DNA from: an uncultured Bacilli bacterium
GTDB lineage: Bacteria > Bacillota_I > Bacilli_A > RF39 > UBA660
Assembly: GCA_934148995.1 (NCBI GenBank)
Contig: CAKPDM010000001.1
Span: 69,073 to 133,072, forward strand
Reading direction: 5' to 3'
DNA length: 64,000 nucleotides
Both the position numbers and the translations under genes were made by a program. Numbering within the stretch: the first letter of the stretch is position 1; every line of letters begins with the position of its first letter. This document shows, in pieces, positions 1 through 64,000 of this stretch. A model generated the notes under the pieces. The model did not search any database and had not been told where the DNA came from. It saw only the letters and a program-made list of their open reading frames with translations.

Positions 1-369
1 TCCCATCTGTTTTGTACTTTTTGTTCATACCATCACTTAAATCTACACTATATAATTTAATGTCTTTTGTATCAGCTTGATAACTAGAAATAGTTGATGC
101 TAATTCTGTATCAGTACTATCATAATAAACTACGTAATATTCTTCATTATCAACAGTAAATGATTCTCCAGCTAATATCTTATCATATTGAATAGTTGAC
201 TCAGTAACTTGTTCTTGCTTCCTTCTCTTAGTTACTTCTTTAGATAAAATTCTTGTTGTTAAAAAATACATAAAAAGTAATAGTAATAAACCACAGATAA
301 TTATGATAACAATTCTTTTTCCAGCTCCTTGCATTTCATTACTATTATTGTAATAACCTTTATTCATAA
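1..369 (-). CDS. Hypothetical membrane-anchored protein, partial (N-terminus in window, rest beyond window start)
   Basis: ATG at 369 (minus) follows GGAGG RBS; translation MNKGYYNNSNEMQGAGKRIVIIICGLLLLLFMYFLTT... has one N-terminal TM helix; open to window edge; not in ORF track because partial. Confidence 0.35.
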
Positions 370-376
370 TACCTCC

Positions 377-1753
377 TTAAAATTCGCAGTTTCCTGGTGT
401 TCTTGGGAATGGTATTACATCTCTTATATTTTCCATTCCTGTTAGATAAATAAGTAGTCTTTCAAATCCAAGACCAAATCCTGAATGTTTTACTCCTCCA
501 TATTGACGAAGACGTAAATACCAGTCTAGTTCTTCTTCATCCATCTTTAATTCGTCCATTCTACTCTTTAAGACATCATATCTTTCTTCTCTTTGACTTC
601 CTCCCATTAATTCACCTGCTTGTGGTACTAAGAAGTCGACAGCTGCAACTGTTTCATTATCATCATTTAAGCGCATATAGAAAGCTTTTATATCTTTTGG
701 CCAATCAGTTACAAATACAGGAGCTTTGAAATATTCTTCAGTTAAGTATTTTTCATGTTCTTTAGCTAAGTCTTCACCGTATTCTGGTTTATTCTCAAAG
801 TCTTTACCGCTTTCCTTAAGAATTGTAATTGCTTCTTTATGAGTAATTCTCTTTGGTTCAGCATTTAAGACAGTATTTAATCTTTCTAATAAACCAGGAT
901 GAACAAAGCTATCAAAGAACTTAAGTTCTGAATATGCATTTTCCATTACATATTTTATAATGTAACGAAGCATATCTTCCTCTACATCCATTAATCTATC
1001 TAATTCACAAAAAGCCATTTCTGGTTCAATCATCCAAAATTCAGATGCGTGTGTTTTAGTATTAGAGTTCTCTGCTCTAAATGTTGGTCCAAAAGTATAA
1101 ATATTTTTAAATGCTAAAGCAAATATTTCTCCTTGTAATTGACCAGATACAGTAAGAGCTGTTCTTTTACCAAAGAAGTCTTTGCTATAATCGATTTCTT
1201 TACCTTTTAAATTTTCAAAATCAAGAGTTGATACTTGGAACATTTCACCAGCTCCTTCACAATCACTTGCAGTAATTAATGGAGCATGTAAATAAACAAA
1301 TCCTTTATCTTGAAAATATTTATGAATTGCCATTGCAGCAACACTTCTTACTCTAAATACAGCTTGAAAAGTATTTGTTCTAGGACGTAAATATGCAATT
1401 TCTCTTAAAAATTCCATAGAATGTCTTTTAGGTTGTAAAGGATAATCTTCTGGACAATCTCCTTCAAGAGTAATTTTCTTTGCTTGAATTTCAAACTCTT
1501 GACCTGCTTTTGGACTTTCTACAACCAATCCTGTAACACTGATAGCACTACCTACTCTTAATTTTTGAATATCATCAAAATTAGCTAATGATTTATCATA
1601 CACTATTTGAACAGATTCAAATACTGTTCCATCAAAAAATGTGATAAATCCAAATTCCTTTTGTTTACGATGATTTCTAATCCAACCATTTATAGTTACT
1701 TCTTTATTTAAGTATTTACTTATATCTTTATAAATATCACGAACATCTATCAT
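377..1753 (-). CDS. asnS: Asparagine--tRNA ligase (class II aaRS)
   Basis: 458 aa; N-terminal OB-fold anticodon-binding region, class II motifs incl. ...[12 protein letters not shown]... and C-terminal GFGLGFERL; length typical of AsnRS. Confidence 0.88.
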
Positions 1754-1902
1754 CTCGATGCCTCCTCTTCTTTTAATATTATAGAGAAAATTTGTACTAA
1801 CGTCAATTATTTCAAAGAAAAAGAAGTAACTGGAGTTAACTAATATAAAGAATTTTAATTTATTACTGACTAGTGTATTTTTTTATGACTTTTAGCAGTT
1901 TA

Positions 1903-1918
1903 TTACAGTGCACTGTAA
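1903..1918. promoter_or_regulatory. Perfect 16-bp palindrome TTACAGTGCACTGTAA in asnS upstream region (operator-like)
   Basis: seen directly; no spacer so more like a dimeric protein-binding site than a terminator hairpin; followed by T-run. Confidence 0.3.
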
Positions 1919-1965
1919 TTTTTTACTATTTTTAGAAATTTATTACGATATAACAGAATATTTCT

Positions 1966-1992
1966 GTACAAAAAAATAGTCACATTGACTAT
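1966..1992 (-). terminator. Rho-independent terminator of lipoprotein gene (hairpin overlaps stop codon)
   Basis: minus strand reads TAGTCA-ATG-TGACTA followed by TTTTTTG. Confidence 0.5.
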
Positions 1993-2999
1993 TTCATTGT
2001 TGGTAACACATTTATTGAAGATGCTATCTCTACTAACTCTTCTTGATTCATTACATCACTTACTAAGTAATACTCCATATTACCACTACTCCAAGTAAGT
2101 GAATTATCAGATAGAGCTCCAATTGTATCCATAAACATATATGGTTCTCCAATAGTTGGAATGATAGTTAATTCATCTTCCTTTTTAGCAGTTTCTTCTA
2201 CTAATAAAAATGGTTTCTCGCCTTCAAAAGTAAGAATTACTCTTTCTCCACCAGTTTTAGTTAGTTTTTCCTCACTTTTTAGTTTTGTTCCTTCTGGTAC
2301 TACTAGCGGATAAATAATATCATCAATACTACTAGTTTGTTTAGTATCTTTTGTATCAGTATCTTCAAAAGTACTCATAATGTCTTCAATTTCAAAATAG
2401 TTCTTTCCAAACTTTGGACTCTTATCAACACTTTTGACATTTAAAGTGATTTTTGGAATATCATTATCATTAAGTACTTCTACTTTTTTGACTGTTAATT
2501 TATTATCTACTGTTACTTTTTGTTTTATTAAATTTCTATTATTTGGATAATTTACAGTACTAGTAAAAATATAATTATTTTTATCTTTTTCCATAGTAGC
2601 TTTATTATCATTTTCTATATCTTGAATAATTGATTGTAACAAATAGACCTGTGAATTATTATAAGGCCAGTCACTTTGGAACTTGAAACTTTTCTTTAAA
2701 CTAGGTGTTAGAACATAAACTCCCTCATCATTTTTTAAAATTATTTGTTCATGATCATTAGCTGTATTTTTCAAACTTATTCTGTAATAATCACCTTTTT
2801 TATATGCTGATGTTACTTGGTAATTATAAGTATCGTCATTATTAACTACTTCTAACTTTCCTGTTAAGATATAACCTTTACTATTGTTTATATCTTTAGA
2901 CATATTTTTTAAAACATTTTGCTCACCATTTTTAGAACAACCAGTGACAACTAAAAGAGAAAGTAGTAATAAAAGACTAATCTTTTTCAATATATTCAC
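1989..2999 (-). CDS. Putative lipoprotein (signal peptide + lipobox LVVTGC)
   Basis: MNILKKISLLLLLSLLVVTGCSKNG; rest hydrophilic, N/K/T-rich; no recognisable catalytic motif. Confidence 0.6.
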   Translation of the reverse strand: MNILKKISLLLLLSLLVVTGCSKNGEQNVLKNMSKDINNSKGYILTGKLEVVNNDDTYNYQVTSAYKKGDYYRISLKNTANDHEQIILKNDEGVYVLTPSLKKSFKFQSDWPYNNSQVYLLQSIIQDIENDNKATMEKDKNNYIFTSTVNYPNNRNLIKQKVTVDNKLTVKKVEVLNDNDIPKITLNVKSVDKSPKFGKNYFEIEDIMSTFEDTDTKDTKQTSSIDDIIYPLVVPEGTKLKSEEKLTKTGGERVILTFEGEKPFLLVEETAKKEDELTIIPTIGEPYMFMDTIGALSDNSLTWSSGNMEYYLVSDVMNQEELVEIASSINVLPTMK

Positions 3000-3101
3000 C
3001 TCATTTATGTTTTCATTTCATTATATTAAAAATTTTTCTTAAATATTCACGAATAATTTTAAAAAAAATTACAAAGACTAAAAAAGAAAAAGGAGGAATT
3101 T

Positions 3102-3296
3102 ATGGATACATTAAAAAAAGTATGTTTAGTATTAATTATAATTGGAGCGATTAACTGGGCTTTTGTTGGATTATTCAATATCGACTTAGTTGCTTCTTTA
3201 TTTGGAGGCTCTGATAATATTATTGCTAAAATTATTTATATTATTATAGGTATTGCTGGTTTAATTGATATCAGTTATTTATTTGACCACGACTAA
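3102..3296 (+). CDS. DUF378-family small membrane protein
   Basis: 64 aa, two TM helices, motif IGAINWAFVGLF typical of DUF378. Confidence 0.6.
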   Translation: MDTLKKVCLVLIIIGAINWAFVGLFNIDLVASLFGGSDNIIAKIIYIIIGIAGLIDISYLFDHD

Positions 3297-3321
3297 AAAA
3301 AGAGCTTTCGCTCTTCTTTTA
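3297..3321. terminator. Bidirectional terminator between convergent DUF378 gene and cdaR
   Basis: AAAAAAAGAGC-TTTC-GCTCTTCTTTT hairpin flanked by A-run and T-run. Confidence 0.5.
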
Positions 3322-4677
3322 CTTTGCAGTAATTTTAACTTTGACTTTCTTAACTTTTGGTGTGTAAGTAAGTTTTACATCATCACCTGTTACTTTAACT
3401 TCAACTTCATGTTCACCAACGCCTAAATCTTTTAGGTCTACATAAGCTTTAATAATTGATTGATCAATATTATCAATTATTGACTTACTACCTTTAACTA
3501 CTACTGTTACTTTACTATCTGCTTCACTGGAAGCCTGTACTTTGTACTTAGATGTATCTAAGTTTTCAGTAGCAATTGATATATCTTGGAATTCTTTAAC
3601 AGTTGAATCATCAATTACCACTTTAACAGTTACCGTCTTAGTACTGATATCAGTAACTCCTGTTGGTTTCTTAAGTGTTACTGTATAATCTTTGCTCTTT
3701 TCAAGTCCAGTTACATCTACTTCTACTGGTAAAGAACTAATATTTGCTAATGCTTCTTCACTACCATAAACTGTTACATTAGTAACACTTGTACTTAAAG
3801 ACTTAATTGCTTTACCGAAAGCTAAATCTCCTTTTGGTACTATCTTTAGTGGTACTTCTTTACTTGGTGAAGTAATAACTACTTTAGCTGTTACAGTTTT
3901 AGGTACAATTTCTACATCAACTACTTTTCCGTTTGTATCATATGCAACTAATTGAACATTCTTAAGTGTCATTTCTCCAGGTTCTGGGTTAACAAAGTCA
4001 TCTACATCTACTAAAGCTTTTACTGTAGCAACTTTCTTAAGTTTCTGTTCTGCACCTTTGATAATAACTTCGCTACGATCTAGTTCTACTTTATCAATAT
4101 TTAACTTACTATCTAAATTATCTTTATGTAAGATATCATAAGTTAATGTTCTAGTAGCACTTACTTTTTCGTAAATTGTTACTGTTACAGATGATGGATC
4201 TAATCTATAATCTAATGATTTAAGTCTTTGACTATATTTTAGTGTAACTTTATGTTGACCTGGTTTTAATCCTGTAAGGTCTACTGTTACTCCTTCACTT
4301 GGTGATTGCTTTGCTAAGAAGATATGTCTTTTTTGTCCTACCAGTGTTATATCAACTGTTTTTGGTAGGCCTTCAACTACATAAGCTTCTTCATTATAAG
4401 TAGCTGTTACTGGTTGAGCATAAAGTATTTCAGCATACTGATCAATAGTAGCACTACTTTCACCATCTATTATGAAAAAGATACACAGTGCCACTAATAA
4501 ACTAATAACTATAAGTGTTTGTTTTCTTCCTAAAAATCTTTCTATACTTTTAGCATTTTTCTTTGAAAAATCAGTAACTTTTAAAATCAACTTTGTTATG
4601 GGAGTAATTAAAATACGGTCAAAGAAAGCTCCAATATGGGAAAAAATTTTTCCTATTCCTCTAAATATCTTCTTCAT
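3319..4677 (-). CDS. cdaR: CdaA regulatory protein CdaR (YbbR-like repeats), membrane anchored
   Basis: 452 aa; N-terminal TM, repeated beta-rich YbbR-like modules (VTV.., KV.., TGDDVKL); overlaps cdaA by 17 bp as in cdaA-cdaR operons. Confidence 0.7.
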   Translation of the reverse strand: MKKIFRGIGKIFSHIGAFFDRILITPITKLILKVTDFSKKNAKSIERFLGRKQTLIVISLLVALCIFFIIDGESSATIDQYAEILYAQPVTATYNEEAYVVEGLPKTVDITLVGQKRHIFLAKQSPSEGVTVDLTGLKPGQHKVTLKYSQRLKSLDYRLDPSSVTVTIYEKVSATRTLTYDILHKDNLDSKLNIDKVELDRSEVIIKGAEQKLKKVATVKALVDVDDFVNPEPGEMTLKNVQLVAYDTNGKVVDVEIVPKTVTAKVVITSPSKEVPLKIVPKGDLAFGKAIKSLSTSVTNVTVYGSEEALANISSLPVEVDVTGLEKSKDYTVTLKKPTGVTDISTKTVTVKVVIDDSTVKEFQDISIATENLDTSKYKVQASSEADSKVTVVVKGSKSIIDNIDQSIIKAYVDLKDLGVGEHEVEVKVTGDDVKLTYTPKVKKVKVKITAK

Positions 4678-5494
4678 ATAACTCTTCCTCTTCTAATTCT
4701 TCCTGATCATAAGTACTATTTGTTTTTGGTTTTAATTCATCTATTAACATCATTCTAACATCATCTAATGATAAGTTATAATAAAGTTCTCCCTTAATAG
4801 CTACTGATAAACGACCGGTTTCTTCTGACACAACCAAACAAATAGCATCTGTTTCTTCTGCTAGTCCTAAAGCAGCTCTATGTCTTGTTCCAACATGTTT
4901 ATTTATTTTTGTACTACTACTAGTTGGAAATACTGCTCCAGCACAAGTTATACGATCTCCTTGAATAATAACTCCTCCATCATGAAGTGGGTTACCTTCA
5001 TAGAATATTGCCCCTAATAGGTCACTTGTTAAATCTGCGTAAACTTTTTTAGCTTTATCAATGTAATTGCCTAAACTTACATCACGTTCTATTACCATTA
5101 AGGCACCGATACGATTTTTTCTTAAGTAATCCATTGCTTGAATTATTTCGTAGACTAAGTGTTCTCTTTCATCTACAGTTAAAGTTTTATGTCTTCCTAA
5201 AAGTTGACTTCTTCCTAATTGTTCTAGAATATTACGTATTTCTGGTTGGAAGATAACGATAAGTGCTAGTGGTCCATACATAATTATATATTCAAGTAGA
5301 ACACCTACTGTAGTAAAACCACAAATATCACTTATTACTTTCAAAAATACGATAATAACGACACCTTTAAATAAAAGTGTCAATTTTACACTATTTCTAA
5401 TGCTTTTTAATAATATATATACCATTAACCAAACTATTGAAATATCAATAATTTTTTTAATTATTGTAATTACTGTCGTTGCTGTAATAACCAT
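4661..5494 (-). CDS. cdaA: Diadenylate cyclase CdaA (DisA_N/DAC domain)
   Basis: 277 aa; three N-terminal TM helices then DAC motifs ...GAIFYEGNPLHDGGVII..., RHRAALGLAEETDAICLVVSEETG. Confidence 0.85.
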   Translation of the reverse strand: MVITATTVITIIKKIIDISIVWLMVYILLKSIRNSVKLTLLFKGVVIIVFLKVISDICGFTTVGVLLEYIIMYGPLALIVIFQPEIRNILEQLGRSQLLGRHKTLTVDEREHLVYEIIQAMDYLRKNRIGALMVIERDVSLGNYIDKAKKVYADLTSDLLGAIFYEGNPLHDGGVIIQGDRITCAGAVFPTSSSTKINKHVGTRHRAALGLAEETDAICLVVSEETGRLSVAIKGELYYNLSLDDVRMMLIDELKPKTNSTYDQEELEEEELYEEDI

Positions 5495-5549
5495 ATCTTT
5501 CCTCCTTACTTCTTATTAGTATACTATATTTTTATTAATTTGTAATCTC

Positions 5550-6230
5550 CTAATTAGCTTGTTCTTTCACTGGTTGTACTGTTGTATTATTTTCAACTAT
5601 AACTTGTGGTATAGGATTTATCTTTAATGGTTCAACTGATTGTGGAGTAGCTACTGTCTGTTGTGGCTTTTCTATAACCTCCTGCACTACTGGAGTCTGA
5701 TTAGTTACCACTGTTTGAATTGTCGGAAGTGGTTCTTTTACTGCTGTTACATTTGTAGAAACTGGTTGTGCTTGAACAACAGTTGTTACAGGTGACACTA
5801 CTGGCTTAACTTCTTGAGCAGTGTTTGTTACAGGTTGAACTACCGTTTGAGCTGCTTGAACAGGTGTTACAACTGTTTTAACTGGTTCTACTGGAACAGT
5901 TTTTATTTCTTCTACTGGTTGTACCACCACTTGTTGGTGAACTTGTGGAACTGCTTGTTCTACTGCTACCGACTGAGCTACAGGAATCTCATTAACTGGA
6001 GTTACCACTGCACTAACAACAGGAATTGGGGCGGTTGCCTCAACTGATTTGACCACTTCACCAGGACCAGCTACCTCGGCATATTTCTCTTTTTGTTTCT
6101 TTTCCTTGATTTTATTTTCTGCTAAATAGCCAATACAAGCAAATATTAAAATGATTGCAATTATCACTACGATAACATAAACAGGACCACTAAGAGTGTC
6201 CCTAAAAAAATGTACAAAAACTTCCATCAT
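5550..6230 (-). CDS. Membrane-anchored low-complexity protein (V/P/Q/T-rich periodic repeats)
   Basis: 226 aa; one TM (VYVIVVIIAIILIFACIGYL) then ~170 aa of VxPV/QxVV-type repeats; nucleotide sequence visibly periodic. Confidence 0.5.
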   Translation of the reverse strand: MMEVFVHFFRDTLSGPVYVIVVIIAIILIFACIGYLAENKIKEKKQKEKYAEVAGPGEVVKSVEATAPIPVVSAVVTPVNEIPVAQSVAVEQAVPQVHQQVVVQPVEEIKTVPVEPVKTVVTPVQAAQTVVQPVTNTAQEVKPVVSPVTTVVQAQPVSTNVTAVKEPLPTIQTVVTNQTPVVQEVIEKPQQTVATPQSVEPLKINPIPQVIVENNTTVQPVKEQAN

Positions 6231-6276
6231 TCACCCTCTATTCTTATCTTTATAATAACATTATGAGCTTTCTTTT

Positions 6277-8088
6277 TCAAGAATTGTTTTCTCTTAACAC
6301 TAAATAAATATAACTAGTATAAAAAGGTATTAAGAAGACAAATGGCATACTATATCTAAAGTAGGTATTAGCAGGAGAAATGAAACAAATTAACAATGAT
6401 AGAAAGCTTGGCAACATAGCAATTATGTATTTCTTTTCTTTTGAACATAGTAAGTAAACAATAATTGTTAATAAAGCCATAGCTGAAAATCCAATATTTG
6501 ATAATAAACCTACTACTGGTAAATAAGGAAATATTATTCCATAACCAGAAAGAACAGTTCTTAAAAATGATAATTTATTATAATGATAATTAACTAAATT
6601 ATCTTCAGTTATTAATTTGTTATAATTTTTTCCAGAATAGATATACCAATTAGAAGTATCTGGATAAAAATAACCATAAGTATTATTTAAAGTTGCTTCC
6701 AAATAAGTTGCTGGATGAAGTAAAAACTCTTTCCACCAAACTTGAAAATAATCTTTTAATTCTTTCTTTGTTGTATATTTATTATATTGATTTTTAACCG
6801 GATCAGCTAAGTTTGGATTATATCTTTCTTTTAATGTATCATAACCTAATACTTTATCTATTTTTTCTTTTTCTTCTTCACTAATTTCTTTTTCGTGTTC
6901 TTTTACATATCTTGCTGTTTGTTGAAATGGTACTGATAATTGTTCTCTAACACTTCCTGCTGGTATCTTTAATGCTGGTAAAAGAACTTTATCATAACCT
7001 ATATAAGTAGTTAAGACAAATAGTAATAAAACACTAAGACAAAGTAATTCTTTTCTTTTGTAGATAGCTAAGACAATTAAAGTTAATACGGCTACATAAA
7101 TACCATTATTTCTTAGTAGATATAGCAAAATACTTAAAGTACCAAGAGCAATATACTCTTTTGTTTCTATTTCTTTCTTATCTACTATTTTAAACAATGT
7201 CATTACAAAGAAAATTAGTATAGCTGTATAAAGTGTATCTTTAACAGCACTCATTGCATAGAAAGGAAACATCGGTACTAATGAATAGATTGCTAATAAA
7301 ATTAGTGCTAAGCTAACTGACTTGTTTTTTTTATAAAGATACGAAATAGTACAAGCTAAGCTACTTGCTAAAGTAATACTTTGCATTATTGCATATAAAA
7401 ATAAACCAAAATTATCACTACCAAATAAACGACCGATTTTTATAGAAGTCCCTAACAACATAGTATGAAATACTGGATGGTGATTAGTTAAGTTTACTTT
7501 ATTTGATAATGGAATAACATAATCTATATATTTTGTTTTTACATTGAAAAACTGTTTTATTTGAAAGCTTGGGTCTTTTGATAAAATCAAAGGATAAAAT
7601 GCTAACATATAGATAGACCAAGCTATTAAGATAACTACTACTGAAAAGAGAAATGGGTGACTTTTAAATTTCTTAATTAGTTTATTATTAGTATTAATTT
7701 TAATAGATACTTTTCTTTCTAAAAATGTATCAATAAAATAAAATATTGTCTTTATTAAATAGTAATAGCAAAATAATTGAACTAAACTTATCAAAATAAG
7801 AGTAGGACTATTAAAGACTAAACCAAAGGAACCTATCTCTTGATAACTAGCTCCTATTACATAACAAAAAGAGAAAATACCTGCTAAAATATGTTTTAAA
7901 GGAGATGTCTTTTTATTATACCTTTTATAGAAAAGATAAAATGTTATAACTAGTATAGCCATTAATGAAAAACCTAGTTTTACTATATTTATATTAGGCA
8001 TTACTTTATCATAAATCATTTTTTTATTAATTGACATTGCTAAAACAGTTAATACACTTAGTAGGAAATAAACTATTTTCTTCTTCAT
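6277..8088 (-). CDS. Polytopic integral membrane protein, possible GT-C-fold glycosyltransferase (YfhO/PMT-like)
   Basis: 603 aa, >12 predicted TM helices and a soluble loop ~aa 380-480; divergent from a GT2 gene and next to DUF368. Confidence 0.4.
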   Translation of the reverse strand: MKKKIVYFLLSVLTVLAMSINKKMIYDKVMPNINIVKLGFSLMAILVITFYLFYKRYNKKTSPLKHILAGIFSFCYVIGASYQEIGSFGLVFNSPTLILISLVQLFCYYYLIKTIFYFIDTFLERKVSIKINTNNKLIKKFKSHPFLFSVVVILIAWSIYMLAFYPLILSKDPSFQIKQFFNVKTKYIDYVIPLSNKVNLTNHHPVFHTMLLGTSIKIGRLFGSDNFGLFLYAIMQSITLASSLACTISYLYKKNKSVSLALILLAIYSLVPMFPFYAMSAVKDTLYTAILIFFVMTLFKIVDKKEIETKEYIALGTLSILLYLLRNNGIYVAVLTLIVLAIYKRKELLCLSVLLLFVLTTYIGYDKVLLPALKIPAGSVREQLSVPFQQTARYVKEHEKEISEEEKEKIDKVLGYDTLKERYNPNLADPVKNQYNKYTTKKELKDYFQVWWKEFLLHPATYLEATLNNTYGYFYPDTSNWYIYSGKNYNKLITEDNLVNYHYNKLSFLRTVLSGYGIIFPYLPVVGLLSNIGFSAMALLTIIVYLLCSKEKKYIIAMLPSFLSLLICFISPANTYFRYSMPFVFLIPFYTSYIYLVLRENNS

Positions 8089-8226
8089 AAATACCTCTTT
8101 TCTATTTAATTATATACTATTTAATAGAATTTTAACTATTTTTCTTCACTGATATTGTAAATAGTTGTCGTTTAATTACAGAAGTTAAATCAATTTTTAC
8201 TTCATAAGTTTTAATGAGGTGAAAAT

Positions 8227-9528
8227 ATGGGAACTAGTATTATTATTCTTACTTACAATAATTTAGAAAAAACAAAGTTATGTCTTGAAAGCATTAGAAA
8301 ATATACCAAGGATGAAGTTTATGAAATTATCGTCGTTGATAACCATTCTACTGATGGAACAAAAGAATGGTTAAAGGTTCAAAATGATATAAAGGTTATT
8401 TACAATGATACTAATTTAGGTTTTCCGATAGGTTGCAATCAAGGGATTGAAATAGCTAATCATAATTACGATATACTTCTTCTTAATAATGACACTATTG
8501 TTACTAGTAATTGGTTAACTAATTTAAGGAAGTGTTTATATCATAGTAATAGCATTGGAGCAGTTGGACCAATTTCTAATTGTAATGACAATTTACAAGG
8601 GTGTAATTTTATTTATAATGATTATCAAGATATGCAAAGTAAAGCTAGTTTAAATAATATCAGTGATAATAATCGGTGGGAAGAAAAGGCCTTTTTAATT
8701 GGTTTTTGTCTTTTAATTAAAAGAGCAGTTATTAATAAAATTAAAGTTTTAGATACTAGTTATTCACCAGGTTATATAGAAGACAATGATTTATCATTAC
8801 AAATTATTTCTTTAGGATATAAACTATTTTTATGTCATGATTCATTCGTTTATCACGATAGAGGAACAGCATTCCGAAGTGATACTGCTAAGTTCAATGC
8901 ACTTATTCTAAAAAACAGACAAATATTTGAAAATAAATGGCATTTCTCTTGTTTTGAATTTGATAAAAGTAAAAATGCTTCTATTTTTTTAGGAAGTGGT
9001 AATAACATTTTAGATTACAACTCTGGTATTGGGGTTTCTTCTTTAAGAATTAAGTATTATTTTAAAAATGCTAATATCACTTCTCTTGAAAGCGATGATA
9101 ATAAGAGATTGTTTAGTAATAAGTTTTTTAAAACGGTTAAGTCTTTAGAAGAACTAGATAATTCTTCATTTGATACTATTTATATTGGTAATTCTTTAGA
9201 GTCCGTTGATAATCCTTTTGTTTTTCTTAATTCATTAAAAAGATATTTAACTACTAATGGAAAAATAGTTGGTGAATGTAAAAATATTAGTTCTATAAAA
9301 AACATCAGCTTGTTATTAAATGACAACTGGTATTATGAAAATTTCGAGAAACAAAATTATTTTACAAGTAATGATATTACTCATCTAGCAACTGATTCTG
9401 GTTATAAGGTTACCACTCTTTATCCTTTCACTTGTAATTTAAGTGACAAAGAAAAAGAATTAGAAAAGTTATTTGGTTCTAATTCTCTTAATACTTACTA
9501 TTATTCTTTTGTTCTTGAAAGACTATAA
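8227..9528 (+). CDS. Family 2 glycosyltransferase fused to C-terminal class I SAM-methyltransferase-like domain
   Basis: N-term IILTYNNLEKT..VVDNHSTDGT (GT2 DxD context), C-term LDYNSGIG / FDTIYIGNSLE / GKIV resembling MTase motifs I-III. Confidence 0.65.
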   Translation: MGTSIIILTYNNLEKTKLCLESIRKYTKDEVYEIIVVDNHSTDGTKEWLKVQNDIKVIYNDTNLGFPIGCNQGIEIANHNYDILLLNNDTIVTSNWLTNLRKCLYHSNSIGAVGPISNCNDNLQGCNFIYNDYQDMQSKASLNNISDNNRWEEKAFLIGFCLLIKRAVINKIKVLDTSYSPGYIEDNDLSLQIISLGYKLFLCHDSFVYHDRGTAFRSDTAKFNALILKNRQIFENKWHFSCFEFDKSKNASIFLGSGNNILDYNSGIGVSSLRIKYYFKNANITSLESDDNKRLFSNKFFKTVKSLEELDNSSFDTIYIGNSLESVDNPFVFLNSLKRYLTTNGKIVGECKNISSIKNISLLLNDNWYYENFEKQNYFTSNDITHLATDSGYKVTTLYPFTCNLSDKEKELEKLFGSNSLNTYYYSFVLERL

Positions 9529-10416
9529 TTATTCATCTTTTGCTAATTCTTTTTTATAGAATGGTAAGTTTTTAACTTGTTGAAATGCTAATACTATTAC
9601 TACTCCTATAATAAAGAATATTATACTGAATGTCTTTAATGTCATTGCTGCTTGTGGAACTTTTAATGTTGTTGGTCCAATTACTATTGCATATAATGAA
9701 CCAATCATCATTCCAATAATAGCATATACAATCGCACTACGATGATTATCTAGTAGTTTCTTTATTAATCTTAAAACTGTTGCTACTCCGAAAAGTATAC
9801 CAAGTCCTAAAGTAAATAGTAAAGCAAAGCTACTAAAATCGAAATGTAAAAAATCTTTTACACCATTGATTACTGGTATATATAAACCAAAAGATAAAAG
9901 AATTGTTGAACCAGAAATTCCTGGTAAAACCATTGCAGATATAGCAAGCATTCCTGCTATAAATATATAAACAAGCATTCCGATATTTAAGTGTGTTAAG
10001 TCTAGATTACTTCCCATTTTTAATGATGATAATAAAATAACAGCTGCTGCTCCGATGATAGCCCAAATAATATTCTGATATTTTCCTTTAACAGATTCTT
10101 TTTCTTCCATAATCATTACTGGAATTGCTGCTATAATGAATCCTAAGAATAAGGAACTCATCTTGTATATCTCTTTATCAAATAAGTTAGCTAGAATAGT
10201 AACAGCTAAGCCCATTCCAACAATCCAACCTACAAATATCTTAGCTAGAAATTTAATTGATTTTATTCTTTCTTCTTTTGTACCTTTCATTAAATAGTTT
10301 AATGAATTAATAAATTTATCAAAAAATCCCATTAAAAATGCGATTGTTCCGCCACTTACTCCTGGAACACTATCAGCTAATGCCATAAAGAAACCTCTTA
10401 TGAAGTCAATAATCAT
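9529..10416 (-). CDS. DUF368-family membrane protein (polyprenyl-phosphate transporter family)
   Basis: 295 aa; duplicated motif PGVSGGTIAFLMG ... PGISGSTILLSFG characteristic of DUF368. Confidence 0.6.
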   Translation of the reverse strand: MIIDFIRGFFMALADSVPGVSGGTIAFLMGFFDKFINSLNYLMKGTKEERIKSIKFLAKIFVGWIVGMGLAVTILANLFDKEIYKMSSLFLGFIIAAIPVMIMEEKESVKGKYQNIIWAIIGAAAVILLSSLKMGSNLDLTHLNIGMLVYIFIAGMLAISAMVLPGISGSTILLSFGLYIPVINGVKDFLHFDFSSFALLFTLGLGILFGVATVLRLIKKLLDNHRSAIVYAIIGMMIGSLYAIVIGPTTLKVPQAAMTLKTFSIIFFIIGVVIVLAFQQVKNLPFYKKELAKDE

Positions 10417-10565
10417 TAATATCCACCTCTCTTTATCATATTATGATTTTATTTATTTGATAATCACAAATGATATATTGAGTATAGCATAATTCCATAA
10501 AAAAAAATAGCTAGCATTTTTGTTATTCATGTCTTTGACCTGTGACCAGTCTAGGACTTTATTCT

Positions 10566-11081
10566 TTAATATATTTTCTCTTGAGTAAATATATATTGAT
10601 AAAATTCTTCACAACTAAGGTGATATTTTTTAGGTTTTTGATATTCATATAAATGAACTTTATCAGTTGATTCTATTTCATCTTTTCTACTTCTTAAAAA
10701 CTTTTCTTTAACATCTAATAATAACTCATTCAAAGTATTATACTCATGAATACCTTTTTCATCATACCAAGAATGTTCAAACCAGTAGACTTTATTATTC
10801 TTATAAAATACAAGAAAAGTATGTGATGGTAGTGTATCATGATTGTCTGCATAGATAAAGTATGTTTTATTTTTGATACTATTGTTTGTAAATAGTTTTC
10901 TTTCTAATTCCACTTGATCCCAGCAGACACCTTTCTTTTTTACTAATAATTCTTCTGGTGACATAAGATAATAAATCTTATTAAAAACTTGCTCTACATC
11001 TTTATCTTTAAAGATATCATTTGAAGAATTATCTAAAAAACCATACTCAATAGTATCCATTATTTTCATTATTTCATTCAT
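10566..11081 (-). CDS. Hypothetical protein (possible papain-/transglutaminase-like Cys-His fold)
   Basis: 171 aa; conserved-looking GVCWD ... HSWYDEKGIHEY; no confident family assignment. Confidence 0.35.
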   Translation of the reverse strand: MNEIMKIMDTIEYGFLDNSSNDIFKDKDVEQVFNKIYYLMSPEELLVKKKGVCWDQVELERKLFTNNSIKNKTYFIYADNHDTLPSHTFLVFYKNNKVYWFEHSWYDEKGIHEYNTLNELLLDVKEKFLRSRKDEIESTDKVHLYEYQKPKKYHLSCEEFYQYIFTQEKIY

Positions 11082-11105
11082 AAAGTTTCACATCCTATAC
11101 TAATA

Positions 11106-11633
11106 TTATCTTATATAATATATATAATTATCTTTACGAGGAGTTGCTTTTGGAGTTTCTTTATTTTTGTAACCTAATGCACAAAAACCAATCCCTTCAT
11201 AGTCTCCTTCTATTTCTAAATTTTTAAGTAATTCTTTTCCAAAAGGTAATTCAAATTCTTCCTTCGCTCTATGAATCCAAATACTACCCAAACCTAAACT
11301 TTCAGCAGCATTTAACATATTACCAAGAACTAAACTTCCATCATAAATATAGGTTTGTACAGTTTTGTCAGCTAAGACTGCTAAAATAACTGGTGCTCCA
11401 TAAAATGAATCAAATCCTTCTTTCCAACCAGCTATTTTTCTATTCTCTTCAGCAACCTTATCACGTATTTCTTTATTAGTTATTGCTATAATGATTGGGG
11501 ATTGTTTTCCATGCCCAGTTGGAGCATAAGTACCTGCTTCTATAATAGCTTTTAATTCTTCTTCTGTTATCATATCACTCTTGAAATCTCTACAACTTCT
11601 TCTACTTTTTAAATCTTCTAATGTTTTATTCAC
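11106..11633 (-). CDS. Nitroreductase-family protein
   Basis: 175 aa; N-terminal RRSCRDF motif typical of NADH/FMN nitroreductases. Confidence 0.7.
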   Translation of the reverse strand: MNKTLEDLKSRRSCRDFKSDMITEEELKAIIEAGTYAPTGHGKQSPIIIAITNKEIRDKVAEENRKIAGWKEGFDSFYGAPVILAVLADKTVQTYIYDGSLVLGNMLNAAESLGLGSIWIHRAKEEFELPFGKELLKNLEIEGDYEGIGFCALGYKNKETPKATPRKDNYIYYIR

Positions 11634-11731
11634 TATTTATCTTCTCCCTTACTATTATCATTTTCTAATACTATTTGATATTTATCAATACAAAATATAT
11701 TTTCTTTATCACAATATATAATATCTTTCTA

Positions 11732-12241
11732 TTAAATTATAAATAATCCTAAAAACATAAGTAATGGTAAAAATATTAATAGATAATCTAAAATTTTATT
11801 TAATATATTATTTTTCTTAGTTATTGAAAGAAATATCACCATTAAAATCATTCCTATGATACCACCTATAGTGTTCATAATAATATCTGTTATATCTGAT
11901 ACGCCAATATGAAAGATGTATTGTAATATTTCAAATAAAAGAGATGTGGAAGAAATTATAACTATACTTAAAAATTTTCTATCCTTTAAAAGATATTTTA
12001 GATACATTCCTAAAGGAATAAATAAAACTACATTGATAATTGTTTCTCTCATTCCATTTACTACTCCTTTAGCTTTGAAAGGAATAAGGTTAATTGTTCT
12101 TATATATTTTAAATATGATAAGTTTAATCTAAATTTAAAGACAATAATCCAGATTAGTAATAAAACATATAAAGTAAACGCCACTATTATTAATTTATTT
12201 GACTTTGTATTTTCTTTACCCATAACTACTCCTATACACAT
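11732..12241 (-). CDS. VanZ-family membrane protein
   Basis: 169 aa, 4 TM helices, VanZ-like ...IGVSDITDIIMNTIGGIIG... Confidence 0.55.
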   Translation of the reverse strand: MCIGVVMGKENTKSNKLIIVAFTLYVLLLIWIIVFKFRLNLSYLKYIRTINLIPFKAKGVVNGMRETIINVVLFIPLGMYLKYLLKDRKFLSIVIISSTSLLFEILQYIFHIGVSDITDIIMNTIGGIIGMILMVIFLSITKKNNILNKILDYLLIFLPLLMFLGLFII

Positions 12242-12282
12242 TGATTTTTTCTTACTTATATTATACTTCTTTTAATCAAGAT

Positions 12283-12312
12283 AAAAAAGAAAAAACTAAC
12301 TGCTATAGTTAG
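12283..12312 (-). terminator. Terminator downstream of tRNA-Thr unit
   Basis: minus strand CCTAACT-ATAGC-AGTTAG followed by TTTTTTCTTTTTT. Confidence 0.4.
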
Positions 12313-12468
12313 GAATATTACTTTTTATAAGAATTTATATTTCCTATACTTTTCGTTTGTCTCAGCAAGTAATTTTAATAATTTCTTATTAGAATTATAC
12401 TATGTAAAAAGCTTTTTAACTTTTATTAGTTGCATCATCACAGCTAATTTTATTAATATTTTCACCTA

Positions 12469-12546
12469 AAAAATGCACAATATTTCTGAATTACTGTGCA
12501 TTTTATATTACTTTTACTATTGTTTTTGCTACTCATGTGCATTTTT
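12469..12546. promoter_or_regulatory. Cluster of three TGTGCATTTT copies (one inverted; 10-bp IR AAAATGCACA/TGTGCATTTT with 16-nt spacer)
   Basis: seen directly at 12469-12478, 12495-12504, 12536-12545. Confidence 0.3.
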
Positions 12547-12586
12547 ATGAAAAACGTGCTTCATAAGAAGTTTGAATAATCTTTAA

Positions 12587-12662
12587 TGGTGCCGACTAAA
12601 GGACTCGAACCTTCGACCTACGCGTTACGAATGCGTTGCTCTACCAACTAAGCTAAGTCGGC
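12587..12662 (-). tRNA. tRNA-Thr (anticodon CGU), CCA encoded
   Basis: GCCGACTTAGCTTAGTTGGTAGAGCAACGCATTCGTAACGCGTAGGTCGAAGGTTCGAGTCCTTTAGTCGGCACCA: 7-bp acceptor stem, D and T arms (GGTTCGAGTCC), U33 then CGT anticodon; one A-C mismatch in anticodon stem. Confidence 0.85.
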
Positions 12663-12713
12663 GTAGATAACTCTACTACTTCATTATAGCAGAGTTTTTT
12701 TCTTTTTAAAAGA

Positions 12714-15014
12714 TTATTCTGTTCTAAGTGCTACTACTGGGTCTTTTTTACTAGCCATTTTTGCAGGAATAAAACCACTAAGTACCGTTAGAGAAACACT
12801 AATTAGTAAGAGAATAAGAGCGTGAATAGGATTTAATTTTGCTACAGAAGCTAATCCTGATAAATTTTCTATTATTCTGTTAGCTGGAAATGTTAACAGA
12901 TAAGCAATAACTAATCCTAAAATTCCACTACATAGACCAATTAACATAGTTTCAGCATTAAACACTCTTGTTATATCTTTAGCTCTTGCTCCTAAAGCTC
13001 TTAAAATTCCAATTTCTTTAGTTCTTTCTAAAACTGATATGTAGGTAATTATAGCTATCATTATACTAGATACCACTAAAGATATAGATGAGAATGCAAT
13101 TAAAACTACTGTAATAGCATCCATTATACCACTTGATAAACTACTCATTAACTTAGCCATATCGGTATAAGTTATCTTATCAGTATCTCCTTTATTTTTA
13201 TTATACCTATCTAAGTAACTTGTTATTTTATCTTTACTTTTAAAATCTTTTGGATAAAGATAAATAACTGCTGGAATTTCATCTGCTCCTAAATAAGCAA
13301 GAACATCATTCTTAGTTGTAGTATCATCAAAACTTGCTCCTGTTAAGATATTGTAATCTAATTCTTCTTGTCTCTTTACAATATCACTTTCTTTATTTAT
13401 AGAAATAATCTTATCAACTAATGCTCCTGTATAATAAATAGCAGCTTGATTAGTAAACATTTCTTTATCTTCTTTGCCTCTAATGATGGCTTTTATTTTA
13501 ACAGTTATACTATTTTCACTATTGTACATTTTTTCGTAATTACTATCAGGAATGAAGTTTGCCCCTAATTGTTTATAATAGTCATTATTAGTAATTAGTT
13601 TAATTTCTTTATTTAAGATATCATCAAATGAGATATTTTTAGTTGAATCAAAACCTAAACTTTCAATTAATGATTTATCAACACCATTTTTTGAATCTAT
13701 TGCTAAAATTAAACCTATTTCTTTACTGTCAATACTACCAGCTAATACATCATAATTATCTTCCACTACACCAGTTTCTTTTTCACTAGTTCTAGTTGGA
13801 AATAATTGATATGACATACTGTTCGACATATCTATTTTTTTATAATTATTATCTTTATCCACAGTTACTAAATTAAGTCCAGTCTTTTTAAGATATGATA
13901 TTCCACTCAAAAGATTTTTATCAATACTATCTACGTAGTTTAAATAATCAGAAGTAATATTATTAGTATGAATCATTTTTTCCACAACTGATTCTGTTGG
14001 TTTTACTACCTTTTCATTTGGATATTTATCTTTCTTATCAGTATTAGTTTGCATTTGTTCTTCAAGAGTTGATTCATCCATTTGCATAGCTTGACTACTA
14101 ATAGTTATTGGCATTTGTGATAAAGTGCTTTTCTCAAATTTATCTATTTGAAGTTGAAAACCATTTGATAAAGATAGAATTAAAGCAATACCAATTATTC
14201 CAATTGAAGCAGCAAAAGCTGTTAAAAAGGTTCTACCTTTCTTTGTTTTTATGTTATTAAAAGATAAATGAATTGCTGATAAATAACTTAATACTGTTTT
14301 TCTAATATGAACTTTACCAAGATTTTCTTCTTCACTATTAATAGGATTTGAATCTGATAAAATTTTTCCATCTTTAAATTCTATTATTCTATTAGCATAG
14401 TCTTTAGCAAGCTCTGGATTGTGAGTTACCATTATTACTAATTTATCTTTAGCTATTTCTTTAATAAGATTCATTATCTGAACACTAGTAGCAGAGTCAA
14501 GCGCTCCAGTTGGTTCATCAGCAAGAATTATATCGGGATCATTTACTAAGCTTCGAGCAATAGCTACTCTTTGCATTTGACCACCACTTAATTGATTTGG
14601 TTTTTTATAAGCATGATCTTTTAAACCAACTTTTTCTAAAGCTTCTAAAGCTTTTTCTTTCTTATTTTTTCTTTTATAGCCAGATAAAGTCAAAGCCATT
14701 TCCACATTTTCTAAAACACTTATATGACTTATTAAGTTATAAGACTGAAAAATAAAACCAACACAATTATTTCGATAACTATCCCATTCTGTTGCTTTAA
14801 ACTTTTTTGTACTTTTTCCATTAATAATCAAATCACCAGAATCATATCTATCTAAACCACCAATTATATTTAGTAAAGTGGTTTTTCCACTACCTGAAGG
14901 ACCAAGAATAGCAACAAACTCATTTTTTCGAAAACTTAAATCCACGTTTTTCAAAGCATGTTGAACAAAGTTGCCAGTTTTATAACTTTTATTTATATTT
15001 TTTAATTCTAACAT
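12714..15014 (-). CDS. ABC transporter, fused ATPase-permease of MacB/FtsX type
   Basis: 766 aa; N-terminal Walker A GPSGSGKTT, signature LSGGQMQRVAIAR, Walker B ILADEPT; large extracytoplasmic domain and C-terminal FtsX-like 4-TM permease. Confidence 0.8.
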   Translation of the reverse strand: MLELKNINKSYKTGNFVQHALKNVDLSFRKNEFVAILGPSGSGKTTLLNIIGGLDRYDSGDLIINGKSTKKFKATEWDSYRNNCVGFIFQSYNLISHISVLENVEMALTLSGYKRKNKKEKALEALEKVGLKDHAYKKPNQLSGGQMQRVAIARSLVNDPDIILADEPTGALDSATSVQIMNLIKEIAKDKLVIMVTHNPELAKDYANRIIEFKDGKILSDSNPINSEEENLGKVHIRKTVLSYLSAIHLSFNNIKTKKGRTFLTAFAASIGIIGIALILSLSNGFQLQIDKFEKSTLSQMPITISSQAMQMDESTLEEQMQTNTDKKDKYPNEKVVKPTESVVEKMIHTNNITSDYLNYVDSIDKNLLSGISYLKKTGLNLVTVDKDNNYKKIDMSNSMSYQLFPTRTSEKETGVVEDNYDVLAGSIDSKEIGLILAIDSKNGVDKSLIESLGFDSTKNISFDDILNKEIKLITNNDYYKQLGANFIPDSNYEKMYNSENSITVKIKAIIRGKEDKEMFTNQAAIYYTGALVDKIISINKESDIVKRQEELDYNILTGASFDDTTTKNDVLAYLGADEIPAVIYLYPKDFKSKDKITSYLDRYNKNKGDTDKITYTDMAKLMSSLSSGIMDAITVVLIAFSSISLVVSSIMIAIITYISVLERTKEIGILRALGARAKDITRVFNAETMLIGLCSGILGLVIAYLLTFPANRIIENLSGLASVAKLNPIHALILLLISVSLTVLSGFIPAKMASKKDPVVALRTE

Positions 15015-15096
15015 AATTCACCTTCTCTTTATAAGTATATCATTATTTTACCTAAAATTTTCTCAATTGCAAAAGAAAAAACTGTTTTCCACAGTT

Positions 15097-15534
15097 TTAT
15101 AAGTATTCTTTTAGTTTATCCACAGTTCGTTGTTGAAATTTTAAAAAGTCTTCGGCTAATTTCTTATCTTCCTTGTTTGCTTCTTTAGTAAAGTCTTTGA
15201 TTTTCTTTTCCATTTCAATAGAACCCATTGATACACCTTTAATTAACATATCAGCTATAGCAGAATCGCTATTATCTTTCTTTACTTCCTTACTAATTCC
15301 CATAGTGGACATCATCTTTGCAATAAGTCCTTCCTCTGCTAGTTTGATATTTTCTTTTTTTAGTTGTTCCTTCGCTTTACTTTTAAATTCTTGATATTCT
15401 TTTAAAATATCTTCTGCTAAGCCTTTAATCTTATTATCTCTTTCTTTGAGTTCTTCTAATAAGTGCTCCATCGTATAACTTCCCATCGAAGCATCTTTAT
15501 ATATATGTTCTAATAATTCATTTGTTTCTTTCAT
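15097..15534 (-). CDS. Hypothetical small charged coiled-coil protein
   Basis: 145 aa, K/E-rich, no TM; co-directional with CotF-like genes. Confidence 0.35.
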   Translation of the reverse strand: MKETNELLEHIYKDASMGSYTMEHLLEELKERDNKIKGLAEDILKEYQEFKSKAKEQLKKENIKLAEEGLIAKMMSTMGISKEVKKDNSDSAIADMLIKGVSMGSIEMEKKIKDFTKEANKEDKKLAEDFLKFQQRTVDKLKEYL

Positions 15535-15536
15535 AA

Positions 15537-15869
15537 TTATTCTCCTTCTATTTTTTCTTGTTCTTCTAATAATGTCTGATACTTTTCTGTGACTTTTATC
15601 TCTCCTGCTTCTTCTAATTTATAAAAACCACATCTAAACATAACTTCAAATGTTTCTCTTTGTAGATTTAACAACTTATCATACATTTCTTTATATTTAC
15701 TAAACAATTCTTCATTACTCACTTCTGTTAAAGCTACTGTATAATCTTTAACCATAGCTTTTAGAGTTGTTAATAAGTCACTTATATAATCTTTATCATT
15801 TAGTTCTATTCCTTCTTCCACTTCTATCATAGTATTAGATATTTCTTTATTCATGACTTCCTCCTTCAT
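15537..15869 (-). CDS. Spore coat protein F (Coat_F domain)-like
   Basis: 110 aa; DKDYISDLLTTLKAMVKDYTVALTE...LQRETFEVMFRCGFY closely resembles the CotF/YraD family signature. Confidence 0.5.
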   Translation of the reverse strand: MKEEVMNKEISNTMIEVEEGIELNDKDYISDLLTTLKAMVKDYTVALTEVSNEELFSKYKEMYDKLLNLQRETFEVMFRCGFYKLEEAGEIKVTEKYQTLLEEQEKIEGE

Positions 15870-16077
15870 TTAGAATATCTAGTATGATATTCATATTTTC
15901 TTTAAAAGTATCTCCTGCTTTTTCTATTGTTTCTTCTATTTCTAGATTATTTATCATATCAATTGAATTAATCATTTTTTTATAAGCTAGATAATTCCAA
16001 TTAAACATATCTTCTAAATAATCTAAATCTTTTGTAGAAATAATAGTTGGTACTTTTTCATAATTCATTTTTATCAC
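15847..16077 (-). CDS. CotF-like small protein (partial-length Coat_F domain)
   Basis: 76 aa; STKDLDYLEDMFNWNYLAYKKMINS... similar to first half of Coat_F domain. Confidence 0.35.
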   Translation of the reverse strand: MIKMNYEKVPTIISTKDLDYLEDMFNWNYLAYKKMINSIDMINNLEIEETIEKAGDTFKENMNIILDILNEGGSHE

Positions 16078-16111
16078 CTTCCACTATTATTATTGATAAA
16101 GTTTTTATTTT

Positions 16112-16146
16112 TATACAAAAAATATCAGTTGTAAGCAACTGATACT
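16112..16146 (-). terminator. Rho-independent terminator after PPKTG-ending gene
   Basis: minus strand ATCAGTTGCTTACAACTGAT then ATTTTTTGT. Confidence 0.5.
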
Positions 16147-17206
16147 AAACACCTGTCTTAGGTGGAATTATTTCATCACTTGGTTCTTCATCTACATTAA
16201 TAATTTCTATTTCTTTTGGTTGTTCTTTTGTTAATTGAAATTCAATATAAGCACTAAATTCATAGTTCATATAAGCATTTGTAGTATATGGTCCGTTTAT
16301 ATAGAAGTTCATTGTTGTTAAACTATTTTCACTTGATGGATTAATTGTTCCTAAATCTTTTGTAAAGTAATCATTACCTAATTCTCTATTTCGCATGTAA
16401 CTTCCAATTGCTGATAAATTACTTGTTTTATAATCATATTTTTCATCACCAAACAAGACACTAAATAATACATTGTACCAATAGTCGTAACCAAGTTCAG
16501 CCACTTCTAAATTACTTTCTTTGATAGGATAGTTATTTCCATTAAATAGTTCACTCACTACGTTTGCTGGTAAATCTTCTAGGTTAGTACACTTTAGATT
16601 ATATTTATTATTATAGAAATCTAAATAATATTTGTTTAATTCTTCTATTCCTTTGTAACCATTTTGTTGTAATTGATTTCCTAATGCTTCATCTGTTAAC
16701 ATATCTTTCTTGATACTTTTCTGATATAGAGCTCTTAATGCTGAATTTGCTGTTCTATTTGGTCCAAAAGTTCCAGCTATTACTTGTCCATCAAAGCCTT
16801 TACTATTTTCTAATTTTTCTTCATAATTACTAATATCCATCGTTGATAAGATAAAGCTTTTATCTTTATATAAATATTTATTATTTGATTTATTTATTAT
16901 TTGAATATTAACTTTAATTCCATCTCCTGGAACATAACCATCACTTTCACTAATTGCTTTAAAGATAGTTGGTACTATATTTATAGTATCTTCATTATAA
17001 TCTTCTGGTATTGTATAAGTTGCAGTTACCGAATCAATAACTCTTCTTGATATATGTACATCTATATTTTCCACAATTCCTGTGGATAAAACTTTTTCTG
17101 TCTCTTTTGTTGTTTGATATTTACTTAAGTTTTTTGCAGATACTGGCATACTACTTATCAGTAACATTAATGTTACCAAACTCATAAAAAATAATTTTTT
17201 TATCAT
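16145..17206 (-). CDS. Secreted protein with signal peptide whose extreme C-terminus is PPKTGV (sortase-B-type motif without membrane anchor)
   Basis: 353 aa; MIKKLFFMSLVTLMLLISSMPVSAKN signal; ends ...EEPSDEIIPPKTGV-stop; overlaps sortase B gene by 4 bp. Confidence 0.5.
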   Translation of the reverse strand: MIKKLFFMSLVTLMLLISSMPVSAKNLSKYQTTKETEKVLSTGIVENIDVHISRRVIDSVTATYTIPEDYNEDTINIVPTIFKAISESDGYVPGDGIKVNIQIINKSNNKYLYKDKSFILSTMDISNYEEKLENSKGFDGQVIAGTFGPNRTANSALRALYQKSIKKDMLTDEALGNQLQQNGYKGIEELNKYYLDFYNNKYNLKCTNLEDLPANVVSELFNGNNYPIKESNLEVAELGYDYWYNVLFSVLFGDEKYDYKTSNLSAIGSYMRNRELGNDYFTKDLGTINPSSENSLTTMNFYINGPYTTNAYMNYEFSAYIEFQLTKEQPKEIEIINVDEEPSDEIIPPKTGV

Positions 17207-17883
17207 ATTTTCTCCTTTAATTTTGCCCCAATCACAAGATACTGTCCATCCTCATCTTGGGAACAAGTTTGTAGTATTAATATTTTATTTGTTTCATCTA
17301 TATTTATACCTGTATCATATATAGATTTTTTCTTTAATTCTTCTAAGTGACTTTTAAATTTTTCATCACTAAATGCCAATCTTGTGTAAAAATAATCTTC
17401 TTTCAAGAGCATAACTGTAAATATTTGATAAATTTCTTTTTTATCTGGATAAGTTAATTCTATATTAGGATGATTTGTTAGAAATGATTGTTTTTTATAT
17501 CCTAGTAATTTTGTAAACGGAATATCTACAGTTGAAGAACTATGTCCATAAATAATTATTTTCCTTGTATTGTTAAGGTCTATTCGATAATCAACAAATA
17601 AGCTTCCACCAATAAATTTTTCTTTTTTATTATTATGATTCATATAAAATTCATTATCAGTTGTTTGCATTACTTTTTCATTTTGAATTAAATCATTTAT
17701 TGATAATGTTAGTTTTTCATCTTTATTTTTCTCTTCTTCCTTAACTGTGGCAGTGGTATTTATATCTGTAGCTTGGACATTAGTGGATTGTTTCTCCACT
17801 TGAGGAGTTTCTTTAACTCTATCAGGAATCATAATTATTAATAGACATATTATTATACTGACAACTGCTACTTTTTTTCTCAT
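17203..17883 (-). CDS. srtB: Class B sortase
   Basis: 226 aa; N-terminal TM anchor, IIIYGHSS (His), TKL, and LILQTC active-site Cys context typical of SrtB. Confidence 0.7.
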   Translation of the reverse strand: MRKKVAVVSIIICLLIIMIPDRVKETPQVEKQSTNVQATDINTTATVKEEEKNKDEKLTLSINDLIQNEKVMQTTDNEFYMNHNNKKEKFIGGSLFVDYRIDLNNTRKIIIYGHSSSTVDIPFTKLLGYKKQSFLTNHPNIELTYPDKKEIYQIFTVMLLKEDYFYTRLAFSDEKFKSHLEELKKKSIYDTGINIDETNKILILQTCSQDEDGQYLVIGAKLKEKI

Positions 17884-17935
17884 CTTCCCTCCTTTTTTCT
17901 AATATAACAGTTCAGATGAGAAAGTTTTGTCGAAA

Positions 17936-17968
17936 GAAAAAAATCAGTCTAACAAAGACTAATTTTTA
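17936..17968 (-). terminator. Terminator after Tmk-like gene (hairpin AGTCT-AACAA-AGACT + T-run, overlaps stop)
   Basis: seen directly. Confidence 0.45.
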
Positions 17969-18627
17969 TTTATTAACTCATATATTTCGTTATGTATAGC
18001 ATTTATATCTTTCATTTTACCATTTTCACTACATTCTATTATATTCCAAGATAGATACTTTGCTACAAATAGAGAATTATCATAAACTTTTTTCATATAT
18101 TCAATATTTCTTTCATGAATATCGTTTATTATTCCCTCATTATCTGGCCTTTCTTTTCTTAATTTATTAACTATTTCAAATGGAGCTGTTAGAAAAATAA
18201 CTATGTCTGGTTTTTTCATACCTAGTTTATTATATTCATAATCACTAACATAATCGATAAATTTTTTCTTTTCCTCAACATTTTCGATAAGTGCCGACTG
18301 ATATATCAAACTTGAGGTTGTATATCTATCTAGGAGTAATATGTTTCCAGATTCATAATCTTTTTTAAGACTAGTGTGCCAAGTAATTGCTCTATCACTA
18401 GCATATAGATTATTTATAAAATATGGTGAAAGTTCATTAAGGTTACCATAACTACCTTTTAAATATTCTTCCACACTTTTCCCATGATATACATCATAAC
18501 TTGGGAAATGATGCATTGTTACTTTTTTATTATCATCTAGCAAATGCTGATAAAGTAACTCATATTGTGTTGTTTTTCCTATACCGTCGCACGCACCTTC
18601 AATAACTATTATCTTTTTATTATTCAT
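17959..18627 (-). CDS. Thymidylate kinase-family (dNMP/deoxynucleoside kinase) protein
   Basis: 222 aa; P-loop VIEGACDGIGKTTQ (Tmk ..EG.DG.GKTTQ signature), DRYTTSSLIYQ (Tmk DR(Y/H) motif), lid region with R/K. Confidence 0.6.
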   Translation of the reverse strand: MNNKKIIVIEGACDGIGKTTQYELLYQHLLDDNKKVTMHHFPSYDVYHGKSVEEYLKGSYGNLNELSPYFINNLYASDRAITWHTSLKKDYESGNILLLDRYTTSSLIYQSALIENVEEKKKFIDYVSDYEYNKLGMKKPDIVIFLTAPFEIVNKLRKERPDNEGIINDIHERNIEYMKKVYDNSLFVAKYLSWNIIECSENGKMKDINAIHNEIYELINKN

Positions 18628-18638
18628 TCTATCTCCTT

Positions 18639-19835
18639 TTATTTTTTTAATATTTTTCTTATTGTAAGAAATTCTTGTGGATACTCTTCTAATCTTCCAC
18701 GATTTTCATTAATTATGATAGGAGGAACAAAGTCAATATACCAGCCATTTTTCAAGTATTCACTAAATTCATGCTCATAGTTAACACGGCTAGTGGTAAT
18801 TGTTTTTTTCTTTTGACTTGATATTTTATGAAATCCACAAACTCTTACTAATAAATCACTCATATCTAGTTTTTTAATAAAATTCAAATCTTTATTATAA
18901 TTTGTTGATTTTAGTTTTAATTCTTCAAAAAATTCATAAAAACAAGCATGTGCGTCATAAATACCAGCTATTAGATTTACTAATCTTTTATCATAGCTCT
19001 TTCCATCATAGTAGCTTGTAAAATGATAAATCAAATTAACACAATCTTGAAACTCTGAGTCAGTTATAAAACCGTTTTTAGTTACATTAGAAATGTTATT
19101 GAGATAGTATTTAGAATTTGACAAATTCTTTAAATTATTATCCATTTCTTCATAATAAGCATATTTTAAATTGGAACCTTTGTGACCGTTTTCTCCCATA
19201 GAATTATACAATCCACCCGAAGGTGTTATATACCACGAATCAGGTAGATTAAATTTTATTTTACTTGATCTTTTGGGAATAATAAGATCATATTCATTTA
19301 ATTTCTTTATTGCTGAATCTATTTCTTTTCCTATTTCTGGTGCTAATTTTCCTTGAAATGTTGCTACCGTTTTCAAAGATTCTAAATACTCCTTCAATTC
19401 ATTTTTACTTTTCATATTTAGATTAGAATCAAACAAGTATATGTTTATTATTGAGGTAATATATAAATTTATATGCTCATAATATTCAGATGTTCCTTTT
19501 TCATATTTAAACTTGGCCATCAAAAGAGCAAATTTACGTTTAAAATTATCATTTTTTGCAAGTATATCATCTGATAAATAGTCATAAATATCGCTATAGA
19601 TTTCTGCATAACAGTCAAGAACTTGTAAAAAGTCATCATTATCATATTTTGAAGGCAATAAATCATTTAGTAAAACATCCAGATCAGCTAGTTTGCAAAA
19701 AAGTTTATAGTACGTTTTATAAAATTCTATTGGTACCTGATTGGCTTTAATACTAAGATCCATCATTCGTAACGGTTCTACCAAATCTAAATACTGCTGC
19801 TTTTTTTCTTCTAATTCTTTATAATATTTAATCAT
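18639..19835 (-). CDS. Hypothetical protein of unknown function, co-operonic with Tmk-like kinase, adjacent to tmRNA
   Basis: 398 aa, Y/N/K-rich, no TM, no recognisable motif by eye; 11-bp gap to downstream kinase gene. Confidence 0.45.
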   Translation of the reverse strand: MIKYYKELEEKKQQYLDLVEPLRMMDLSIKANQVPIEFYKTYYKLFCKLADLDVLLNDLLPSKYDNDDFLQVLDCYAEIYSDIYDYLSDDILAKNDNFKRKFALLMAKFKYEKGTSEYYEHINLYITSIINIYLFDSNLNMKSKNELKEYLESLKTVATFQGKLAPEIGKEIDSAIKKLNEYDLIIPKRSSKIKFNLPDSWYITPSGGLYNSMGENGHKGSNLKYAYYEEMDNNLKNLSNSKYYLNNISNVTKNGFITDSEFQDCVNLIYHFTSYYDGKSYDKRLVNLIAGIYDAHACFYEFFEELKLKSTNYNKDLNFIKKLDMSDLLVRVCGFHKISSQKKKTITTSRVNYEHEFSEYLKNGWYIDFVPPIIINENRGRLEEYPQEFLTIRKILKK

Positions 19836-19924
19836 ATGATTCCAACTTTCTTGTAATATATGTGTTAATTTTTCATAGTCAGTTATTTATATTCTAACAT
19901 AATAATCATATCATATGTAAATAT

Positions 19925-19958
19925 ATACAAAATAAAACTCGAAACTAGAAAATCGAGC
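19925..19958 (-). terminator. tmRNA terminator
   Basis: minus strand CTCGATTTTCTAGTTTCGAG followed by TTTTATTTTG directly after tmRNA 3' CCA. Confidence 0.5.
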
Positions 19959-19970
19959 TTAATACTTATT

Positions 19971-20348
19971 TGGTGGAGATGAGGGGTATCGAACCCCTGT
20001 CCAAAAATAGAGCTACATAAACTTCTACAAGTTTAGATTGTTTATTAAATTCAAATTATAGTAAAGAAACAATCAACCAAACTACGATTCTAGTCTTATA
20101 CTATTCAGCTATTTACTAAGACGATAAATAACTATATCTTACTAAAATAAACCGTACAATCTTAACGTAAGAAATTAAGAAAGACAGCGTACAAGCCTAT
20201 TCTTAGGCAAATGCTAAACTAGTGTTTCCACCAAAGTTTGCAAGTACATTTTTAATTTTGTTTCCAGTTATTCTGGTTTAATCTGTAACGTAGATAATTC
20301 GACTTGCTATCTATGCTCTACTATTCCTGTCGAATCCAAGACATCCCC
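19971..20348 (-). ncRNA. ssrA: tmRNA (SsrA)
   Basis: 5' GGGGATGTCTTGGATTCGACAGG... and 3' ...GGACAGGGGTTCGATACCCCTCATCTCCACCA; acceptor stem with G3:U70; internal tag reading frame; smpB immediately upstream. Confidence 0.9.
20203..20241 (-). other. tmRNA tag-peptide reading frame: (A)NFGGNTSLAFA-stop
   Basis: GCA AAC TTT GGT GGA AAC ACT AGT TTA GCA TTT GCC TAA; resume codon assignment inferred. Confidence 0.45.
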
Positions 20349-20390
20349 AAGTAAGATTATTGTACCATAATCTACTATAAAAGTCTATTA
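20349..20390 (-). promoter_or_regulatory. Candidate ssrA promoter (-35 TAGACT, 17-nt spacer, extended -10 TGGTACAAT)
   Basis: minus-strand hexamers at 20382-20387 and 20359-20367, ~10 nt upstream of mature 5' end. Confidence 0.35.
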
Positions 20391-20834
20391 CTGATACTTT
20401 ATTTGTTTAGCTATATCCCTATTAATATCACGTTCTTTAATAGTTTCTCTCTTATCGTAATTTTTCTTACCACGACAAACACCAAGTTCTACTTTAGCTC
20501 TTCCTCTTACAAAATATATTTTTAATGGTATTAATGTATAGCCTTCTTGTTCCACTTTCGCAGCTAATTTCTTAATCTGTTTTTTATGAAGTAATAACTT
20601 TCTACTTCTTGTCTCTTCGTGATTAAATAAATTACCTTCTTCATATGGTGCAATATACATATTAACTAGAAAAACTTCATCATTTTTAATTCTGGCATAA
20701 CAGTCTTTTAGATTAGCACTACCTTTTCTAATTGATTTTATTTCTGTTCCTTTAAGAACAATTCCACACTCTAATGCTTCATCAATAAAGTAGTCATGTC
20801 TTGCTTTTCTATTTAGTATTTCCACATTTATCAC
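20388..20834 (-). CDS. smpB: SsrA-binding protein SmpB
   Basis: 148 aa; ...[10 protein letters not shown]...GTEIKSIR... typical SmpB; directly precedes tmRNA. Confidence 0.9.
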
Positions 20835-20836
20835 CT

Positions 20837-22000
20837 CTATATATCTTTCATTTTTACCTTATCCGTCTTTGATAAAACAACATTTTTATAAGTATTATAG
20901 TACTCTTTGTATCCTGGTAAAATATCATCATTTAATTCACTATATGGATAAACTAAGAAATTTCTTTTTCGTGGATAAGCAGCAGAATAAGTATAAATGA
21001 GTTCTGCTTCTGGATTTTCAAGACTGATAGTAGTATTATCTTTTTCCACAGTTTTGTGAATATTTACATTTACCATTAATCCAGTCAATCGTTCCACTCC
21101 TATCTGATCAGAAATAAAATTTCCCAGTGAGTATATTACCATTGTTTTTCCAATAAATTCAATTGGTTCTACCACATGAGGATGACTTCCTATGATAATA
21201 TCAACACCAAGATTTGATAAATAGTTGGCTATTTCCACTTGAGAATCACTTATTCCTTTGGAATACTCAGTACCCCAGTGCATTGCTACTATTATAACAT
21301 CAACTTCATCTTTTACTCTTTCAATATCATTTTTAGCTAGTTCTTCACTATAAACATTATTTAAATATTCTTTACCAGTAGGTGTTTCTAAGCCATTTGT
21401 CCAAGTAGTATAGGAAAAGAAAGCATATTTAATTCCATTTATTTCTTTAACTACTTTTTTATCTCTATCTTCAAAAGAGGTATAACTCCCAGCTGTTAGA
21501 ACACTTGACTGCTTACTCCAGTAAGATAGGGAATTTAATACACCTTGTTCACCTTTATCCATTGTATGATTAGTAGCAAGAGAAACTAAGTTAAAACCAG
21601 AATCAATGAAAGCATCTCCAACTTCATAAGGAGAATTAAATCTTGGATAGTTTGATAGACCTAATTCTACTCCACCTAAAACTGTTTCTTGATTGTAATA
21701 TTCTAAATCATACTTACTAACAATTGGTTTTATCTTTTCTAGCATAGGTTTAAAATCATAACTACCATCAGTTGTTTTAGCATCCATATAAATAGTACTA
21801 TGGATAAGAGCATCTCCCACCATAAAAAGTGAAGCTGACATTTCTTTTTTAATATCTTCCTTTTCTTCTTGTGATGGTTTAGCCGGTTCTACTAGTTTTG
21901 GCTTTTGTTTGGCTTTAAAACAAAGGAAAGCAGCAAAGAAAAAGATTAAAATTAATAATACTAATACTAAAGCTTGTTTCTTTTTTCGTTTACTGCTCAT
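20837..22000 (-). CDS. CapA/PGA_cap family metallophosphatase-like protein, membrane anchored
   Basis: 387 aa; N-terminal TM; MVGDALIH..., [25 protein letters not shown] motifs of CapA family. Confidence 0.7.
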
Positions 22001-22010
22001 ATATAATCAC

Positions 22011-24104
22011 CTAAATCTTTTTAACGATTTTGAAATCTATAGTTTTTGCTTGTTTATTAGCTGCTACTACTTTAATTCTTACTTTTTCACCAATTGTATA
22101 ACGTATATTTGTTCTTTCACCAGTTAAAGTCATTCTCTCTTCATCATAAACAAAATAATCATCTAATAATCTAAGAGGTACTAGACCTTCTATTAAATTA
22201 TCTAGTTGAACAAACATACCAAAGCTCATAACAGAAGAAATCATTCCATCATATTCTTCACCAATATGACTTTCCATATATTCAGCCATCTTCATATCTT
22301 CCACTTCACGTTCACAATCAATAGAGGCACGTTCCATTGCAGAAGAATGATCTGCTACAAATATTAACTTTTCTTCCCAATGATGAAGTGTTTGAGGAGA
22401 CATATCATGATTAAATAAGTAAGTTCTTAATAATCTATGAACAGTTGTATCTGGATATCTTCTAATTGGAGACGTAAAGTGGGTATAACAAGGACTAGCT
22501 AAACCATAATGTCCTAAATTCTGTGGTAAATAAATAGCTTTTTGCATACTTCTTAATAATAAGCTCGATAGAATAGGAAATTCTTTTTTATCTTTTAAAC
22601 TATTCAAAATATGTTGAACAGTAGTTGGTTTATTATCTTTGATATTTCCAGTAATATGATAGCCAAGATTACTGACAAAAGCCAAGAAACTTTGAATTCT
22701 TTCTTGTTTAGGATACTCATGTACACGATAGATAAATGGTAAATTCATATAGAAAATATGGCTTGCAACACATTCATTAGCAGCAATCATAAAGTCTTCT
22801 ATTAAATTTTCACCAAGACCTCTTTCTCTTAATACAACGTCAGTTGGTTTACAGTTTTCATCTACTAATATTTTAGGTTCATCAACATCAAAGTCAATAT
22901 AACCACGTTTGGTCTTTGCTTTTCTCAAAATTTGTGCCAACGCTTCCATTGTTCTTAAATCATCAGCAAACTCTTCATATCCTTCTGGAACAATATTTTT
23001 TTCTATTATGCTATTAACCTTTTTATAAGTCATTTGCTTCCTTGATTTAATAACGCTTTCAAAGATATCATAATCAACTAATTTTCCTTGATTATCATAC
23101 TCCATAACACAGCTTATTGCTAAACGGTCGACATTAGGATTTAAAGAACAAATACCATTTGATAACTCATGCGGTAACATTGGAATTACTCTATCTACAA
23201 GATAAACTGATGTTCCCCTATCCATTGCTTCTTTATCAAGTGGACTTCCTTCTTTAACATAGTATGAAACATCTGCTATATGAACACCTAATACATAATT
23301 ACCATTTTCTTTTTTATCTATACTAACAGCATCATCAATATCTCTTGTATCATCACCATCAATAGTAAAAATTACTTTATCACGTAAATCTCTTCTTCCC
23401 TTCATATCAGCTTCTGATACTTCCATTGGTAAAGTTTTTACTTCTTCTACCACATCTTCTGGAAAACTACTATTTATATGATATTTTTCCACAATAGATA
23501 AAATATCAACACCTGGATCATTTTTATGTCCAATAATTCTTAAAACTTTACCTTCTGCTTGATGATTACTAATTCTTTTAATTATTTCTACTACTACTTT
23601 ATGTCCATCTACAGCATTTAAAGAATTTTCTTTACTTATTAATATTTCTAGATTAACTTTATCTTCATCTAATTTTACTTTTCCAACATTTTTATAAAAG
23701 TTAATTTCTCCAACAAAAGTATTAGTTTCGTGCTTTAATACTCTAATTATTCTACCTTCTAGACGGCCTAAATCTTTTTTAGAAGTTAATTCTACAATTA
23801 CATAATCACCATGAATAGCTCCATTCATATTATCAGCACTAATATAAACATCCTCAGTTAATGAATCAACATCTACAAAACCAAAACCTTTTTTATTTGA
23901 GTGTAAATATCCTTTTAATAAGTGACTATCTTCGAATAACATATATTTATCTTTATTAGTATGATAAATACTTGTTTCTATTTCCATCTCATTTAAAATA
24001 GATAATAATTCTTCTAAGTTACTAGTACCTAGTTCTTCTTCTAATTCAAAGACTGTTAAACTTTTTCCTTTTTCTTTTAATATCTTTAGTATTCTTTCTT
24101 TCAT
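22011..24104 (-). CDS. rnr: Ribonuclease R (RNB family 3'-5' exoribonuclease with S1 domain)
   Basis: 697 aa; cold-shock/OB N-term, RNB catalytic core (..DIDDAVS.., ..RVIPMLP..), C-terminal S1; follows smpB as is common. Confidence 0.85.
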   Translation of the reverse strand: MKERILKILKEKGKSLTVFELEEELGTSNLEELLSILNEMEIETSIYHTNKDKYMLFEDSHLLKGYLHSNKKGFGFVDVDSLTEDVYISADNMNGAIHGDYVIVELTSKKDLGRLEGRIIRVLKHETNTFVGEINFYKNVGKVKLDEDKVNLEILISKENSLNAVDGHKVVVEIIKRISNHQAEGKVLRIIGHKNDPGVDILSIVEKYHINSSFPEDVVEEVKTLPMEVSEADMKGRRDLRDKVIFTIDGDDTRDIDDAVSIDKKENGNYVLGVHIADVSYYVKEGSPLDKEAMDRGTSVYLVDRVIPMLPHELSNGICSLNPNVDRLAISCVMEYDNQGKLVDYDIFESVIKSRKQMTYKKVNSIIEKNIVPEGYEEFADDLRTMEALAQILRKAKTKRGYIDFDVDEPKILVDENCKPTDVVLRERGLGENLIEDFMIAANECVASHIFYMNLPFIYRVHEYPKQERIQSFLAFVSNLGYHITGNIKDNKPTTVQHILNSLKDKKEFPILSSLLLRSMQKAIYLPQNLGHYGLASPCYTHFTSPIRRYPDTTVHRLLRTYLFNHDMSPQTLHHWEEKLIFVADHSSAMERASIDCEREVEDMKMAEYMESHIGEEYDGMISSVMSFGMFVQLDNLIEGLVPLRLLDDYFVYDEERMTLTGERTNIRYTIGEKVRIKVVAANKQAKTIDFKIVKKI

Positions 24105-24154
24105 AAGTACCTCACTATAATCTTATTGTACCACATTAGTACTAAATTAAACTA

Positions 24155-26113
24155 TTATTTTTGAGTATCAACTTTCATTTCAAATAGAATATTTCTTAAT
24201 TCCATTGCACGTTCAAAGTCTAATTCTTTAGCAGCTTTCATCATTTCTGTTTCTATTCTTTCGATTTCGTTTAATCTTTCTTGTTTAGTTAATTTCTTAG
24301 TTTTTTTCTTGCTAGCTTTATCTACATTACTTACTACTTCTCTTATTTCTTTAACGATAGTTTTAGGAGTTATATTATGTTCTTTATTATACTTATCTTG
24401 AATAGTTCTTCTTCTTGCTGTCTCATCAATGGCTTTTTGCATACTATCCGTTATTTTATCAGCATACATAATAACGTGACCATCTTTATTTCTAGCACAA
24501 CGACCTATCGTTTGAATTAAGCTTCGCTCGCTTCGTAAAAATCCTTCTTTATCTGCATCCAAGATAGCTATTAATGACACCTCTGGTATATCAATTCCTT
24601 CTCTTAAAAGGTTTATTCCAACAACTACATCATATTTACCAATTCTTAAGTCATGAATAATTTGTAAACGCTCTAAAGTTTTAATTTCCGTATGTAAATA
24701 AGCTACCTTAATATCAACATCTTTTAAATAATTAGTAAGTTCTTCTGCCATTCTAATTGTTAAAGTTGTAATTAAAACTCTTTCATTTTTTTCTTTTCTG
24801 ATTCTTATTTCTTCTATTAAGTTATCAATTTGTCCTTCAGAGCCTCTTACTTCGATAGTAGGGTCAAGTAAACCTGTTGGTCTAATAATTTGTTCAACAT
24901 ACTCACCATCTGTTTTTAGAAGTTCATAATCTCCTGGTGTTGCTGATACGTAGATTGCTTGATTTATCTTCTTTTCAAACTCTTCATATTTTAATGGTCT
25001 ATTATCTAAGGCACTCGGAAGCCTAAAACCATAATCGACAAGATTCATCTTTCTAGCCCTGTCACCATTATACATTCCTCTTACTTGAGGTAAAGTAACA
25101 TGTGATTCATCTACAATTAGTAAATAATCATCATTAAAGAAGTCCATTAACGTGGTTGGAGTTTCTCCTCTTTCTCTACCAGCCATTGGGGCAGAATAGT
25201 TTTCTATTCCGTGACAGAAACCAGTCTCCTCAAGCATTTCCAAATCATAATTTGTTCTTTGTTCTAATCTTTCTGCTGCTAATAATTTATTTTCCTTCTT
25301 TAGTTCCTCTAATCGTTCTTTTAACTCACTTTTTATTCTTTTAATAGCAGCTTTTAATTTTTCATCACTTACTACAAAGTGACTAGCGGGAAAGATACTT
25401 ATTGTCTTTTTATTAGTAACAATTGCTCCTGTTAAAACGTCTATTTCACTTATTCTATCTATTTCACTACCAAAAAACTCAATTCTATAACCAGTTTTAT
25501 CTTGGTTAACTGGTATTATTTCCACTATGTCACCTCTTACTCTAAAAGTTCCACGATGAAAGTCAAAATCATTTCTTTCAAATTGCATTTCTACTAGTTT
25601 AGCAAGAACTTTATCTCTTTCAATTTCATCACCTATACTAAGAGTTAACATTTTATTTTGATATTCTTCTACTTCTCCAATACCGTATATACAAGATACT
25701 GATGCTACAACTATAGTATCTTTATAAGTTAAAAGTGAAGATGTAGCTTCGTGACGCAATTCATCTATTTCATCATTTATGGATGAATCTTTTTCAATAT
25801 AAGTATCAGTACTAGGAACATATGCTTCAGGTTGATAATAATCATAATAAGATACAAAATAACAAACATGATTATTAGGAAATAATTCCTTCATCTCAGC
25901 ATATAACTGACCTGCTAATGTCTTATTATGTGCAAGTATTAAAGTTTGTTTATTGGTTCTTTGAATAACATTTGCCATAGTAAAAGTTTTACCTGTTCCT
26001 GTAGCACCTAGTAATACCTGTTCTTTTACTCCAGATTCTATTCCTTTGACTAATTTTTCTATCGCTTGTGGTTGATCTCCACTTGGTTTAAATTTTGATA
26101 CTAATTCAAACAT
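24155..26113 (-). CDS. uvrB: Excinuclease ABC subunit B
   Basis: 652 aa; [25 protein letters not shown].. [10 protein letters not shown] helicase motifs, C-terminal UvrB/UvrC interaction motif ...[12 protein letters not shown].. Confidence 0.9.
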
Positions 26114-26138
26114 ATCTTGTCCTCCTTATTATGACTCA

Positions 26139-26172
26139 TATCAATCAGAAAATTCGTGTCCAACTACCAAAA
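26139..26172. repeat. Two direct copies of AAAATTCGTGTCC (left repeat of GT2 cassette)
   Basis: 26139-26151 and 26160-26172; inverted partners at 27447-27468. Confidence 0.5.
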
Positions 26173-26349
26173 ATTCGTGTCCTAGAGCCGATTAAATAGG
26201 TCAAAATTTTGGTGGATAGTGATGGTCACACGTCTCGGCTACAAATTTATTAAATGTAAATGAATAATTAATTTTTTCAATAGATTATTTTAACATTATT
26301 TTAATAATAAAACAATGAAGCTACTTTAATGCCTATCATTTTTGTCAAA

Positions 26350-27381
26350 TTATCTGAAGGACCTTTTTATATTACTTTCTGCTGTTTCTCTATCAACATT
26401 TCTATACTCATCATTTGTATATTTATCAAGTCTATTCATATCAAAATTAAATAAGAAATTATTAGATCTATATTGTTTAACAATTTGATTTTCTTGCCAA
26501 TTTTGATACTTAGCATCTAAAATTCCTAGCAAAGAACTTACTACTATTTCTTTTTTCTTATGTGGAAAATTAACCCAAAGCATAGTATTTTCAACTCTAA
26601 ATAAAGTATGTAAAATGTATAAGCTTTCAATTTGATTTTTATATTCCTCTGACAAACCTCTTAATTTCATTTGTTTTTCTACATTTTCCAAACATTTAAT
26701 TATATCTAGAATATTAGGAATTTTGTTAATAAAATCTTTTATAGTTGTATTCATATTAACTCTATAATTATAAACAGGTTCATCCATATGAAATAATTTT
26801 TCAGAACTTGCTACAATAACAGGTATAATTGCTAGATCTTCCCATTTTGTTTTTTCTGGAAATCTTAAATCACCTATTAAATCACGACTTATCAATTTAT
26901 TTCCTATTCCAGGAGTTTCTGTTACTATATAATCTTTAATTTTTCTTACATCTATAACTTTGCTACCTTGTACATCACTCCAACTACATTTATCCTCTGC
27001 TCTAATTGGTCCTATTATAGTTTGATAATTTCCCCTAACTAATTTAACATTATGTTCTTTAGCAATGTTATACATTTTTTCTAAAATGTCTGTTTTTAGA
27101 TAATCATCTGCATCAACAAATTTAATAAACTCTCCATTTGCATTTTCTATTCCAATATTTCTAGCAGACCCTGCCCCACCATTTTCTTTATCAAAAATTT
27201 TTAACGTACCTTTATATTTTTGTGATAATTCATCTAATATATTTAAACTATCATCAGTTGAACCATCATTAATTACAAGTATTTCAATATCCTTCATAGT
27301 TTGATTAGCTATACTTGAAATACATCGTTCTAAATACCTTTCTGCATTATAAACTGGAATAATAACACTAACTTTTCTCAT
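26350..27381 (-). CDS. Family 2 glycosyltransferase
   Basis: 343 aa; MRKVSVIIPVYNAERYLERCISSI...INDGSTDDS...VDADD typical GT2. Confidence 0.75.
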   Translation of the reverse strand: MRKVSVIIPVYNAERYLERCISSIANQTMKDIEILVINDGSTDDSLNILDELSQKYKGTLKIFDKENGGAGSARNIGIENANGEFIKFVDADDYLKTDILEKMYNIAKEHNVKLVRGNYQTIIGPIRAEDKCSWSDVQGSKVIDVRKIKDYIVTETPGIGNKLISRDLIGDLRFPEKTKWEDLAIIPVIVASSEKLFHMDEPVYNYRVNMNTTIKDFINKIPNILDIIKCLENVEKQMKLRGLSEEYKNQIESLYILHTLFRVENTMLWVNFPHKKKEIVVSSLLGILDAKYQNWQENQIVKQYRSNNFLFNFDMNRLDKYTNDEYRNVDRETAESNIKRSFR

Positions 27382-27446
27382 CTAATTTATCCTCCTATTT
27401 TTATATTTTTACTCAAAATAACCACAATTTCAAATCAATTTTTTAA

Positions 27447-27468
27447 GACACGAATGGATACGAATTTT
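27447..27468. repeat. Inverted copies of the cassette repeat (GACACGAAT / GGATACGAATTTT)
   Basis: reverse complement of AAAATTCGTGTCC motif seen left of the GT2 gene. Confidence 0.45.
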
Positions 27469-27571
27469 GGTCACAAATTTACATTTCGTTATATATTTTT
27501 ATTTAGTCTTTTTATAGTATTTTTGAGGGATTGAATAAACCTAAAAAATGTTGAAATAAAAGTTTTTTAGG

Positions 27572-27744
27572 TTGGTTCTCTGGATAACATTTGCCATAGT
27601 AAAAGTTTTACCTGTTCCTGTAGCACCTAGTAATACCTGCTCTTTTACCCTAGATTCTATTCCTTTAACTAATTTTTCTATCGCTTGTGGTTGATCTCCA
27701 CTGGTTTAAATTTTGATACTTATTCAAACATATCTTTCCTCCTC
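27572..27744 (-). pseudogene. Degenerate duplicate of uvrB 5' end (RBS + first ~53 codons), inactivated
   Basis: ~173 bp aligning to 25953-26125 with ~8 substitutions and 2 indels; copy reads ATG TTT GAA TAA (L4 to stop) and is frameshifted downstream. Confidence 0.75.
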
Positions 27745-27849
27745 ATCTTTATTATAAACAGTTAATATATATTTTTCCCCATTTCTTATGAATTATCTAT
27801 ATTATAATTATCAAATATACGTTCGTCAATAGTTTTTTTGCAAAAAGAA

Positions 27850-27881
27850 AAGAGTAACTTCTTTTATAAAGTCTTACTCTT
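27850..27881 (-). terminator. Possible terminator hairpin at M15 peptidase gene 3' end (AAGAGTAA...TTACTCTT)
   Basis: 8-bp stem with 16-nt loop spanning the stop codon, T-rich tail on minus strand. Confidence 0.3.
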
Positions 27882-28601
27882 CTTTACATTTGACATTCTT
27901 TCTTTTATCTCTTTCATCTTCGCTTCATTTGGTTCAAAATGTTGCCAGTCACAAGACCATTCATCACTCTGTAATGGCCATATTCCTCCACATTCATAAC
28001 CAACACTATCAAATACTTTACAAATAGAATCATTAAGAGTAATGATATGTTTATTCTCTTTGGCTTTTTCTTCTCTATCAATCAATAAACTCTTCTCATA
28101 ATCAGTTAATAAATTATCATCAAATGTTCCATCACTATTTCTTGGTGTATATGGATTATCTAATGGATTAATATCAATAGCAAGTCCATAAGCATGATTT
28201 GATAAAGCAGTTTTATTAGGTATTTTTCTATAACAAAAACTACTACTATTATTACTAGCAACGCTATTTCTATCAGTAGTTACACCATCTTTATCCCAAA
28301 AATCATCTATTAAACGTATAGAATTGATTTGATATTTTAATAAGAATAAATTAGAAAATACTTCTCGTACTTCATCAATTATTACTTTATTAACAATCAT
28401 CTCACCTACTACTACATCACCATCATAATTATAATGTAACATCTTAATATATGTTAAATCATCAAGAGATATGTCATCATTCTTTTGATAACTCTTTCCA
28501 TTTATTCTTTGATAAACATCATCATTTTCCTTTATGTCTTTATTTTCAAAAATAAATTCTTTAGAATTAACTTTTTCCCCAATTTTTAAATTATCTAACA
28601 T
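27864..28601 (-). CDS. Peptidase M15 family (D-Ala-D-Ala carboxypeptidase/VanY-like) protein
   Basis: 245 aa; SxHxxGxAxD-type HAYGLAIDINP and ...DWQHFEP... zinc-ligand context. Confidence 0.55.
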   Translation of the reverse strand: MLDNLKIGEKVNSKEFIFENKDIKENDDVYQRINGKSYQKNDDISLDDLTYIKMLHYNYDGDVVVGEMIVNKVIIDEVREVFSNLFLLKYQINSIRLIDDFWDKDGVTTDRNSVASNNSSSFCYRKIPNKTALSNHAYGLAIDINPLDNPYTPRNSDGTFDDNLLTDYEKSLLIDREEKAKENKHIITLNDSICKVFDSVGYECGGIWPLQSDEWSCDWQHFEPNEAKMKEIKERMSNVKKSKTL

Positions 28602-28624
28602 ATTTCCCTCCTAGGTATTTTATG

Positions 28625-29116
28625 TTAATTATTAAGATTAATTGTAATTTTATCGACATCTTTGTTAAATTCTCGATAACTTACTCCACAAGTGTCAAAT
28701 AATCTCCTAGAAGCAATACAACCGTCTGTATCTTTATATTTATTATCTAAATATATTACTTCTTTTATTCCTGATTGAACTATCGCTTTAGCACACTCAT
28801 TACAAGGAAATAATGAAGCATATAATTTAGAGCCTTCTAAATCTCTTTTATTCCCCCTAAAGTTTAATATAGCATTCAATTCAGCATGACAAACATACAT
28901 ATATTTAGTATCTATTGGTTTACCTTCTCTTTCCCAAGGAAAGTCTTCGTCATCAAAACCATTTGGTGCTCCATTATAACCAATTGATAATATTCTATTA
29001 TCGCTACTTACAATACAAGCTCCTACTTGTGTTGAAGGATCTTTACTCCTTAATGATGATAGTTTAGCAATACTCATAAAATAAGTATCCCATGATATAT
29101 AATTTTCTCTTTTCAT
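28625..29116 (-). CDS. comEB: dCMP deaminase (ComEB-type cytidine/deoxycytidylate deaminase)
   Basis: 163 aa; zinc motifs HAELNAI and PCNECAKAI. Confidence 0.8.
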   Translation of the reverse strand: MKRENYISWDTYFMSIAKLSSLRSKDPSTQVGACIVSSDNRILSIGYNGAPNGFDDEDFPWEREGKPIDTKYMYVCHAELNAILNFRGNKRDLEGSKLYASLFPCNECAKAIVQSGIKEVIYLDNKYKDTDGCIASRRLFDTCGVSYREFNKDVDKITINLNN

Positions 29117-29119
29117 ATT

Positions 29120-30550
29120 TTATTCCTCCAATATTTTCTTATACAATTTTTTCTTTTTGTCTTTTAGTACAACTTTATAATTTTTATTATTTTTCATATA
29201 ATTAGAAAAGTAATCTTTATGTTCTACTAAAATATAATCAAAATCATATTTAGCTAAAAACTTTTTATAATCAGTTGTTTTCTTTCCAATATTAAAAGCC
29301 TCAGCAAGTATATCTTCTTTCTTATTATTAGACTTTAAAAATATTTCAGCCCTACCATCTAGGTATGGATGATAACCAGCATATTCAAAACATGAACCAT
29401 TATCATAATCTGTATATATCTTTACATCCTTAGTAGCATTTTTATCTAAGTAATCAATATATTTTTGATCAACGTTAATTAATGTATAATCATGATTTGC
29501 TATTTCCACACCAGCATATAGCAGAGCAGCTACACCTACTATTACATACAACTTTAATGGAAAAGTATAAGTCTTTCCTTCTTTAAAATGTAAATACTTA
29601 CTCCAAAATGGTAATACACAGGCACAAAAAATACTAACATTTCTAAAATTTCTAAAGGCCATATAACTTATTCCAAAAGTCAAAAAAAACTGTGAAATTG
29701 ATATTTTATCTTTATTTTTTAACATTAAAAACATAGTAATTAGAAAAGTAATTAGAAAACTAACATTAGATATAAATAAAGGTTCTTTAAAAGTAAATCT
29801 TGACATTTCTACAATTTCTTCATCTATAATTGAAACTCCATAAGATGTTAACGAATAAAACATATTTTTTATTCCATAAGGATTTATTAATCCTACCAAA
29901 AAGGAAATTATTAATACAATAATCAAAGTAAATAATCTTTTATCCTTCTTTTTATAGTATAAGTATGAAAATTCAACTAAGAATGGAAGAGAAAAGACGA
30001 AAAAGCATAACCACATCGAAGCATGAAAATTAATTAGTAATAACGACACTACTGGTAGCAAATAAATCTTCTTACTAGATTCTTTTAAGAATAATTCTAA
30101 AAGATAAATCAATACTATAAATAGTAATAAGCTATAAATGTAAGGTCGCGGTGTTAAAAAGAATATTTGTAAAAGGACATCTATTATACAAGTGGTTATT
30201 ACTGAATTAAATATCTTTCCATCACTTAACAAATTACATAACTTATATAAAAAATACATTATTAAAATATTAACAAAAACTATCAATAAAAATAAGCCAA
30301 AACCACCCAGCAATTTATAAACTGAATAAAATGATAAAGCTGAAAGCCACTGTTGCATAACAAATGATAAATTACTATGCATAGATAAAAAATCATACTT
30401 AGGAAAACCCCCTGATACTATCTTGCGACCGTAAGCAAGTAAAAACCAAATATCTTTCTCCTTACAGGAATAAGAACCGATTATTGATAACAATGGAAGT
30501 AAAAAATATAAATAGCACAAGTATTTACTTGGTCGATACTTCTTAAACAT
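29120..30550 (-). CDS. Polytopic membrane protein (possible GT-C / polymerase-like envelope glycan enzyme)
   Basis: 476 aa, ~12 TM helices, C-terminal soluble ~100 aa; adjacent to FAD oxidoreductase and SDR. Confidence 0.4.
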   Translation of the reverse strand: MFKKYRPSKYLCYLYFLLPLLSIIGSYSCKEKDIWFLLAYGRKIVSGGFPKYDFLSMHSNLSFVMQQWLSALSFYSVYKLLGGFGLFLLIVFVNILIMYFLYKLCNLLSDGKIFNSVITTCIIDVLLQIFFLTPRPYIYSLLLFIVLIYLLELFLKESSKKIYLLPVVSLLLINFHASMWLCFFVFSLPFLVEFSYLYYKKKDKRLFTLIIVLIISFLVGLINPYGIKNMFYSLTSYGVSIIDEEIVEMSRFTFKEPLFISNVSFLITFLITMFLMLKNKDKISISQFFLTFGISYMAFRNFRNVSIFCACVLPFWSKYLHFKEGKTYTFPLKLYVIVGVAALLYAGVEIANHDYTLINVDQKYIDYLDKNATKDVKIYTDYDNGSCFEYAGYHPYLDGRAEIFLKSNNKKEDILAEAFNIGKKTTDYKKFLAKYDFDYILVEHKDYFSNYMKNNKNYKVVLKDKKKKLYKKILEE

Positions 30551-32082
30551 TATTTTTCCTCCTGATATGATTTATCAATATTTATATTCCATAATTTATC
30601 TAGATTATGTTCATTATTTTTAATCATTCTACCACAAACTATACCACTATAAATTGAATGATCCATATTGTTATAAGAGTGTGTGCCATTTCTACCAATA
30701 CAATATAGATTATCTATCTCATTTAAATAGTTTCTTATTTTATCTATTTCTTTATAACTATCAAAATAAGCAGGATAAGCTTTCTTTACTCTGATAACTA
30801 CGGAATCTAATAATTCTCCTTTGAAGAATTTCATCTTACTAAGTTCATCTGTTGCCATTGCGACTATATCTTTATCTTTCATATTCCAAAAATCATCATT
30901 TTCATTACAGAAATACTCAAGTCCCATCCAAATAGTATTTACTGGATCTTTAACCATATATGGTGACCAGTTATTAAAGATTTGAATTCGTCCTAATTTT
31001 ACATTTTTATCTTGAACATATATCCAGTTATCGCTTACACTTCCGTGAATAGTATTACTACCTTCTACTTTAAAAGATGGTACTAAAAGTCCTACTGTTA
31101 AAAAACCTCTATAAGGTAAATCACTTGCTAATTTGACTATTTTTCTTGGTACATCATTCATTCCTGAAATTAAATCTTTTAATGGCATAGAACTAACTAA
31201 AATATCACATTTACAAGTAATATACTTTTCATCTTTTAGATATACTACTGAAGTTAAATGATTGTTATTCTTTTTAATTCTTACTACTTTGGCATTTTTT
31301 ACTATCTTTCCACCTAAATATTCAATTTTTTTAGCCAATGTCTCATATAATTCACCCGGTCCATACTTTGGATAGTAAAACGATTCTATCAAAGATGTTT
31401 CTTTATTTTTATTTTCTAGATGAAAAATTCTTTTAAAATAATCAATAAATACTTTGCTAATCGATATTCCTTTTACTCTTTGACTACCCCAACTAGCATC
31501 TATTTCTTTAGGAGCTCTTCCCCAGACTTTTGTTGTATATCCTTCAAAAAAGATAGAATATAGTTTTTTTCCAAATCTATTGATATAAAAATTTTCTAGA
31601 TTAAATTCATCTAATTTATGAACTGTTGACTTTAAATAACTCATTCCACAAGCACAAGTAGTTGTAAAACCTAAATTGTTAATTGTTTTAAGATTAAAGT
31701 TAACGGGATAATCAAAAAATTTATGATTATAATAAATTCTACTTACCCTGTTTCTAATTAACATAACACTATCTTCTACTTCTGGATTACTTCCTTTTAC
31801 TGGAAAATTTTTATCTGTTTTCAATATCTTGTCATCAAAAGCAGGTTTATTTTGTAATGGTAATAACTCAAACCAAAGTTTCTTTACTTCTTCATTTTTA
31901 GTAAAGAAGCGATGTCCGCCAATATCAATTCTATTATCTTTATAATTTACCGTTTTACTAATACCACCAACTTCTTTATCTTCTTCTAAAATAGTTACTT
32001 CTACATTTTTTACCGTTTTTAATATTTCATAGGCGCAAGATAAACCAGCCGGTCCTGCACCAATGATTACTACTTTTTTCAT
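30550..32082 (-). CDS. FAD/NAD(P)-binding oxidoreductase (Rossmann GxGxxG N-terminus)
   Basis: 510 aa; MKKVVIIGAGPAGLSCAYEI...EEDKEVGG.. dinucleotide-binding fingerprint. Confidence 0.6.
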   Translation of the reverse strand: MKKVVIIGAGPAGLSCAYEILKTVKNVEVTILEEDKEVGGISKTVNYKDNRIDIGGHRFFTKNEEVKKLWFELLPLQNKPAFDDKILKTDKNFPVKGSNPEVEDSVMLIRNRVSRIYYNHKFFDYPVNFNLKTINNLGFTTTCACGMSYLKSTVHKLDEFNLENFYINRFGKKLYSIFFEGYTTKVWGRAPKEIDASWGSQRVKGISISKVFIDYFKRIFHLENKNKETSLIESFYYPKYGPGELYETLAKKIEYLGGKIVKNAKVVRIKKNNNHLTSVVYLKDEKYITCKCDILVSSMPLKDLISGMNDVPRKIVKLASDLPYRGFLTVGLLVPSFKVEGSNTIHGSVSDNWIYVQDKNVKLGRIQIFNNWSPYMVKDPVNTIWMGLEYFCNENDDFWNMKDKDIVAMATDELSKMKFFKGELLDSVVIRVKKAYPAYFDSYKEIDKIRNYLNEIDNLYCIGRNGTHSYNNMDHSIYSGIVCGRMIKNNEHNLDKLWNINIDKSYQEEK

Positions 32083-32149
32083 ATTCTTTCTCCCTGCACT
32101 TAATACTCTCTTCTTAACTCAATTCTATCAGAGGGAAGATAAAATGTCA

Positions 32150-32182
32150 CTAAAAAGAGCTATCCAAATTAATAGCTCGTTA
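32150..32182 (-). terminator. Terminator after SDR gene (GAGCTAT...ATAGCTC + T-run)
   Basis: seen directly. Confidence 0.45.
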
Positions 32183-32196
32183 GTATTTAGTAATAA

Positions 32197-32976
32197 TTAG
32201 AAAGTATAGCCACCATCAACACCGATATTTTGAGAAGTGATGTATCTTGCTTCATCAGTACAAAGGAATGCTGTCATATAAGCAATATCAATTGGTTCTT
32301 GTGGTTTACCGTTTGGTGTAGACCTATTAGAAGAGTTCCAAACGTTTTCTCTATTACTTTCCTCTTGCCCAGCCATTTGATCTAAAATATCTTCCCACAT
32401 ATTGGTTCTAATAATCCCCGGACAAATGCAGTTAACGTTGACATTATCTCTGGCAGCTTCTCTTCCTAAGCTAGCAGTTAAAGCTAATACTGCAGATTTT
32501 GTACAACTATAAACACTGAATCCAGCTGAACAAGCTTTGGCAGCTATTGATGACATATTTACTATTTTTCCATATTTGTTAGGTCGCATAATAGCTAAAG
32601 CTTCACGACAAGAATAGATTGTTCCTTTAATATTTATATCTATTGTTTTATCAATATTTTCTAAACTTTCTTTATCTAATTCTCCCGTTAAACATACGCC
32701 AGCAGAGTTAACAACAATATCTACTGTTCCCCATTCTGATACTATTTTTTCATACATTGCTGCTACTTCTTCATAATTAGTAACGTCTACTTGATATGCA
32801 ATAGCATTTACACCATAATTTCTAATTTCTGTTGCTACTTGTTCTGCTCTTTCAGGTAATAAGTCTGCCACTAAAACATCAGCACCATTCTTAGCAAAGA
32901 GTAAGGCGCATTCTCTTCCAAGACCGCTTCCCCCTCCAGTAACAAGTGCTTTTTTTCCTTTAAAATTAAATTCCAT
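32197..32976 (-). CDS. Short-chain dehydrogenase/reductase (SDR) family oxidoreductase
   Basis: 259 aa; TGGGSGLGRE cofactor motif, NSAG, YxxxK (YSCTKSAV). Confidence 0.8.
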   Translation of the reverse strand: MEFNFKGKKALVTGGGSGLGRECALLFAKNGADVLVADLLPERAEQVATEIRNYGVNAIAYQVDVTNYEEVAAMYEKIVSEWGTVDIVVNSAGVCLTGELDKESLENIDKTIDINIKGTIYSCREALAIMRPNKYGKIVNMSSIAAKACSAGFSVYSCTKSAVLALTASLGREAARDNVNVNCICPGIIRTNMWEDILDQMAGQEESNRENVWNSSNRSTPNGKPQEPIDIAYMTAFLCTDEARYITSQNIGVDGGYTF

Positions 32977-33061
32977 ATCTTAACCTCCCTATTATTAATT
33001 TTAACATAATTTAGAAAAGTTACTAATTTTTTTTAATTTTCAGTGTAAATATTCGTCTAAT

Positions 33062-34102
33062 TTATCTTTGTGATAGTCCATATACTTTAACTCGTTCTTC
33101 TCTTCCTTTATTTATCTCATTACAAATTGACTTTGCTACAACATTTCTATTTTTTAAAAGATTGTATGAGGCTTCGCTAAGTATCATATCTTTATATATA
33201 AAATATATTTGTTTCAAATCAACAGTTTCAATATAACCTTTCTTAAAATTCATTGTCATTTCTAAAGCTGTTGGTAGTGTTTGGTTTACGTCAGATAACG
33301 ATGGAACAATTATTGCTAGTTTATTTTTAGATGTCATTTCGGCTTTATACTTATGTAGGTGTCCATGTAAAGATATTATAGAGTCTGATCGTTTGTTGAA
33401 TAAATTGTCTATATGATGAAATAAATCAATTGTATCATTCTTAATATTAATTGATGTTCTTTGATAGCCACCAATTATAATATCTTGCCGATAATTTTTG
33501 GTTGCTTCTATTATTGATCTAGAATCATCATAATAACCATATATATCATGGTTACCTGCTACAGCAAAAGTTAATATGTCTTTGTCAAATGGATAATCTT
33601 TCAGAAAATGTTTAATTTGCTTTTCTACAGTATCATACTCACTTTTGCATCTTTTGAAAAGACAATCTATCATGTCTCCTACACAAAAAATGATATGAAT
33701 ATTATTTTTGGCACAGTAATTGAATGCATTATCTACTAAATCAGGGCGCTCTAATTTATTACCATAATGTAAATCTGATATTATTAAAGTTTTGATACTA
33801 GTTTCATCGTGTAAAGAAAGCAAATTATTTGTTAGTAGTTCTTTAGAATTAGTAACATTGCTTAATGATGAGTCTATTTTGTATGTTATCTGACCATTAC
33901 TATAATAATTTTTACTAAAAATTAAACCACTATTTTTCAAATGTAATAATTTGTTATATAACTGTTTATTAGAAATATTTAATTCTTTACTAATATCGTT
34001 ACAAGTTCTACCTTCTTTTATCATTGTATCACTCGCTTTAAGAATCATTATAAATTTTGTAAAGAAAAAAGACAAGAATAAACTTATCTTCCATTCCACC
34101 AT
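33062..34102 (-). CDS. Winged-HTH domain fused to calcineurin-like metallophosphoesterase
   Basis: 346 aa; N-term TCNDISKELNISNKQLYNKLLHLKNSGLI (HTH), then DLHYGN / GDMID / GNHD / HGHLH phosphoesterase motifs; true start uncertain; overlaps M23 gene by 19 bp. Confidence 0.55.
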   Translation of the reverse strand: MVEWKISLFLSFFFTKFIMILKASDTMIKEGRTCNDISKELNISNKQLYNKLLHLKNSGLIFSKNYYSNGQITYKIDSSLSNVTNSKELLTNNLLSLHDETSIKTLIISDLHYGNKLERPDLVDNAFNYCAKNNIHIIFCVGDMIDCLFKRCKSEYDTVEKQIKHFLKDYPFDKDILTFAVAGNHDIYGYYDDSRSIIEATKNYRQDIIIGGYQRTSINIKNDTIDLFHHIDNLFNKRSDSIISLHGHLHKYKAEMTSKNKLAIIVPSLSDVNQTLPTALEMTMNFKKGYIETVDLKQIYFIYKDMILSEASYNLLKNRNVVAKSICNEINKGREERVKVYGLSQR

Positions 34103-35331
34103 GCTCTAAGTCCTGCTGGGAAACCTATATATTGTCTTGGATTGATTGTGCTTTTTTCATAAGCGGTATAGCTGGCACAACCACCACCAACATTCCAATC
34201 ACAACTAGTAATTTCTAAGTGTAGATGAGCAGCTGTTGAACAACCAGAATTACCCATTCTACCAATCATAGTATTAGTAGTAACTTGCATACCAACACTT
34301 ATATTTCCATAACTACCTAAATGAGCATAAGTTGAGTAAATATATCTACCATTAACTAAATGTCTAATTTTAACTATCTTAGCATTACCATTACAACCAT
34401 AGCGACACCAATTACCAGTAGTACAAGAATCTGAATAGATTTTGAAAATTACCCCATCAGCGATTGGATAAACCGGAATTGATCTATCATTTGAATTAGA
34501 TAAATCGATACCTAAATGTCCTCCATAACCTCCCCAGTTTTGAGTTACATATCCACTAGTCATTGGTCTAAAGAAACCACTTACAGAAGGAGGAATAGGA
34601 ATGCTTCCACCACTACCATTATTACTTCCACCTTGGGCTCTATCATGACGATATTGACAAGCGTAGATATCTTCATTTGTACCACAACCTAACTTCTTAT
34701 AATAAGCTAGGTTAGCTTTGGCTGCTTTTAATTGTTCTTGAACTGATGGCATAGATTCTCTAATTGACTGCGTATCAGCATTTATTCTTTCTTTTTCACT
34801 TTCTAGTTTTGCTTTAATTGATTTAAATTCTTCCTTTTTTGCAGCTAATTCTTTAGTTTTAGCTCGATTAGTTTTGATTAGTTCATCTAATTCATTCATT
34901 ACTTTTTGATTATATTCTGTTAACTGTTCAACAACACTTAAGCGATAAACCATTTCTGTAATACTTTCTGCTCCAAAAACATATTCTAAATAAGCATTAT
35001 TTCCATTACTTACTTGTAAATATTGAAATAACTGTTTACTTTCTTCAGTCTTCTTTTCTATTTCATCATTTGATTTATCAATTTCTTCTTCTAATGACTT
35101 CATAGAAGTTTCTAAGTCACTTATTTGTTTCTCATAAGAAGCAATGTTTTTCTTTATTTCTGCTACTTCTTGGTCATTTTTAGCAATTTTGGCTTCTTTT
35201 TCTTCCAAACTTTTAGTAAAGTTATTTACTTCATTTTCAAAGTCTTTTATCGTTTTAGCATTAACACTATAAGGTATTAAACTAGTCATCACTAACAGTA
35301 GGAAAAGACCTATCTTTTTCTTACTACTCAT
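34084..35331 (-). CDS. Secreted coiled-coil M23 (LytM) peptidoglycan endopeptidase, FtsEX-associated (PcsB/EnvC-like), Cys-rich catalytic domain
   Basis: 415 aa; signal peptide, ~200 aa coiled coil, M23 motifs GHLGIDL (HxxxD) and AHLHLEI (HxH); 10 Cys in C-terminal half; directly downstream of ftsX. Confidence 0.75.
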   Translation of the reverse strand: MSSKKKIGLFLLLVMTSLIPYSVNAKTIKDFENEVNNFTKSLEEKEAKIAKNDQEVAEIKKNIASYEKQISDLETSMKSLEEEIDKSNDEIEKKTEESKQLFQYLQVSNGNNAYLEYVFGAESITEMVYRLSVVEQLTEYNQKVMNELDELIKTNRAKTKELAAKKEEFKSIKAKLESEKERINADTQSIRESMPSVQEQLKAAKANLAYYKKLGCGTNEDIYACQYRHDRAQGGSNNGSGGSIPIPPSVSGFFRPMTSGYVTQNWGGYGGHLGIDLSNSNDRSIPVYPIADGVIFKIYSDSCTTGNWCRYGCNGNAKIVKIRHLVNGRYIYSTYAHLGSYGNISVGMQVTTNTMIGRMGNSGCSTAAHLHLEITSCDWNVGGGCASYTAYEKSTINPRQYIGFPAGLRAWWNGR

Positions 35332-35332
35332 A

Positions 35333-36232
35333 TTACACCTTTAAATACTTTCGAACGGCAGATGATGAACCTATCATACCTACTAAAATACCAATTATTA
35401 AGATTATTCCTGATACTATGTAAATAAACGGCTCAGGTTCTACTAGTTTAATTATTTCTGTATAGACATAACCATTTAGATGATTATATAAAGCAACATA
35501 ACCAAAGCATACAGCAAGAATTGGAAGGATAGAACCAATACATCCTAAAATCATTCCTTCTACAATAAATGGTGTTTTAATAGCAATATTACTAGCACCT
35601 ACTAATCGCATAATAGATATTTCTCTTTTTCTTGAAAAGATTGTTAATTTGATAGTGTTAACAATTAAAAAGACTGTTACTAGAATTAAAGCTATTACTA
35701 CTCCATAAGCTCCTTTTTCAATAACACTGAACATACTAATCATTTTATCAACCCAAGCTTCACCATAATTAACAACACTTACTTGGTCTAGTTTTTTAAT
35801 TTTTAATGCAGTATCTTTGATTTTCTCAACGTCTTTAACTTTTACTTGAAAAGTATCTTTTAAAGGATTATCATCATCTTTCCAAGTAGACATTACTTCA
35901 TTAAACACTTCATTTTCTTTACGCATTTCTTCTTTAACTGCATTTTTACTTTGATAAGTTAAACTTTCAACATTATTCATTTTTTCTAATTTTTGTTGAA
36001 CATCTTTAACTTGGTCCTCAGTTGTATTATTATTTAGAAATACTACTATCGTTAAGTCTTTTTCCATTTCTTTAGTAAAGTTTTCTACGTTAAATGTCAA
36101 GATAATAGCAACTGCTACAATTAATAGAGTTATTATTATACAAGATATTGATGCTAACGATAGAGAAAAGTTACGAAAAACTGATTTAAAAGCATCTCTG
36201 ATACTTCTACCTAACATTCTGAAAAATCTCAT
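35333..36232 (-). CDS. ftsX: Cell division permease FtsX
   Basis: 299 aa; TM1, large extracellular loop, three C-terminal TM helices; overlaps ftsE. Confidence 0.8.
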   Translation of the reverse strand: MRFFRMLGRSIRDAFKSVFRNFSLSLASISCIIITLLIVAVAIILTFNVENFTKEMEKDLTIVVFLNNNTTEDQVKDVQQKLEKMNNVESLTYQSKNAVKEEMRKENEVFNEVMSTWKDDDNPLKDTFQVKVKDVEKIKDTALKIKKLDQVSVVNYGEAWVDKMISMFSVIEKGAYGVVIALILVTVFLIVNTIKLTIFSRKREISIMRLVGASNIAIKTPFIVEGMILGCIGSILPILAVCFGYVALYNHLNGYVYTEIIKLVEPEPFIYIVSGIILIIGILVGMIGSSSAVRKYLKV

Positions 36233-36939
36233 TCTTCATACTCTCCTTTCTCTACGTGTTTTAATAAATGTCCATCTTTTAGAACTATTACTTCTTTTTT
36301 CATCTTATTAACAATATCTTTATCATGGGTTGCCATAATAATGGTTGTTCCACAAGACTTGTTAATTTGTTCTAAAACTTGCATTATTTCCATACTCATA
36401 TCAGGATCCAAGTTACCTGTCGGCTCATCACATAGTAAAAGTTTAGGTTCGTTTACAATTGCTCTTGCTATTGCAACACGTTGTTGTTCTCCACCTGATA
36501 ATTGGTCTGGATAATTATGTATTTTATGTTTTAAACCAACTAATTCTATTGCTTTTAGAGTTTTCTTTCTAATTTCGTCACGTCTAGCACCTAGAACTTC
36601 CATAGTAAAAGCGACATTTTCATAAACAGTAGATTTTGGTAATAAACGATAATCTTGAAATACTATTCCTAGTTTTCTTCTTAGTTTATATACTTTTTTG
36701 TTTCTAAGCTTTAAAACATTTAGTCCACCAACAATTATTTCTCCCTTTGTTGGTTTCTCCTCACGATATAACATCTTTATAAATGTACTTTTACCGCTTC
36801 CACTACCTCCGATTACAAAGACAAATGAGCCTTTTTTTATGGAAAGAGATAAGTCATAAATTGCTGTTACACCATTTTTATATTGTTTGGTTACATTTTT
36901 AATTCTTATTAGTTCCATCTTATCCCACCTTATATTCAC
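36229..36939 (-). CDS. ftsE: Cell division ATP-binding protein FtsE
   Basis: 236 aa; Walker A GGSGSGKST, LSGGEQQRVAIARA, Walker B LLCDEPTGNLD. Confidence 0.85.
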   Translation of the reverse strand: MNIRWDKMELIRIKNVTKQYKNGVTAIYDLSLSIKKGSFVFVIGGSGSGKSTFIKMLYREEKPTKGEIIVGGLNVLKLRNKKVYKLRRKLGIVFQDYRLLPKSTVYENVAFTMEVLGARRDEIRKKTLKAIELVGLKHKIHNYPDQLSGGEQQRVAIARAIVNEPKLLLCDEPTGNLDPDMSMEIMQVLEQINKSCGTTIIMATHDKDIVNKMKKEVIVLKDGHLLKHVEKGEYEE

Positions 36940-37026
36940 TTAATATTTTAGCATAGTTCGACTTTTTTTGATAGTGATAAATAATTTCAAAAGAAAAAAA
37001 GTGTTAAAAATAGAAACTTTTACACT

Positions 37027-37635
37027 TTAACTAGTAATTATTATTAATGATTTGTCTTTTCTTAAAATTTTGTCCATTACTATTTTACTGGTAAGTAAAA
37101 GAAAGATAGCATATAAGACTTTAGTATAAGTAAAGTACACTCCTCCTAATATTACTATTATCATATTAATAAATAAAGTTGTATTACTTAAAGGTATTTT
37201 AAAATATTTATAAAGTATTTGACTTATTATATTAATTCCTCCATTACTAAATCCTACTTTATACATAAAACCGTTACTTATCCCTAAAGAAATACCAATT
37301 ATTAAACAGGTTAGTAATAAATCATTTGTTTTTATGATAATTATTTTATTAATGAATGAGGTAAGTGAAACAAAGAATGGATAGATAAATGTTGCTAAAA
37401 GACTTGCTATTGTTTGTTCCTTTGATAAAAGAATAGTACTTAAAAAAAGACAAATACTACTTCCAATAAAGATAATTATTGACGGAGAAATTTTTAAAAG
37501 ATGATTAATAATAATTGCTATTCCATTCATTCCTCCAGTTACTAATTTAATTGGGTATAAGAATAAATTAAAAATGATACTAGAAAAAAAGAGACAGATT
37601 ATTAATACTCCATAGCGATATAGAATATTTTTCAT
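37027..37635 (-). CDS. YitT-like membrane protein (DUF161 repeats only, lacks C-terminal DUF2179)
   Basis: 202 aa; tandem with longer YitT paralog, no intergenic gap. Confidence 0.5.
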   Translation of the reverse strand: MKNILYRYGVLIICLFFSSIIFNLFLYPIKLVTGGMNGIAIIINHLLKISPSIIIFIGSSICLFLSTILLSKEQTIASLLATFIYPFFVSLTSFINKIIIIKTNDLLLTCLIIGISLGISNGFMYKVGFSNGGINIISQILYKYFKIPLSNTTLFINMIIVILGGVYFTYTKVLYAIFLLLTSKIVMDKILRKDKSLIIITS

Positions 37636-38499
37636 CTATTCTCCTCCAAATACCTGATAAGCATCGGTTACTACAAAGAAAGCATCTGGATCTATTAGAT
37701 GTATTCCTTCTTTGAATTTATAGTATTCCTTAGTTGGGATAACACTCATTAAAACATCTTGGTCTTTATCTTTATAACCACCTGTTGCTTCAAATTTAGT
37801 AACTCCGTGTTTCATTTCTTTTAAAATATATTCTTTTACCTCTTTGTCTTTCTTCGTTATAATGTAGAAAGCTTTAGCATCACTTATTCCTAGTAATACT
37901 CTATCCATAGCCCAAGTAACTAGGTATAAAACTATTAAAGCATACATTAATTTATTAAATCCAAAAGCAAAAAATCCAAGTAAAACAATTAATCCATCAG
38001 TAAATATCATTGCTTGTCCCATTCCAATTTTTAACTTTTTAGAAATAATCATATTTAAAATATCTGTTCCACCAGTAGAAAATCCTGCTTTAAAGATAAG
38101 TCCTGCTCCAACGCCTTGAAGTAATCCTCCAAAAATAGCTACTAAAAGCATTTCGCTTTCACTAAAACTAACATATTTAGTTAAAAAACTTGTTAGATTA
38201 ACAAAAATCGGAAATAATATAGACCCCAAGATACTTAGTCTTGTTTTTTCTTTACCTAAAAATGCATAAGATAAAATTAATAGAAATATATTAGCAATTA
38301 ATATGACATAAGACTGATTAAATTTAAAGAAATGATTTAAAACTATTGATAAACCACTTACTCCACCAGCTACTATGTTATTAGGGGAATAAAATAGATT
38401 AAATGCTAATGCTACTAGTAAACAACCAAAGATAAACTGAACATATCTTTTTATTTTATCATGTTGATAAATATTACTAACGATAGTCTTAGGATTCAT
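37636..38499 (-). CDS. YitT-family membrane protein (DUF161 + C-terminal DUF2179)
   Basis: 287 aa; 5-6 TM helices then soluble ~80-aa C-terminal domain. Confidence 0.6.
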   Translation of the reverse strand: MNPKTIVSNIYQHDKIKRYVQFIFGCLLVALAFNLFYSPNNIVAGGVSGLSIVLNHFFKFNQSYVILIANIFLLILSYAFLGKEKTRLSILGSILFPIFVNLTSFLTKYVSFSESEMLLVAIFGGLLQGVGAGLIFKAGFSTGGTDILNMIISKKLKIGMGQAMIFTDGLIVLLGFFAFGFNKLMYALIVLYLVTWAMDRVLLGISDAKAFYIITKKDKEVKEYILKEMKHGVTKFEATGGYKDKDQDVLMSVIPTKEYYKFKEGIHLIDPDAFFVVTDAYQVFGGE

Positions 38500-39596
38500 T
38501 TTTTGCTCCTTTCAAATATGCTTCCATAAATGGAGTTAAATCTCCATCTAAAACTTTATTGATATTACTTGTTTCATATGATGTTCTATGATCTTTTACC
38601 ATTGAATATGGGTGCATTACATAACTTCTTATTTGTGAACCAAATTCTATATTCATTTGCTCACCTTTTTCTTTTGCTAATTCTTGTTCTTTTTTCTGTT
38701 GTTCTAATACATAAAGTTTAGACTTTAGAACTTGTAATGCGGTCTCTTTATTCTGAATTTGACTTCTTTCATTTTGACAGGTTACTACTATTCCTGTAGG
38801 AAGATGTGTTACTCTTACAGCACTATCTGTTGTGTTTACTCCTTGACCACCTGCTCCAGTTGAACGATACACATCTATTCTTATATCTTTTTCTTCAATG
38901 TTTATATCTATATTTTTATCTATTTCTGGAGTTACATCGACACTAGCAAAGGAAGTATGACGTCTATTAGAAGAATCAAATGGAGACAATCTAACTAAAC
39001 GATGAACACCTTTTTCTTCTTTTAAATATCCATAAGCATAACTACCATCTACTTTGAATGATACACTTTTAATACCAGCTTCTTCTCCTGCTTGGTAGTT
39101 ATATAAGGTTACTTTATAACCTTTTCTTTCACAATATCTTAAGTACATTCTATATAACATTTCTGCCCAGTCACAAGCTTCTGTTCCACCTGCTCCTGAG
39201 TGAATATCAATGGTACAAGAATTTTCATCATATTCGTTATCAAATAGTAAATATATTTCAAATTGATTAACATTTTCTTCTAATTCTTTATAATCAGTTT
39301 CTAAAGTCTTTTCTAATTCTTCATCTTGCTCACTTGATAACAATTCTATCAAATCTAATGCATTTTTAGTATCTCCTTTATATGAAATTATATTCTCTAA
39401 AATTGCATTTATGTTGCTAAGATGAGAAAAGACACTTTCTCTTAATTCTTTATTATCCCAAAATCCTTCTTCTAGCTGTTTTTTTTCTAGTTCTTCTTTT
39501 TCTTGGACTTTTTTATCACAGTCAAAGTAACCTCCAAAGTTCTTCTAGTTTTTCATTTATTTTTTCATAATTTTTCTTAAGTTCAGTTAATTCCAT
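38489..39596 (-). CDS. prfB: Peptide chain release factor 2, expressed via programmed +1 ribosomal frameshift
   Basis: frame-0 MELTELKKNYEKINEKLEELWRLL then in-frame TGA within CTT TGA C; +1 frame continues DCDKKVQEKEELEKKQLEEGFWDN...LIELLSSEQDEE into the 287-aa track ORF; GGQ (STGAGGQGVNTTDSAVR) and SPF motifs present. Confidence 0.85.
39521..39527 (-). other. RF2 autoregulatory frameshift site CTT TGA C with upstream SD-like GGAGG
   Basis: minus strand TTTGGAGGTTACTTTGACTGTG; canonical spacing between SD-like element and slippery CTT. Confidence 0.8.
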
Positions 39597-39620
39597 AAAA
39601 TAATCTCTCCTTTTACTCAC

Positions 39621-39649
39621 ATTTTAGCAAATTATTATTTTTTAAGCAA
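39621..39649 (-). promoter_or_regulatory. Candidate prfB promoter (-35 TTGCTT, 17 nt, -10 TAAAAT)
   Basis: minus strand TTGCTTaaaaaataataatttgcTAAAAT ~25 nt upstream of ATG. Confidence 0.35.
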
Positions 39650-39749
39650 TTAAATGTATATTTTAATAAATATCACATATTCTATTAGTGGGAAGGGTTC
39701 ACGAAGTAGTGAAGATTCCCATTATATATAGATGATACGTTTAAGTATC

Positions 39750-39790
39750 AAAAAAACAATGTAATCAAAAGATTAGATTGTTTTTTCCTT
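39750..39790. terminator. Bidirectional hairpin AAACAAT-N16-ATTGTTT with flanking A/T runs
   Basis: seen directly; downstream of rhuM remnant on minus strand. Confidence 0.35.
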
Positions 39791-39959
39791 TATTTTAGTT
39801 TTAGTTGCTGCTACTAGTGATAACTCACTATCTAATGAAGAGATAATGAGCCTGCTGATAAAGTATACAAAGATTGCTGTGAACTATATCAGTAATCTTT
39901 TTGTTTTGGTTTTATTTTTGAATACTCTCAAGTACATTTATCTCTTTGCTTTATCATCA

Positions 39960-40797
39960 ATTTTATTACTTATTGCTTTTAAAGTTTTTAAATACTCTTT
40001 TCTCACTGGACTTATCGTTTTTACTTGATATTTCTTATATTTAGCTTTTGATTTTTCTTTTGATTGATTATGACTAATTAAACACGCTTCAACAAGTAAC
40101 TTTTCTACAGTACTAGAGGGAATTGTATCCAGTTACTTAATATAATCATCCATATGCATTATGCATTGGATTATGTCTAATTGCTTGTATTTCAGCAAAA
40201 TATTAAGATTAAATTTTATTTAAATTTTTTAATTATTCTTCTGGTAAATAATTTTTGGCAATTATAACATCACTCATTACTGGCAAATCACCTTTAAAGT
40301 AGTTAAGTCCATAAAAATTTTATCAGAATTTGCTCTTTCATATACTACTTCAGGTGCTTGTATATCTATGACAGCATAATGAAGTTTATTTTAAACAATT
40401 TGAAAAAATTCAATTGATTTACTGTCTTTAGGATTCTAATCTACAGCAGTCGCCCATACTCTAAAATTAATAGCAACTTTTGATTTTATTCTATATCCTA
40501 AAGATATAATCATATCTAAATTGTAATATTTAACTTTTCTTTCAACTTTTAAATTTCCTTCTTTATGAACTGTCAAGAATTCTTTGACAGTTGAGTTTAT
40601 GTCTAATTCTTCTTCATCAAAGATATTTTTAATATACAAACTTATATTTTGTTTATTCATATTATATAAGTGTCAGACCATCTGGTGTTGGGATAACCAT
40701 ACTCTTTCATCCTCAAGTTTTACATCTATTTTTGTCATTCCGTCATCATTTTTATAAATTACAATATTATTGTCATTTTCTTCCATTGTTATACCTC
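39960..40797 (-). pseudogene. RhuM-family (virulence protein RhuM-like) pseudogene with multiple frameshifts/stops
   Basis: fragments in three frames: MEENDNNIVIYKNDDGMTKIDVKLEDERVWLSQHQMV-stop, then MNKQNISLYIKNIF...YYNLDMIISLGYRIKSKVAINFRVWAT (74-aa ORF), then ...IIAKNYLPEE-stop and ...IPSSTVEKLLVEACLISHNQ...; each matches successive parts of RhuM-family proteins. Confidence 0.6.
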
Positions 40798-40862
40798 CAT
40801 TTCTATTTAGAGTTTAAAAGGTGCCAACAAATATAATTATTGTTCGCACCTTTACTTTACAC

Positions 40863-41017
40863 TACTTTCCACAACAGTTCTTATACTTCTTACCACTTCC
40901 GCATGGTCTTTTGTATTGGGGATTTTGGGAGCTTTTGAAAGCACTTGGCTCGTTAATTCGGCACTTGGTTGCACCACAGAGCACTCCGTAGCACTCGGCA
41001 AACCTAGCAGAACTTAT
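40863..41017 (-). other. GC-rich patch encoding a SEC-C-type zinc-finger peptide remnant (...KRPCGSGKKYKNCCGK-stop), no ATG
   Basis: local GC far above surroundings; periodic GCACTYGG repeats at 40941, 40961, 40981, 40991; peptide C-terminus identical in amino acids (not nucleotides) to secA C-terminus. Confidence 0.35.
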
Positions 41018-41034
41018 CTAAAAACTTATCTAAG
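41011..41034. repeat. Left 24-bp direct repeat AACTTATCTAAAAACTTATCTAAG flanking ABC exporter gene
   Basis: 22/24 identical to 42974-42997; itself an internal tandem of AACTTATCTAA. Confidence 0.6.
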
Positions 41035-41036
41035 TT

Positions 41037-42803
41037 TTAATTTAATTTTCCATAATACATATCGCTAAACATTCCATTTTTTTCTATAAGATCATCAAAT
41101 TTACCATCTTCTTCAATCTTACCTTTATTAAGTACTATAATTCTATCACAGTTTTTTAGTGTAGTTAATCTATGTGCTATTGCAATAATTGTTGTATTAT
41201 TTTCTTGTTTCATTTTTTCTATTTCAGCCTGAATATATTTTTCAGATGTATTATCAAGAGCAGAAGTTGCTTCATCTAAAATTAATATTTTAGGCTTTCT
41301 TAAGAATATTCTTGCAATTGCTATTCTTTGTCTTTGTCCACCTGATAAATTGTTTCCTCCTTCAGAAACTAATGAGTCAAATTTATCTGGAAGTCCATTT
41401 ATATAATCATAAATATATGCTCTTTTAGCTGCTTCTTCTACTTCATCAATTGAAACTTCTCTATCTATTCCATATGTTATATTTTCAAATATTGTTCCTG
41501 CAATTAAGAATGGACTTTGTGGTACTAATGCTATTAATTTTGATAAATCTTTTCTTGTTAAATTATCAATATTCTTATCATCAACAATTATTGCTCCATC
41601 TGCTTTTTCTAACTTGCAAATAGATTTTATTAATGAAGATTTACCACAGCCTGAAGGTCCAGCAATTCCAAGATACATTCCTCTTTCTATATCTATATTA
41701 AAGTTATCCAAAATGATTTTATCTTCATTTTCAGAATAATGGAAAGTAATATTTTCCATGTTTATAATCTCATTTGTTGATTTATTTTCTGATTTTGTTT
41801 TTATAGGTAAATATGAGAAATCATTTTCTATTTCTACAATTTTAAATAAATCAGTTGCTAAAACTGTACATTCAGAAACTTCATCAAATATTCTATGTAA
41901 TTCCTCTAGCGGTCTTAGTAATTGATTAAAACATAAATATGCAGTTAATACAGCACCTACTGAAATTATATTTTTAGTTGCTAGATAAGTAGAAATTCCA
42001 ATTACTAACACTGTAAATACAGCTTGATTAATAAATTTTAAACAATCATACATTGCCATCGCTTTATGATGTTTCATTTCTTTTGCTCTTAAAAACTCAC
42101 CCTTATCATCAAATCTTTTAGTTTCAAAGTCTAAACTATCGCAAATTCTTATAACTTCAATACCATTTATAAGTTCAACTATAGTTCCATCCATTCCTGA
42201 TTTACTTTCTAATAGTTCAACCCTAATACCTTTTTGACTTTTTATTTGTTTTAATACAATAAATACTCCGATAGGTATAACTAACAACATGGGCATAGCT
42301 AATGTTATTGGTAATGTTAAAAATATAGTTATAATTGCAGCAATTGCATTAAATATTGCTGGAGCAAAATCCATAAACAACAATTTTTCTAATTTAATAG
42401 TTCCATCTAAACACCTATTAAGCCTTCCATGAATATTTCCAGTCATATTCTTTCTAAAATAAGAAAGCGGAGCCATTAATAATGACTTTATTACCATTCC
42501 TCTTGCTTTCTTTTCTGTTCTTGTTGCTGTATCTTCAATTAATACTCTTCTAAATATTTTTATTACTTCATTTACTACATTTACTATTAATATAAAAACT
42601 AAAAAAGGAATTACTTTATTAAATGATATTTCATTCTTAGTTAATATATCATCTGTAAGCCATCCTATTGCTTTTGGTGTCATTTGAGCAAGTGCAGCAG
42701 AAACTATCATTATAATAATTATTAAAATAAATCTTAATTTCTGTTTTGTATCTAACAATTTATATATTTTCTTCAATACTTTTATTAAATTATTCCTTTT
42801 CAT
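41037..42803 (-). CDS. ABC exporter, fused permease-ATPase (type I exporter, ABCB/MsbA-like)
   Basis: 588 aa; 6 TM N-terminal domain then Walker A GPSGCGKSS, LSGGQRQRIAIAR, Walker B ILILDEATSALD. Confidence 0.8.
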   Translation of the reverse strand: MKRNNLIKVLKKIYKLLDTKQKLRFILIIIIMIVSAALAQMTPKAIGWLTDDILTKNEISFNKVIPFLVFILIVNVVNEVIKIFRRVLIEDTATRTEKKARGMVIKSLLMAPLSYFRKNMTGNIHGRLNRCLDGTIKLEKLLFMDFAPAIFNAIAAIITIFLTLPITLAMPMLLVIPIGVFIVLKQIKSQKGIRVELLESKSGMDGTIVELINGIEVIRICDSLDFETKRFDDKGEFLRAKEMKHHKAMAMYDCLKFINQAVFTVLVIGISTYLATKNIISVGAVLTAYLCFNQLLRPLEELHRIFDEVSECTVLATDLFKIVEIENDFSYLPIKTKSENKSTNEIINMENITFHYSENEDKIILDNFNIDIERGMYLGIAGPSGCGKSSLIKSICKLEKADGAIIVDDKNIDNLTRKDLSKLIALVPQSPFLIAGTIFENITYGIDREVSIDEVEEAAKRAYIYDYINGLPDKFDSLVSEGGNNLSGGQRQRIAIARIFLRKPKILILDEATSALDNTSEKYIQAEIEKMKQENNTTIIAIAHRLTTLKNCDRIIVLNKGKIEEDGKFDDLIEKNGMFSDMYYGKLN

Positions 42804-42950
42804 AACAACTTCCCCCTTTCAAATCTCTTCAACTATAACATATTTTTATTAAATTTTCCAGTCAGCATAAAATACACATATCATTGGGAAAGTGTACATT
42901 TTTATAAAAAAACTTATTTTTCAATACTTTTCTCCAACATGGTGAATTTT

Positions 42951-42997
42951 AGATAAGTTTTATATAAACTAAGAACTTACCTAAAAACTTATCTAAT
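42951..42997. repeat. Right repeat block: inverted AGATAAGTTT plus direct AACTTACCTAAAAACTTATCTAAT
   Basis: seen directly between ABC gene start and secA terminator. Confidence 0.6.
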
Positions 42998-43010
42998 TAA
43001 AAACTGGTAT

Positions 43011-43037
43011 TAAAAAAAGCCCGTAAATACGAGCTTA
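43011..43037 (-). terminator. secA terminator (GCTCGTA-TT-TACGGGC + TTTTTTT)
   Basis: 7-bp stem incl. one G-U, followed by 7 T on minus strand immediately after secA stop. Confidence 0.6.
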
Positions 43038-43040
43038 AAA

Positions 43041-45572
43041 CTACTTACCACAACAATTTTTATACTTTTTACCTGAACCACATGGACAAGGATCATTACG
43101 ACCTACTTTTGTACTCTTCTTAGGTTTCTTTACTGCATCTGATTTGTCATCATTAGTTTGAACATTTTTAGTGACAGGTTTACGTTCAATATTTTGTTGA
43201 ATCTCGGCTTTTAATAAGAAAACACTAACATCATGGTCAATCTTTTGTAACATTTGATCAAATAAATCAAAACCTTCTGTACTATATGCTCTTAATGGAT
43301 CTTCTTGACCATAACTACGTAAATAAATTCCTTCACGTAAATGACTCATTATGTTAATTTGTTCCATCCAGTAATTATCAATAACTTGTAAAGATAGTGC
43401 TTTTTCAAATTCACTAGTAACTTCTACTGGAACATCACTAAGTTTTTCTTCATACTCAGATTTTGCTTTATTATATAGAAAATCAACTATTTCATCATCT
43501 ATCATTGAATTAATTTCATCATCTTTAATATCATCTCTTAGAAGATTCTCATTAGCAAAAGAAACAATTTCTTTCTTATCTTGTTCACTCATATCACCAT
43601 CAACAGTATGAGACTTAACTAAATCAGTAACATAATTTCTCATACATTCAAGTACTTGTTCGTGAACTGAATCACTATCTAGAATCTCATTTCTTCTACC
43701 ATACATTATTTCACGTTGGGTATTCATTACGTCATCATATTGTAGTAATTGTTTTCTAGCATCAAAGTTATTTCCTTCAACTCTCTTTTGAGCGGTTGTA
43801 ATGGCTTTTGAAAAATATTTATTTTGAATAGCTTGATCTCCGAAACCAAAACTAGTCATCATTTCTTTAATCTTTTCACTACCAAAACGAATCATTAAAT
43901 CATCTTCCATAGATACAAAGAATTGTGTAAATCCGGGATCACCTTGACGACCAGAACGTCCTCTTAACTGATTATCAATACGACGTGATTCATGACGTTC
44001 AGTACCAATTACACAAAGCCCACCTAATTCTCTGATTTCATCTGATAACTTAATATCAGTACCACGGCCAGCCATATTAGTAGCGATAGTAACTGATTTA
44101 TGTTGACCAATCTTAGAAATTATTTCTGCTTCTCTTGCATGATTCTTAGCATTTAATATTTCGTGAGGAATCTTTTCTTTCTTTAACAAAGTACTAATCA
44201 ATTCACTAGTTTCAATAGCAATAGTACCAATTAAGACAGGTTGACCTTTGGCATATCTTTCTTTTACTTCATTAATAATTGCTTTATATTTAGCATTTTT
44301 AGTAGCAAATACTAAATCAGGAGCATCAATTCTAGCAACTGGTTTATTTGTAGGAATACAAATTACATACATATTATAAATATCACGGAATTCTTCCTCT
44401 TCTGTTTTAGCAGTACCAGTCATACCTGATAATTTCTTATACATTCTAAATAAGTTCTGGAAAGTTATAGTAGCTAAAGTCTTTGTCTCTTGATTAATAC
44501 GAACTCCTTCTTTAGCTTCAATTGCTTGATGAAGTCCATCACTATAGGCACGACCTTTCATCAAACGACCTGTAAATTGGTCTACTATAACAACTTCTCC
44601 ATCTTGAACAACATAATCAACATCTAATTTCATTGAATAATTTGCTCTTAAAGCTTGATTAATATAATGAACTAAAGTAGCATTTTCTACTTCATAAAGA
44701 TTTTTAACTCTAAAGGCTTTTTCTGCTTTCTCACTACCTTCATCTGTTAGTGTTACACTTTTTGTAGTTTCATCATATAAGTAATCAACATCATCCTTTA
44801 AACTCTTTACAAAGCTATCAGCATCTTGATAAAGATTAGCACTAACTAACTGTCCTCCAGAAATAATTAATGGAGTTCTTGCTTCATCGATTAAAACTGA
44901 ATCTACTTCATCAACGATAGCAAAATTTAATGGTCTTTGAACTCTGTCTTCTTTTCTAATAACCATATTATCTCTTAGATAATCAAATCCAATTTCATTA
45001 TTAGTAGAATATAAAATATCACAAGCATAAGCTTCCTGCTTTTCTTTTGGACTTAGTTCTCTTGTATTAACTCCTACTGTTAAACCTAAAAATCTATGAA
45101 TGCCACCCATCCATTCTGCATCACGAGTAGCTAAGTATTCATTAACAGTAATAATATGAACACCTTTTCCGTCTAAGGCATTTAAATAAGCTGGTAATAC
45201 TGATGTTAAAGTTTTACCTTCACCAGTTTTCATTTCTGCTATATTACCATAGTGAATAGCTAAAGCACCAACTATTTGAACATAGAAAGGTTTTTCTCCA
45301 ATAACACGATAAGCAGCTTCTCTTGCTGTTGCAAAAGCTTCTACTAATATATCTTCTAATGTTTCACCATTTGCTAAACGTTTCTTAAATTCTTCTGTTT
45401 TATTTTTTAACTCTTCATCTGATAATTTTTGGTATTCTTCATCAAGTGCAACTATTTTATCAGCTAAAGATTCAAATTTTTTTAATTCTTTATATTCATG
45501 ATCAAACAATCTTGTAAATATTCCCATTGTAAACATCTCCTCAAGGATTATTGTAACAAAAAAAGGAGACAA
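43041..45572 (-). CDS. secA: Preprotein translocase ATPase SecA
   Basis: 843 aa; DEAD-like motor motifs, C-terminal zinc-binding CPCGSGKKYKNCCGK. Confidence 0.9.
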   Translation of the reverse strand: MSPFFVTIILEEMFTMGIFTRLFDHEYKELKKFESLADKIVALDEEYQKLSDEELKNKTEEFKKRLANGETLEDILVEAFATAREAAYRVIGEKPFYVQIVGALAIHYGNIAEMKTGEGKTLTSVLPAYLNALDGKGVHIITVNEYLATRDAEWMGGIHRFLGLTVGVNTRELSPKEKQEAYACDILYSTNNEIGFDYLRDNMVIRKEDRVQRPLNFAIVDEVDSVLIDEARTPLIISGGQLVSANLYQDADSFVKSLKDDVDYLYDETTKSVTLTDEGSEKAEKAFRVKNLYEVENATLVHYINQALRANYSMKLDVDYVVQDGEVVIVDQFTGRLMKGRAYSDGLHQAIEAKEGVRINQETKTLATITFQNLFRMYKKLSGMTGTAKTEEEEFRDIYNMYVICIPTNKPVARIDAPDLVFATKNAKYKAIINEVKERYAKGQPVLIGTIAIETSELISTLLKKEKIPHEILNAKNHAREAEIISKIGQHKSVTIATNMAGRGTDIKLSDEIRELGGLCVIGTERHESRRIDNQLRGRSGRQGDPGFTQFFVSMEDDLMIRFGSEKIKEMMTSFGFGDQAIQNKYFSKAITTAQKRVEGNNFDARKQLLQYDDVMNTQREIMYGRRNEILDSDSVHEQVLECMRNYVTDLVKSHTVDGDMSEQDKKEIVSFANENLLRDDIKDDEINSMIDDEIVDFLYNKAKSEYEEKLSDVPVEVTSEFEKALSLQVIDNYWMEQINIMSHLREGIYLRSYGQEDPLRAYSTEGFDLFDQMLQKIDHDVSVFLLKAEIQQNIERKPVTKNVQTNDDKSDAVKKPKKSTKVGRNDPCPCGSGKKYKNCCGK

Positions 45573-45604
45573 TAGAAAGCATTTTCTCCCATTTTACACT
45601 ATTT

Positions 45605-47899
45605 CTAAATGCTTACACAACTTTCTCCATGATACCAAGCATCTACTATAACTGGAGTCACAATATCATCTATAACTTTTTCTATTTGTCTTGCTCCAAA
45701 TTTTTCATAGTTCGTCTTTGAAATAATTTTTTCCACAATATCTGTGGATATTTCTACTTTTATATTTTTCTTTTGAAAAGCTTCTATCAATGTTACTAGT
45801 TTCATATTAACAATTTTTTCTATATCATTTTTTGTTAATTCTCTAAAATGATATTTTTTATCAATTCTGTTAACAAATTCTACTCCCAAAAATTCTTCAA
45901 TATCTTTGTTACTTATTTCGTCAGTTGAAACAAATCCTATGTCTTTGTTAGCACCACCTAAATTAGTTGTCATAAAAAGAAAAATGTGGTCAAAAGACAC
46001 TTTTCTGCCTTTAGCATCTTTCAAATATCCTTCATCCATTACTTGAAGAAATAATTTTAAGACTGATGGTGAAGCTTTTTCTATTTCATCTAGGAGTATA
46101 ACACAATGTGGATAAAGTCTTATCTGATCTAATACTGTCTGATGATTATCAAAACCAACATACCCTGGAGGAGCTCCTAAAATTTTACTAACTGAATGTT
46201 CTTCTTTATATTCACTCATATCAAGTCTTATAAAATGGTCTTTACCATATAAAAGCGAAGCATATTCTTTTACTAAGTAGGTTTTTCCTATTCCTGTCGC
46301 CCCAGATAAGAGAAAAGTATGTATCTTCGGAGTATCTTGGAAACCTAACTGTACTTTCTTAGTTAAATTACATAAATCGTGAATAATTTCATCTTGCCCA
46401 ACTATTTTAGCTAGTAATTCTTTTTCTATAGAAAACAATTTTGTTTTGTTTCCTTCTATTATTTCATAAACAGGTATTTTTGTTTTTAAATAAATTACTT
46501 CTGCTATCATTTCTTTTGTTATTTTCTTAGGTTTCCTTTTACCAATTAGTGAAATCTCTAACTCATTCTTTTTAGTTATTAAGTTCTTTTCACTTTGTTT
46601 TAGTTTAGAAGCTTTTTTAAAATTTTGTTCTAACACAGCTTTTTTCTTTTCAGTTACTACCTTTTTTAATGAATCATTAAGTCTTTTTAACTCTTTATCT
46701 TTTTTATCCTCTACAAGACTTGCTCTTGAACAAACCTCATCTAGTATATCTATTGCTTTATCAGGTTGATAATAATCATAGATATATGTATTTGATAATT
46801 CAACTATCATATCAATCATTTCATCGGAAATAGAAACTGAGTGATATGCTTCATAAAGTGGTTTTAGTTTCTTTAAGATTTCTTTTGTTTTATCTTTATT
46901 TGGTTCTTCTACTAATATTATTTGAAATCTTCTATTTAAAGCTTTATCTTTTTCAATAAATTCTCGATATTCTGCTACCGTAGTAGCACCAATTAAATGA
47001 ATTTTTCCCCTTGCTAAAGCTGGTTTTAAGATGTTTGATGCATCAATAGCTCCTTCTGCACCACCTGCTCCAACTAAAGTATGAATTTCATCTATAAATA
47101 TTAGATATTCATCATGTTCTTCAATTTCTTTTAGTATTTTTCCTACTCTTTCTTCAAATTCTCCTCGATATTTTGTACCTGCTACTAAGGAAGCCATTGA
47201 TAATGAAAGAATCACTTTTCCCTTTAAAGAACGAGGTACATTATCATTAACTATTTGTCTTGCTAATTCTTCAACAATAGCAGTTTTTCCTACTCCTGCT
47301 TCACCTAATAATAAGGGATTATTTTTAGTTCTTCTGCAAAGAATTTCTATCATTCTTTTGATTTCATCTTCTCTACCTATTACAGGATCTATTTCATTAG
47401 ATACAATTCTTTTATTCAAATTGACAGCAAACTCTTCTATTAATAATTTTTTATGATTACTAACTTTTTTCTCACAAAATGAAGTAGAAAATTCTTGATA
47501 TAAAGAATCTATATCTATATTCATTCCCATCAATAATCTTATAGCAATTCCTTCACCTTCTTCTAGAAGTGATAAAAATAATTCTGTTACTGATACTTCA
47601 CTTTCTTTATTCTCTTTGCTATTAAGTATCGCTGTTTCTAAAACTCTTTTTAATAATGGTGTATATAAAAACCAATCATTAGTTGTTTTACCTATTCCTA
47701 CTACTCTTATTAATTCGTCTTTAAATTTATCATAAGTTAGACCTAATTGTTTTAAATGACTAGTTACTTTTAACTCTTTCATTGAGAGTATTGCTAAGAG
47801 TAAGTGTTCACTTCCAACATATGGATGCCGTAAAAGACGCATTTCTTTTCTAGCTAATACTAAAGCTTTCTGAGCATCTTCACTGAATTTCGAAAACAT
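45605..47899 (-). CDS. ATP-dependent Clp protease ATP-binding subunit (ClpC/ClpE-like, two AAA+ modules)
   Basis: 764 aa; Clp_N repeat N-terminus, Walker A GEAGVGKTA and GATGIGKTY, middle coiled-coil region. Confidence 0.8.
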   Translation of the reverse strand: MFSKFSEDAQKALVLARKEMRLLRHPYVGSEHLLLAILSMKELKVTSHLKQLGLTYDKFKDELIRVVGIGKTTNDWFLYTPLLKRVLETAILNSKENKESEVSVTELFLSLLEEGEGIAIRLLMGMNIDIDSLYQEFSTSFCEKKVSNHKKLLIEEFAVNLNKRIVSNEIDPVIGREDEIKRMIEILCRRTKNNPLLLGEAGVGKTAIVEELARQIVNDNVPRSLKGKVILSLSMASLVAGTKYRGEFEERVGKILKEIEEHDEYLIFIDEIHTLVGAGGAEGAIDASNILKPALARGKIHLIGATTVAEYREFIEKDKALNRRFQIILVEEPNKDKTKEILKKLKPLYEAYHSVSISDEMIDMIVELSNTYIYDYYQPDKAIDILDEVCSRASLVEDKKDKELKRLNDSLKKVVTEKKKAVLEQNFKKASKLKQSEKNLITKKNELEISLIGKRKPKKITKEMIAEVIYLKTKIPVYEIIEGNKTKLFSIEKELLAKIVGQDEIIHDLCNLTKKVQLGFQDTPKIHTFLLSGATGIGKTYLVKEYASLLYGKDHFIRLDMSEYKEEHSVSKILGAPPGYVGFDNHQTVLDQIRLYPHCVILLDEIEKASPSVLKLFLQVMDEGYLKDAKGRKVSFDHIFLFMTTNLGGANKDIGFVSTDEISNKDIEEFLGVEFVNRIDKKYHFRELTKNDIEKIVNMKLVTLIEAFQKKNIKVEISTDIVEKIISKTNYEKFGARQIEKVIDDIVTPVIVDAWYHGESCVSI

Positions 47900-47997
47900 A
47901 ACCTTTCCTCCTTGTATAATTCTATTTTAACGAGGAAAAATGGTTCTTTTCAACACTTTTAGTACCCTAAAAAATGACAAAAAAAATTAGTCCAAGA

Positions 47998-48555
47998 CTA
48001 ATTTAATTGTTCTACTGCTGATATTCTAACTTTTCCATAATATGATTTCCCGATAGCATCATTTTCTGCTGTTAAGTTTAGCCAAGTACGTAATTCAAAA
48101 TTCTGTGTAGTATTTCCTACTATTGAATATGAACCAAGTTTATTACTACTACTTGCTAAACTTCCACTTGCCACTGACGTTCCATCTTTCTTTAAATCAT
48201 AAGATAAATAACTATACGTTACTAAGGAACAACCATTGCAAGATGTTGTATCATCATCTAAGTAAACATCATAATTAATTGTTCTTGTTCCTGTATTCTT
48301 TAGTGAAAAGTTATATGGGGTAGATGCTAAACCGTCGCTATCTTCTTGAGGAATAGCATTTGTTACACTAATAGTAGATGTTCCTTCTACATAATTTAAT
48401 TGTAAATCTTTTGCTACTAGTGTGACATTTTGTGTTCCGTTTAACGTCATTTTTGAAAGTGCAAAACTAATACCTGCTATTAAAAAAATCAATATAAATA
48501 AGCCAACAATTAATAGTATGTTTTTACTATTATCAACTTTTATACCATCTTTCAT
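47998..48555 (-). CDS. Hypothetical membrane-anchored extracellular protein
   Basis: 185 aa; single N-terminal TM (ILLIVGLFILIFLIAGISFAL), S/T/N-rich ectodomain with 2 Cys. Confidence 0.4.
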   Translation of the reverse strand: MKDGIKVDNSKNILLIVGLFILIFLIAGISFALSKMTLNGTQNVTLVAKDLQLNYVEGTSTISVTNAIPQEDSDGLASTPYNFSLKNTGTRTINYDVYLDDDTTSCNGCSLVTYSYLSYDLKKDGTSVASGSLASSSNKLGSYSIVGNTTQNFELRTWLNLTAENDAIGKSYYGKVRISAVEQLN

Positions 48556-48670
48556 TATCTCTACCTCACTTTATTATATATATTAAGTTTATAACCTATT
48601 TGAAAAAATGTATATATTTTATGCTTATATAGCATATTTTATTTGTAAAAAAAAAGAGAAAATCTCTTTT

Positions 48671-50275
48671 TTAGATTAGAACTAAAATTGTAAAGACAAT
48701 GAATGATACTGCTAGTAGTTCTAATAATATTTTCCAAATATATTTTAACCAATCTTTATATGATACTTTTAAGTATGCTAATGTTACCATTAAAGTTATA
48801 CTTGTAGGTGCTACTAATGCAATGATACCATATAATGTTTGGAATATAACTGATACTACAGGATATGAATCTGTTGCTGTTACTACACTTACGAAGTAAG
48901 GTAAAACACTATAGAATGCATATACTGGGTCTCCGTTAATAATACTTGAAACAATTGCTACAAGACCAGTTGTAAATACATTGAATCCTTTGGTTAATCC
49001 TAATATAGCTTTATAAATAACTAATTGATAAGGATTATATGTAGTAAGAACTAAAATTAAGTAAACTACAAAAGCAACAAATGCTGGTAATAGGGCTTTT
49101 CTTAATCCATTACTAAATCCTACAATCATATCATCACAAGTAATTTTATAAACATATTTAATAATTACAAGAGCAAGTAATAGTAGAACGATAACTTCAA
49201 CTAAAGTCCAACTACCAAACGCTGGAACAGAGCTTCCTAGTATTTTTCCAAATATAGGGAAACTAGTATTTAAAGTTTTAGTAATTCCTGTAAAGAATTT
49301 AGCTTTTACTCCAAAACTGCCAATTAATACTACAACTGTAAATAAAGCAACAAGTCCATCAATAATGATGTATGTTTTTTTACTTGACTTTTTAGCAAAT
49401 AGAATAACATTAATTATTACAAGTAATGCTAATAAAGCAACATAAGCTGGAACTGTAAATCCTGTAACAGCTGTTTTAATGTCTTCAAATAAGTTAACAT
49501 TAAATGAATTAGTCCAAGAAATAAATCCTAATATAGTAACTACTAGAATAGTATCAATTATAGCTACTAATGGCCAATTTTTCTTTTTCTTCTTATCTTG
49601 TTTTACAACTTCAGGAATATAGTTATCTTCATCTTTTGTTGATGTTGTACTTTCTTTCTTACCAAACTTCAAAACATTAGCTAATAAAATTACTAATCCT
49701 AAAACAAGTAAAATTATTCTAGTCCAGATTTGAGTTGTGGTTTTTACTGATAAATATTGTTGTAGCATTTGTGTTGTGCTATATGCAAATGTTGTTCCCA
49801 TTAGTCCAATAGCAACACTTCCTGCAGTTACAGCAGTAGCAGCTAATTTGTTATATCCTAGCATTAATACTAAAGAAATAACAAATGGGAATAGCATTAG
49901 TAGTGCAAGTTGCATTCCACAGAATGATGTTAAAATAGCAAATAAAGAAGCAATTATAATAATACAAATATGTTCTTTACCTTTAAACTTTTTAACAATG
50001 GCATCTAGCATTTTTCTATATGCGCCAACTTTTACTAATACTCCATAGAATCCACCAATTACCAAGATGAATAATGATACATATCCAAAATAACCTAATA
50101 CTGTATTTTGATAAGATAATAAATCAAATATTCCAACTTGTGATCTACCTATCTCTTGATAACTAGATTGATAAGTAGCAGCTGGTAAAATCCAGGTCAA
50201 AAGCACAAATACAGATAGCGTAATTAAACTAACTTTCAATGCATTATGTTTTTTCATATTTTCTTCTCCTTCCAT
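48671..50275 (-). CDS. Polytopic membrane transporter (YfcC/DcuC-like ion-transporter superfamily candidate)
   Basis: 534 aa; ~12-14 TM helices in two halves separated by a K-rich cytoplasmic loop. Confidence 0.4.
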   Translation of the reverse strand: MEGEENMKKHNALKVSLITLSVFVLLTWILPAATYQSSYQEIGRSQVGIFDLLSYQNTVLGYFGYVSLFILVIGGFYGVLVKVGAYRKMLDAIVKKFKGKEHICIIIIASLFAILTSFCGMQLALLMLFPFVISLVLMLGYNKLAATAVTAGSVAIGLMGTTFAYSTTQMLQQYLSVKTTTQIWTRIILLVLGLVILLANVLKFGKKESTTSTKDEDNYIPEVVKQDKKKKKNWPLVAIIDTILVVTILGFISWTNSFNVNLFEDIKTAVTGFTVPAYVALLALLVIINVILFAKKSSKKTYIIIDGLVALFTVVVLIGSFGVKAKFFTGITKTLNTSFPIFGKILGSSVPAFGSWTLVEVIVLLLLALVIIKYVYKITCDDMIVGFSNGLRKALLPAFVAFVVYLILVLTTYNPYQLVIYKAILGLTKGFNVFTTGLVAIVSSIINGDPVYAFYSVLPYFVSVVTATDSYPVVSVIFQTLYGIIALVAPTSITLMVTLAYLKVSYKDWLKYIWKILLELLAVSFIVFTILVLI

Positions 50276-50314
50276 ATATTAATTATACGAATAATAACTT
50301 TGTTTTACAAGCAA

Positions 50315-50911
50315 TTAGCGATTTTTTTTGTGAATTTTTTGTGAAAAATTCTCTTCACATTTTAAGAAAAATTCCTTAAAAATTCGTCTTGAAGCATCAT
50401 CTTTTTCATATAAACTTTCAGGGTGCCACTGCACTCCTAGGAAAAAGAAATTATCTTTAATTTCTACTGCTTCGATACAATTATCTAGACTTCTAGCACT
50501 AACATATAGTGATGATAATTTGGGAATGTAATCGTTATGTCTTGAATTAACAAAAATTTCTTCTTTTTTTACTATGTTATACAAAAAACTATCTTTTTTA
50601 ATCGATATTAAATGTTCAGTACCATTGTGATTACTTATCTTTTTAGTTATATCTTTTTCCTCATTTAATAAAAAAGCAGAAATTTCTTGCATTCCAAGAC
50701 ATACTCCTAGTATAGGAATATTGTTTTCCTTTGCATATTTGATTAGTTTAATGTCTTCTTTGTACCAACCATCTCCGCCTGGTAAATAAAAGCCATCATA
50801 TTTAGAATATTTGTCTTCTTCTTTTGAACTAAATATTTCATAATTAATTTGTTCTTTTTCAAACGGAATAAGTTTAAATTCATCACTTCGATAAGCTATT
50901 CCTATTAACAT
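50315..50911 (-). CDS. Class I glutamine amidotransferase-like / peptidase C26 (gamma-glutamyl hydrolase family)
   Basis: 198 aa; GVCLGMQ nucleophile elbow and VQWHPE His motif. Confidence 0.7.
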   Translation of the reverse strand: MLIGIAYRSDEFKLIPFEKEQINYEIFSSKEEDKYSKYDGFYLPGGDGWYKEDIKLIKYAKENNIPILGVCLGMQEISAFLLNEEKDITKKISNHNGTEHLISIKKDSFLYNIVKKEEIFVNSRHNDYIPKLSSLYVSARSLDNCIEAVEIKDNFFFLGVQWHPESLYEKDDASRRIFKEFFLKCEENFSQKIHKKNR

Positions 50912-50965
50912 TTTTTCATATACACCTCAATATATAGTATAAAAAAAGAAGGAAATTAATTCCTC

Positions 50966-52876
50966 CTAATATAACTTAGCACCTGCTGGTATATGTCCAT
51001 CCACCATTAATAGATGTAACTTTTCTTCATTTTCTTCAGTATGAACAGCACTTAAAAGCATTCCACAAGAGTCTATTCCCATCATTGTACGCGGAGGTAA
51101 GTTAGTAATTGCTACTAAGGTTTTACCAATTAATTCTTCTGGTTCATAATATGCATGAATTCCACTAAGAATAGTTCTATCAGTACCAGTTCCATCATCT
51201 AAAGTAAATTGTAATAATTTTTTACTTTTTGGAACAGCAACACAATCTTTAACTTTTACTGCACGAAAATCACTTTTACTAAATGTGTCAAAATCAACAT
51301 AATCAGTAAATAATGGTTCTATTTCTACTTTAGAAAAGTCTATTACTTCTTTTTTAGGTTCAACTACTATATCTTCTTTTACTGTTTCAGTACCATTTAA
51401 TGGTTTCATGGTTGGGAATAAGATTACATCTCTAATTGATTCAGATTCTGTAAATAACATTACTAATCTATCTATTCCATAACCAACTCCTCCTGCTGGA
51501 GGCATTCCATATTCTAAAGCTTCAACGAAGTCCATATCTATATCATTAGCTTCATCATTTCCTAAATCTTTTTCTTTTAATTGCTCTTCAAATCTTTCTA
51601 ATTGGTCGATTGGGTCATTTAACTCAGTATAAGCATTAGCAAATTCACGACCAGCAATAAATAATTCAAATCTATCAACAAATCTAGGGTCTTCAACATT
51701 TCTCTTTGTAAGTGGTGATATTTCTACTGGATGTCCATATAAGAAAGTTGGTTGAATTAGTGTTTCTTCTACATATTTTTCAAAGAATAGGTTGATTATG
51801 TGACCTACTGTTTTTTCATGCTCTTCAACTACTATTTGATGTTCTCTAGCTAATTCTAGTGCTTCATCAAGTGTCATTTCTTGTTTGAAGTCTATTCCTG
51901 TCTTTTCTTTTATGGCATCCACCATACTTATTCTCTTCCAAGGTCCTTCTAGATTAATTTCATAACCATACCAGTTATAAGTCATTTTACCCATTACTTC
52001 TTTAGCAATAGTTTGATACATATTTTCCGTTAAATTCATCATACCTTCTAAATCACTATATGCTAAGTAAGCTTCCATTAAGGTAAATTCTGGATTGTGT
52101 TTTAAATCCATTCCTTCATTTCTAAATACTCTTCCTATTTCATAAACAGCTTCCATTCCACCTACTAATAGCCTTTTTAATGGTAACTCTAAAGCTATTC
52201 TTAAATACATGTCTAAGTCTTGAGCATTATGATGAGTAATAAATGGTTTAGCACTTGCTCCTGTAAGTAATGTTGATAAAACTGGAGTTTCTACTTCTGT
52301 AAATCCTTGTTTATCCATATAATTTTGAATACATCTAATAATTTTTGGACGTAAGAAAGCTACTCTTCTTGAATCATCATTCATTATTAAATCAACATAG
52401 CGTCTTCTATAACGTTCCTCTTTATCTGTAAGACCATGGAATTTTTCAGGAAGTGGTTTTAATGCTTTAACTAGTGGAGTATATTCTAAGCATTTTATAG
52501 TTACTTCTCCAGTTCTTGTTTTCATTATCTTTCCACGTATTCCTACTATATCTCCAAGGTCAGCGGTTTTAAATAGACTGTATTTCTCTTCACCAATGTC
52601 ATTAATTGATATATAAATTTGAATAAGTCCTGTTTTATCTTTAATAGTACAAAAAGAAGCTTTTCCCATCTTTCTAATAAACATTATTCTTCCTGCTACT
52701 ATGGCTTCATCTGTCATATTTTCAAATGCATCATGTTCTACATCTTTATATTTTTCTTTGATTTCCTGTGCATAAGCATTTCTTTGAAAACTATGACCAA
52801 ATGGATCTAAGCCTAATTCTCTTAATTTTTCTGCTTTTTCACGTCTAACAACTTCTTGTTCTGTTAATTCTCGCAT
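50966..52876 (-). CDS. lysS: Lysine--tRNA ligase (class II) with extra C-terminal tRNA-binding (Myf/EMAP/CsaA-like) domain
   Basis: 636 aa vs ~500 typical; LysRS core through ~aa 495 (..GGVGYGIDRLVMLFT..), then ~140 aa with KSDFRAVKVKDCVAVPKSKKLLQFTLDDGTG...GMLLSA resembling OB-fold tRNA-binding domains. Confidence 0.8.
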   Translation of the reverse strand: MRELTEQEVVRREKAEKLRELGLDPFGHSFQRNAYAQEIKEKYKDVEHDAFENMTDEAIVAGRIMFIRKMGKASFCTIKDKTGLIQIYISINDIGEEKYSLFKTADLGDIVGIRGKIMKTRTGEVTIKCLEYTPLVKALKPLPEKFHGLTDKEERYRRRYVDLIMNDDSRRVAFLRPKIIRCIQNYMDKQGFTEVETPVLSTLLTGASAKPFITHHNAQDLDMYLRIALELPLKRLLVGGMEAVYEIGRVFRNEGMDLKHNPEFTLMEAYLAYSDLEGMMNLTENMYQTIAKEVMGKMTYNWYGYEINLEGPWKRISMVDAIKEKTGIDFKQEMTLDEALELAREHQIVVEEHEKTVGHIINLFFEKYVEETLIQPTFLYGHPVEISPLTKRNVEDPRFVDRFELFIAGREFANAYTELNDPIDQLERFEEQLKEKDLGNDEANDIDMDFVEALEYGMPPAGGVGYGIDRLVMLFTESESIRDVILFPTMKPLNGTETVKEDIVVEPKKEVIDFSKVEIEPLFTDYVDFDTFSKSDFRAVKVKDCVAVPKSKKLLQFTLDDGTGTDRTILSGIHAYYEPEELIGKTLVAITNLPPRTMMGIDSCGMLLSAVHTEENEEKLHLLMVDGHIPAGAKLY

Positions 52877-53511
52877 AATTCTTCCTCCTCTTTATTTTCT
52901 ACGGTATTAGTACAAACAACTATTGTTCCTACTAGCTTATCATGAAGTCCTTGTTTTTCTTTCGTAAATGCAATAAGAAAAAAGCTAACTAATAATATAC
53001 TATATTGTACAAGATTTAGCAAACTATTAGTTGCTAAATAGGTATCTTTATCAAGAAATAGTATTGTACAAAATCCTATGATACTTACTAAGGTTCCTTG
53101 TAATATCATAGTTCTAAATAATAAATCATTCATTGTTAATTGGTCATCGTTTTTCTTTTTGATTTTAATCTTCATCATCTTCTTGCCAATCGTTTGACCA
53201 TCATTTTTATATACATATAAAACATAATACAAAAGTGATATTGCTATTCCTACTAATGTTGCTATTCCTGTTTGCTTGGCTATATCGTAACTAATATCTA
53301 CAAGTTGATTTACATATTCTTCCATAGTTATTTTCTGACTTGTATAGTTTTCGATAATTTTTGTTTGTTGGTCATATAGTTTATCAATAGTACCATTTGT
53401 TGGAATAAATGTTGTCACTAAGGTAGTTAAAGCTGATACTAAAAATAAATCTATCATAAATGCTACAAATCTTTGTGAAAATAAGGCTTTTACTTCTTTC
53501 TTTTCTTTCAT
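52864..53511 (-). CDS. RDD-family membrane protein
   Basis: 215 aa; N-terminal FSQRFVAFMIDLFL RDD signature, 3 TM. Confidence 0.55.
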   Translation of the reverse strand: MKEKKEVKALFSQRFVAFMIDLFLVSALTTLVTTFIPTNGTIDKLYDQQTKIIENYTSQKITMEEYVNQLVDISYDIAKQTGIATLVGIAISLLYYVLYVYKNDGQTIGKKMMKIKIKKKNDDQLTMNDLLFRTMILQGTLVSIIGFCTILFLDKDTYLATNSLLNLVQYSILLVSFFLIAFTKEKQGLHDKLVGTIVVCTNTVENKEEEELCEN

Positions 53512-54485
53512 ACAAAGTTCCTCCTAAATACTTCTAACATATGTAGTATATCACAAAGACTAGTCATTTGATAAATATTATTTTTTAACTGATTACTGCC
53601 TTCTACTCCTTTTAAATACCAAGCAATATGATTTCTAATTTCTAAAACTGCTACTTTCTCATTCTTTAATTCACTTAGTAGTTTTAAGTGTTTTATACAC
53701 ATATCTATTCTTTCTACAGGTGTTACTTCTTTGAAATATTTCTTTCCGTCAAGTAATGCTACAGTATCTCTTATCAGCCACGGATTGCCTAATACTCCTC
53801 GTCCAATCATTATAGCGTCACAACCAGTTTCTTCTAACATTTTCTTTGCTAATTCTTTAGTAGTTATATCGCCATTACCTATTACAGGTATTGATACATT
53901 TTCTTTAACTTGTTTGATTATGTTCCAATCAGCTTTACCACTATATCCTTGTTTTCTAGTTCTTGGATGAACGCATATAGCACTTGCCCCTGCTTCTTCA
54001 CATATCTTAGCTATTTCTACAGCATTAATAGAAACACTATCCCAGCCACTCCTAATTTTAACAGTAACAGGGCATTTAACACTTTTAACTACTGCTGTGA
54101 CTATTTCTTTTACTTTTTCGGGATTTTTAAGTAGGGCACTCCCTGCTTGAGCTCGAACAGCTACTTTAGGAACTGGACAACCCATGTTTATATCAATTAT
54201 ATCTGGATGCATAGTAGTTTCTATGTATTTTGCTGCTGTTACAAAACTATCTACGTCACTGCCAAATATTTGCTGGGTAATTGGTCGTTCTTCTTCACTC
54301 ATATACAACATATCAATAGTTTTTTGATTATCATAACAAATGGCTTTATCACTTACCATTTCAGCATAGATTAAACCACAACCCATTTCTTTAATAATTC
54401 TTCTATAAGCACTATTACAAATTCCTGCCATTGGTGCTAATACTACTTGATTTTCTATTTCTACATCTCTAATTTTCCACTTCAT
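53508..54485 (-). CDS. dusB: tRNA-dihydrouridine synthase B
   Basis: 325 aa; LAPMAGICNSAYRRI..., DINMGCP, catalytic Cys and FMN-binding TIM-barrel motifs. Confidence 0.85.
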   Translation of the reverse strand: MKWKIRDVEIENQVVLAPMAGICNSAYRRIIKEMGCGLIYAEMVSDKAICYDNQKTIDMLYMSEEERPITQQIFGSDVDSFVTAAKYIETTMHPDIIDINMGCPVPKVAVRAQAGSALLKNPEKVKEIVTAVVKSVKCPVTVKIRSGWDSVSINAVEIAKICEEAGASAICVHPRTRKQGYSGKADWNIIKQVKENVSIPVIGNGDITTKELAKKMLEETGCDAIMIGRGVLGNPWLIRDTVALLDGKKYFKEVTPVERIDMCIKHLKLLSELKNEKVAVLEIRNHIAWYLKGVEGSNQLKNNIYQMTSLCDILHMLEVFRRNFV

Positions 54486-54494
54486 AAATACCCC

Positions 54495-55517
54495 TTATAT
54501 TATTTTTTTTACTTTTGTTTTTAATTTTTGATTTTGGCTTTTGTAGTTTAATGATGCTTTTGCTAAAATTAAATTTTCTAATAAAACATTTTCTAATTCT
54601 AAGTTGTTTTTATTTCTTATTTTACTTATAGTGACATTTGTTAAAAATGCTAAACTATCATATAGTGAATATTCCTCTACTTTTTCTGGTAAATTTAAGT
54701 TATCTAGTTCATCACAAACATTATATGTCTGTACAATTCGACCATTACTATATCTCTCATAAAAACTATTAACTTCTCTTGCTAGCTCTTGAACATTTAC
54801 TGATTGCATAATAATTTTTCTTTTATCAATTCCTTTGTGATAATTAGGATTAAGCGTTGGCATCTTCTTTCTAGTGCAAAAATCTGCTAATATCAGAGCA
54901 TATGTTGTTTCGTGAATAAGACTATCACTACTGTATACCTTTTCACCAACTTTTTCTAAATGGTTTGCTACTTCATTTATTTTAGAGATTGGTATGTTTA
55001 ATTCTTCTGTTAATTGGTTAAAAATTGTAGCATTAAGGTTTAGTATTAAATTAAGACTCTGTTCTTTGTCACCATATAATTCAGTCAAATGATACATAGT
55101 AACAGTAGTCATAACATTTATACCAGCTTTTTCTAAAAGTTTTATCATTGCTTCTTTTGTTCCTATTTCCTTAGTTTCATCTATTTGTTTAAAACTATTT
55201 CTCATTAGTTGTGGAGCACTTTCAAAAGCAGACATTAAATCAACTGCTTCTGCTTTATAAAAGAAACCATAGACTATCTTTTTTAATTTATTTATATCTT
55301 TAACTTCTAACGATGGCACTTTTTCTAAAAAGTAATCATTCATATAATTATAGTATTTATTCCTTAAGTAATAACTTTTCTTACCATATAATACATCAGC
55401 AGATTCTATTATTTCTTTGATTGTTTTTAAAGTTTCTTTATCATAATTTCCTGCATTAAATTCATCAGGATTAGCCTTTAAAATTATCAATATATTTGCT
55501 ATATTTTCATTAATCAT
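54495..55517 (-). CDS. Hypothetical protein, tandem paralog A (unknown family)
   Basis: 340 aa; shares N-terminal (..YDKETLKTIKEIIESADVLYGK..) and C-terminal (..EEYSLYDSLAFLTNVTISKI..LENVLLENLILAK..) blocks with next gene. Confidence 0.45.
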   Translation of the reverse strand: MINENIANILIILKANPDEFNAGNYDKETLKTIKEIIESADVLYGKKSYYLRNKYYNYMNDYFLEKVPSLEVKDINKLKKIVYGFFYKAEAVDLMSAFESAPQLMRNSFKQIDETKEIGTKEAMIKLLEKAGINVMTTVTMYHLTELYGDKEQSLNLILNLNATIFNQLTEELNIPISKINEVANHLEKVGEKVYSSDSLIHETTYALILADFCTRKKMPTLNPNYHKGIDKRKIIMQSVNVQELAREVNSFYERYSNGRIVQTYNVCDELDNLNLPEKVEEYSLYDSLAFLTNVTISKIRNKNNLELENVLLENLILAKASLNYKSQNQKLKTKVKKII

Positions 55518-55593
55518 TTTATCATCTACTTTCTGTCATGATATGTTAATAATTATGTTCTTTAATAACATTTTTCTATATTTATTGTTTAAT

Positions 55594-56583
55594 TTATAAT
55601 TTTTTTATTTTAAGTTTTAAGTTATTTTTTTTAGCTTTAGGTTCTAATATCTTTTTTGATAAAGCTAAATTTTGTAATAGAGTATTTTCTAGTGATATAC
55701 TATTTTCTTTTGTTATTTTAGAAAGCGCAGTAGTTGTTAAAGCTGTTAAGCAATCATATAATGAGTAATCTTCTATTCTTTTAGAAGAAGTTTTTAAACT
55801 TTCAATATCTGTTATACTTTCGTCTATACTTATACTTTTTTTGGAAGTATTTCCTTGAAAATATTGTTTAGAAATATCTTTTAAATCTGATATAGTCATT
55901 TTTCTCTTAATAGTTTTACTAGCAGGATTCTTTCCATCATAATTAGGATTAGGTCTGAACACTTCTTTTTCAATACAAAAATTTGCTAAAGTATTTCCAT
56001 AAACAGCTGTGAAAAATTTAGAATCAGTAAGTAATACGTCACTACTCATTTCATAAAATTTATCAGCAATCAGTTTAGCACAAAAATCATCTGTTTTTTT
56101 TGTATTAAGTTTATTTGCTATACAAGCATTTATTCCTAATAATGATGTTAAAATTGGATTATCTATTATAGAAGGCATTATAGAACAAGAAAGGACACCA
56201 ATACTATCAATAGCAAATAGCGCTTTAATAGAAGCTTCATCTCTTTTTCTTTTTACTTCGTTTATTTGATTAAAACAACTTTCTACATAATCTATAGCAT
56301 CAGTTAAATCCACTCTAGGAGTTTTATAAAAGAAAGCTAGTGCTACTTCTTCTAATTCTTTTTTTTGTTTTACTCCTCTTTTGTTCATAAAAAAGTACTT
56401 TTCTAAAAATAAATTATATTTATTTATTAAATATGCACTTTGTTGTTTTCCATATAATGTATCAGCTTTTTTTATTATCTCTTTTAGTCTAGATAAAGTT
56501 CTTTTATCATATTTATCTTTACTTAATTCTAACGAACTAGTTTTAATATCACTTAATATTTTCAAAATTGTTTCATCTTGCAT
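55594..56583 (-). CDS. Hypothetical protein, tandem paralog B (unknown family)
   Basis: 329 aa; ..YDKRTLSRLKEIIKKADTLYGK.. and ..EDYSLYDCLTALTTTALSKI..LENTLLQNLALSK.. Confidence 0.45.
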   Translation of the reverse strand: MQDETILKILSDIKTSSLELSKDKYDKRTLSRLKEIIKKADTLYGKQQSAYLINKYNLFLEKYFFMNKRGVKQKKELEEVALAFFYKTPRVDLTDAIDYVESCFNQINEVKRKRDEASIKALFAIDSIGVLSCSIMPSIIDNPILTSLLGINACIANKLNTKKTDDFCAKLIADKFYEMSSDVLLTDSKFFTAVYGNTLANFCIEKEVFRPNPNYDGKNPASKTIKRKMTISDLKDISKQYFQGNTSKKSISIDESITDIESLKTSSKRIEDYSLYDCLTALTTTALSKITKENSISLENTLLQNLALSKKILEPKAKKNNLKLKIKKL

Positions 56584-56594
56584 TTAATCAATAC

Positions 56595-57020
56595 CTATTT
56601 ATTATTCTTTAATAAATCTCTTATTTCTTCTAAAAGAATAACTTGTTCATCTTTCTTTGGTTTTTCTTCTTCTTTTTTATGTCCTAACTTCTTGTCGGCT
56701 TTTTCTTTTATACTATTAAGTATCTGTAACATAGTAAAGATACAAAGTGCAATTATTAGAAAATCAACAACACTTTGAATAAAAGAACCATATTTGATAG
56801 AGGCATCCCCTACTTTAATACTTAGTGAACTAAAATCAAGTCCTCCTAAGACAACTCCTACTAATGGCATAATAATATCATTTACTAAACTACTAACTAT
56901 TTTTCCAAAAGCTCCACCGATAATGACACCAATAGCCATATCTACAACTGATCCTCTACTTATAAATTTTTTAAATTCATCTGCTTCTTTTTTTAGATTT
57001 TTATTCACTTTTTTATCCAT
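56595..57020 (-). CDS. mscL: Large-conductance mechanosensitive channel MscL
   Basis: start moved to MDKK (AAGGAGGataag ATG RBS); ...FKKFISRGSVVDMAIGVIIGGAFGKIV... canonical MscL TM1. Confidence 0.85.
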   Translation of the reverse strand: MDKKVNKNLKKEADEFKKFISRGSVVDMAIGVIIGGAFGKIVSSLVNDIIMPLVGVVLGGLDFSSLSIKVGDASIKYGSFIQSVVDFLIIALCIFTMLQILNSIKEKADKKLGHKKEEEKPKKDEQVILLEEIRDLLKNNK

Positions 57021-57040
57021 CTTATCCTCCTTTTTCACTC

Positions 57041-57056
57041 CTCGTGAAATTTCACA
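57041..57056. promoter_or_regulatory. 12-bp perfect palindrome GTGAAATTTCAC just upstream of mscL RBS
   Basis: seen directly; operator-like. Confidence 0.3.
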
Positions 57057-57077
57057 CATATTATACTAAAAAAAGAA

Positions 57078-59042
57078 CTATTTCTCAAGTTCTTTTATAA
57101 TTTCTTCCTTATCCATCTTTGAATAACCTTTAATACCTTTTTCTTTAGCTAGTTCTTTAAGTTTAGTCAAACTCATTTTTTCATAAGTTGTTTCATCATC
57201 TTCACTAGGCATTTTACCATTTTCTACTAAGTAATCAATTTGTTCCTTAGTTAATGTTTCATATTCTAATAAGGTTGTTGCTAATAGTTCTAATAAATCA
57301 CGATTATCATTAATAATCTTTGTAGCTTTCTTATAGCATTCATCAATGATTTTTCTCATTTCTGTATCTATTTCATGTGCTACTTCATTAGAGAAGTTTC
57401 TTGATTTATTATAATCTCTTCCAAGGAAGACGCTTCCTTCTTGTTGTTCTAATTGCATTGGTCCTAAATCGCTCATTCCGTATTCAGTAACCATTGCTCT
57501 TGCAATCTTTGTAGCTTTTGAGAAATCATTTTCTGCTCCAGTTGTAATTTCTCCAAATACTACCTCTTCAGCAACACGTCCTGCTAGTAGACCTGTTATT
57601 TGCTCTAATAAATCAGTCTTAGTAGAACACATTTTTTCTTCACTAGGAATCATCATATTATAACCGCCAGCGGAACCACGTGGAATAATTGTTACCTTTT
57701 GAACATCATTTGCTCCTTTTAGCTTAATTCCTACGACAGCATGTCCAGATTCGTGATATGCTACTAATTTACGGTCATTTTCACTACGTGTCTTACTAGA
57801 TTTAGCAGGTCCCATTAATACCCTGTCACTAGCTTCATCTATTTCACTCATTGTAATTGCTTCTTTATTTCTTCTAACAGCAAGTAACGCAGCTTCATTT
57901 AATAAGTTTTCTAAGTCAGCTCCTGAATAACCTGGAGTTCTTTTAGCAAGAGCTGGAATATTTACTCCATCTGCTAAAACTTTGTTTCTAGCGTGAACTT
58001 TAAGAATCTCTTCTCTTCCTTTAACGTCAGGTAAGTTAACAGTTACTTGTCTATCAAATCTTCCTGGTCTAAGTAAAGCTGGATCTAAAACATCAGGTCT
58101 ATTAGTTGCAGCAATTATGATAATACCTTCATTTTCACCAAAACCATCCATTTCTGTAAGTAATTGGTTTAAAGTTTGTTCTCTTTCATCATGTCCGCCG
58201 CCGATACCACTACCACGTTGACGACCAACTGCATCTATTTCATCAATAAAGATTAAACAAGGGGCTGTCCTTTTAGCCTGTTGGAACATATCTCTAACAC
58301 GACTGGCACCTACACCAACAAATAGTTCTACAAAGTCAGAACCACTAATATAGTAGAAAGGAACATTTGCTTCACCAGCTACTGCTCTTGCTAGTAATGT
58401 TTTACCTGTGCCTGGAGGACCATATAGTAATACTCCTTTAGGAATTCTTGCACCAAGTTTCTGGAATTTCTTAGGATTTTTCAAGAAATCAATTAATTCT
58501 TTTACTTCTTCTTTTTCTTCTTTTAAACCTGCAACATCTTTAAATGTTACTTTATTTTTATCACTTGATAATTTAGCTTTACTCTTTCCAAAATCAAATG
58601 AGCCATTCTTTCCACCCATTTGTTTATTTAAGAACCAAAAACCAATGGCAAGTACTAATAACATAGGTAAATAATTAGCTACAATAATTAATAATGAATT
58701 TGATTCTGGATCAGCTACAGCAGTAAATTCAAAGTTATATTTATCACTTGCAGTAACTAACTTCTTCATTACTTGTTCTGATAATGGAAGTCTTACATAA
58801 AAAGTTTCGTTTTCTTTATAATTTTTTAATTTACCACGTACTTCATAAATACTAGCTCTTTCTCTTGGTTTAACTTCTAGTTCAGTTACTTCACTAGAAT
58901 CTAATGATTTCATAAATTCACTATAAGTTAAGTTATTAATTTTTTGATTAGCAATAGTAACAAAATAGAAAACGCCAAGCATGATAAGTAGTAAAAATAC
59001 ATAAGGAAGTAATCCTTGTCTTACTTTTTTATTTTGTGTCAT
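57078..59042 (-). CDS. ftsH: ATP-dependent zinc metalloprotease FtsH with C-terminal Rho_N-like extension
   Basis: 654 aa; two TM, AAA+ (GPPGTGKT, ..DEID..), HEXXH (HESGH), C-terminal [30 protein letters not shown]. Confidence 0.9.
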
Positions 59043-59059
59043 ATCAATATCTCCTTTAA

Positions 59060-60376
59060 CTATTCATATTTCAGTATTATATCATAGAATTCATCTTTTT
59101 TCTTATCGTATTTAGTTTTTTTGATACCTGGTATAAAGACTATTTGGTTTTTGCTATCAACTACTACTGGCCATAAATCTCTATCTTTTAATGGTATTTT
59201 GCAATCTATAAATATCTTCTTTAATTTTCTATGTCCACCATTTTTAATTACTAATGTATCACCATATTCTCTAGTCCTAACTCTTAATGGTAAAGTTAAA
59301 TCTTTACTTGATAATCTTGTAATATTATTACTATTGCCCGATTCTTCTTCTACTACTTTTAAAGTATGTCCATTAGGTAGTTTAGCATAATTTGATAATT
59401 CTATTTCGTATGTATCTATTATTTCTGTATTTCTATCAAATTCTATAGTATTATAACTCTTTCTAATAACTACATCATTTGGAAAATTAAGTTTAACATT
59501 AGCTCTTTTGGAAGTAATTATTTTAAATATAGCATCTAGATGTTTATCAGATATTAAAACTAAGTCATCCTGATAATATTTTTTTAATAATTCTTCTAAA
59601 ACTAATTTTTGAATTATTTTATCTAATTCATTAAATGGTTCGATAAATAATTTATCATTTCTTACTACTTTGGTCAAGGCTTTTTGAACCTCTTTATTTA
59701 GGTACTCTGATACTTCTTCTAAGGTAGTATGAAATTTAATAAATTTCTGTTCTACTTTACTATCTTCTTTCTTTAGAAATGGCAATACTTCTTTACGATA
59801 ACGGTTTCTTGTATAAACTGAACTGTTATTTGAAGCATCTATAGCATAAGGTATTTTATATTTATGGTCATAGTCTAATAATTTAGCTTTAGTTGTTTCA
59901 AAAAATGGTCTATAAATCGTATAGGTATCCATATTTACTATTTTTTTAAAACCAGAGTATCCATAAATATTAGAACCTCTTACTATTCTCATTAAAATAG
60001 TTTCCATTAAATCATCGGCATGATGAGCTGTCATTAAGTATTTTGCTTGATATTTATTAACTACTTCTTCAAAGAAATTATATCTTATATTTCTTGCTTC
60101 ATTGTGAAAATTATCATCACCATAATTTTTTATACGCATATATTCAAATACAACATCATGTTTAGCACAATATTCTTCTAGTAAAACTTTTTCTTCTTCA
60201 CTTTCTTTTCTCTTTCCATGATTAACGTGAGCACAAATTAGTTTTATGTTTATTTTTTTTCTAAGCATTAATAATGTATGAAATAATGCCATAGAATCTG
60301 GTCCATAACTACATCCAAATACTATTACATCACCATCTTTTATTTTTATATCTTTATATAGTAATTCTACATCCAT
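59060..60376 (-). CDS. tilS: tRNA(Ile)-lysidine synthetase
   Basis: 438 aa; PP-loop ..VIVFGCSYGPDSMAL.., position between ftsH and divIC as in Bacillus. Confidence 0.8.
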   Translation of the reverse strand: MDVELLYKDIKIKDGDVIVFGCSYGPDSMALFHTLLMLRKKINIKLICAHVNHGKRKESEEEKVLLEEYCAKHDVVFEYMRIKNYGDDNFHNEARNIRYNFFEEVVNKYQAKYLMTAHHADDLMETILMRIVRGSNIYGYSGFKKIVNMDTYTIYRPFFETTKAKLLDYDHKYKIPYAIDASNNSSVYTRNRYRKEVLPFLKKEDSKVEQKFIKFHTTLEEVSEYLNKEVQKALTKVVRNDKLFIEPFNELDKIIQKLVLEELLKKYYQDDLVLISDKHLDAIFKIITSKRANVKLNFPNDVVIRKSYNTIEFDRNTEIIDTYEIELSNYAKLPNGHTLKVVEEESGNSNNITRLSSKDLTLPLRVRTREYGDTLVIKNGGHRKLKKIFIDCKIPLKDRDLWPVVVDSKNQIVFIPGIKKTKYDKKKDEFYDIILKYE

Positions 60377-60401
60377 TTTTCCACCTCAATAAAAAGAATA
60401 C

Positions 60402-60698
60402 CTATTTATCTTCAGGTATTCTAAGAATATATTCTCCATCTTTTGAATAATAATACTTTTCTCTTGCATACCTTGCTACATAATCTGCATCTTGTAATTT
60501 TAAAACGTCGGCTTTTAGTTCACTTTCTTTATCTTTTAAACTAGCAAGTTCTTTAGTAAGTTCTTTCTTTTCTTTATATTTACTATAGATACTAACCCAG
60601 TATTTTCCTACAGTATAGGTTGTGAACACTATCATAGCAAGAGAAAAAACACATAGAAAAAAGGGACCCATCTTCTTTTTTTTCTTCTTTTTAGCCAT
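60402..60698 (-). CDS. divIC: Septum formation initiator family protein (DivIC/FtsB-like)
   Basis: start moved to MAKKKKKKKMGPFF (internal ATG with AGGAAAAGTGGGTGA RBS); one TM then coiled coil. Confidence 0.55.
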   Translation of the reverse strand: MAKKKKKKKMGPFFLCVFSLAMIVFTTYTVGKYWVSIYSKYKEKKELTKELASLKDKESELKADVLKLQDADYVARYAREKYYYSKDGEYILRIPEDK

Positions 60699-60757
60699 AA
60701 TATCACCCACTTTTCCTGATAATATTATAGACTTTTTTTCTAAGTTTTGCAAATTAA

Positions 60758-61048
60758 CTAATGGCTTTTTTGAAAGTTTGACATTATTTTCTGTATTTTC
60801 CTATAAGTAAGTAAATAGCCTAAAAAAATTAGTAAATAAAAAAGTGGATGAATCATTGCATTATTTATCTTTTTCATTGATATAAAATATAATAATGCCA
60901 TATCTAAGGAGAAAAGAATGTTACCGATTATTTTTATTATTTTTTTACTTTGAAATAAAAATTTATAGTTAAGAGTAATAAGAAACGATAATAGTACTCC
61001 ATATAGTCCTGAAAAAAAAATGGATATGATTTGTGCTTTTAAACTCAT
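60758..61048 (-). CDS. Small membrane protein, YabQ-like by position
   Basis: 96 aa, 3 TM; located between yabP and divIC as yabQ is in Bacillus. Confidence 0.35.
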   Translation of the reverse strand: MSLKAQIISIFFSGLYGVLLSFLITLNYKFLFQSKKIIKIIGNILFSLDMALLYFISMKKINNAMIHPLFYLLIFLGYLLTYRKIQKIMSNFQKSH

Positions 61049-61344
61049 TATTTAAACAATCTTTGAAAGATACTACTTCCATCTTTATCTTTCTTAGAAT
61101 TATCTTCTATATAGGTAAATCCATTAACATAACCTTTGATGGATACATTTCCTGATATAGTGTCTAATTTTATAAGTTCTAGGCCATCTCCTTTTACTAC
61201 TAAAAAGCCCATAGTGGTTTCTATTAAAAATTCTTCTTTATCAAAGTTTTCTATTTTTTTTACTCCCGTTATTAAAAGGTTTTTTCTTTCTGTTAAAGTT
61301 ATACTGTGGTTATAGTTACTTATTATTGTCTCTTTAGTTTCCAT
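61048..61344 (-). CDS. yabP: Sporulation protein YabP
   Basis: 98 aa; ...ITLTERKNLLITGVKKIENFDKEEFLIETTMGFLVVKGDGLELIKLD... YabP family pattern. Confidence 0.7.
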   Translation of the reverse strand: METKETIISNYNHSITLTERKNLLITGVKKIENFDKEEFLIETTMGFLVVKGDGLELIKLDTISGNVSIKGYVNGFTYIEDNSKKDKDGSSIFQRLFK

Positions 61345-61423
61345 CTATTCTCCTCCTATTATAGAGTATGAATTAAAAAATGGTAAAAGAACAAAAAAAG
61401 AAGAACTAGTCTTCTTATAATTA

Positions 61424-61693
61424 CTATTCTTCAGAATCCAAAGTATTTTGGTAAGCTTCTAGAATTTTATCTTGAAACATTGCTCTTACTTCAGGATTGA
61501 TTGGATGAGCTATATCACGATATCCTCCTGTAGGAGTTTTTCTACTTGGCATTGCAATAAACAAACCATTTTCTCCTTCAATGATTCTGATATCATGAAC
61601 TGCAAAACTATCATCCAATAAGACAGATGCAATTCCTCTCATACGAGAGCCTTCTTTGTCAACTTTTCGTACAGTGACTGATGTAATTTCCAT
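61424..61693 (-). CDS. spoVG: Septation protein SpoVG
   Basis: 89 aa; MEITSVTVRKVDKEGSRMRGIASVLLDDSFAVHDIRIIEGENGLFIAMPSRKTPTGGYRDIAHPIN near-canonical SpoVG. Confidence 0.88.
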   Translation of the reverse strand: MEITSVTVRKVDKEGSRMRGIASVLLDDSFAVHDIRIIEGENGLFIAMPSRKTPTGGYRDIAHPINPEVRAMFQDKILEAYQNTLDSEE

Positions 61694-61792
61694 ATATCTT
61701 CCTCCTTTTAAAGCACTGACACTTTATACTTTAATTCTATCTTATCTTTTTTGTAATTGCAAGAAGTTTATAGGTACTTGACAGCAAACACG

Positions 61793-62011
61793 TCAACTGA
61801 TTATTTCAACACTTTCTGTTATTAAGTCACTATAACTAAATGACTTGATTTTATTTTCTTCACCTTCCAATCTAACTAAAAATATTGAAGGATAAAGTTC
61901 AATTATTTCTCCATTGAATTCTTCTATTTGATTTCTACTTCCATTAACTTTAAAGTGTAAAATAGTACCTTCTTTTTCTTTTACTTTACTTCTCATACTA
62001 TCTAGGTTCAT
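61793..62011 (-). CDS. veg: Veg (biofilm formation stimulator) family protein
   Basis: 72 aa; ...GEIIELYPSIFLVRLEGEEN... Veg/DUF1021 pattern; between yabG and spoVG as in Bacillus. Confidence 0.75.
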   Translation of the reverse strand: MNLDSMRSKVKEKEGTILHFKVNGSRNQIEEFNGEIIELYPSIFLVRLEGEENKIKSFSYSDLITESVEIIS

Positions 62012-62787
62012 CTTGGATACCCCACATACATAGTACCGTTAGTAATAATTCCGCCCATACCAGCACTTCCATAATGAGTTTTATCTATAAGTGGTATCAA
62101 ATCAATTGCTTTATTTACAGGAGAAAGAGCTACACAAGAAGCCACTATTGCCGGATCTAAGGCATGAATATTTATTCTTTTAGGACTTGAGGCAAAGTTA
62201 CTTCCTGCCTTTATTAATTCCTCATAGTTTGATTGGCAAGCTCCTGCAATTATTATCAATTTATCTTGATTTTTTTCATACATTCTAGCTTTTTTTATAG
62301 CATTAACAAAGTTTTCTGAGTTTTGATAATTTTCTATTTTACTTTTATCTTTGGCATGTTTTTTTAAGAAATCATGTCCTGTTATTACTACTATATCTGG
62401 TTTATATTTTTCTAATGTGTCTGTTATCACATCTTCTATTTCACTTTCTTTAACCTTTATACCATAAGCTTCTAAATGCATATCTTTATAAAAGTTGATA
62501 CATCTATCTAAATAAAATTTATCAGAATCAAATTGAACTATTTTACCAGGTAAATAGAAATATTCGTTTCTATCTAGTGAGATTAAACTTTCTACCTTTT
62601 CAATATCTACTCTATCTGTTTCTTTTTTAACTGAAACTTTAGTTAAATCAGTTAACTCACTATCTGCATAAAGTCTAACATCTACCCCTCTTAGATAAGC
62701 TATATCATCTTCTATATCGATTATTTGAAAGACTAAGTCATTATTATAAGATTGCCTAGTTACATAGTCACCTAACTTAAAATTCAT
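62008..62787 (-). CDS. yabG: Sporulation-specific protease YabG
   Basis: 259 aa; MNFKLGDYVTRQSYNNDLVFQII N-terminus and C-terminal ..GACQSNYE.. / ..HYGSAGMGG.. typical of YabG. Confidence 0.7.
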   Translation of the reverse strand: MNFKLGDYVTRQSYNNDLVFQIIDIEDDIAYLRGVDVRLYADSELTDLTKVSVKKETDRVDIEKVESLISLDRNEYFYLPGKIVQFDSDKFYLDRCINFYKDMHLEAYGIKVKESEIEDVITDTLEKYKPDIVVITGHDFLKKHAKDKSKIENYQNSENFVNAIKKARMYEKNQDKLIIIAGACQSNYEELIKAGSNFASSPKRINIHALDPAIVASCVALSPVNKAIDLIPLIDKTHYGSAGMGGIITNGTMYVGYPR

Positions 62788-62825
62788 CTAATCACCCAGT
62801 AAAGTTTATGCAAGAATAGTTTAAA

Positions 62826-63620
62826 TTATTTATAAAGTTTATTTGCTATATCAACAAATATTTTATAATCTAACTGTTCTGCTCTTACACTTAAATCTAG
62901 ATTATACTTTTCTAAGACTTCACTAACTAATTTTAAATCATATTTTTTTAAGTTATTTCTTAGTGTTTTTCTTTTAAATTGAAAGCTATCATGAACTATT
63001 TGTTGAAAAAATTCTTCATTCATTAGTTTTTCTTTCGTTTCCTTTGGTTTAAATGATACTACTACGCTATCCACATTTGGTTTAGGAATAAATTCTTCTC
63101 TACTTACTAAAAATTCTTTTTTTGTATCAAAGTAATATCTTAATAAAACAGTTAATGCACCATATTCTTTCTTTCCTGGTGTAGAAGTAAATCTTTCTCC
63201 TACCTCTTTTTGTACCATCATCACAATTTTGCTAAAATAAAGACCAGAATTTATTAGTTTAAAAAGTATTGGTGTAGTTATATAATAAGGAACATTACTT
63301 ACAAAATATAAATTTTTATATTGATAATTGGCTAAGTCTTCTTTAATATCTTGTTGCAAAAAGTCTCCAAAATAGATAGAGATATTATCTGCTCCTCCTA
63401 AGTTCCTTATTAATATGTCTTCTAGAGTTTTATCTATTTCGTAACATAATACTTCGCCTTTATCTTTTAGATATTTAGTTAAGGCTCCTGCTCCTGGTCC
63501 TACTTCAATTATCAAAGATTCATCTTTAATATCTGCTGCCTCTACAATTTTTGCTAATACTTTTTCATTTTTTAAAAAGTTTTGACCAAATTTTTTCTTA
63601 AATTGAAATTTTTCATTCAT
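62826..63620 (-). CDS. rsmA: 16S rRNA (adenine1518/1519-N6)-dimethyltransferase RsmA/KsgA
   Basis: 264 aa; KKKFGQNFL, EVGPGAGALT SAM-binding motif. Confidence 0.85.
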   Translation of the reverse strand: MNEKFQFKKKFGQNFLKNEKVLAKIVEAADIKDESLIIEVGPGAGALTKYLKDKGEVLCYEIDKTLEDILIRNLGGADNISIYFGDFLQQDIKEDLANYQYKNLYFVSNVPYYITTPILFKLINSGLYFSKIVMMVQKEVGERFTSTPGKKEYGALTVLLRYYFDTKKEFLVSREEFIPKPNVDSVVVSFKPKETKEKLMNEEFFQQIVHDSFQFKRKTLRNNLKKYDLKLVSEVLEKYNLDLSVRAEQLDYKIFVDIANKLYK

Positions 63621-63704
63621 ATTAAAACCTCTTTCTCAATGTTGTTATTATATCATAGATATTTTGTTAAATTTTATAACTTTAACGCATAAAAAAAGAA
63701 AAGT

Positions 63705-64000
63705 TTATTTTTTCAACTCTTCCTTAGTTGGTTTAATCATAAATAATATATTAGAAACTGATAAACCATATAGCATTATTTTCATATAAGATATAAATGT
63801 ATTGAAATAGTTAAAATCAATTCCATAACCGTATTTTTCATTAAGTACCATATTTTTATCAGCGAATGCTCTATATCCTACTACTATTATTGTAGTAAAA
63901 ATTATACATGCTGTTAAGTTATAAAATATGTTATTATTAACCCCTTCTTGTTTAAATACAAGGTTAATTATGAATAATAAGAAGATAATTAAGAATGGAA
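63705..64000 (-). CDS. Hypothetical membrane protein, C-terminal part (continues beyond window end)
   Basis: open frame ending ...MIKPTKEELKK-stop at 63705; hydrophobic segments; start outside window. Confidence 0.3.
   Translation of the reverse strand, partial: PFLIIFLLFIINLVFKQEGVNNNIFYNLTACIIFTTIIVVGYRAFADKNMVLNEKYGYGIDFNYFNTFISYMKIMLYGLSVSNILFMIKPTKEELKK

Follow-up and report, generated by a model that had tools for sequence, protein, structure and literature searches.

The analysis of the window, i.e., the whole stretch of 64,000 nucleotides under study, disclosed on its minus strand two overlapping genes, one encoding a sortase of class B fold that lacks the catalytic arginine and the other a secreted protein that stops a single residue after the glycine of a PPKTG motif. 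With somewhat more trust than doubt, the two genes are read here as a module formed by a dedicated sortase and its single secreted substrate, whose sorting signal would consist of the recognition motif and a minimal leaving group. Two textbook sortase requirements, the Cys-His-Arg centre and the tripartite sorting signal, are absent from this pair, and the absence is conserved and repeated; the lineage is that of abundant uncultured bacteria of the human and animal gut. The features of the locus are as follows.

17203..17883, minus strand: sortase gene (226 aa ORF), with an N-terminal TM anchor, a disordered linker of about 30 residues and a catalytic domain of class B fold, of the arginine-less 'QTC' type
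16145..17206, minus strand: substrate gene (353 aa ORF), with a signal peptide, a head domain of about 300 aa, an acidic disordered linker and the terminal PPKTGV
17203..17206, minus strand: ATGA overlap between the sortase stop and the substrate start, from the reading of the ORFs
17542..17544, minus strand: codon of His114 (YGHSS), the catalytic histidine, invariant in two sortase alignments
17263..17271, minus strand: codons of Gln205-Thr206-Cys207 (ILQTC), the TLXTC signature, with Gln instead of the canonical Ser of SrtB
17239..17241, minus strand: codon of Tyr215, which takes the place of the catalytic Arg at the start of strand beta8, from the HMMER alignment to Arg217 of the C. difficile SrtB
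17135..17206, minus strand: substrate signal peptide, residues 1-24 (...PVSA-K site), of the Sec/SPase I type and without a lipobox, by inspection
16148..16174, minus strand: minimal sorting tag E-I-I-P-P-K-T-G-V, with a putative T-G scissile bond, i.e., the recognition motif and a two-residue leaving group
16113..16147, minus strand: TAG stop and intrinsic terminator (11-pair stem, T run), closing the two-gene operon
17884..17960, minus strand: upstream operon boundary, with a weak hairpin and T run past the tmk stop, then a spacer with a Shine-Dalgarno sequence

The first-pass annotation had reported that the two genes overlap by 4 bp, and this is the case: the sortase stop and the substrate start share the sequence ATGA, which suggests that the translation of the two genes may be coupled. 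The same overlap (-3) was found in the loci L001-L011 and L017, and the more distant pairs show other short overlaps or gaps. An AAGGAG sequence is located 8 nt 5' of the substrate ATG. The description of the second gene as encoding a signal-peptide protein that ends in PPKTGV just ahead of a terminator was likewise correct. The signal peptide, in which the n-, h- and c-regions are visible on inspection of the sequence, reads MIKKLFFMSLVTLMLLISSMPVSA up to its cleavage site, with K as the next residue; the V-x-A site is kept in the alignment of the substrate homologs, and cleavage probably occurs at VSA-K. At the opposite end, the last residues (IIPPKTGV) are followed by TAG and then by a terminator-like hairpin (16146-16121) with a T run. 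The terminator scan returned three terminator-like sites vs. 0.3 expected in shuffled sequences; the hairpin beyond tmk (17946-17960, T run to about 17935), having only two G-C pairs, is absent from that list, and a Shine-Dalgarno sequence AAGGAGG lies at 17888-17894. No convincing promoter was found for the operon, the sigma-70-like matches being as frequent as expected from shuffles.

The catalytic domain of the sortase was modelled with high confidence (AF2, pLDDT ~95). When the model was compared with the PDB by Foldseek, the 19 best matches were all class B sortases (E from 1e-18 to 5e-11, TMt 0.68-0.88), the top ones being all SrtB (E ~1e-18, TMt 0.76-0.88); 1ng5, 4lfd, 3psq and 4y4q are among the matches, and sortases of classes A, C and E are matched only at E ~1e-6. 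Among the solved structures, the best phmmer match is the C. difficile SrtB (E 5e-20). The profile scores are below the curated cut-offs, both for TIGR03064 (98.9 bits vs. 153.75) and for the Pfam family PF04203, Sortase (23.8 vs. 26.6). The earlier assignment to the class B sortases is thus upheld by the fold, but not by the score cut-offs, nor by the catalytic Arg, in whose place Tyr215 is found.

Arginine is held to be catalytically essential in the sortases that have been studied (PMC4155245). The active-site columns were counted on 152 aligned sequences, i.e., the best 150 representatives of the 50%-identity clusters plus the window sortase and the C. difficile reference: the catalytic histidine is present in 150/152 of them and the cysteine in 148/152, and the Arg column is occupied by Y (80), F (32), L (14), N (5), K (3) and R (5, one of which belongs to the C. 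difficile reference). The motifs ILQTC207 and YGH114 are invariant in two sortase alignments and near-invariant in the best 150 representatives. Where the first-pass annotation had indicated the lack of the catalytic Cys, His or Arg on alignment as evidence against its reading, only the Arg is missing, and His114 and Cys207 are kept. Moreover, the residue at Cys-2 is Gln in 64/64 Q-type sequences, all of which have both His and Cys, and Ser in 47/47 Arg-type sequences. At the level of distinct locus sequences, none of the 58 Q-type ones has the Arg and all 25 S-type ones with an aligned residue have it, so that Q with non-Arg and S with Arg split perfectly in 83 sequences.

Judging from these sequences, the Q-type sortases form an extensive, uncharacterised clade among the uncultured Bacilli of the gut. 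The absence of Arg is not the outcome of decay, because Tyr, Phe or Leu in its position together with Gln at Cys-2 represent the conserved state of the clade, with His and Cys invariant. Since Phe and Leu also occur at the Arg position, a catalytic role of the residue that replaces it is excluded. The side-chain amide of Gln205, which shares one face of strand beta7 with Cys207, may substitute for the absent Arg in H-bonding, the basis for this being covariation and strand geometry. Another arginine, Arg100 (DYR), was considered as a substitute and discarded: it is invariant in the Q-type sequences, but it is also present in the C. difficile SrtB and lies, by homology, in the beta3/beta4 loop and not in the catalytic site. 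The length of the beta7-beta8 loop was also rejected as a predictor of the anchorless state, since enzymes with a length of 7 may have either an anchorless or a TM-tailed partner, and L016, with a loop of 12, has an anchorless one. On the whole, the window sortase looks active and PPxTG-specific, given the retained His and Cys, the confident class B model and the conservation of Tyr166 and Asp163.

As for the substrate, the three-frame translation of the region 3' of its stop contains no hydrophobic segment with a basic tail, in agreement with the previous claim that a C-terminal TM helix or charged tail is missing in any frame; the +1 frame past the glycine reads only FSISCLQLIFFV before a stop. 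Among the features of the tripartite signal, the signal peptide and PPKTG are present, and the hydrophobic segment and the basic tail are absent: Gly352 is followed by a single residue (Val), with no positively charged tail, and the NCBIfam sorting-signal models give no match. The substrate relatives sharing 37-99% identity all end in PPxT(G/N/S/D) plus 1-3 residues. In 17 aligned homologs (38-97% identity) the end is [IV][IV]PPxTG[VIL] with 0-3 more residues, I346, P349, T351 and G352 are invariant, and the preceding linkers differ in both length and sequence. The PPKTGV codons show synonymous differences between loci, and the stop and hairpin are kept in L003, L005, L006 and L009 with differences in the sequence of the upper stem and loop. 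The stops of the anchorless genes are TAA or TAG, most of them being followed by a hairpin and a T run. The same anchorless end is found in independent assemblies, which represent no fewer than 20 species-level genomes in addition to many metagenomes. Being invariant after such variable linkers, the motif is far beyond chance, and the anchorless end, with its synonymous codon differences and its conserved stop and terminator, is under selection. In the 23 anchorless loci of species-level genomes, the tail after the glycine is 1-3 residues long and never 0, which fits a requirement for T-G to lie within the chain and for the P2' site to be occupied.

The first-pass annotation had left two options, that is, a truncated substrate, perhaps through a missed frameshift, or an unusual anchorless arrangement. 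The former was discarded, the anchorless end being kept in every close and mid-distance homolog and coinciding with TAA or TAG stops that are mostly backed by hairpins; a frameshift or a recoded stop is ruled out by the three-frame translation, by the stops and hairpins across loci, and by the normal stop usage of the window, where TAA, TAG and TGA all terminate long ORFs. The suggested comparison with orthologs bearing a full C-terminus gave a twofold answer: close and mid-distance homologs are anchorless, and the more distant ones carry full anchors, the canonical homologs having tails of 25-33 residues with KD15 > 1.8. Domain-only homologs without any motif exist as well, which counts against the sorting reading in that the head domain can work without a sortase tag. 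Because both oddities, the Arg-less sortase and the anchorless partner, are conserved in many relatives, they are real biology rather than sequencing errors.

The second option, i.e., an anchorless substrate, gains support from the linkage between the two genes. In 23/23 anchorless loci of species-level genomes, the anchorless gene has that of a Q-type sortase as its immediate neighbour, either upstream or downstream, and the anchorless genes of the metagenome loci L063 and L067 are likewise beside a Q-type sortase. The flanking regions differ between loci, only the sortase-substrate pair being retained, and no accessory gene (signal peptidase, second pilin, LCP) is shared across the divergent ones. 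Besides, a second, unrelated family of secreted proteins (41 members, 147-212 aa) has the same kind of end, 40/41 of its members terminating with (I/V)PxTGI-stop, and both members whose contigs were read are directly downstream of Q-type sortases. Other Q-type sortases adjoin adhesins of 565-1190 aa with PPxTG, a TM segment and a basic tail (the one annotated adhesin has VWA and MucBP domains), so these enzymes apparently serve ordinary anchored substrates too. A rough NJ tree suggests at least four transitions in the anchor state.

The AF2 model of the substrate has a pLDDT of 87, with residues 334-353 below 50; its head domain has no fold match in the PDB (Foldseek, best E 0.27), the sequence profile has no PDB match, and nothing was found in Pfam, NCBIfam and PHROGs. 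Pilin traits are also missing, there being no invariant Lys in the 17-homolog alignment and no match to Ig-like CnaA/CnaB domains.

Among known systems, the closest likeness is with the C. difficile SrtB (CD2718), which shares the class B fold, the N-terminal membrane anchor and the PPKTG motif (substrate CD2831). This enzyme cuts PVPPKT-GDS peptides in vitro between T and G (PMC4155245), so that a short tail suffices in vitro. In a published in-silico model its Tyr167 and Asp164 contact PPKTG, and they align with Tyr166 and Asp163 of the window sortase. That the first-pass annotation invoked the recognition of (S/P)PXTG by clostridial SrtB is reasonable, the best phmmer match among solved structures being an enzyme that cleaves such a peptide and whose Tyr/Asp contacts have aligned counterparts in the window sortase. 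However, the C. difficile SrtB has Arg217 and TLSTC where the window sortase has Tyr215 and ILQTC, and it does housekeeping work on about seven scattered substrates, unlike the window sortase with its single adjacent gene. Its substrates bear a hydrophobic domain and a charged tail, both of which they need to be retained at the membrane (PMC5569036), whereas the window substrate has one residue past the Gly.

Other likenesses concern the one-to-one arrangement. In S. aureus (SrtB-IsdC) and Listeria (SrtB-SvpA), a class B sortase is likewise devoted to one substrate whose gene accompanies its own, 1ng5 and 4lfd being the fold matches relevant to this comparison, and with the former the window pair would also share the short distance between domain and anchor and the location within the wall, as opposed to display on a stalk; nevertheless, NPQTN is followed in IsdC by an ordinary hydrophobic segment with a basic tail, and the S. 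aureus SrtB has Arg233, the window pair lacking both, and the window substrate has no known fold and, unlike IsdC, no NEAT domain. The streptococcal class B sortases of pili (Spy0129/SrtC2, 3psq; 4y4q) have the same fold and are encoded beside specific substrates with non-LPXTG motifs, but they keep the Arg and act on pilins, which have a nucleophilic Lys and complete sorting signals, whereas the window substrate shows neither an invariant Lys nor a pilin fold. The functionally closest analogue is laboratory sortagging, in which a soluble protein carrying LPXTG plus one or a few residues is captured by a sortase without a membrane anchor: there, as in the window substrate, the C-terminus is just a pentapeptide and a short leaving group. 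Unlike the natural pair, sortagging is an in vitro engineering format relying on high concentrations of enzyme and substrate. No natural system of this kind is described in the literature searched, where no precedent was found for anchorless sortase substrates, Arg-less sortases or sortases in Tenericutes-like lineages.

On these grounds, and assuming that the Arg-less sortase is active, the following mechanism can be proposed for the dedicated sortase and its minimal tag. The substrate would be exported by Sec, and its flexible, acidic C-terminal linker would offer PPKTG to a sortase with which it shares both its mRNA and the membrane site of synthesis. Cys207 would then attack the Thr351-Gly352 bond, with the departure of Gly-Val and the formation of a thioacyl enzyme, and from this stage onward the complex would be tethered by the TM segment of the sortase itself. 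The head domain of about 33 kDa would finally be handed to an amine of the envelope, most likely that of a peptidoglycan precursor, and the short linker would place it in or near the wall, as in the case of the S. aureus SrtB with IsdC. In such a scheme retention by a hydrophobic tail would be dispensable, being presumably replaced by translational coupling and/or by a signal peptide that, until it is cleaved, tethers the protein transiently. A further point against sorting is that an anchorless precursor might simply be secreted.

Two rival explanations survive better than the others, each of them being unlikely in our estimate. According to the first, the enzyme might be a pseudo-sortase receptor that does not cleave PPKTGV but binds it non-covalently, or forms a long-lived thioacyl adduct, thus anchoring the partner itself. 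The absence of Arg and the chemical diversity of its replacements (Y, F, L, N) are in keeping with this idea, overlapping genes would suit a 1:1 stoichiometry, and an anchorless partner needs a holder; however, a mere binder would not need His in 150/152 sequences, Cys in 148/152 and Gln in 64/64 of the Q-type, members of the same clade are paired with TM-anchored substrates that need cleavage to leave the membrane, and a residue after Gly that is always kept is more relevant to a scissile bond than to binding.

The second is that Thr351 might be joined to the amine of another protein (a further copy of the substrate, giving a fibre, or a different surface protein) rather than to peptidoglycan, i.e., ligation or polymerisation, a reaction that streptococcal class B pilus sortases carry out. 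The class B pilus sortases Spy0129 (3psq) and that of the pneumococcal type II pilus (4y4q) are indeed among the structural matches, a dedicated sortase next to a single substrate resembles a minimal pilus locus, and soluble subunits would suit an addition from outside the membrane. Nonetheless, the substrate alignment lacks an invariant Lys, some members having S-I-W or S-S-W instead of the conserved N-terminal S-K-Y, the substrate model is unlike pilin folds or any PDB fold, and neither a second pilin nor a basal subunit is conserved beside the pair.

A third explanation, which we consider quite improbable, would make the sortase a hydrolase that only trims the last residues and releases the protein, with the tag serving maturation or quality control. 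Sortases slowly hydrolyse their substrates when no nucleophile is present, and an anchorless product could diffuse away; yet a disordered tail (pLDDT < 50) has no obvious benefit from being shortened by 2-4 residues, and many species, across two unrelated families of such proteins, have kept both the tag and the enzyme dedicated to it. Finally, a truncated gene (frameshift, assembly error or recoded stop) or a coincidental PPKTG, which the mildly hydrophobic +1 frame and the full anchors of more distant homologs might have favoured, has a negligible probability in view of the recurrence of the same end in independent assemblies, the use of both TAA and TAG before a conserved terminator, the invariance of the motif next to a variable linker and the ordinary role of all three stop codons in the window.

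Extending the reading of a dedicated sortase with a minimal tag beyond this locus, it is possible, even though we would rather doubt it at present, that the 'QTC' sortases represent a distinct subclass, widespread in uncultured gut Bacilli and relying on Cys-His and, instead of Arg, on Gln, in which the capture of soluble, fully translocated proteins via xPxTG plus 1-3 residues has repeatedly evolved. If so, neither the 'essential' Arg nor the hydrophobic/charged retention signal would be obligatory for sorting, and a natural counterpart of laboratory sortagging would exist. Even for the single pair, activity would broaden the active-site chemistry of sortases to a solution in which Gln and an aromatic residue replace Arg; it would also mean that surface-protein predictors demanding a TM segment and a basic tail miss a class of substrates, and it might provide new protein-ligation enzymes of PPxTG or IPxTG specificity acting on a short, soluble tag.

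Lastly, the two genes had been placed in an island-like stretch, a view that found no support: the G+C content is uniform along the window, and between RNase R and the ABC transporter the genes follow an identical order in Clostridium sp. CAG:451, with complete synteny, so that a genomic island was rejected for the pair. The window also encodes a PcsB-type M23 peptidoglycan hydrolase, next to genes taken for FtsEX on their sequences only; the hydrolase and the putative FtsEX suggest a walled cell, in which peptidoglycan might be available as an acceptor.

The two genes of interest lie on the minus strand of the window and overlap by ATGA:

17203-17883, minus strand: sortase gene, an ORF of 226 aa with a hydrophobic anchor at the N-terminus
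16145-17206, minus strand: substrate gene, an ORF of 353 aa with the C-terminus EIIPPKTGV

The sortase gene is preceded by a strong Shine-Dalgarno sequence (AAGGAGG), and AAGGAG stands 8 nt 5' of the substrate start codon. The N-terminus of the substrate protein reads as a typical Sec signal peptide (…PVSA/K). Directly 3' of its TAG stop there is an 11-pair hairpin with a T run, and none of the frames 3' of the stop encodes a basic tail behind a hydrophobic segment. Since ORFs, overlap, C-terminus, hairpin and frames all check out, the description of the arrangement in the first-pass annotation is accurate, and the missed frameshift that it considered at the substrate end finds no frame to restore.

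A search of 5.8 billion proteins returned 89 homologs of the substrate. Each of the full-length ones (337-409 aa, 37-97% identity) has the C-terminus [IV][IV]PPxTG[VIL] plus 0-3 residues, followed by the stop; Ile346, Pro349, Thr351 and Gly352 are invariant in the alignment, and the acidic linker ahead of the motif can be as short as about 10 residues or longer than 70. The codons for PPKTGV show synonymous differences among close relatives (CCA/CCT, AAG/AAA, GGT/GGA, GTT/GTA), and stop and hairpin are retained between loci, the loop and upper stem differing in sequence. Either TAA or TAG serves as the stop in the various species, and hairpin and T run usually come next. Judged from these comparisons, the anchorless end is a conserved feature and not the truncation that had been offered as an alternative, and an artefact or decay of the gene is refuted by the same conservation. 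Recoding of the stop is excluded, because long ORFs in the window are closed by TAA, TAG and TGA alike. The suggested comparison with orthologs gave a two-sided answer, in that the 37-97% homologs have no anchor and more distant ones (about 470-1200 aa) join the same head domain to a classical sorting signal (for example VPNTG or PPKTG, a hydrophobic segment, then RKRFN), many of them with MucBP domains.

With TIGR03064 and Pfam Sortase, the window sortase stays under the curated cut-offs. C. difficile SrtB is the solved structure that it matches best by sequence, and the AlphaFold model of the window sortase, confident in the catalytic domain, retrieved only class B sortases as top matches in a structure search. 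By its predicted fold it is a class B enzyme lacking the catalytic Arg. Of the Cys/His/Arg residues on which the earlier assignment was made to depend, Cys207 and His114 are in place and the Arg is replaced: in the HMMER alignment Tyr215 faces Arg217 of C. difficile SrtB, which is anchored at the start of beta8 as part of the Cys-His-Arg triad (PMC5118464) and is regarded as essential (PMC4155245). Two further residues are conserved, Tyr166 and Asp163; the C. difficile SrtB residues aligned with them, Tyr167 and Asp164, contact P4 Pro and P2 Lys in a published in-silico Cd-SrtB-PPKTG model.

Searching 1.84 billion cluster representatives with a profile gave 1,393 matches at E<1e-30. The best 150 representatives were aligned with the window sortase and the C. 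difficile reference. Of these 152 sequences, 150 have His and 148 have Cys, and the residues at the Arg position include Y (80), F (32), L (14), N (5), K (3) and R (5), which marks a conserved state of the clade and not decay. The loss of Arg is coupled to a second substitution, Ser to Gln at the X of TLXTC. In the locus sample this residue is Gln (hereafter Q-type; ILQTC in the window sortase) in every enzyme without Arg and Ser (S-type or Arg-type) in every enzyme with it; Arg is missing in 58/58 Q-type enzymes and present in 25/25 S-type ones with a residue aligned there, Gln occurs in 64/64 Q-type and Ser in 47/47 Arg-type sequences, and 137 Q-type cluster representatives lack Arg against 2 that have it. 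Gln205 precedes Cys207 by two residues on strand beta7, so that both face the same side; the covariation suggests that its amide might replace Arg as hydrogen-bond donor. Papain-type proteases, with a Gln in the oxyanion hole, offer an analogy.

Another Arg was considered as a migrated catalytic residue:

17584-17592, minus strand: DYR, sortase residues 98-100, containing Arg100

Arg100 is invariant in 64/64 Q-type enzymes, whereas Arg-type enzymes from the metagenome sample vary at this position between D, R and Q. This candidate is disfavoured and Arg100 is probably structural, since C. difficile SrtB has it too.

A locus scan (one genome per species) yielded 57 loci, from MAGs of uncultured gut 'Bacilli', 'Tenericutes' and 'Mollicutes' and from Clostridium sp. 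CAG:451. The sortase gene touches the anchorless gene in 23/23 anchorless loci, mostly upstream with a short overlap; in four loci (L020-L023) it is downstream, and the motif there is PPNTN, PPKTS or PPKTD. The sortase of locus L011 is intact. Once species diverge, clustering of the neighbours leaves only these two genes in common, indicating that they form a module. The length of the tail past the motif is trimodal, with 1-3 residues (23 loci), 19-25 mostly polar residues with a charged cluster at the end, or 25-33 residues including a genuine hydrophobic stretch; it was never zero across the loci examined. The middle class is found in proteins of the substrate family:

locus L029, 4035-7167
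locus L032, 5992-7506
locus L033, 5983-7542
locus L035, 4283-6070
locus L048, 6001-7677

In these proteins PPHTD or PPQTG precedes a mostly polar stretch whose last residues are (I/L)Y-x-E-(E/D)-x-K-K. With a Kyte-Doolittle mean <1.2 over its best 15 residues, the stretch is too polar to form a membrane helix; it may be an intermediate or a separate kind of retention signal. Any sortase visible at these loci is Q-type, with a beta7-beta8 loop of 12 residues.

On the contigs carrying them, other Q-type sortases lie directly upstream or downstream of surface proteins of 565-1190 aa that carry PPxTG or IPxTG, then a hydrophobic segment and a basic tail; only the protein of locus L058 has Pfam domains (VWA, MucBP) on record. 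The presence of such ordinary anchored substrates argues that the clade is enzymatically competent. At two further loci a Q-type sortase is directly upstream of a small secreted protein (147-212 aa, cadherin-like by eye) ending in EKIPNTGI-stop:

locus L060, 4706-5308: small secreted protein
locus L062, 2588-3031: small secreted protein

These proteins are unrelated to the window substrate. A database search with one of them gave 41 homologs (44-100% identity), 40/41 of which end in (I/V)PxTGI-stop; the anchorless design recurs in this second, unrelated family. In a rough NJ tree, sortases with anchored and anchorless partners are interleaved, which is suggestive, and only that, of several independent transitions.

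A second, very divergent sortase-like gene (268-290 aa, SLITCTR motif, with neither Gln nor the usual Arg pattern) was also observed:

locus L017, 10565-11437
locus L018, 10494-11300
locus L037, 10424-11257
equivalents in loci L019, L030, L036, L041-L043 and L053

It lies downstream, by about 3.5 kb, of window-substrate homologs that are ~300 aa long, lack PPxTG altogether and stop just past the last beta strand. Two proteins are encoded in between, neither with a sorting signal: one with DUF4352, the other an Ig-like membrane protein of 550-600 aa.

In the proposed mechanism, Sec would export the substrate, whose flexible C-terminal tag would be offered to the sortase; Cys207 would attack Thr351-Gly352, releasing Gly-Val, and the thioacyl enzyme, tethered by its own TM segment, would hand the substrate to an envelope amine. 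At least one residue, usually hydrophobic, always follows the Gly, in keeping with a cleavage that needs an internal bond and a filled P2' site. According to studies in C. difficile, it is the hydrophobic and charged tail that retains the precursor at the membrane so that it can be sorted (PMC5569036); here the precursor might stay near the sortase because both are made from a single mRNA at the same membrane site, and/or because an uncleaved signal peptide serves as a transient tether. That the sortase is instead a non-catalytic 'receptor' is unlikely, given that Cys and His are kept in nearly all sequences, the Gln is invariant and some partners of the clade require cleavage. We likewise give little credence to protein-protein ligation or polymerisation, as a conserved Lys, a pilin fold and accessory pilins are all missing. 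Mere trimming of the substrate end, of no evident benefit, is very improbable.

For transfer to an envelope amine, peptidoglycan is a plausible acceptor, since the gene content of the window suggests a walled cell despite the 'Tenericutes' labels of some relatives:

33062-36939, minus strand: cluster with a PcsB-like M23 peptidoglycan hydrolase with a coiled-coil domain

The hydrolase is accompanied by two adjoining ORFs, FtsE and FtsX by sequence reading alone, then by a calcineurin-like phosphoesterase; CdaA and YbbR are also encoded in the window.

The pair resembles S. aureus SrtB-IsdC in being a dedicated class B sortase with its substrate, and C. difficile SrtB in motif specificity. However, class B sortases are defined by the catalytic Arg and ordinary substrates by the hydrophobic and charged segments; because both are lacking, we do not file the pair as an ordinary member of either family, an assessment drawn wholly from comparative and structural prediction evidence. 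A literature search, of incomplete coverage such that absence is not proof, turned up neither sortases lacking the Arg nor sortase substrates that naturally have no anchor.

The substrate model is confident (pLDDT 87), with a beta-sandwich, a helical insertion and disordered residues 334-353. It matched no solved structure by fold or by sequence, and no Pfam, NCBIfam or PHROG family. Anchored relatives carry the same head domain on MucBP stalks, so it may reasonably be guessed, and no more than guessed, to act as an adhesin or to bind a ligand.

The pair had been placed in an island-like stretch. Nevertheless, the whole neighbourhood is syntenic within the genus (locus L005) and G+C is flat, arguing that the pair is not a recent island. 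Three small genes lie 3' of its terminator:

15097-16077, minus strand: 76-aa ORF, 110-aa Coat F domain protein (PF07875, E 1e-14) and 145-aa coiled-coil protein

Their order is kept in L005, and in the distant locus L038 a homolog of the coiled-coil protein adjoins the sortase; the Coat F gene cluster hints that the organism sporulates. Two features were observed on the other side:

18639-19835, minus strand: 398-aa ORF, between tmk and the tmRNA gene
19971-20348, minus strand: tmRNA, tag peptide GNKIKNVLANFGGNTSLAFA

The 398-aa ORF had no match in Pfam, NCBIfam or PHROG; its counterparts in loci L001-L003 are only about 56% identical, with flanking genes at about 99%, and it is absent in L005-L010, marking it as a hypervariable gene beside tmRNA, a classical integration hotspot. 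A tmRNA tag ending in ...AFA is typical of Mollicutes-related lineages and not of clostridia, which fits the 'Bacilli/Tenericutes' labels of the matching MAGs.

Follow-up and report, generated by a model that had tools for sequence, protein, structure and literature searches.

A core kinase gene of the thymidylate kinase family and a strain-variable accessory gene behind a tmRNA gene: probably two unrelated neighbors

The locus lies on the minus strand of a 64,000-nt window, by which we mean the whole stretch of DNA that was analyzed, and carries in this order smpB, the tmRNA gene, an open reading frame for 398 amino acids and the gene of a 222-aa kinase of the thymidylate kinase (Tmk) family. 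The tmRNA gene ssrA spans positions 19971-20348 (minus strand; ARAGORN; Rfam RF00023, 144 bits), and both methods placed its 3' end at exactly the end coordinate given in an earlier sequence-only reading of this DNA. The 398-aa reading frame, termed U398, is a stand-alone accessory gene of an orphan family (18639-19835, minus strand). It is followed after 11 nt by tmk, a core gene for a dTMP kinase of the Mycobacterium tuberculosis type (17959-18627, minus strand; Pfam PF02223), with which it would be co-transcribed. Thus the two-gene arrangement downstream of the tmRNA gene was found as the sequence-only reading had described it. A hairpin with a U-run at 19928-19960 (minus strand; -9.5 kcal/mol, z -3.0 by RNA folding) is likely a weak intrinsic terminator of ssrA. 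The short AT-rich spacer between it and U398 (19836-19927, minus strand) holds a putative promoter-like site and a putative ribosome-binding site; the former (19882-19855) is a 9/12 match, which is no better than shuffled sequence. A further hairpin with a U-run overlaps the stop codon of tmk (17930-17965, minus strand; -8.8 kcal/mol, z -2.3 by RNA folding), again a likely weak terminator. A scan for consensus terminators found none at the locus because the hairpins after ssrA and the kinase gene are too AT-rich. The terminators that had been claimed are likely present as weak hairpins with U-runs, but not in consensus form. The GC content is flat at ~26% across the whole locus and there is thus no compositional signal of an island.

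The 222-aa protein matched the Pfam model Thymidylate_kin (PF02223) with 79.6 bits at a cut-off of 27 (E 3e-22, residues 9-201). The motifs VIEGACDGIGKTTQ and DRYTTSSLIYQ are both present, in agreement with the earlier assignment to the Tmk family. The equivalog cut-offs of NCBIfam were missed with 71.1 versus 83.25 for TIGR00041 and 88.8 versus 193 for NF005923. Judged from these scores the kinase belongs to a divergent subfamily, which automatic annotation would fail to name as tmk. The closest solved structure was that of M. tuberculosis TMPK (1g3u, 8e-12, residues 6-180), the type of enzyme also described by NF005923. Both proteins have the FP.Y motif, the DRY motif and a LID with D-x-x-E, yet they are only ~30% identical, R14, R38, R149 and R160 of the M. 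tuberculosis enzyme are replaced in the kinase, and the host is a low-GC Bacillota-like bacterium and not an actinobacterium. At least 119 of 120 kinase homologues keep the M. tuberculosis residues D9, K13, F36, P37, Y39, D73, R74, DRY94-96, Y103, R153, D163 and E166, while F70 is a tyrosine in all 120. We take the roles of these residues in the M. tuberculosis structure to be the binding of dTMP (thymine) and phosphate, catalysis and the acidic pair of the LID. The dTMP-binding and catalytic residues of the M. tuberculosis enzyme thus appear to be retained.

The sequence-only reading had taken U398 and the kinase gene for one inserted module. This view was not borne out by related loci. Locus L066 has the order ssrA-[658aa][149aa]-argS-tmk-srtB-353aa-CotF and lacks U398, while L068, ~95% identical to L066, reads argS-U398-tmk. 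The difference between the two is a clean 1239-nt indel that replaces 22 nt. The kinase gene is syntenic with the downstream sortase-353aa-CotF block whether U398 is present or not; it is a core gene with a fixed place beside the sortase-like, 353-aa and CotF genes. At identities of at least 60% the kinase homologues comprise more than 2500 clusters as compared to 59 for U398, i.e. the family is ~40 times larger, and it is better conserved, too. In L064 and L065 the stop codon of thyX abuts the start of tmk, so that a 66%-identical relative of the kinase is translationally coupled to thyX. The 222-aa gene looks like the ordinary thymidylate kinase gene of this lineage, the product of which would convert dTMP to dTDP for dTTP synthesis. 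A second Tmk homologue was detected neither in the 64-kb window nor in 1 Mb of fetched related loci, a test of low power, and the kinase may yet turn out to be the second of two paralogues. The sequence-only reading had expected a housekeeping tmk next to holB, which was not found in the window, but this expectation reflects a habit of Bacillus and E. coli and not a rule.

Behind ssrA the DNA forms a variable hot spot, as had been suspected of the tmRNA 3' end. In near-identical strains homology breaks at 19968/19951, next to the tmRNA end at 19971, and the strains differ in what comes next: a 201-aa gene in reverse orientation, a NUDIX gene, the pair of 658-aa and 149-aa genes or no gene at all. 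The NUDIX gene found there in some strains matches the defense candidate PDC-S07 (3e-13). In conspecific strains UvrB, RNase R, SmpB, SrtB and P353 are 98-100% identical at the amino acid level, whereas U398 is 50-52% and Tmk 81-84% identical. Sliding identity against L003, L012, L013 and L014, combined with a fine alignment of the tmk 3' end, delimited a strain-variable allele block of spacer, U398 and the 5' ~520 nt of tmk (18100-19968, no strand assigned). The divergence begins exactly at the tmRNA 3' end and stops near 18100; nucleotide identity per 100-nt bin is 47-83% outside the gap-rich spacer and 98-100% in the flanks. Neither the window nor L001, L003, L013 and L014 had a second copy of the ssrA 3' end downstream as a direct repeat (attR), and at the window locus neither U398 nor the kinase nor the products of the genes that follow contained a recombinase domain. 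U398 is an accessory gene that is exchanged between strains as an allele block of ~1.9 kb. The proposal of an accessory pair at an island hot spot thus survives for U398, with its presence or absence and its swapped alleles, but not for the kinase gene, which is in place without U398 in L066.

U398 has 59 close homologues, and 289 clusters, all of them from uncultured low-GC gut Bacilli, were found among 1.84 billion representatives. All 49 genome loci came from metagenome-assembled genomes (MAGs) of uncultured Bacilli-like gut bacteria, and the phage, plasmid and viral collections that were searched contained no member. There was no significant match of U398 in Pfam, NCBIfam, PADLOC or PHROGs, and the confident model of its C-terminal part had no fold match in the PDB or BFVD (Foldseek, E > 0.1). 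We therefore agree with the sequence-only reading that the protein is undescribed. Known defense systems did not account for the pair, either: PADLOC-DB 2.0 had no match for U398 or five homologues and gave only weak generic P-loop matches for the kinase (PDC-M51B 4e-5, VakA 4e-4); a literature search for thymidylate kinase in defense systems yielded nothing directly relevant. The protein consists of a conserved N-terminal segment of 20 amino acids (mean identity 56%), a hypervariable helical middle (residues 21-185, 21%) and a conserved alpha/beta C-terminal domain (186-398, 46%) with the motifs WYITPxGxLYN and LVRCCGFHK...KTITTS...EY..GW. Longer relatives of 500-712 aa, considered because a fused domain might hint at function, have insertions or unannotated tails as judged by eye. 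Conserved acidic residues are few in U398, and H218 and H336 are replaced in distant members of the family, which weakens an enzymatic reading.

Several assignments of U398 were tried and rejected. In L064 the place in front of tmk is taken by a ThyX of similar size (400 aa), which prompted a comparison of U398 with ThyX; an hhalign probability of 2%, a BLASTP E of 0.22 and the lack of a Thy1 match spoke against a divergent ThyX. The WYI...LYN hairpin bears a superficial resemblance to GIY...YIG. A GIY-YIG nuclease was rejected with an hhalign probability of <1% against the GIY-YIG domains of I-TevI and UvrC, and a tyrosine recombinase by the lack of a Pfam match, a Cre fold probability of <=0.11 and the lack of an HxxR...Y pattern. 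Foldseek probabilities against cap-snatching and PD-(D/E)xK nucleases were <=0.1, and Pfam recognized no homing endonuclease domain (GIY-YIG, HNH, LAGLIDADG, PD-(D/E)xK) and no Tyr or Ser recombinase domain. A HEPN-like Rx4H (R331-H336) runs from the end of a helix into a beta-strand and its histidine is N or S in distant members when inspected by eye. A sub-threshold match to DUF3298 in 11 of 41 members, all of the 377-aa subfamily, reached 17-19 bits at a cut-off of 24, covered one helix and a hairpin, and was treated as noise. The 377-aa gene after tmk in L069 is not a relative of U398. In all, no defense, nuclease or recombinase signature was found in U398.

Next to what do the members of the family reside? 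In about 9 of about 37 distinct contexts U398 follows a co-oriented tRNA or tmRNA gene at a distance of 100-600 nt, and in 10 loci it is directly upstream of uvrB. It is mostly solitary with spacers of 150-700 nt and heterogeneous neighbors. In L039-L042 the order is tRNA-Leu...U398-cation efflux gene, the latter two overlapping by 7 nt; this placement is stable, while other genes have been inserted between U398 and the tRNA gene. Such stability in some genera, together with an orientation that is almost always that of the neighboring genes, the unremarkable composition and the lack of a toxin, defense or mobile-element signature, would fit a lineage-specific cellular protein, e.g. a regulator or an RNA- or DNA-associated factor, which is placed after tRNA and tmRNA genes for co-expression and has diverged under relaxed constraint. 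Yet a cellular protein would hardly come and go between ~95% identical genomes or have ~50% identical alleles within a species between flanks of 98-100% identity. The family is small and patchy, one MAG has two or more paralogues (L018 and L022, same assembly), L033 has a tandem pair, and the copy in L038 is surrounded by att-like repeats. We consider a cellular protein of this kind unlikely.

The repeats in L038 are direct, 70 nt long and 96% identical; they consist of the 3' 34 nt of a tRNA-Arg gene and its terminator and bracket a segment of 1.6 kb, in which U398 is the only large open reading frame. At uvrB a different pattern was observed. In 5 genomes, 7 copies of the uvrB 5' fragment that flanks U398 have one and the same end point, after which comes a common junction element of ~150 nt, and in L009 and L031 U398 is the only gene between two such fragments. 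The literature that was searched for integration at uvrB contained no report of direct relevance. The window, too, has uvrB cassettes (26130-27555). The motif of the uvrB cassettes, GGAYACGAATTT, occurs only at uvrB and is absent near U398 in the window. As an RNA, the 146-nt junction element did not fold into a consensus structure (-1.4 kcal/mol), and covariation was all but absent. Neither the scanned cassette genes nor the precomputed Pfam matches for L009 included an integrase. U398 might then itself be the mobility enzyme of a minimal selfish element, a new site-specific recombinase or a homing-type nuclease that targets tRNA, tmRNA, uvrB and tmk and mobilizes cargo-only cassettes in trans. 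Its sole-gene status in L038, L009 and L031, the cassettes without a recognized integrase, its invariable position beside highly conserved genes and the split or decayed copies in L029, L045 and L059 agree with this idea, and the clean ORF-sized indel and the co-divergent flank in tmk resemble free-standing homing genes. However, cassettes with the same junction element also carry cargo only (an MFS transporter, a glycosyltransferase and other genes), and therefore to be the sole gene in a cassette is not special to U398. The failure to match any recombinase or nuclease family or fold, the scarcity of conserved acidic residues, the variation of the conserved histidines and the stable placement in L039-L042, where it is other genes that insert, likewise argue against such an enzyme, which we regard as quite improbable.

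The sequence-only reading had proposed that U398 and the kinase act together on nucleotides, in depletion, modification or the salvage of modified nucleotides. In such a system the kinase would phosphorylate a substrate made or released by U398. The spacing of 11 nt without a terminator, the pairing of U398 and Tmk in two species of the genus and the low equivalog scores of the kinase are in line with such a coupled accessory system. In L007 a divergent Gmk-like kinase is encoded 52 nt downstream of a U398 homologue, which makes two lineages with a gene of the NMP kinase family beside U398; further nucleotide-enzyme neighbors are encoded in L012-14 (NUDIX) and L010 (Ham1 ITPase). This leaves room for a nucleotide link. 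On the other hand, ~3 such neighbors in ~70 slots are at chance level by a rough estimate, which was not computed. Across the family there is no recurring partner gene, and hence a kinase-coupled nucleotide-targeting system is not supported; it is very improbable, as no family member outside the genus of the window has a Tmk neighbor, the kinase occurs at the same place without U398 in L066, its family is the far larger one and is coupled to thyX in a relative, and its thymine- and phosphate-binding residues are intact.

Taken together we favor as probable the view that the 2-kb stretch is made up of two parts without a relation to each other, the core tmk and an independent accessory gene, U398, which would have lodged between ssrA and tmk. 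The simplest mechanism of allele exchange would be homologous recombination anchored in the highly conserved tmRNA gene and the conserved 3' end of tmk. Elsewhere the family would be carried by small cassettes, some of them behind a tRNA gene and with att-like direct repeats, others inserted into the 5' end of uvrB at one fixed nucleotide. The recombinase of these cassettes probably acts in trans because none was recognized inside them. Co-transcription of U398 and tmk would be a by-product of a landing site between tmk and its upstream promoters without a terminator, and not a sign of functional coupling.

As to the function of U398, we tentatively favor a conflict-type protein, in phage defense or a similar process, although with clearly less than even chances; what points to it is location and variability only. 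The hypervariable helical middle domain might recognize a changing target, and the N-terminal segment and the alpha/beta C-terminal domain might serve as a constant effector or scaffold. It is possible, and a more doubtful proposition still, that U398 is the first representative of an undescribed class of conflict proteins that are carried by cassettes and have a new fold, be it a single-gene defense factor or a mobility enzyme. This class would be spread by an unrecognized cassette-integration system of uncultured low-GC gut Bacilli, which docks at tRNA and tmRNA 3' ends and at one invariant site within the uvrB 5' end and provides the target gene with a substitute 5' end.

Compared with the first proposal the finding is less unusual, in that the kinase seems to be a housekeeping enzyme, one whose subtype is under-called by annotation pipelines. 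To know this subtype is useful for the metabolic reconstruction of uncultured gut Bacilli with small genomes. The remaining interest is in the U398 family with its unmatched C-terminal model, its hypervariable middle, its swapping between strains and its repeated association with integration hot spots. Along with the precise cassette arrays at the uvrB 5' end it points to an unstudied shuffling of single accessory genes. If U398 were a defense factor or a recombinase, it would represent a new class of proteins, and this from a section of the microbiome without a cultured model.

The locus resembles genomic islands at the ssrA 3' end such as the vcr islands of Dehalococcoides (PMC3146451), in which the 3' end of the single-copy tmRNA gene likewise marks the start of variable content, which is not the same in close strains. 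In contrast to these islands, the U398 locus lacks both an integrase and a directly repeated ssrA 3' end, its composition does not shift, and its variable unit consists of one or two genes with the far boundary inside the core gene tmk.

L038 and the uvrB arrays of L009 and L031 follow a pattern like that of CIMEs and tandem accretion at att sites of Firmicutes (PMC5704250), in which small elements without an integrase keep attL- and attR-like repeats and accumulate in tandem where a conserved target gene ends. Yet the U398 units are only 1.4-1.9 kb long with a single gene, and at uvrB the target is the 5' end, for which the element supplies a replacement along with the conserved junction element. 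A parent ICE or IME or a cognate integrase was not identified for the U398 cassettes.

Integron arrays consist mostly of single genes, promoter-poor or self-contained, separated by a recurring recombination-site repeat. The U398 and uvrB cassettes share with them single-gene arrays that are split by a recurring repeat similar to a recombination site, with a recombinase that presumably acts in trans. We do not claim membership: the cassettes have no IntI and the 146-nt element has no supported secondary structure that would make it a folded site like attC. Unlike in integrons, the repeats of the U398 and uvrB cassettes are copies of host gene ends, namely the 5' end of uvrB and the 3' end of a tRNA gene.

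On the minus strand of the window, rnr (22011-24104), a PGA_cap gene (20837-22000), smpB (20388-20834) and the tmRNA gene ssrA (19971-20348) precede a 398-aa ORF (18639-19835), here called U398, and a 222-aa ORF for a Tmk-family kinase (17959-18627). U398 and the kinase gene are 11 nt apart with a ribosome-binding site inside the gap, and the GC content of the locus is flat at about 26%. Thus the gene arrangement described by the sequence-only reading was borne out, and the kinase motifs it quoted are present in the 222-aa protein. As for the proposed terminators, AT-rich U-run hairpins are found 3' of ssrA and 3' of the kinase gene, but a consensus terminator scan picked up neither. Downstream of tmk (15097-17883, minus strand) come a gene resembling class-B sortases, with a score below the NCBIfam cut-off, a gene whose 353-aa product starts with a signal-peptide-like segment and matches no family, and small ORFs, one of them for a CotF spore-coat domain protein; the whole block is conserved genus-wide.

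The window was compared with strains of its species among the fetched loci of relatives carrying U398 and/or kinase homologues (L-numbers). In L003 and L014, UvrB, RNase R, SmpB, SrtB and the 353-aa protein were 98-100% identical in amino acids to those of the window; the values were 50-52% for U398 and 81-84% for Tmk. Nucleotide homology between strains ends exactly at the tmRNA 3' end (19968/19951) and is back to at least 90% only near 18100, within the final quarter of tmk. Between ssrA and U398 the spacer contains no gene in the window, a reverse 201-aa gene in L003, that gene and a NUDIX gene in L012, and the NUDIX gene alone in L013 and L014; the NUDIX protein matches the PADLOC candidate PDC-S07 (3e-13). 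Because the stretch is bounded by highly conserved sequence, it is a recombination hot spot, as had been proposed for the site after ssrA. A repeat of the ssrA 3' end bounding the variable region was looked for and not found. The simplest mechanism would be a swap of the U398 block as an allele via homologous recombination, probably anchored in two conserved sequences, the tmRNA gene and the 3' end of tmk. In the window, L003, L012, L013, L014, L066 and L068 the last ~130 nt of tmk (window 17962-18100) are nearly identical in nucleotides even between two species, which differ by about 20-25% in the rest of tmk. Strong codon bias acting on a conserved peptide may be explanation enough; alternatively the segment could anchor recombination or help to regulate the sortase operon that follows.

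Same-genus species share a constant block of tmk, the sortase-like gene, the 353-aa gene, a 73-aa gene and CotF. The gene order is ssrA, a 658-aa gene, a 149-aa gene, argS and tmk in L066 versus ssrA, argS, U398 and tmk in L068. The flanks of the two loci are about 95% identical, and they differ by a clean 1239-nt indel in place of a 22-nt spacer, bounded 11 nt past the stop codon of argS and 11 nt ahead of tmk. Since tmk occupies the same place without U398 in L066, the kinase is independent of U398. Judged by gene order, U398 appears to be the accessory part and the kinase core; the locus would then consist of a core tmk preceded by an accessory gene that has nothing to do with it.

The kinase matches Pfam Thymidylate_kin (3e-22), and its closest solved structure is the thymidylate kinase (TMPK) of M. 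tuberculosis (Mtb; 1g3u, 8e-12). Scores under the NCBIfam equivalog cut-offs indicate a divergent subfamily, and the protein is in all probability a divergent member of the Mtb-type TMPK group. When 120 homologues were aligned with the Mtb enzyme, P-loop D9 and K13 together with F36-P37, Y39, D73-R74, D94-R95-Y96, Y103, R153, D163 and E166 were kept in at least 119 of them, and the position of Mtb F70 was Y in all 120. In the Mtb structure these residues (Mtb numbering) bind thymine, phosphate and Mg2+. With more than 2500 clusters at an identity of about 60% or higher, the kinase family is both large and tightly conserved. The genomic context of the kinase varies by genus, but it is always a lone, tightly packed gene: the homologue comes after an ABC/FtsX gene in L061, a Flg_new gene in L063 and a YjbR gene in L069. 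In L064 and L065 a ThyX homologue (Thy1, 5e-15) abuts tmk stop to start, a pattern expected of a genuine dTTP-pathway kinase. This ThyX homologue (L064 1692-2894; L065 1204-2406) is unusually long at 400 aa, with the Thy1 domain at residues 26-178, an RHR motif near residue 265 and a terminal Cys-rich tail of ~120 aa.

We grouped the U398 loci into about 37 distinct contexts. In about 9 of these a co-oriented tRNA or tmRNA gene (tmRNA; tRNA-Leu, Arg, Thr, Ala) ends 100-600 nt ahead of the U398 start; by a rough, uncomputed estimate, about 2% of random genes should directly follow a tRNA. Several further contexts have 1-3 extra genes between tRNA and U398, and in 10 loci U398 is immediately upstream of uvrB. 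The gene is mostly solitary with spacers of 150-700 nt, and no partner gene recurs across the family contexts. The neighbours to which it is tightly coupled in single lineages are heterogeneous; among them are two kinases (Tmk and a divergent Gmk-like protein), NUDIX, MutL, a cation-efflux gene, a radical-SAM protein and several proteins without Pfam match. The Gmk-family gene (L007 9295-9897; also L008, L016) lies 52 nt downstream of the U398 homologue; guanylate kinase is matched only in the first ~75 residues (P-loop, start of the GMP site), the remainder being divergent. Housekeeping gmk often adjoins rpoZ; the L007 gene does not. U398 copies are split in L029, L045 and L059, a tandem pair occurs in L033, and one metagenome-assembled genome (MAG) has two paralogues (L018, L022). 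In L038 a 70-nt direct repeat, made of the last 34 nt of tRNA-Arg and its terminator (copies 96% identical), brackets a 1.6-kb segment with U398 as sole large ORF. On the opposite strand within this att-flanked element a 25-codon ORF with a strong RBS, read by eye (L038 3690-3790, minus strand), encodes a very hydrophobic peptide (MTKKDFLIFALIIIILLLILLLFK) that could be a type I toxin-like stabiliser. In two MAGs (L046 8255-14430; L051 296-2060) a ~130-nt repeat between successive genes after tRNA-Arg and tRNA-Leu comprises the last 7-12 nt of a tRNA (..GCACCA) and a terminator hairpin, together with a TGnTATAAT promoter and the palindrome TTGTCAAT...ATTGACAA; the single-gene units it separates include U398 and a peptide deformylase paralogue.

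At uvrB, U398 is flanked by truncated uvrB copies of codons 1-90/91 (L009, L027, L028, L031, L053), which form tandem arrays of the order uvrB'-cargo-uvrB'-cargo-uvrB. Homology ends at the same nucleotide in 7 copies from 5 MAGs (truncated ...TCTTATTAT/AG versus intact ...TATTAT/GATTATTATCAACC, slash at the breakpoint); in the window group the breakpoint is at codon ~54, not ~90. After each breakpoint a conserved non-coding element of ~146-150 nt heads cassettes with differing cargo (window 27430-27575, minus strand; L009 7778-7925 and 9661-9805; L031 9781-9925 and 11535-11680; L028 8771-8917; L053 6954-7100; L022 9771-9916). Genomes with UvrB proteins about 20-30% different share it at 72-87% identity, and no RNA structure was supported for it. 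The element terminates in AAATTTGTGGCCGAAATTCGT, and two copies of the reverse-complement motif GGACACGAATTT lie a short way ahead of the start of intact uvrB (window 26150-26182); these motifs look like recombinase arm sites. The window's own cassette of ~1.4 kb (region 26130-27746, minus strand) with a glycosyltransferase gene (26350-27381) lies in the 5' end of uvrB (intact gene 24155-26113), flanked by a 191-nt uvrB duplication (-15 to +176; copies 27556-27746 and 25939-26129). Of the two, the upstream one has decayed to a fragment in which residues 11-54 are detectable. L003, with flanks about 96-98% identical, lacks this cassette and has a single uvrB 5' end. The shared breakpoint and the tandem arrays suggest that integration at the 5' end of uvrB is site-specific; a scan of cassette genes recognised no integrase.

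U398 had been called undescribed, and searches of Pfam, NCBIfam, PADLOC and PHROGs indeed gave no significant match. A word-indexed search found only 59 family proteins, an exhaustive profile search of 1.84 billion representatives 289 clusters. All 49 loci in the species-level genome collection are from MAGs, labelled uncultured Bacilli, Tenericutes, Erysipelotrichaceae and similar names, and the family was not found in viral contigs, GenBank phages or plasmids. The alignment shows a strongly conserved N-terminus (MIKYFKELE), a hypervariable helical middle and a C-terminal domain, again conserved, that carries the motifs LPxxWYITPxGxLYNxxGxxGHK and LVRCCGFHKISS...KTITTS.INYE.EF.EYI..GW.IDF.PPII. 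Relative to the window protein, identity averages 56% over residues 1-20, 21% over 21-185 and 46% over 186-398. We tentatively consider U398 a conflict-type (defence-like) protein. This fits best because of its cassette-borne or hot-spot location, its presence or absence in near-identical genomes, the divergence of its alleles within a species and the hypervariable middle between conserved parts. It is less probable that U398, the sole large ORF of the L038 segment and elsewhere one cargo among others, is itself a mobility enzyme. A lineage-specific cellular factor, a reading that its presence or absence in near-identical genomes would not suit, is likewise given a lower probability. True coupling to the kinase as a nucleotide-targeting system, for which the 11-nt gap would speak, is also improbable, given the kinase without U398 in L066 and the absence of a recurring partner.

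Taken together, the observation behind the sequence-only reading holds and its interpretation is supported in part, namely for the hot spot and the undescribed protein and not for the coupled pair. The pair as proposed is ordinary; the orphan gene U398, conflict-type or otherwise, and the surrounding cassette system are moderately interesting leads. The location of U398 at ssrA is reminiscent of islands that target this gene, the Dehalococcoides vcr islands (PMC3146451) among them, but the locus is without their integrase and their att repeats. The single-gene units between att-like repeats and the tandem arrays at uvrB are similar to CIMEs and to the site-specific accretion described for Firmicutes (PMC5704250), whereas the present units are much smaller, target the 5' end of uvrB and carry a distinctive junction element.

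Follow-up and report, generated by a model that had tools for sequence, protein, structure and literature searches.

A glycosyltransferase gene at the 5' end of uvrB as the probable remnant of a site-specific integrative island

Among described systems, the closest analogue of the locus reported here is the SXT/R391 family of elements at the 5' end of prfC. The SXT element reportedly supplies a new promoter and new 5' coding sequence, and prfC is said to stay functional. In Firmicutes, ICEs and IMEs can be reduced to CIME-type remnants, in which the direct repeats of integration enclose cargo but no genes for recombination or transfer; both att sites of a CIME stay functional, and an incoming element can mobilise it in cis. 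A literature search for integration at uvrB gave no relevant result. In the 64-kb stretch of DNA analysed (the window), a family 2 glycosyltransferase (GT2) gene lies between two copies of the start of uvrB, and this cassette is probably what is left of a site-specific integrative island which had its att site in uvrB and has since decayed, losing its integrase.

The intact uvrB (24155-26113, minus strand, as are all features described below) encodes a protein of 652 amino acids with the full set of UvrB domains. Its RBS and codons 1-54 (25953-26125) are repeated upstream at 27572-27744, and alignment of the two window copies gave approximately 93 % identity, which was also the value for a gapless core of 143 nt. 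The upstream segment had been described in the initial annotation as a degenerate copy of the uvrB RBS and about 53 codons, and the alignment bears this out: relative to intact uvrB, codon 4 reads TAA instead of TTA, codon 11 has a 1-nt deletion and the RBS spacer differs by 1 nt. This truncated copy (uvrB') is pseudogenised in the window lineage and is an intact ORF of 63 amino acids in the lineage of contig L001. One GT2 gene (26350-27381) lies between the copies, as had been stated. An assembly artefact was rejected, since the duplicated layout was found in many independent metagenome assemblies.

The locus was aligned with relatives lacking the GT2 gene, and among 24 conspecific metagenome contigs read, 16 were filled and 8 empty. 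Filled contigs (L001, L005, L006, L008 and L010, as well as the window) have uvrB', GT2 and a new leader. In the empty contigs L002, L003, L004, L007 and L009, the native promoter sequence is directly 5' of an intact uvrB which encodes a UvrB protein identical to that of the window; uvrB DNA of these five distinct contigs is about 99 % identical (98.9-99.0 %), placing the empty site in close relatives. Because conspecific contigs include empty sites, the suggested insertion at the 5' end of uvrB is a presence/absence polymorphism, and the cassette, found in about two thirds of the contigs read, segregates in the population. Between the window and the L001 lineage, the insert has 99.5 % identity and the right flank only 97.6 %.

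The native uvrB promoter (TTGACG-17-TATAAT, 27801-27829), with 11 of 12 matches the top promoter-like site of the region, contains a half-match to the Cheo/LexA box, CGAACGTATATTTG (27812-27825). By its position it would now drive only the truncated uvrB' copy in the window. Comparison with empty sites shows the upstream pseudo-copy (the attL-side copy) to be the original uvrB start, displaced but still behind the native promoter, and the intact uvrB of the filled allele, judged from its sequence, uses an imported RBS and leader. The insertion did not, as had been proposed, duplicate a promoter-proximal target region. The earlier remark that the 173-bp repeat is not a typical IS target-site duplication agrees with the non-identical flanks of the copies.

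Both ends of the insert could be delimited. At the left end, a terminator-like hairpin (AACCTAAAAAAC-loop-GTTTTTTAGGTT, 27538-27573) abuts the break in uvrB', followed by motif M1 (AAATTTGTGACCAAAATTCGTATCC ATTCGTGTC, 27447-27480). The hairpin is kept at the equivalent position in Bacilli-type (L022, L263) and Clostridia-type (L095, L231, L261) loci; its predicted folding energy is -9.9 kcal/mol in the window and -14.2 kcal/mol in L231, where a T-run comes after it. The left end is 85-92 % identical to those of L022 and L263. The right end (26114-26349), missing from empty sites, amounts to a substitute promoter and leader of uvrB. It includes an extended -10 element (TGTTAAAAT, 26287-26295), a degenerate motif M2 (26224-26248), a DnaA-box-like sequence (CTATCCACC, 26211-26219) and two GGACACGAATTTT 3' elements (26149-26161 and 26170-26182) inside a 21-bp tandem duplication, as well as the new RBS of intact uvrB (AAGGAGGAC, 26111-26127). 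The window leader is 74-78 % identical to the leaders of L020, L022, L263, L207 and L233. Since the empty sites have none of these parts, hairpin, motif, leader and new RBS arrived together with the cargo.

The layout uvrB'(1..~90), terminator-like hairpin, motif, cargo, leader and uvrB was found in many gut Clostridia and Bacilli-like genomes, including the species-representative genomes L040, which is cargo-less, and L095, a Clostridia MAG. Among motif-bearing metagenome loci, uvrB adjoins the motif on the same strand in 60 of the 80 analysed. The motif either precedes a uvrB ATG by 120-220 nt or, as M1-type motif in dozens of metagenome loci, follows a uvrB'(1..88-92) fragment at 90-115 nt; some loci have arrays of two or three uvrB' fragments. 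The initial annotation had named relatives with both uvrB 5' copies but no GT2 gene between them as evidence against its own reading, and such relatives exist: two uvrB 5' copies were found without cargo in L040 and with unrelated cargo in L095, L147, L166, L200 and L263. The duplication is therefore a property of an integration module associated with an integrase, and not of GT2. In more than 10 independent loci, homology between upstream and downstream copies stops at one place, ..TTTGTnTCnTA(yTAyGA). This places the junction at codons 89-91 with an ambiguity of about 15 nt, and a junction at codon 95 (CAACC|), considered earlier, was dropped because the alignments of these loci end homology at codons 89-91.

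In at least 29 loci, consisting of 27 metagenome loci and the species-representative genomes L063 and L084, a homologous tyrosine integrase (Pfam Phage_int_SAM_3 and Phage_integrase) is the immediate upstream neighbour of motif, leader and uvrB. The link between integrase and att site is one of association. The complete island of about 12 kb in L166 contains uvrB', Old, ParA, NACHT, MobC/NikA, int, leader and uvrB; a motif match upstream of its integrase was rejected as a false regex match. Cargo of the sister islands at uvrB includes Wadjet JetABCD, AbiGii, AbiL, Old/Gabija-like, NACHT and RhuM genes, and some islands carry nothing. In order of size, L166 (12 kb) has its integrase gene split into two ORFs, L263 (6 kb) a truncated integrase, L147 and L189 (1.9 kb) a NUDIX gene and a truncated integrase, L095 and the window (1.45-1.6 kb) a single gene, and L040 (0.3 kb) no cargo. 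From L166 to L040 these constitute a decay series, in a presumptive order of steps. No integrase homologue was detected by tblastn in the 64-kb window, in keeping with the earlier description of the cassette as non-autonomous; sister islands have one, for which reason the window copy counts as a remnant rather than a functional member. An additional locus from the UvrB scan of viral contigs, L137, has a Rep/ParAB/MazF/methylase element after uvrB'(9-91), with a different junction and without the hairpin.

The island from which the cassette probably derives would have its attachment site inside uvrB at approximately codons 89-91 (FVSYYD|YYQPEAY). Its right end would carry the tyrosine integrase, followed by its own promoter, leader, RBS and uvrB codons 1-~90, and integration, presumably catalysed by this integrase, would therefore rebuild a functional uvrB. 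The host promoter and first ~90 codons would be displaced upstream as a dead fragment, followed by hairpin, motif and cargo. The window lineage would then have lost all that lay between the ends apart from GT2. Relative to L022 and L263, about 121 nt are missing from the window, covering uvrB' codons 55-90 and 8 nt of the island end, which suggests a further deletion that took the attL junction as well. The cassette would thus no longer be excisable by the original recombinase, and its spread or loss would probably occur by homologous recombination only; it may have moved between diverged lineages in this way, at the uvrB repeats and flanks. An attP of this arrangement would be unusually long, the leader repeats lying about 310-420 nt from the codon-90 junction.

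The motif flanks the cargo as a near-identical direct repeat of 22-26 bp in L095, L022 and L179, so that the true crossover site could be the motif and not uvrB. The mobile unit would then be the cargo with or without integrase, M1 and M2 would be attL and attR, and uvrB'-hairpin-motif-leader-uvrB would be a fixed landing pad. L040 resembles such a pad without cargo, and L152 and L166 are 96 % identical across uvrB', hairpin and motif, diverging immediately past the motif. This arrangement is nevertheless unlikely, as the conspecific empty sites are free of the pad and contain only the native promoter and a single uvrB, and the pad would need a separate origin, or transfer, in Clostridia and Bacilli. 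The ParA gene which both L152 and L166 have after the differing first cargo gene fits an internal variable slot swapped by homologous recombination.

The distribution of variants in the two uvrB copies bears on a further explanation, a Campbell-type, RecA-dependent single crossover of a circle carrying a uvrB 5' fragment of about 170 bp and GT2, with no recombinase in its ancestry. An event of this kind in itself leaves a direct repeat on either side of the insert. The copies are reciprocally chimeric: in the upstream copy the 5' end is native and the 3' end donor-type, with mostly synonymous variants at codons 28-51, adjoining the junction, and the downstream copy is donor-type in the RBS and first ~14 codons and native beyond, the island- or donor-type synonymous variants of intact uvrB covering its first ~14-22 codons. 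Such a pattern is what a single crossover predicts, and the cassette has neither integrase nor attL junction. As an origin of the cassette a single crossover is nonetheless very unlikely, because the insert shares homology at both ends with integrase-bearing islands, and uvrB' has a fixed boundary at codon ~90 in taxa that are far apart. A crossover of this type may well have been the route by which an already decayed cassette entered or spread in this species. Donor-type variants at upstream codons 28-51 would not arise from a direct site-specific crossover in this species at codon ~90, and derivation from an integrase-bearing island thus needs a cassette formed elsewhere and imported by homologous recombination.

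The sequence ATTCGTRTC occurs four times in the 64-kb window, in all cases in the two spacers flanking GT2, compared with 0.34 copies expected; none of 100 shuffles contained four or more. Direct motifs had been reported on the left at 26139-26172; they are real, and their true positions are those of the two 3' elements given above. The inverted complements reported on the right at 27447-27468 were found within M1, in the opposite orientation, at 27447-27455 and 27456-27468. The repeats are part of the motif and leader adjoining uvrB in dozens of other genomes, and are covarying parts of the conserved leader of the island, not transposon ends; the earlier view that they bracket the cassette as its termini was thus not upheld. 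In 24 leaders, the 5' and 3' elements covary, and none of 500 shuffles equalled the observed score (columns 25/106: GC 15, AU 3, CG 3; columns 27/104: AU 13, CG 7). Covariation would be equally expected from symmetric protein-binding sites and from RNA pairing. Folding z-scores were -3.5 to -1.9 in four leaders and about 0 in four others, including that of the window (+0.37). The count of G·U against A·C mismatches in the repeat pairing (22 vs 8) was set aside and is not relied on, because the scoring scheme favoured G·U. Although inverted copies confined, within the window, to the two flanks of GT2, and a presence/absence polymorphism, would suit a non-autonomous, MITE-like transposon with terminal inverted repeats AAAATTCGTGTCC inserted at uvrB with a long target duplication, this is extremely improbable and is contradicted by the empty sites. 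The repeats are not at the junctions: those on the left are internal by about 95 nt, and the others precede the uvrB ATG by 35-70 nt. In the uvrB leaders of many genomes they occur 30-45 nt apart without intervening cargo. The upstream sequences of the two uvrB copies differ (native promoter and imported leader) in a way that is impossible by target duplication. No transposase is present, integrases going with the module instead.

The assignment of the cassette to the site-specific islands agrees with its defined site, the uvrB'/uvrB direct repeats and the intact target gene. Of the att sites, the attR side is present in the window and the attL side is the truncated one, the position of the core being a predicted one. 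As to the features of IS elements, MITEs or transposons, the inverted repeats are internal, and neither a transposase nor further copies were found in the window. An integron cassette was rejected: the units are punctuated by uvrB' fragments and not by attC, and the integrase is uvrB-proximal and of the phage-integrase SAM_3 type; there were no attC-like hits. No Rfam family was detected at the cassette, either by a locus scan at E ≤ 1 or by a scan of the whole window at gathering thresholds, which found only tmRNA and one tRNA elsewhere. The composition profile had no GC anomaly at the insert. The left-end and motif patterns gave 0 matches in IMG/VR, so there was no evidence of the island type being phage.

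The GT2 gene, with its own RBS AGGAGGA (27379-27396), encodes a protein of 343 amino acids which matches PF00535 at 1.1e-34 with 120.2 bits (gathering cut-off 23.3), placing it in family 2 with a GT-A fold. Structural matches were to the N-terminal GT-A domain only, namely 3bcv, GalT1 (5hea), TarP (6h1j, 6e-20) and TarS. Homologues with 72-98 % identity sit in varied contexts, and the distant ones L012, L014, L017 and L026 (75-84 % identity) are in unrelated contexts without the motif, which makes GT2 a cargo gene rather than a component of the integration machinery. Among the loci examined, no GT2-carrying copy with an integrase was found.

With an integration remnant as its origin, the puzzling long target duplication in the window becomes the trace of ordinary site-specific integration. 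It also points to an unreported integration hotspot in a gene of an essential pathway, uvrB, common to distantly related gut Firmicutes, where islands bring either defence genes (Wadjet, Abi, Old and NACHT) or enzymes that modify the surface, and where the uvrB' scars left behind can be counted. Each insertion trades the host uvrB promoter for the island leader, which could change excision-repair regulation strain by strain; both the GT2 and the rewired promoter may have phenotypic effects. Tentatively, uvrB codon ~90 could be the att site of an undescribed, widespread group of small tyrosine-integrase islands of gut Clostridia and Bacilli-like bacteria, mostly carriers of defence genes, whose own conserved, structured leader replaces the SOS-type uvrB promoter and 5' end and takes over control of nucleotide-excision repair, the covarying elements being a new cis-regulatory RNA or a new att-arm architecture. 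The uvrB'/motif signature offers a simple handle to mine metagenomes for such islands.

The cargo of the window recalls the prophage-borne TarP of S. aureus, also a single GT-A (GT2) enzyme of similar length and accessory cargo of an integrated element, but the similarity of the window GT2 to TarP (6h1j) and TarS (5tze) is restricted to residues 1-131 of 343 and does not extend to the C-terminal ~200 residues. The sister islands, with Wadjet, Abi, Old/Gabija-like, NACHT and RhuM genes, resemble defence-island hotspots with variable cargo slots, L152 and L166 having one end in common and a different first cargo gene, whereas the only cargo of the window copy is a glycosyltransferase. Like a CIME, the window cassette has cargo between direct repeats of site-specific integration and has no recombination or transfer genes; it differs in that its attL-side junction appears to be deleted, so that mobilisation by a cognate integrase is doubtful. 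In comparison with SXT/R391, the window copy is without integrase and attL junction, and the islands at uvrB target codon ~90 of this gene in gut Firmicutes, are small (0.3-12 kb), can at most be mobilised (MobC/NikA), and have a conserved leader, covarying repeats and arrays of uvrB' scars.

The uvrB gene of the window (24155-26113) is the last in a minus-strand gene order which starts with an M15 peptidase gene (27864-28601) and continues with a short uvrB-like stretch (27572-27744) and the GT2 gene (26350-27381). The stretch has approximately 93 % identity with 25953-26125, the RBS and codons 1-54 of uvrB, bearing out the duplicated uvrB start around GT2 that was described in the initial annotation, and has TAA as codon 4 and one nucleotide missing from codon 11. 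The 64-kb window has four copies of ATTCGTRTC (0.34 expected), two in the spacer on either side of GT2, with the orientations opposite. All four repeats said to flank GT2 were thus present in the two spacers, but the left pair is found at 26149-26161 and 26170-26182, ten bases away from where it had been placed.

The exact UvrB protein was looked up in public assemblies, which gave conspecific human-gut metagenome contigs. Five distinct contigs (L002, L003, L004, L007 and L009) had an empty allele, consisting of the M15 gene, 132 nt and uvrB, and the insertion was present in L001, L005, L006, L008, L010 and the window. With near-identical places counted, the contigs read numbered 24, of which 16 were filled and eight empty. 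TTGACG-17-TATAAT and the RBS GAGGAGGAAAGAT precede uvrB in the empty allele. In the filled allele the identical promoter and RBS are located 5' of the truncated copy (uvrB'), and the intact uvrB has unrelated upstream sequence and a different RBS, AAGGAGGACAAGAT. The truncated copy is therefore the displaced native uvrB start, and the functional uvrB has an imported start region. The 173-bp repeat had been regarded as a duplicated target region, but a target-site duplication cannot yield the arrangement in the filled allele, since one copy has native and the other imported upstream sequence. Close to the junction, all upstream copies differ from the native allele at third codon positions (for example codon 50 ATT>ATC, codon 51 CAA>CAG) and all downstream copies have CAG>CAA at codon 14; because donor-type variants are found in both, the two copies are reciprocally chimeric. 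The donor-type part evolved in some other uvrB, under coding constraint. UvrB has 81 % identity with that of the nearest species representative, and the host organism is a Bacilli/Erysipelotrichaceae-like gut lineage known from MAGs only.

GT2 homologues with 92-94 % identity in other species were again located at uvrB. Locus L022 contains uvrB'(1-90), hairpin, motif, GT2, a GDSL-like gene, leader and uvrB, and in locus L020 the uvrB start is present three times, one slot being occupied by GT2 and the next by a RhuM-like fragment and a TIR-like pseudogene. When the 80 species representatives most similar in UvrB were compared, an extra uvrB' fragment was found in two: a 'Tenericutes' MAG (L040), with uvrB'(13-90) and then terminator, promoter and leader only, and an Acutalibacteraceae MAG of the Clostridia (L095), with uvrB'(2-90), hairpin, motif, an unrelated ORF, motif and uvrB. 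The hairpin of the latter is the same CTAAAAAC...GTTTTTAG, and the motif on either side of the ORF is AAATTTGTGACYTAAATTCGTGTAA. Metagenome contigs were scanned for AATTTGTGRCYNNNATTCGTRT and the first 80 loci among the matches listed were analysed; the motif adjoined uvrB homology in 60 of these 80, always on the same strand, being either 120-220 nt 5' of a uvrB ATG or 90-115 nt beyond a uvrB'(1..88-92) fragment. Some contigs (L167, L189, L147 and L187) had two or three uvrB' fragments. The homology between upstream and downstream copies ended at ..TTTGTnTCnTA(yTAyGA), codons 89-91 inside a conserved UvrB protein motif, in more than ten independent loci, the crossover point being inferred from the end of homology with an uncertainty of approximately 15 nt. 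The left junctions of the window and L001 could be aligned with L022 and L263 on either side of a gap of approximately 121 nt, corresponding to uvrB codons 55-90 and AG(G/T)AACAC, which suggests that the window type, stopping at codon 54, arose from the codon-90 type by deletion. This deletion takes out the junction at which all other copies break. Locus L137 (1-10385; IMGVR_UViG_2882654883_000019) has a 39-kb element after a decayed uvrB'(9-91), with genes for Rep ORF2/G2P, RNase H, MazF, C5 methylase, ParA and ParB; because its junction differs (TATTACGA followed by AACCTG) and the hairpin is absent, almost the same uvrB position may be used by elements of a second kind.

The uvrB'-to-uvrB segment of metagenome locus L166, approximately 12 kb, contains genes for an Old-family nuclease, ParA, a NACHT protein of 1390 aa and MobC/NikA. 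Its tyrosine integrase is split into two ORFs and lies just 5' of motif, leader and uvrB. L147 and L189 contain NUDIX and a truncated integrase. With the integrases of these three loci as tblastn queries, homologues with 45-64 % identity were found directly upstream of motif, leader and uvrB in 27 metagenome loci and in the species representatives L063 and L084, often with a second, more distant paralogue further upstream. Two tandem tyrosine-recombinase paralogues with approximately 25-28 % mutual identity precede uvrB in many loci (L163 7083-9349, L151 (oriented) 4144-6368, L190, L198, L220, L246 and L063). The cargo of L263, which resembles the window at the left end (85 %) and in the leader (approximately 75 %), is ParA, a ParB-like gene, an 869-aa gene and a truncated integrase. 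No integrase homologue was found within the 64-kb window, and no GT2 island with an integrase among the loci compared. The loci appear to represent successive stages of decay, with complete mobilisable islands at one end and scars holding one gene or none at the other, and the feature in the window is best classified as a decayed site-specific island.

The ATTCGTRTC copies, initially interpreted as terminal inverted repeats, are parts of a conserved module. Its 5' element, AAATTTGTGRCC-NNN-ATTCGTxxxx, is found twice, as M1 at the left end, where the cargo begins, and as M2 in the leader of uvrB, M2 being degenerate in the window (26224-26248). The leader also has a 3' element, xxxxACGAATTT, in one or two copies 30-45 nt after the 5' element. 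The 3' element of the window, GGACACGAATTTT, is present twice, the second originating from a 21-bp tandem duplication (GGACACGAATTTTTGGTAGTT, 26148-26182) which L008 and L010 also have and which is single copy in the L001 lineage. The variable extension covaries across 24 diverse leaders (GTAA/TTAC, GTCC/GGAC, ATCC/GGAT, CCAGG/CCTGG, GCAAT/ATTGC, GTCGA/TCGAC): 79 % of cells pair, with double changes in 9 of 15 pairs, and the observed covariation score was reached by none of 500 shuffles, slid controls pairing in only 26-41 %. Folding was better than in shuffles for four of eight leaders (z = -3.5 to -1.9) and not for the other four, the window having +0.37. The elements are compatible both with an RNA stem and with repeated protein-binding sites, of integrase-arm or regulator type. 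A conserved DnaA-box-like CTATYCACC is present in the leader loop between the 5' and 3' elements (window 26211-26219; also L263, L207, L095 and L262). The left-end hairpin resembles an intrinsic terminator and would stop the orphaned native transcript. Between hairpin and motif, TGGAC repeats (two to four copies, approximately 10-nt phasing) and a conserved GGACTAAAT (L166 (oriented) 1725-1785; window 27481-27537) are candidate integrase arm-type sites.

GT2 is cargo, because its more distant homologues (72-84 % identity) occupy unrelated contexts. Homologues with 83-84 % identity are found beside a tRNA-like sequence identified by eye (L012 4570-4650) and within an IS3/KilA-N/GT2/GDSL cluster (L026 2925-7206), suggesting that a GT2(+GDSL) module moves between different mobile contexts. 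Other islands carry RhuM and a complete Wadjet JetABCD (L200), AbiGii, AbiLi/ii, an ATPase-Toprim protein and PDC-S49 (L177), or Old as defence-type cargo (L166). L152 (oriented, 330-900) and L166 (oriented, 1636-2000) are 96 % identical through uvrB', hairpin and motif and split exactly past the motif, with a 402-aa gene vs the Old nuclease, the next gene, ParA, being common to both, which points to a variable, swap-prone cargo slot directly after the motif. Against solved structures only the N-terminal GT-A domain of GT2 matched (TarP, 6e-20; also TarS), and a role in surface-glycan modification, possibly phage-receptor masking, can only be inferred.

Identity between the window and the L001 lineage is 99.5 % in the insert, only 97.6 % in the right flank and 99.0 % in uvrB, suggesting that the cassette was exchanged after the two lineages diverged. 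Identity between the lineages is only approximately 80 % over 3 kb to the left of the M15 gene, vs approximately 98-99 % for flanking genes; where the window lineage has a single ORF without a Pfam match (476 aa; 29120-30550, minus strand), the L001 lineage has two (471 and 475 aa; L001 161-3013). The tmRNA gene adjoins smpB (window 19971-20348, minus strand, and downstream; L001-L009 12250-13959), and the DNA past it varies among conspecific contigs, with NUDIX and a 398-aa gene, an opposite-strand 201-aa gene or, in L009, Mob_Pre. This site resembles an integration hotspot, which would be the second one in the window.

We propose that a tyrosine integrase would insert the island at approximately codon 90 of uvrB, displacing the native promoter and 5' end, and that the island would supply its own leader and uvrB 5' end. 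The alternative, that the motif itself is the att site, we consider improbable. After integration at codon 90, deletions would have removed the integrase and most cargo, and in the window lineage also the attL junction. The remnant may now be gained and lost by homologous recombination, either by double crossover within the flanks or by way of a Campbell-type circle through the 165-bp repeats, which fits the chimeric copies and the low insert divergence. The native promoter would no longer abut uvrB, transcription of which may start from an island-borne extended -10 (TGTTAAAAT, 26287-26295) and/or come from GT2 read-through; the terminator downstream of GT2 is intact in L020 and L022 and broken in the window. 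The native uvrB promoter has only a half-match to the Cheo/LexA box (CGAACGTATATTTG, 27812-27825). A perfect box (CGAACAGGTGTTC) with TTGCAA-17-TATAAT is located between integrase and uvrB leader in L166 (motif-oriented, 12950-13000).

The wider island family and its leader merit further study. The full-text literature searched did not describe uvrB as an attachment site, an absence which holds for that collection only. The closest known analogue is SXT/R391, which reportedly restores the 5' end of prfC. The tyrosine integrase of SXT/R391 targets the prfC 5' end (PMC2791158).

Follow-up and report, generated by a model that had tools for sequence, protein, structure and literature searches.

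Attachment sites of the lambda and Tn916 type are recognised by heterobivalent tyrosine integrases, enzymes bearing an N-terminal arm-binding domain (Pfam PF14657, Arm-DNA-bind_4). The SCCmec and pseudo-SCC arrays of staphylococci, located at the 3' end of rlmH (orfX), instead depend on serine recombinases (Ccr) and lack repeats of the arm type. CIMEs (cis-mobilizable elements) and the tandem accretion of islands derived from ICEs or IMEs are known from Streptococcus thermophilus, where the 3' end of fda hosts the family typified by ICESt1 and ICESt3 (PMC5704250), and genomic islands of Dehalococcoides are reported to integrate at ssrA, the tmRNA gene (PMC3146451). Literature searches found no report of secA serving as an attachment site. 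In the locus described here, positions 40862-43082 of the window (the whole 64-kb stretch of DNA that was analysed) are likely to constitute an integrase-less element of ~2.2 kb at the 3' end of secA, within which two 24-bp repeats are candidate arm-type integrase sites, an assignment interpreted from their position, periodicity and covariation. This islet most likely represents a familiar kind of element with a large family in uncultured gut Bacilli.

The features of the locus are collected in Table 1. The sequence-only reading of this DNA had drawn attention to the two 24-bp direct repeats as enclosing a single ABC exporter gene together with its promoter, to an inverted copy near the right-hand repeat, and to the position of that repeat between the ABC promoter and the secA terminator; all of these placements are borne out. 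On the secA strand, the left 24-mer reads TTAGATAAGTT-T-TTAGATAAGTT and is followed by a conserved CTGCTAGG, while the right 24-mer reads TTAGATAAGTT-T-TTAGGTAAGTT, each being a tandem pair of an 11-nt unit with a 12-bp period. The two are identical at 22/24 positions, and a repeat finder stretches the pair to 25 nt (41009-41033 and 42972-42996, 96% identity). The repeat is not a generic AT-rich sequence: a 23-mer with up to three mismatches is found only at these two places in the 64-kb window, with 0 matches in 100 shuffles, and exact copies of AACTTATCTAA number four in the window, every one at the two 24-mer spots, where a one-mismatch copy at 42974 also resides. The right 24-mer begins 44 nt past the secA stop and the left lies 107 nt ahead of the distal SEC-C core. 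The window attL is an unusual short variant, with its arms at 44 nt past the stop as opposed to ~82 nt, and a period of 12 rather than 11. Inner copies resembling the inverted 11-mer also occur in loci L037, L002 and L104.

Table 1. Features of the secA-prfB interval, in window coordinates
Feature	Position	Strand	Description
prfB (RF2)	38489-39596	-	programmed +1 frameshift site; conserved far flank of the hotspot
Decayed second island	39735-40861	-	RhuM-family pseudogene and ORF debris
Hairpin AAAGGTGCGAACAAT...TTGTTGGCACCTTT	40818-40855	-	opens the next, decayed island
Core copy 2 (attR core)	40862-40903	-	putative displaced secA 3' end, TGCGGAAGTGGTAAGAAGTATAAGAACTGTTGTGGAAAGTAG
attR segment between arm pair and core ("P arm")	40904-41010	-	non-coding, relatively G+C-rich
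Left 24-mer AACTTATCTAAAAACTTATCTAAG	41011-41034	-	candidate attR arm-type pair
ABC exporter gene	41037-42803	-	588 aa, ABC_membrane and ABC_tran; intact
ABC promoter-like site	42832-42860	-	TGGAAA, 17 nt, TG-TATAGT; extended -10
Inverted third 11-mer copy	42949-42959	+	reads TTAGATAAGTT; 14 nt inside the attL pair
Right 24-mer AACTTACCTAAAAACTTATCTAAT	42974-42997	-	candidate attL arm-type pair
secA terminator hairpin	43017-43036	-	intrinsic; part of the element left end; kept with the core in L032
Core copy 1 (attL core)	43041-43082	-	last 13 secA codons and stop, TGTGGTTCAGGTAAAAAGTATAAAAATTGTTGTGGTAAGTAG
secA	43041-45572	-	SecA_DEAD, SecA_PP_bind, SecA_SW, SEC-C; ends ...PCPCGSGKKYKNCCGK and stop

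The ABC gene is the sole intact gene of the islet, which retains both cores and both arm arrays. By domain search its product is a type I exporter half-transporter comprised of a membrane domain and an ATPase; the closest NCBIfam model is MsbA-like, at 331 bits, which falls under every curated cut-off, and NCBIfam offers no specific function. An exact look-up of the protein returned no entry on record. Searches with integrase ORFs (tblastn) and with phmmer found no integrase in the islet or elsewhere in the 64-kb window, and phmmer likewise found no integron integrase. Simple peptide motifs for recombinases of the tyrosine and serine classes had matched nothing, a blank that is misleading because the integrases of this group bear YDLRGS or HDFRHS variants; tblastn with integrase ORFs did detect them, in 28 loci.

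[quoted passage not shown] The second copy lies 2.18 kb downstream of secA on the same strand. The two match at 33/42 nt, and as 9/9 differences are synonymous they encode the same 13 residues and stop. Despite the insertion, secA remains full length with its SEC-C domain; its open reading frame is listed from a TTG at 45572, the start Met of its relatives corresponding to ~45527, and its product is 95% identical to the SecA proteins of relatives L001 and L002. A repeat finder reports the longer direct repeat outside the 24-mers as 40855-40906 and 43034-43085 (52 nt, 79% identity); this repeat, and with it the second copy of the secA 3' end, had been overlooked in the sequence-only reading. 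A transposon or MITE was considered and rejected, given boundary repeats that are direct and 42 nt long and the lack of any transposase-like ORF in 39700-43040.

Were the 24-mers themselves the crossover site, as a duplicated att core, the element would span only the DNA from one 24-mer to the other. Such an arrangement would account for near-identical direct repeats enclosing one gene and its promoter, and loci L196 and L177 do cease to be identical to the window 16-20 nt beyond the left 24-mer, but these breakpoints fall in a family-conserved block, composed of the arms and CTGCTAGG, where homologous exchange between islets is expected. Elsewhere the similarity runs on: in L110 and L171 it continues at 98% through the 104-nt segment beyond the left 24-mer as far as the core, inside of which it falls in L110, and at more than 30 loci the left arm pair and its adjoining segment are kept together as a single block. 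At the other end, L032 (17071-17159) shares the core, terminator and start of the right 24-mer with the window (42994-43082) at 97.8% identity, in contrast to a SecA protein that is only ~75% identical. The two 24-mers also lie on opposite sides of their cores, as core then arm at one end and arm then core at the other, an arrangement that attL and attR should show but a simple duplication should not. Because the flanking DNA out to the SEC-C cores travels with the element at both ends, the 24-mers do not appear to be the att duplication, and their role as the core is very improbable. The boundary duplication is, as judged from these comparisons, the last 42 nt of secA, with the 24-mers as subterminal arrays of attL and attR. 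The earlier proposal of an inserted cassette bounded by att-like 24-mers accordingly survives as to the cassette and fails as to the 24-mers. In core copy 1, everything from roughly the 12th base on would derive from the element; the L032 match, at an element junction there, takes in about the last 30 nt of secA along with the terminator and arm start.

The distal core forms the end of a 40-aa open frame (40862-40984) that matches the SEC-C Pfam model and has full-length counterparts in L002, L048 and L052, features that would suit a local duplication of the secA 3' region in which the frame is a real small gene and no mobile cassette exists. Upstream of its core, however, the frame shows no coding constraint. 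Variable sites in 40904-41010 are spread evenly over the codon positions (29/34, 29/35 and 30/35), the alignment of this segment contains indels of 1 nt and 10 nt, and many counterparts have no start codon or carry frameshifting indels. A local duplication is also at odds with an ABC block and attR that are 98-99% identical in a distant host, and with the presence of integrases and a prophage at the same site in relatives, and its probability is extremely low. The frame is best regarded as a by-product of the att site and not a gene. The segment at 40904-41010 contains AGTGCT/AAGTGC repeats, and neither a conserved RNA fold nor an Rfam match was found in it; a small gene or RNA there was ruled out by the absence of codon-position bias, Rfam match and conserved fold. 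The single-sequence fold z-score of -2.8 stems largely from the terminal hairpin.

The distribution of the ABC gene supports its being a horizontally acquired, site-specifically inserted cassette, as judged by sequence comparison. L110 carries the islet at 98.6% identity over 1993 nt, against 71% for its secA and 66% for its prfB, and copies of the ABC gene that are 98-99% identical occur in L110, L171, L177 and L196. In L110, L177 and L171 the identity begins just upstream of or within the ABC promoter-like site, and in L196 the ABC gene and arm repeats occur without flanking cores, indicating that rearranged contexts exist. The gene is absent from all 80 relatives in a set selected by SecA, relatives that lack it being the rule, and in L029 and L059 an intact RhuM island directly follows secA, which represents the empty site for the ABC islet; no such site was seen within the species of the window.

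The gap between secA and prfB behaves as an accessory hotspot, as had been suggested from the sequence: in relatives the two genes are 2.8-8.6 kb apart and the DNA between them differs in content. Extra SEC-C copies are found 0.7-8 kb downstream of secA in 17/80 relatives, and many of these are frames of 13-16 codons with no start codon. The window islet is one slot of a tandem array, and the rest of the gap is filled by the decayed RhuM island, whose pseudogene (40436-40786) is broken by stops and still matches Virulence_RhuM with E = 5.8e-17. Several relatives share a conserved segment upstream of prfB (39733-39656).

The same arms are widespread. More than 120 metagenome contigs match the pattern TTAGATAAGTT(N0-1)TTAGRTAAG, and among the matches listed a core start lies 116-134 nt upstream of the period-11 form in 46/62 cases, 42 of them at 123-124 nt, and 120-148 nt downstream of the period-12 form in 46/85; with a strict peptide pattern, 38/85 of the period-12 cases have no detectable SEC-C core. 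At least 27 ordered arm pairs enclose 0.44-2.5 kb of DNA, and just inside the pairs sequence conservation collapses. The enclosed cargo is unrelated from one pair to another and includes the ABC exporter, a DUF4379 protein, a DUF5677 protein with a lipoprotein, a methyltransferase and a MetRS. No circular or terminally redundant contigs were found among the metagenome loci, nor was an attP junction specific to the ABC islet.

That the repeats might instead be an operator array had been raised alongside the cassette; a transcription factor would then control the ABC exporter and the small downstream frame. Tandem and inverted copies do lie upstream of the ABC promoter and a second array precedes the 40-aa SEC-C frame, but in many genomes these repeats border genes of unrelated kinds, with a spacing that is fixed relative to the SEC-C cores and not to promoters, and that varies relative to the cargo starts. 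The arrays stop 114 nt upstream of the -35 hexamer of the ABC gene, the frame beyond the second array is the one that shows no coding constraint, the islet contains no regulator gene, and in the phage-like locus L203 the TTAGATAAGTT pair lies beyond the 3' end of an integrase gene. Operator arrays are thus a highly unlikely explanation, and the evidence favours repeats that belong to the attachment sites of the islet.

Integrases are associated with this site in the relatives. Downstream of secA, tblastn detects a tyrosine integrase in 28/80 of them, and in 12 of those 28 it is intact (434-448 aa, starting 149-258 nt past the secA stop), with Arm-DNA-bind_4, Phage_int_SAM_3 and Phage_integrase domains; the integrases of the L032/L077 type are among those carrying Arm-DNA-bind_4. 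In most relatives a tandem repeat with an 11-bp period is situated 55-95 nt past the secA stop. Its units are family-specific (TTTGTCCACAT, TTTGTGTGCA, TTAGATAAGTT, TTAGATACCTT, TTAGAGCCA and TGTTTGCAAA), the two tandem copies change together between subfamilies, and both ends of one island have a common unit: the longest shared string averages 10.8 nt between cognate ends and 8.2 nt between non-cognate ones, and the cognate mean was reached in 0/10,000 permutations. The unit also tracks the integrase lineage, with TTTGTnnACA accompanying integrases of the L003/L032 and L003/L004 types and TTAGAnnnn those of the L203/L104 type.

The only integrase-bearing element found with TTAGATAAGTT arms is that of L203/L204, in which the core and two copies of TTAGATAAGTT are followed by a 387-aa integrase, an S24 CI-like repressor, Cro, Erf, an exonuclease, NinB and a replisome organiser, a gene content by which it is identified as a temperate phage, integrated at secA. 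Its far end was not reached, with no attR in the 20 kb examined of the 30-kb contig of L203. Among the matches listed, islets that have TTAGATAAGTT arms but no integrase are far more numerous than elements with one, at least 27 arm-to-arm pairs standing against this one phage. The integrase of L104 is 53% identical to that of L203 and is carried by a 9.2-kb element with TTAGAACCATT pairs at both ends. The integrase-bearing relatives comprise the phage and this satellite-like element, and conjugation genes were not encountered.

An excisionase or other directionality factor, or a host nucleoid protein, could occupy the repeats in place of the arm domain of an integrase, with the islet model otherwise correct. 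The sites of lambda-type excisionases are likewise tandem direct repeats close to the core, and the Pfam arm-binding domain is undetected in the L203 integrase. Excisionase sites are nonetheless typically confined to one arm, whereas the repeats here are present at both island ends, and the unit covaries with integrase lineages that have, or nearly score for, Arm-DNA-bind_4 (21.8 bits for the L104 integrase against a cut-off of 22.3). Binding of such an accessory protein is therefore unlikely, and recognition by the arm-binding domain of an integrase is preferred.

In the proposed mechanism, the attachment core would be the 42 nt encoding the SEC-C zinc motif and stop, and a circular element bearing its own 42-nt copy would recombine with secA. 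The gene would be left intact, ending in element-borne sequence, and comparisons among loci place its displaced original end at 40862-40903. The 24-mers would be bound by a heterobivalent tyrosine integrase of the lambda Int or Tn916 Int type through its N-terminal arm-binding domain. The integrase would presumably bridge the arm and core sites to form the recombination complex, and the cognate enzyme would be supplied in trans, if at all. The ABC exporter cargo would be transcribed from its own promoter. As the window contains no integrase, the islet is regarded as an orphan, CIME-like element, and it is probably fixed in this genome, because no integrase lies within 64 kb and the cores differ at 9/42 positions, including the left edge where crossover would occur. 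A bolder and rather doubtful proposal is that the mini-islets of uncultured gut Bacilli are an active cassette system resembling an integron, in which single-gene units with complete lambda-type attL and attR would be excised, exchanged and stacked at the SEC-C codons of secA. Integrases encoded by phages or satellites would then act in trans, and diversification of the arm repeats would give rise to separate, compatible cassette pools.

The last 42 nt of secA would thus serve widely for integration among a clade of uncultured Bacilli of the gut and rumen, organisms whose small genomes have almost no mobile-element annotation. A duplicated core together with tandem 11-mers at fixed offsets provides rules for delimiting such elements in metagenome-assembled genomes, and the 40-aa "SEC-C protein" frames downstream of secA would be treated as by-products of the att site and not as genes. 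Islet cargo at the site includes the ABC exporter, extra MetRS and LysRS, methyltransferases, restriction-modification and OLD-like defence genes, and with such varied accessory cargo the secA site is therefore a practical place to seek strain-variable traits and gene flow driven by phages or satellites. The family-specific arm repeats and their diverged integrases also offer a natural series for studying the evolution of arm-site specificity.

Among known systems, integron cassettes resemble these islets as small, mostly single-gene units of unrelated cargo that are bounded by recombination sites and depend on an integrase encoded elsewhere. They differ in that the locus has no IntI, attI or palindromic attC, its repeats being tandem direct 11-mers, and in that the units here bear a complete lambda-type attL and attR, a 42-nt coding core and cargo with a promoter-like site. 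Like the att sites of lambda and Tn916, those described here present ~11-bp repeats inside both element ends at tens to ~150 bp from the core, and the integrases of relatives combine arm-binding, SAM-like core-binding and catalytic domains and are encoded beside one att site; the repeat units and core show no sequence relationship to their lambda and Tn916 counterparts, and the window element has no integrase. The SCCmec arrays likewise accumulate at the 3' end of one housekeeping gene, with a gene-end repeat bounding each element, and include recombinase-less members, which in SCC carry accessory or resistance genes, although the enzymes here are tyrosine integrases. The Dehalococcoides islands reportedly share horizontal acquisition and site-specific integration at the end of one conserved single-copy gene, but target an RNA gene in a different phylum. 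The ICESt1/ICESt3 family also occupies the 3' terminus of a conserved gene that encodes a protein, in tandem with a decayed element and with a copy of the target end bounding each; the target here is instead the SEC-C motif of secA, the relatives that bear an integrase are a temperate phage and a satellite-like element of 9 kb rather than conjugative elements, and the islets, at 0.44-2.5 kb from arm pair to arm pair, are very small and usually carry one gene. As in CIMEs, the islet retains both attL and attR while lacking genes for integration and transfer.

The two 24-mers that flank the ABC exporter gene lie where the sequence-only reading had placed them, but the boundaries of the element fall outside them. 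Just beyond the 24-mers is a second direct repeat of 52 nt (79% identity, repeat finder), which that reading overlooked and which, judged from its sequence, is a second copy of the secA 3′ end. SecA terminates in ...PCPCGSGKKYKNCCGK, while a 40-codon frame at the far copy terminates in ...PCGSGKKYKNCCGK and bears a SEC-C motif by domain score. The two cores, copies of the last 42 nt of secA, match at 33 positions; 9/9 differences leave the amino acid unchanged, a serine codon switch (TCA/AGT) among them. Along the secA strand, secA with core 1 precedes the terminator, a 24-mer, the inverted 11-mer, the promoter and the ABC gene; next come the other 24-mer, a 107-nt segment, core 2, a hairpin, a RhuM-family pseudogene, ORF debris and prfB.

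Coordinates of features in the window and in the comparison loci (relatives' genomes and metagenome contigs, L-numbers)
Feature	Locus	Position	Strand	Remarks
52-nt repeat	window	40855-40906; 43034-43085
Core 1	window	43041-43082
secA terminator hairpin	window	43036-43017
Right 24-mer	window	42974-42997
Inverted copy of 11-mer AACTTATCTAA	window	42949-42959
ABC promoter-like site	window	42860-42832		extended -10
ABC gene	window	41037-42803	minus	588 aa; ABC_membrane and ABC_tran domains
Left 24-mer	window	41011-41034
107-nt segment	window	40904-41010
40-codon frame	window	40862-40984
Core 2	window	40862-40903
RhuM-family pseudogene	window	40436-40786		domain match
Stretch of the debris between RhuM pseudogene and prfB	window	39942-40058
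RF2 frameshift site	window	39520-39600	minus
prfB, short first frame	window	39522-39620
prfB, 287-aa frame	window	38489-39352
Match to debris	L047	13748-13864
Three large ORFs	L001	12540-16623		351, 488, 402 aa
Match to core, terminator and arm start (window 42994-43082)	L032	17071-17159
Extra ABC fragment (window 41029-41117)	L171	1-89
Cargo: DUF4379 zinc-ribbon protein	L002
Cargo: DUF5677 protein and lipoprotein	L037
Cargo: methyltransferase	L043
Cargo: MetRS	L052	17417-19048
Cargo: class I LysRS	L048	12995-14566
Two-ORF integrase	L032	14089-15332
Two-ORF integrase	L077	20895-22162
Two-ORF integrase	L052	13544-14775
Two-ORF integrase	L021	14255-15300
Defence-type genes	L104	5889-9703
Integrase-att fusion	L111	5190-5260
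Integrase-att fusion	L137	2880-2950
Integrase-att fusion	L144	590-650

The 24-mer pair extends to 25 nt (96% identity, repeat finder), and each copy is a 12-nt unit repeated in tandem. All four exact copies of AACTTATCTAA in the 64-kb window fall at the two 24-mers, as does a one-mismatch copy at 42974, and a 23-mer sought with up to three mismatches occurs at these two sites only (0/100 shuffles). ORF, domain and promoter predictions agree with the earlier claim that the repeats bracket one intact gene and a promoter-like site, and we infer a generic MsbA-like half-transporter that uses its own promoter.

A coding role for the 107-nt segment is ruled out by the even variation of its codon positions (29/34, 29/35 and 30/35 variable sites among aligned relatives) and by 1-nt and 10-nt indels; in the same alignment, the core varies at 7/15, 7/15 and 14/15 sites. 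The segment had no match in Rfam and no conserved fold across the aligned relatives. Repeated AGTGCT/AAGTGC motifs within it, kept across the arm-type subfamilies, could be further protein-binding sites, e.g. for an excisionase or host factor.

The comparison set comprised 80 loci from uncultured gut Bacilli genomes, found by SecA protein, and in 17 of these, one or two extra copies of CGSGKKYKxCCGK* follow secA on its own strand at a distance of 0.7-8 kb. Many of these copies consist of 13-16-codon frames without a start codon and are thus displaced gene ends rather than genes. A tyrosine integrase occurs downstream of secA in 28/80 loci, with Arm-DNA-bind_4, Phage_int_SAM_3 and Phage_integrase domains, and at 12 loci the gene is intact (434-448 aa), its start lying 149-258 nt past the secA stop. 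No integrase was found in the whole 64-kb window, and searches of open-access literature yielded no account of secA serving as an attachment site. In four genomes, none of them among those 12 loci, the integrase is divided between two ORFs, with the break after approximately residue 170 each time, which could mean a pseudogene passed on by descent, an assembly fault that recurs or a programmed event.

The secA-prfB gap is indeed the variable hotspot proposed earlier, as prfB lies 2.8-8.6 kb past secA where in range and the gap content is unlike between relatives. The best SecA matches are L001 and L002 (95% identity), with Candidatus Onthousia at 83%, and DNA identity of the window to L001 and L002 (~85%) ends exactly at the secA stop codon. 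An ABC orthologue was found in 0/80 of these SecA-selected loci. L002 has other cargo in the ABC slot and a related right end. In L029 and L059, the RhuM island (the decayed neighbour element in the window) adjoins the end of secA in intact form, and this arrangement identifies them as the empty site for the ABC islet. The stretch after secA in L001 is without arm repeats and holds three large ORFs resembling a defence-type gene cluster. The debris beside prfB is 92% identical to L047 DNA located directly ahead of an integrase N-terminal fragment, a resemblance by which the decayed second island may once have had an integrase aboard. The prfB gene itself displays the canonical RF2 programmed +1 frameshift site (GGAGG then CTT TGA C).

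Most loci contain an 11-bp-period tandem repeat 55-95 nt after the secA stop, the unit of which is family-specific: TTTGTCCACAT, TTTGTGTGCA, TGTCTACATTT or TTTGTGCACAT in integrase-bearing islands, and TTAGATAAGTT, TTAGATACCTT, TTAGAGCCA, TGTTTGCAAA or AATGTTTGTAA in others. Where both island ends are visible, the unit of the first end returns ~105-150 nt ahead of the distal core, and cognate ends have a longest common string of 10.8 nt on average, versus 8.2 nt for non-cognate ends (n=21 islands; 0/10,000 permutations reached the cognate mean). In the window's own family, both tandem copies vary in step between subfamilies (AAGTT, ACGTT, ACCTT). The pattern TTAGATAAGTT(N0-1)TTAGRTAAG was found in at least 120 metagenome contigs, chiefly from human gut and rumen. 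Among the matches listed, the SEC-C core starts 116-134 nt upstream of the period-11 form in 46/62 (42 at 123-124 nt) and 120-148 nt downstream of the period-12 form in 46/85. At least 27 pairs run from period 11 to period 12 and enclose 0.44-2.5 kb; at least four have the reverse order, spaced by 254-272 nt, and are junctions of tandem islets. Across 48 left and 49 right aligned ends, conservation spans core to arm pair and is lost immediately inside. The tandem repeats belong to the att sites, probably as arm-type targets of the integrase N-terminal domain. At the sequence level, the comparisons establish a duplicated secA end, element-borne DNA from core to core and subterminal tandem repeats of fixed geometry.

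In L110, the ABC promoter, gene, arm pair and a 104-nt segment are 98.6% identical to the window over 1993 nt, while secA and prfB of that host reach only 71% and 66%, respectively. This high identity reaches the core and then falls within it, the distal core of L110 being like its own secA end (...GKNK*). In L032, a stretch of core, terminator and arm start is 97.8% identical to the window; in L032 this stretch comes after another island, and the SecA protein of that host has just ~75% identity. Both mismatches fall within the core's first 12 nt, which points to a crossover at its left edge. These comparisons indicate that the ABC islet moved horizontally with the cores as its limits. The inserted cassette of the sequence-only reading therefore stands as an insertion, but not in its boundaries or in the role given to the 24-mers, since the cores lie outside them and the L110 identity reaches the core. 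L177 is a chimera of a TTAGAACCATT-type left end and the ABC right end, and L196 has the ABC gene and arms without cores. L171 repeats the final 80 nt of the ABC gene together with the arm-pair start (96.6% identical to the window), ~900 nt beyond the distal core of its islet, with DNA between that is not ABC-like.

Cargo between TTAGATAAGTT pairs differs case by case, with no relatedness, and the related TTAGATACCTT subfamily includes the LysRS islet of L048. The two synthetases are each sole cargo (metG domain model, 482 bits, above cut-off; lysS_arch, 411 bits); they may be second copies, conferring for example inhibitor resistance, or the sole ones of their genomes.

A candidate cognate integrase is found on one IMG/VR contig shared by L203, L204 and L206, which carries a secA end, a TTAGATACCTT-type islet, a core and TTAGATAAGTT x2, with a 387-aa tyrosine integrase on the opposite strand ~50 nt further on. 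Beyond it are an S24 CI-like repressor, Cro, Erf, exonuclease, NinB, replisome organiser and HNH endonuclease, a gene content that identifies the element as a temperate phage. The L104 integrase (53% identical) resides in a 9.2-kb element with TTAGAACCATT pairs at both ends, the right pair ~125 nt ahead of a core; the repeat unit thus changes along with the integrase, from TTAGATAAGTT beside the phage enzyme to TTAGAACCATT in L104, as would be expected if arm-type sites are read by the integrase N-terminal domain. Judged by its translations, the L104 element also encodes a repressor, replication protein and HNH, together with a DpnII-like restriction-modification system (endonuclease), two DNA methyltransferases in all and an OLD-like ATPase. 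The whole resembles a phage satellite that carries defence genes. The covariation of repeats between island ends and with integrase lineage, like horizontal transfer, is shown by the comparisons. In three contigs, a 145-aa integrase N-terminal fragment is joined mid TTAGATAAGTT-type left att site at GCTAC|TTACAATTTTTAGGTAAT, by deletion at a short shared string. The more interesting reading, an active pool of mini-islet cassettes run by phage integrases, is one we consider rather unlikely.

In the proposed mechanism, a circular element (arm, core, arm) would recombine with the SEC-C codons of secA through a heterobivalent tyrosine integrase, its arm domain contacting the 11-mers and its catalytic and core-binding domains the core, and the element would provide the last codons, stop and terminator of secA. 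Apart from lacking its own integrase, the ABC islet has what defines an integrated element, and it would now be reliant on an enzyme acting in trans. With nine mismatches between its cores and no integrase close by, it probably cannot move in this genome.

Arm-type repeats are a feature of lambda- and Tn916-type att sites, which are among the closest described systems, and are likewise proposed here. The likeness to SCCmec-type arrays at rlmH and to integron cassettes is one of analogy only. The secA attachment-site islet is a further case of a known kind of element, with its other closest described counterparts being CIMEs and tandem accretion (PMC5704250), and the ABC islet fits a CIME by structure alone.
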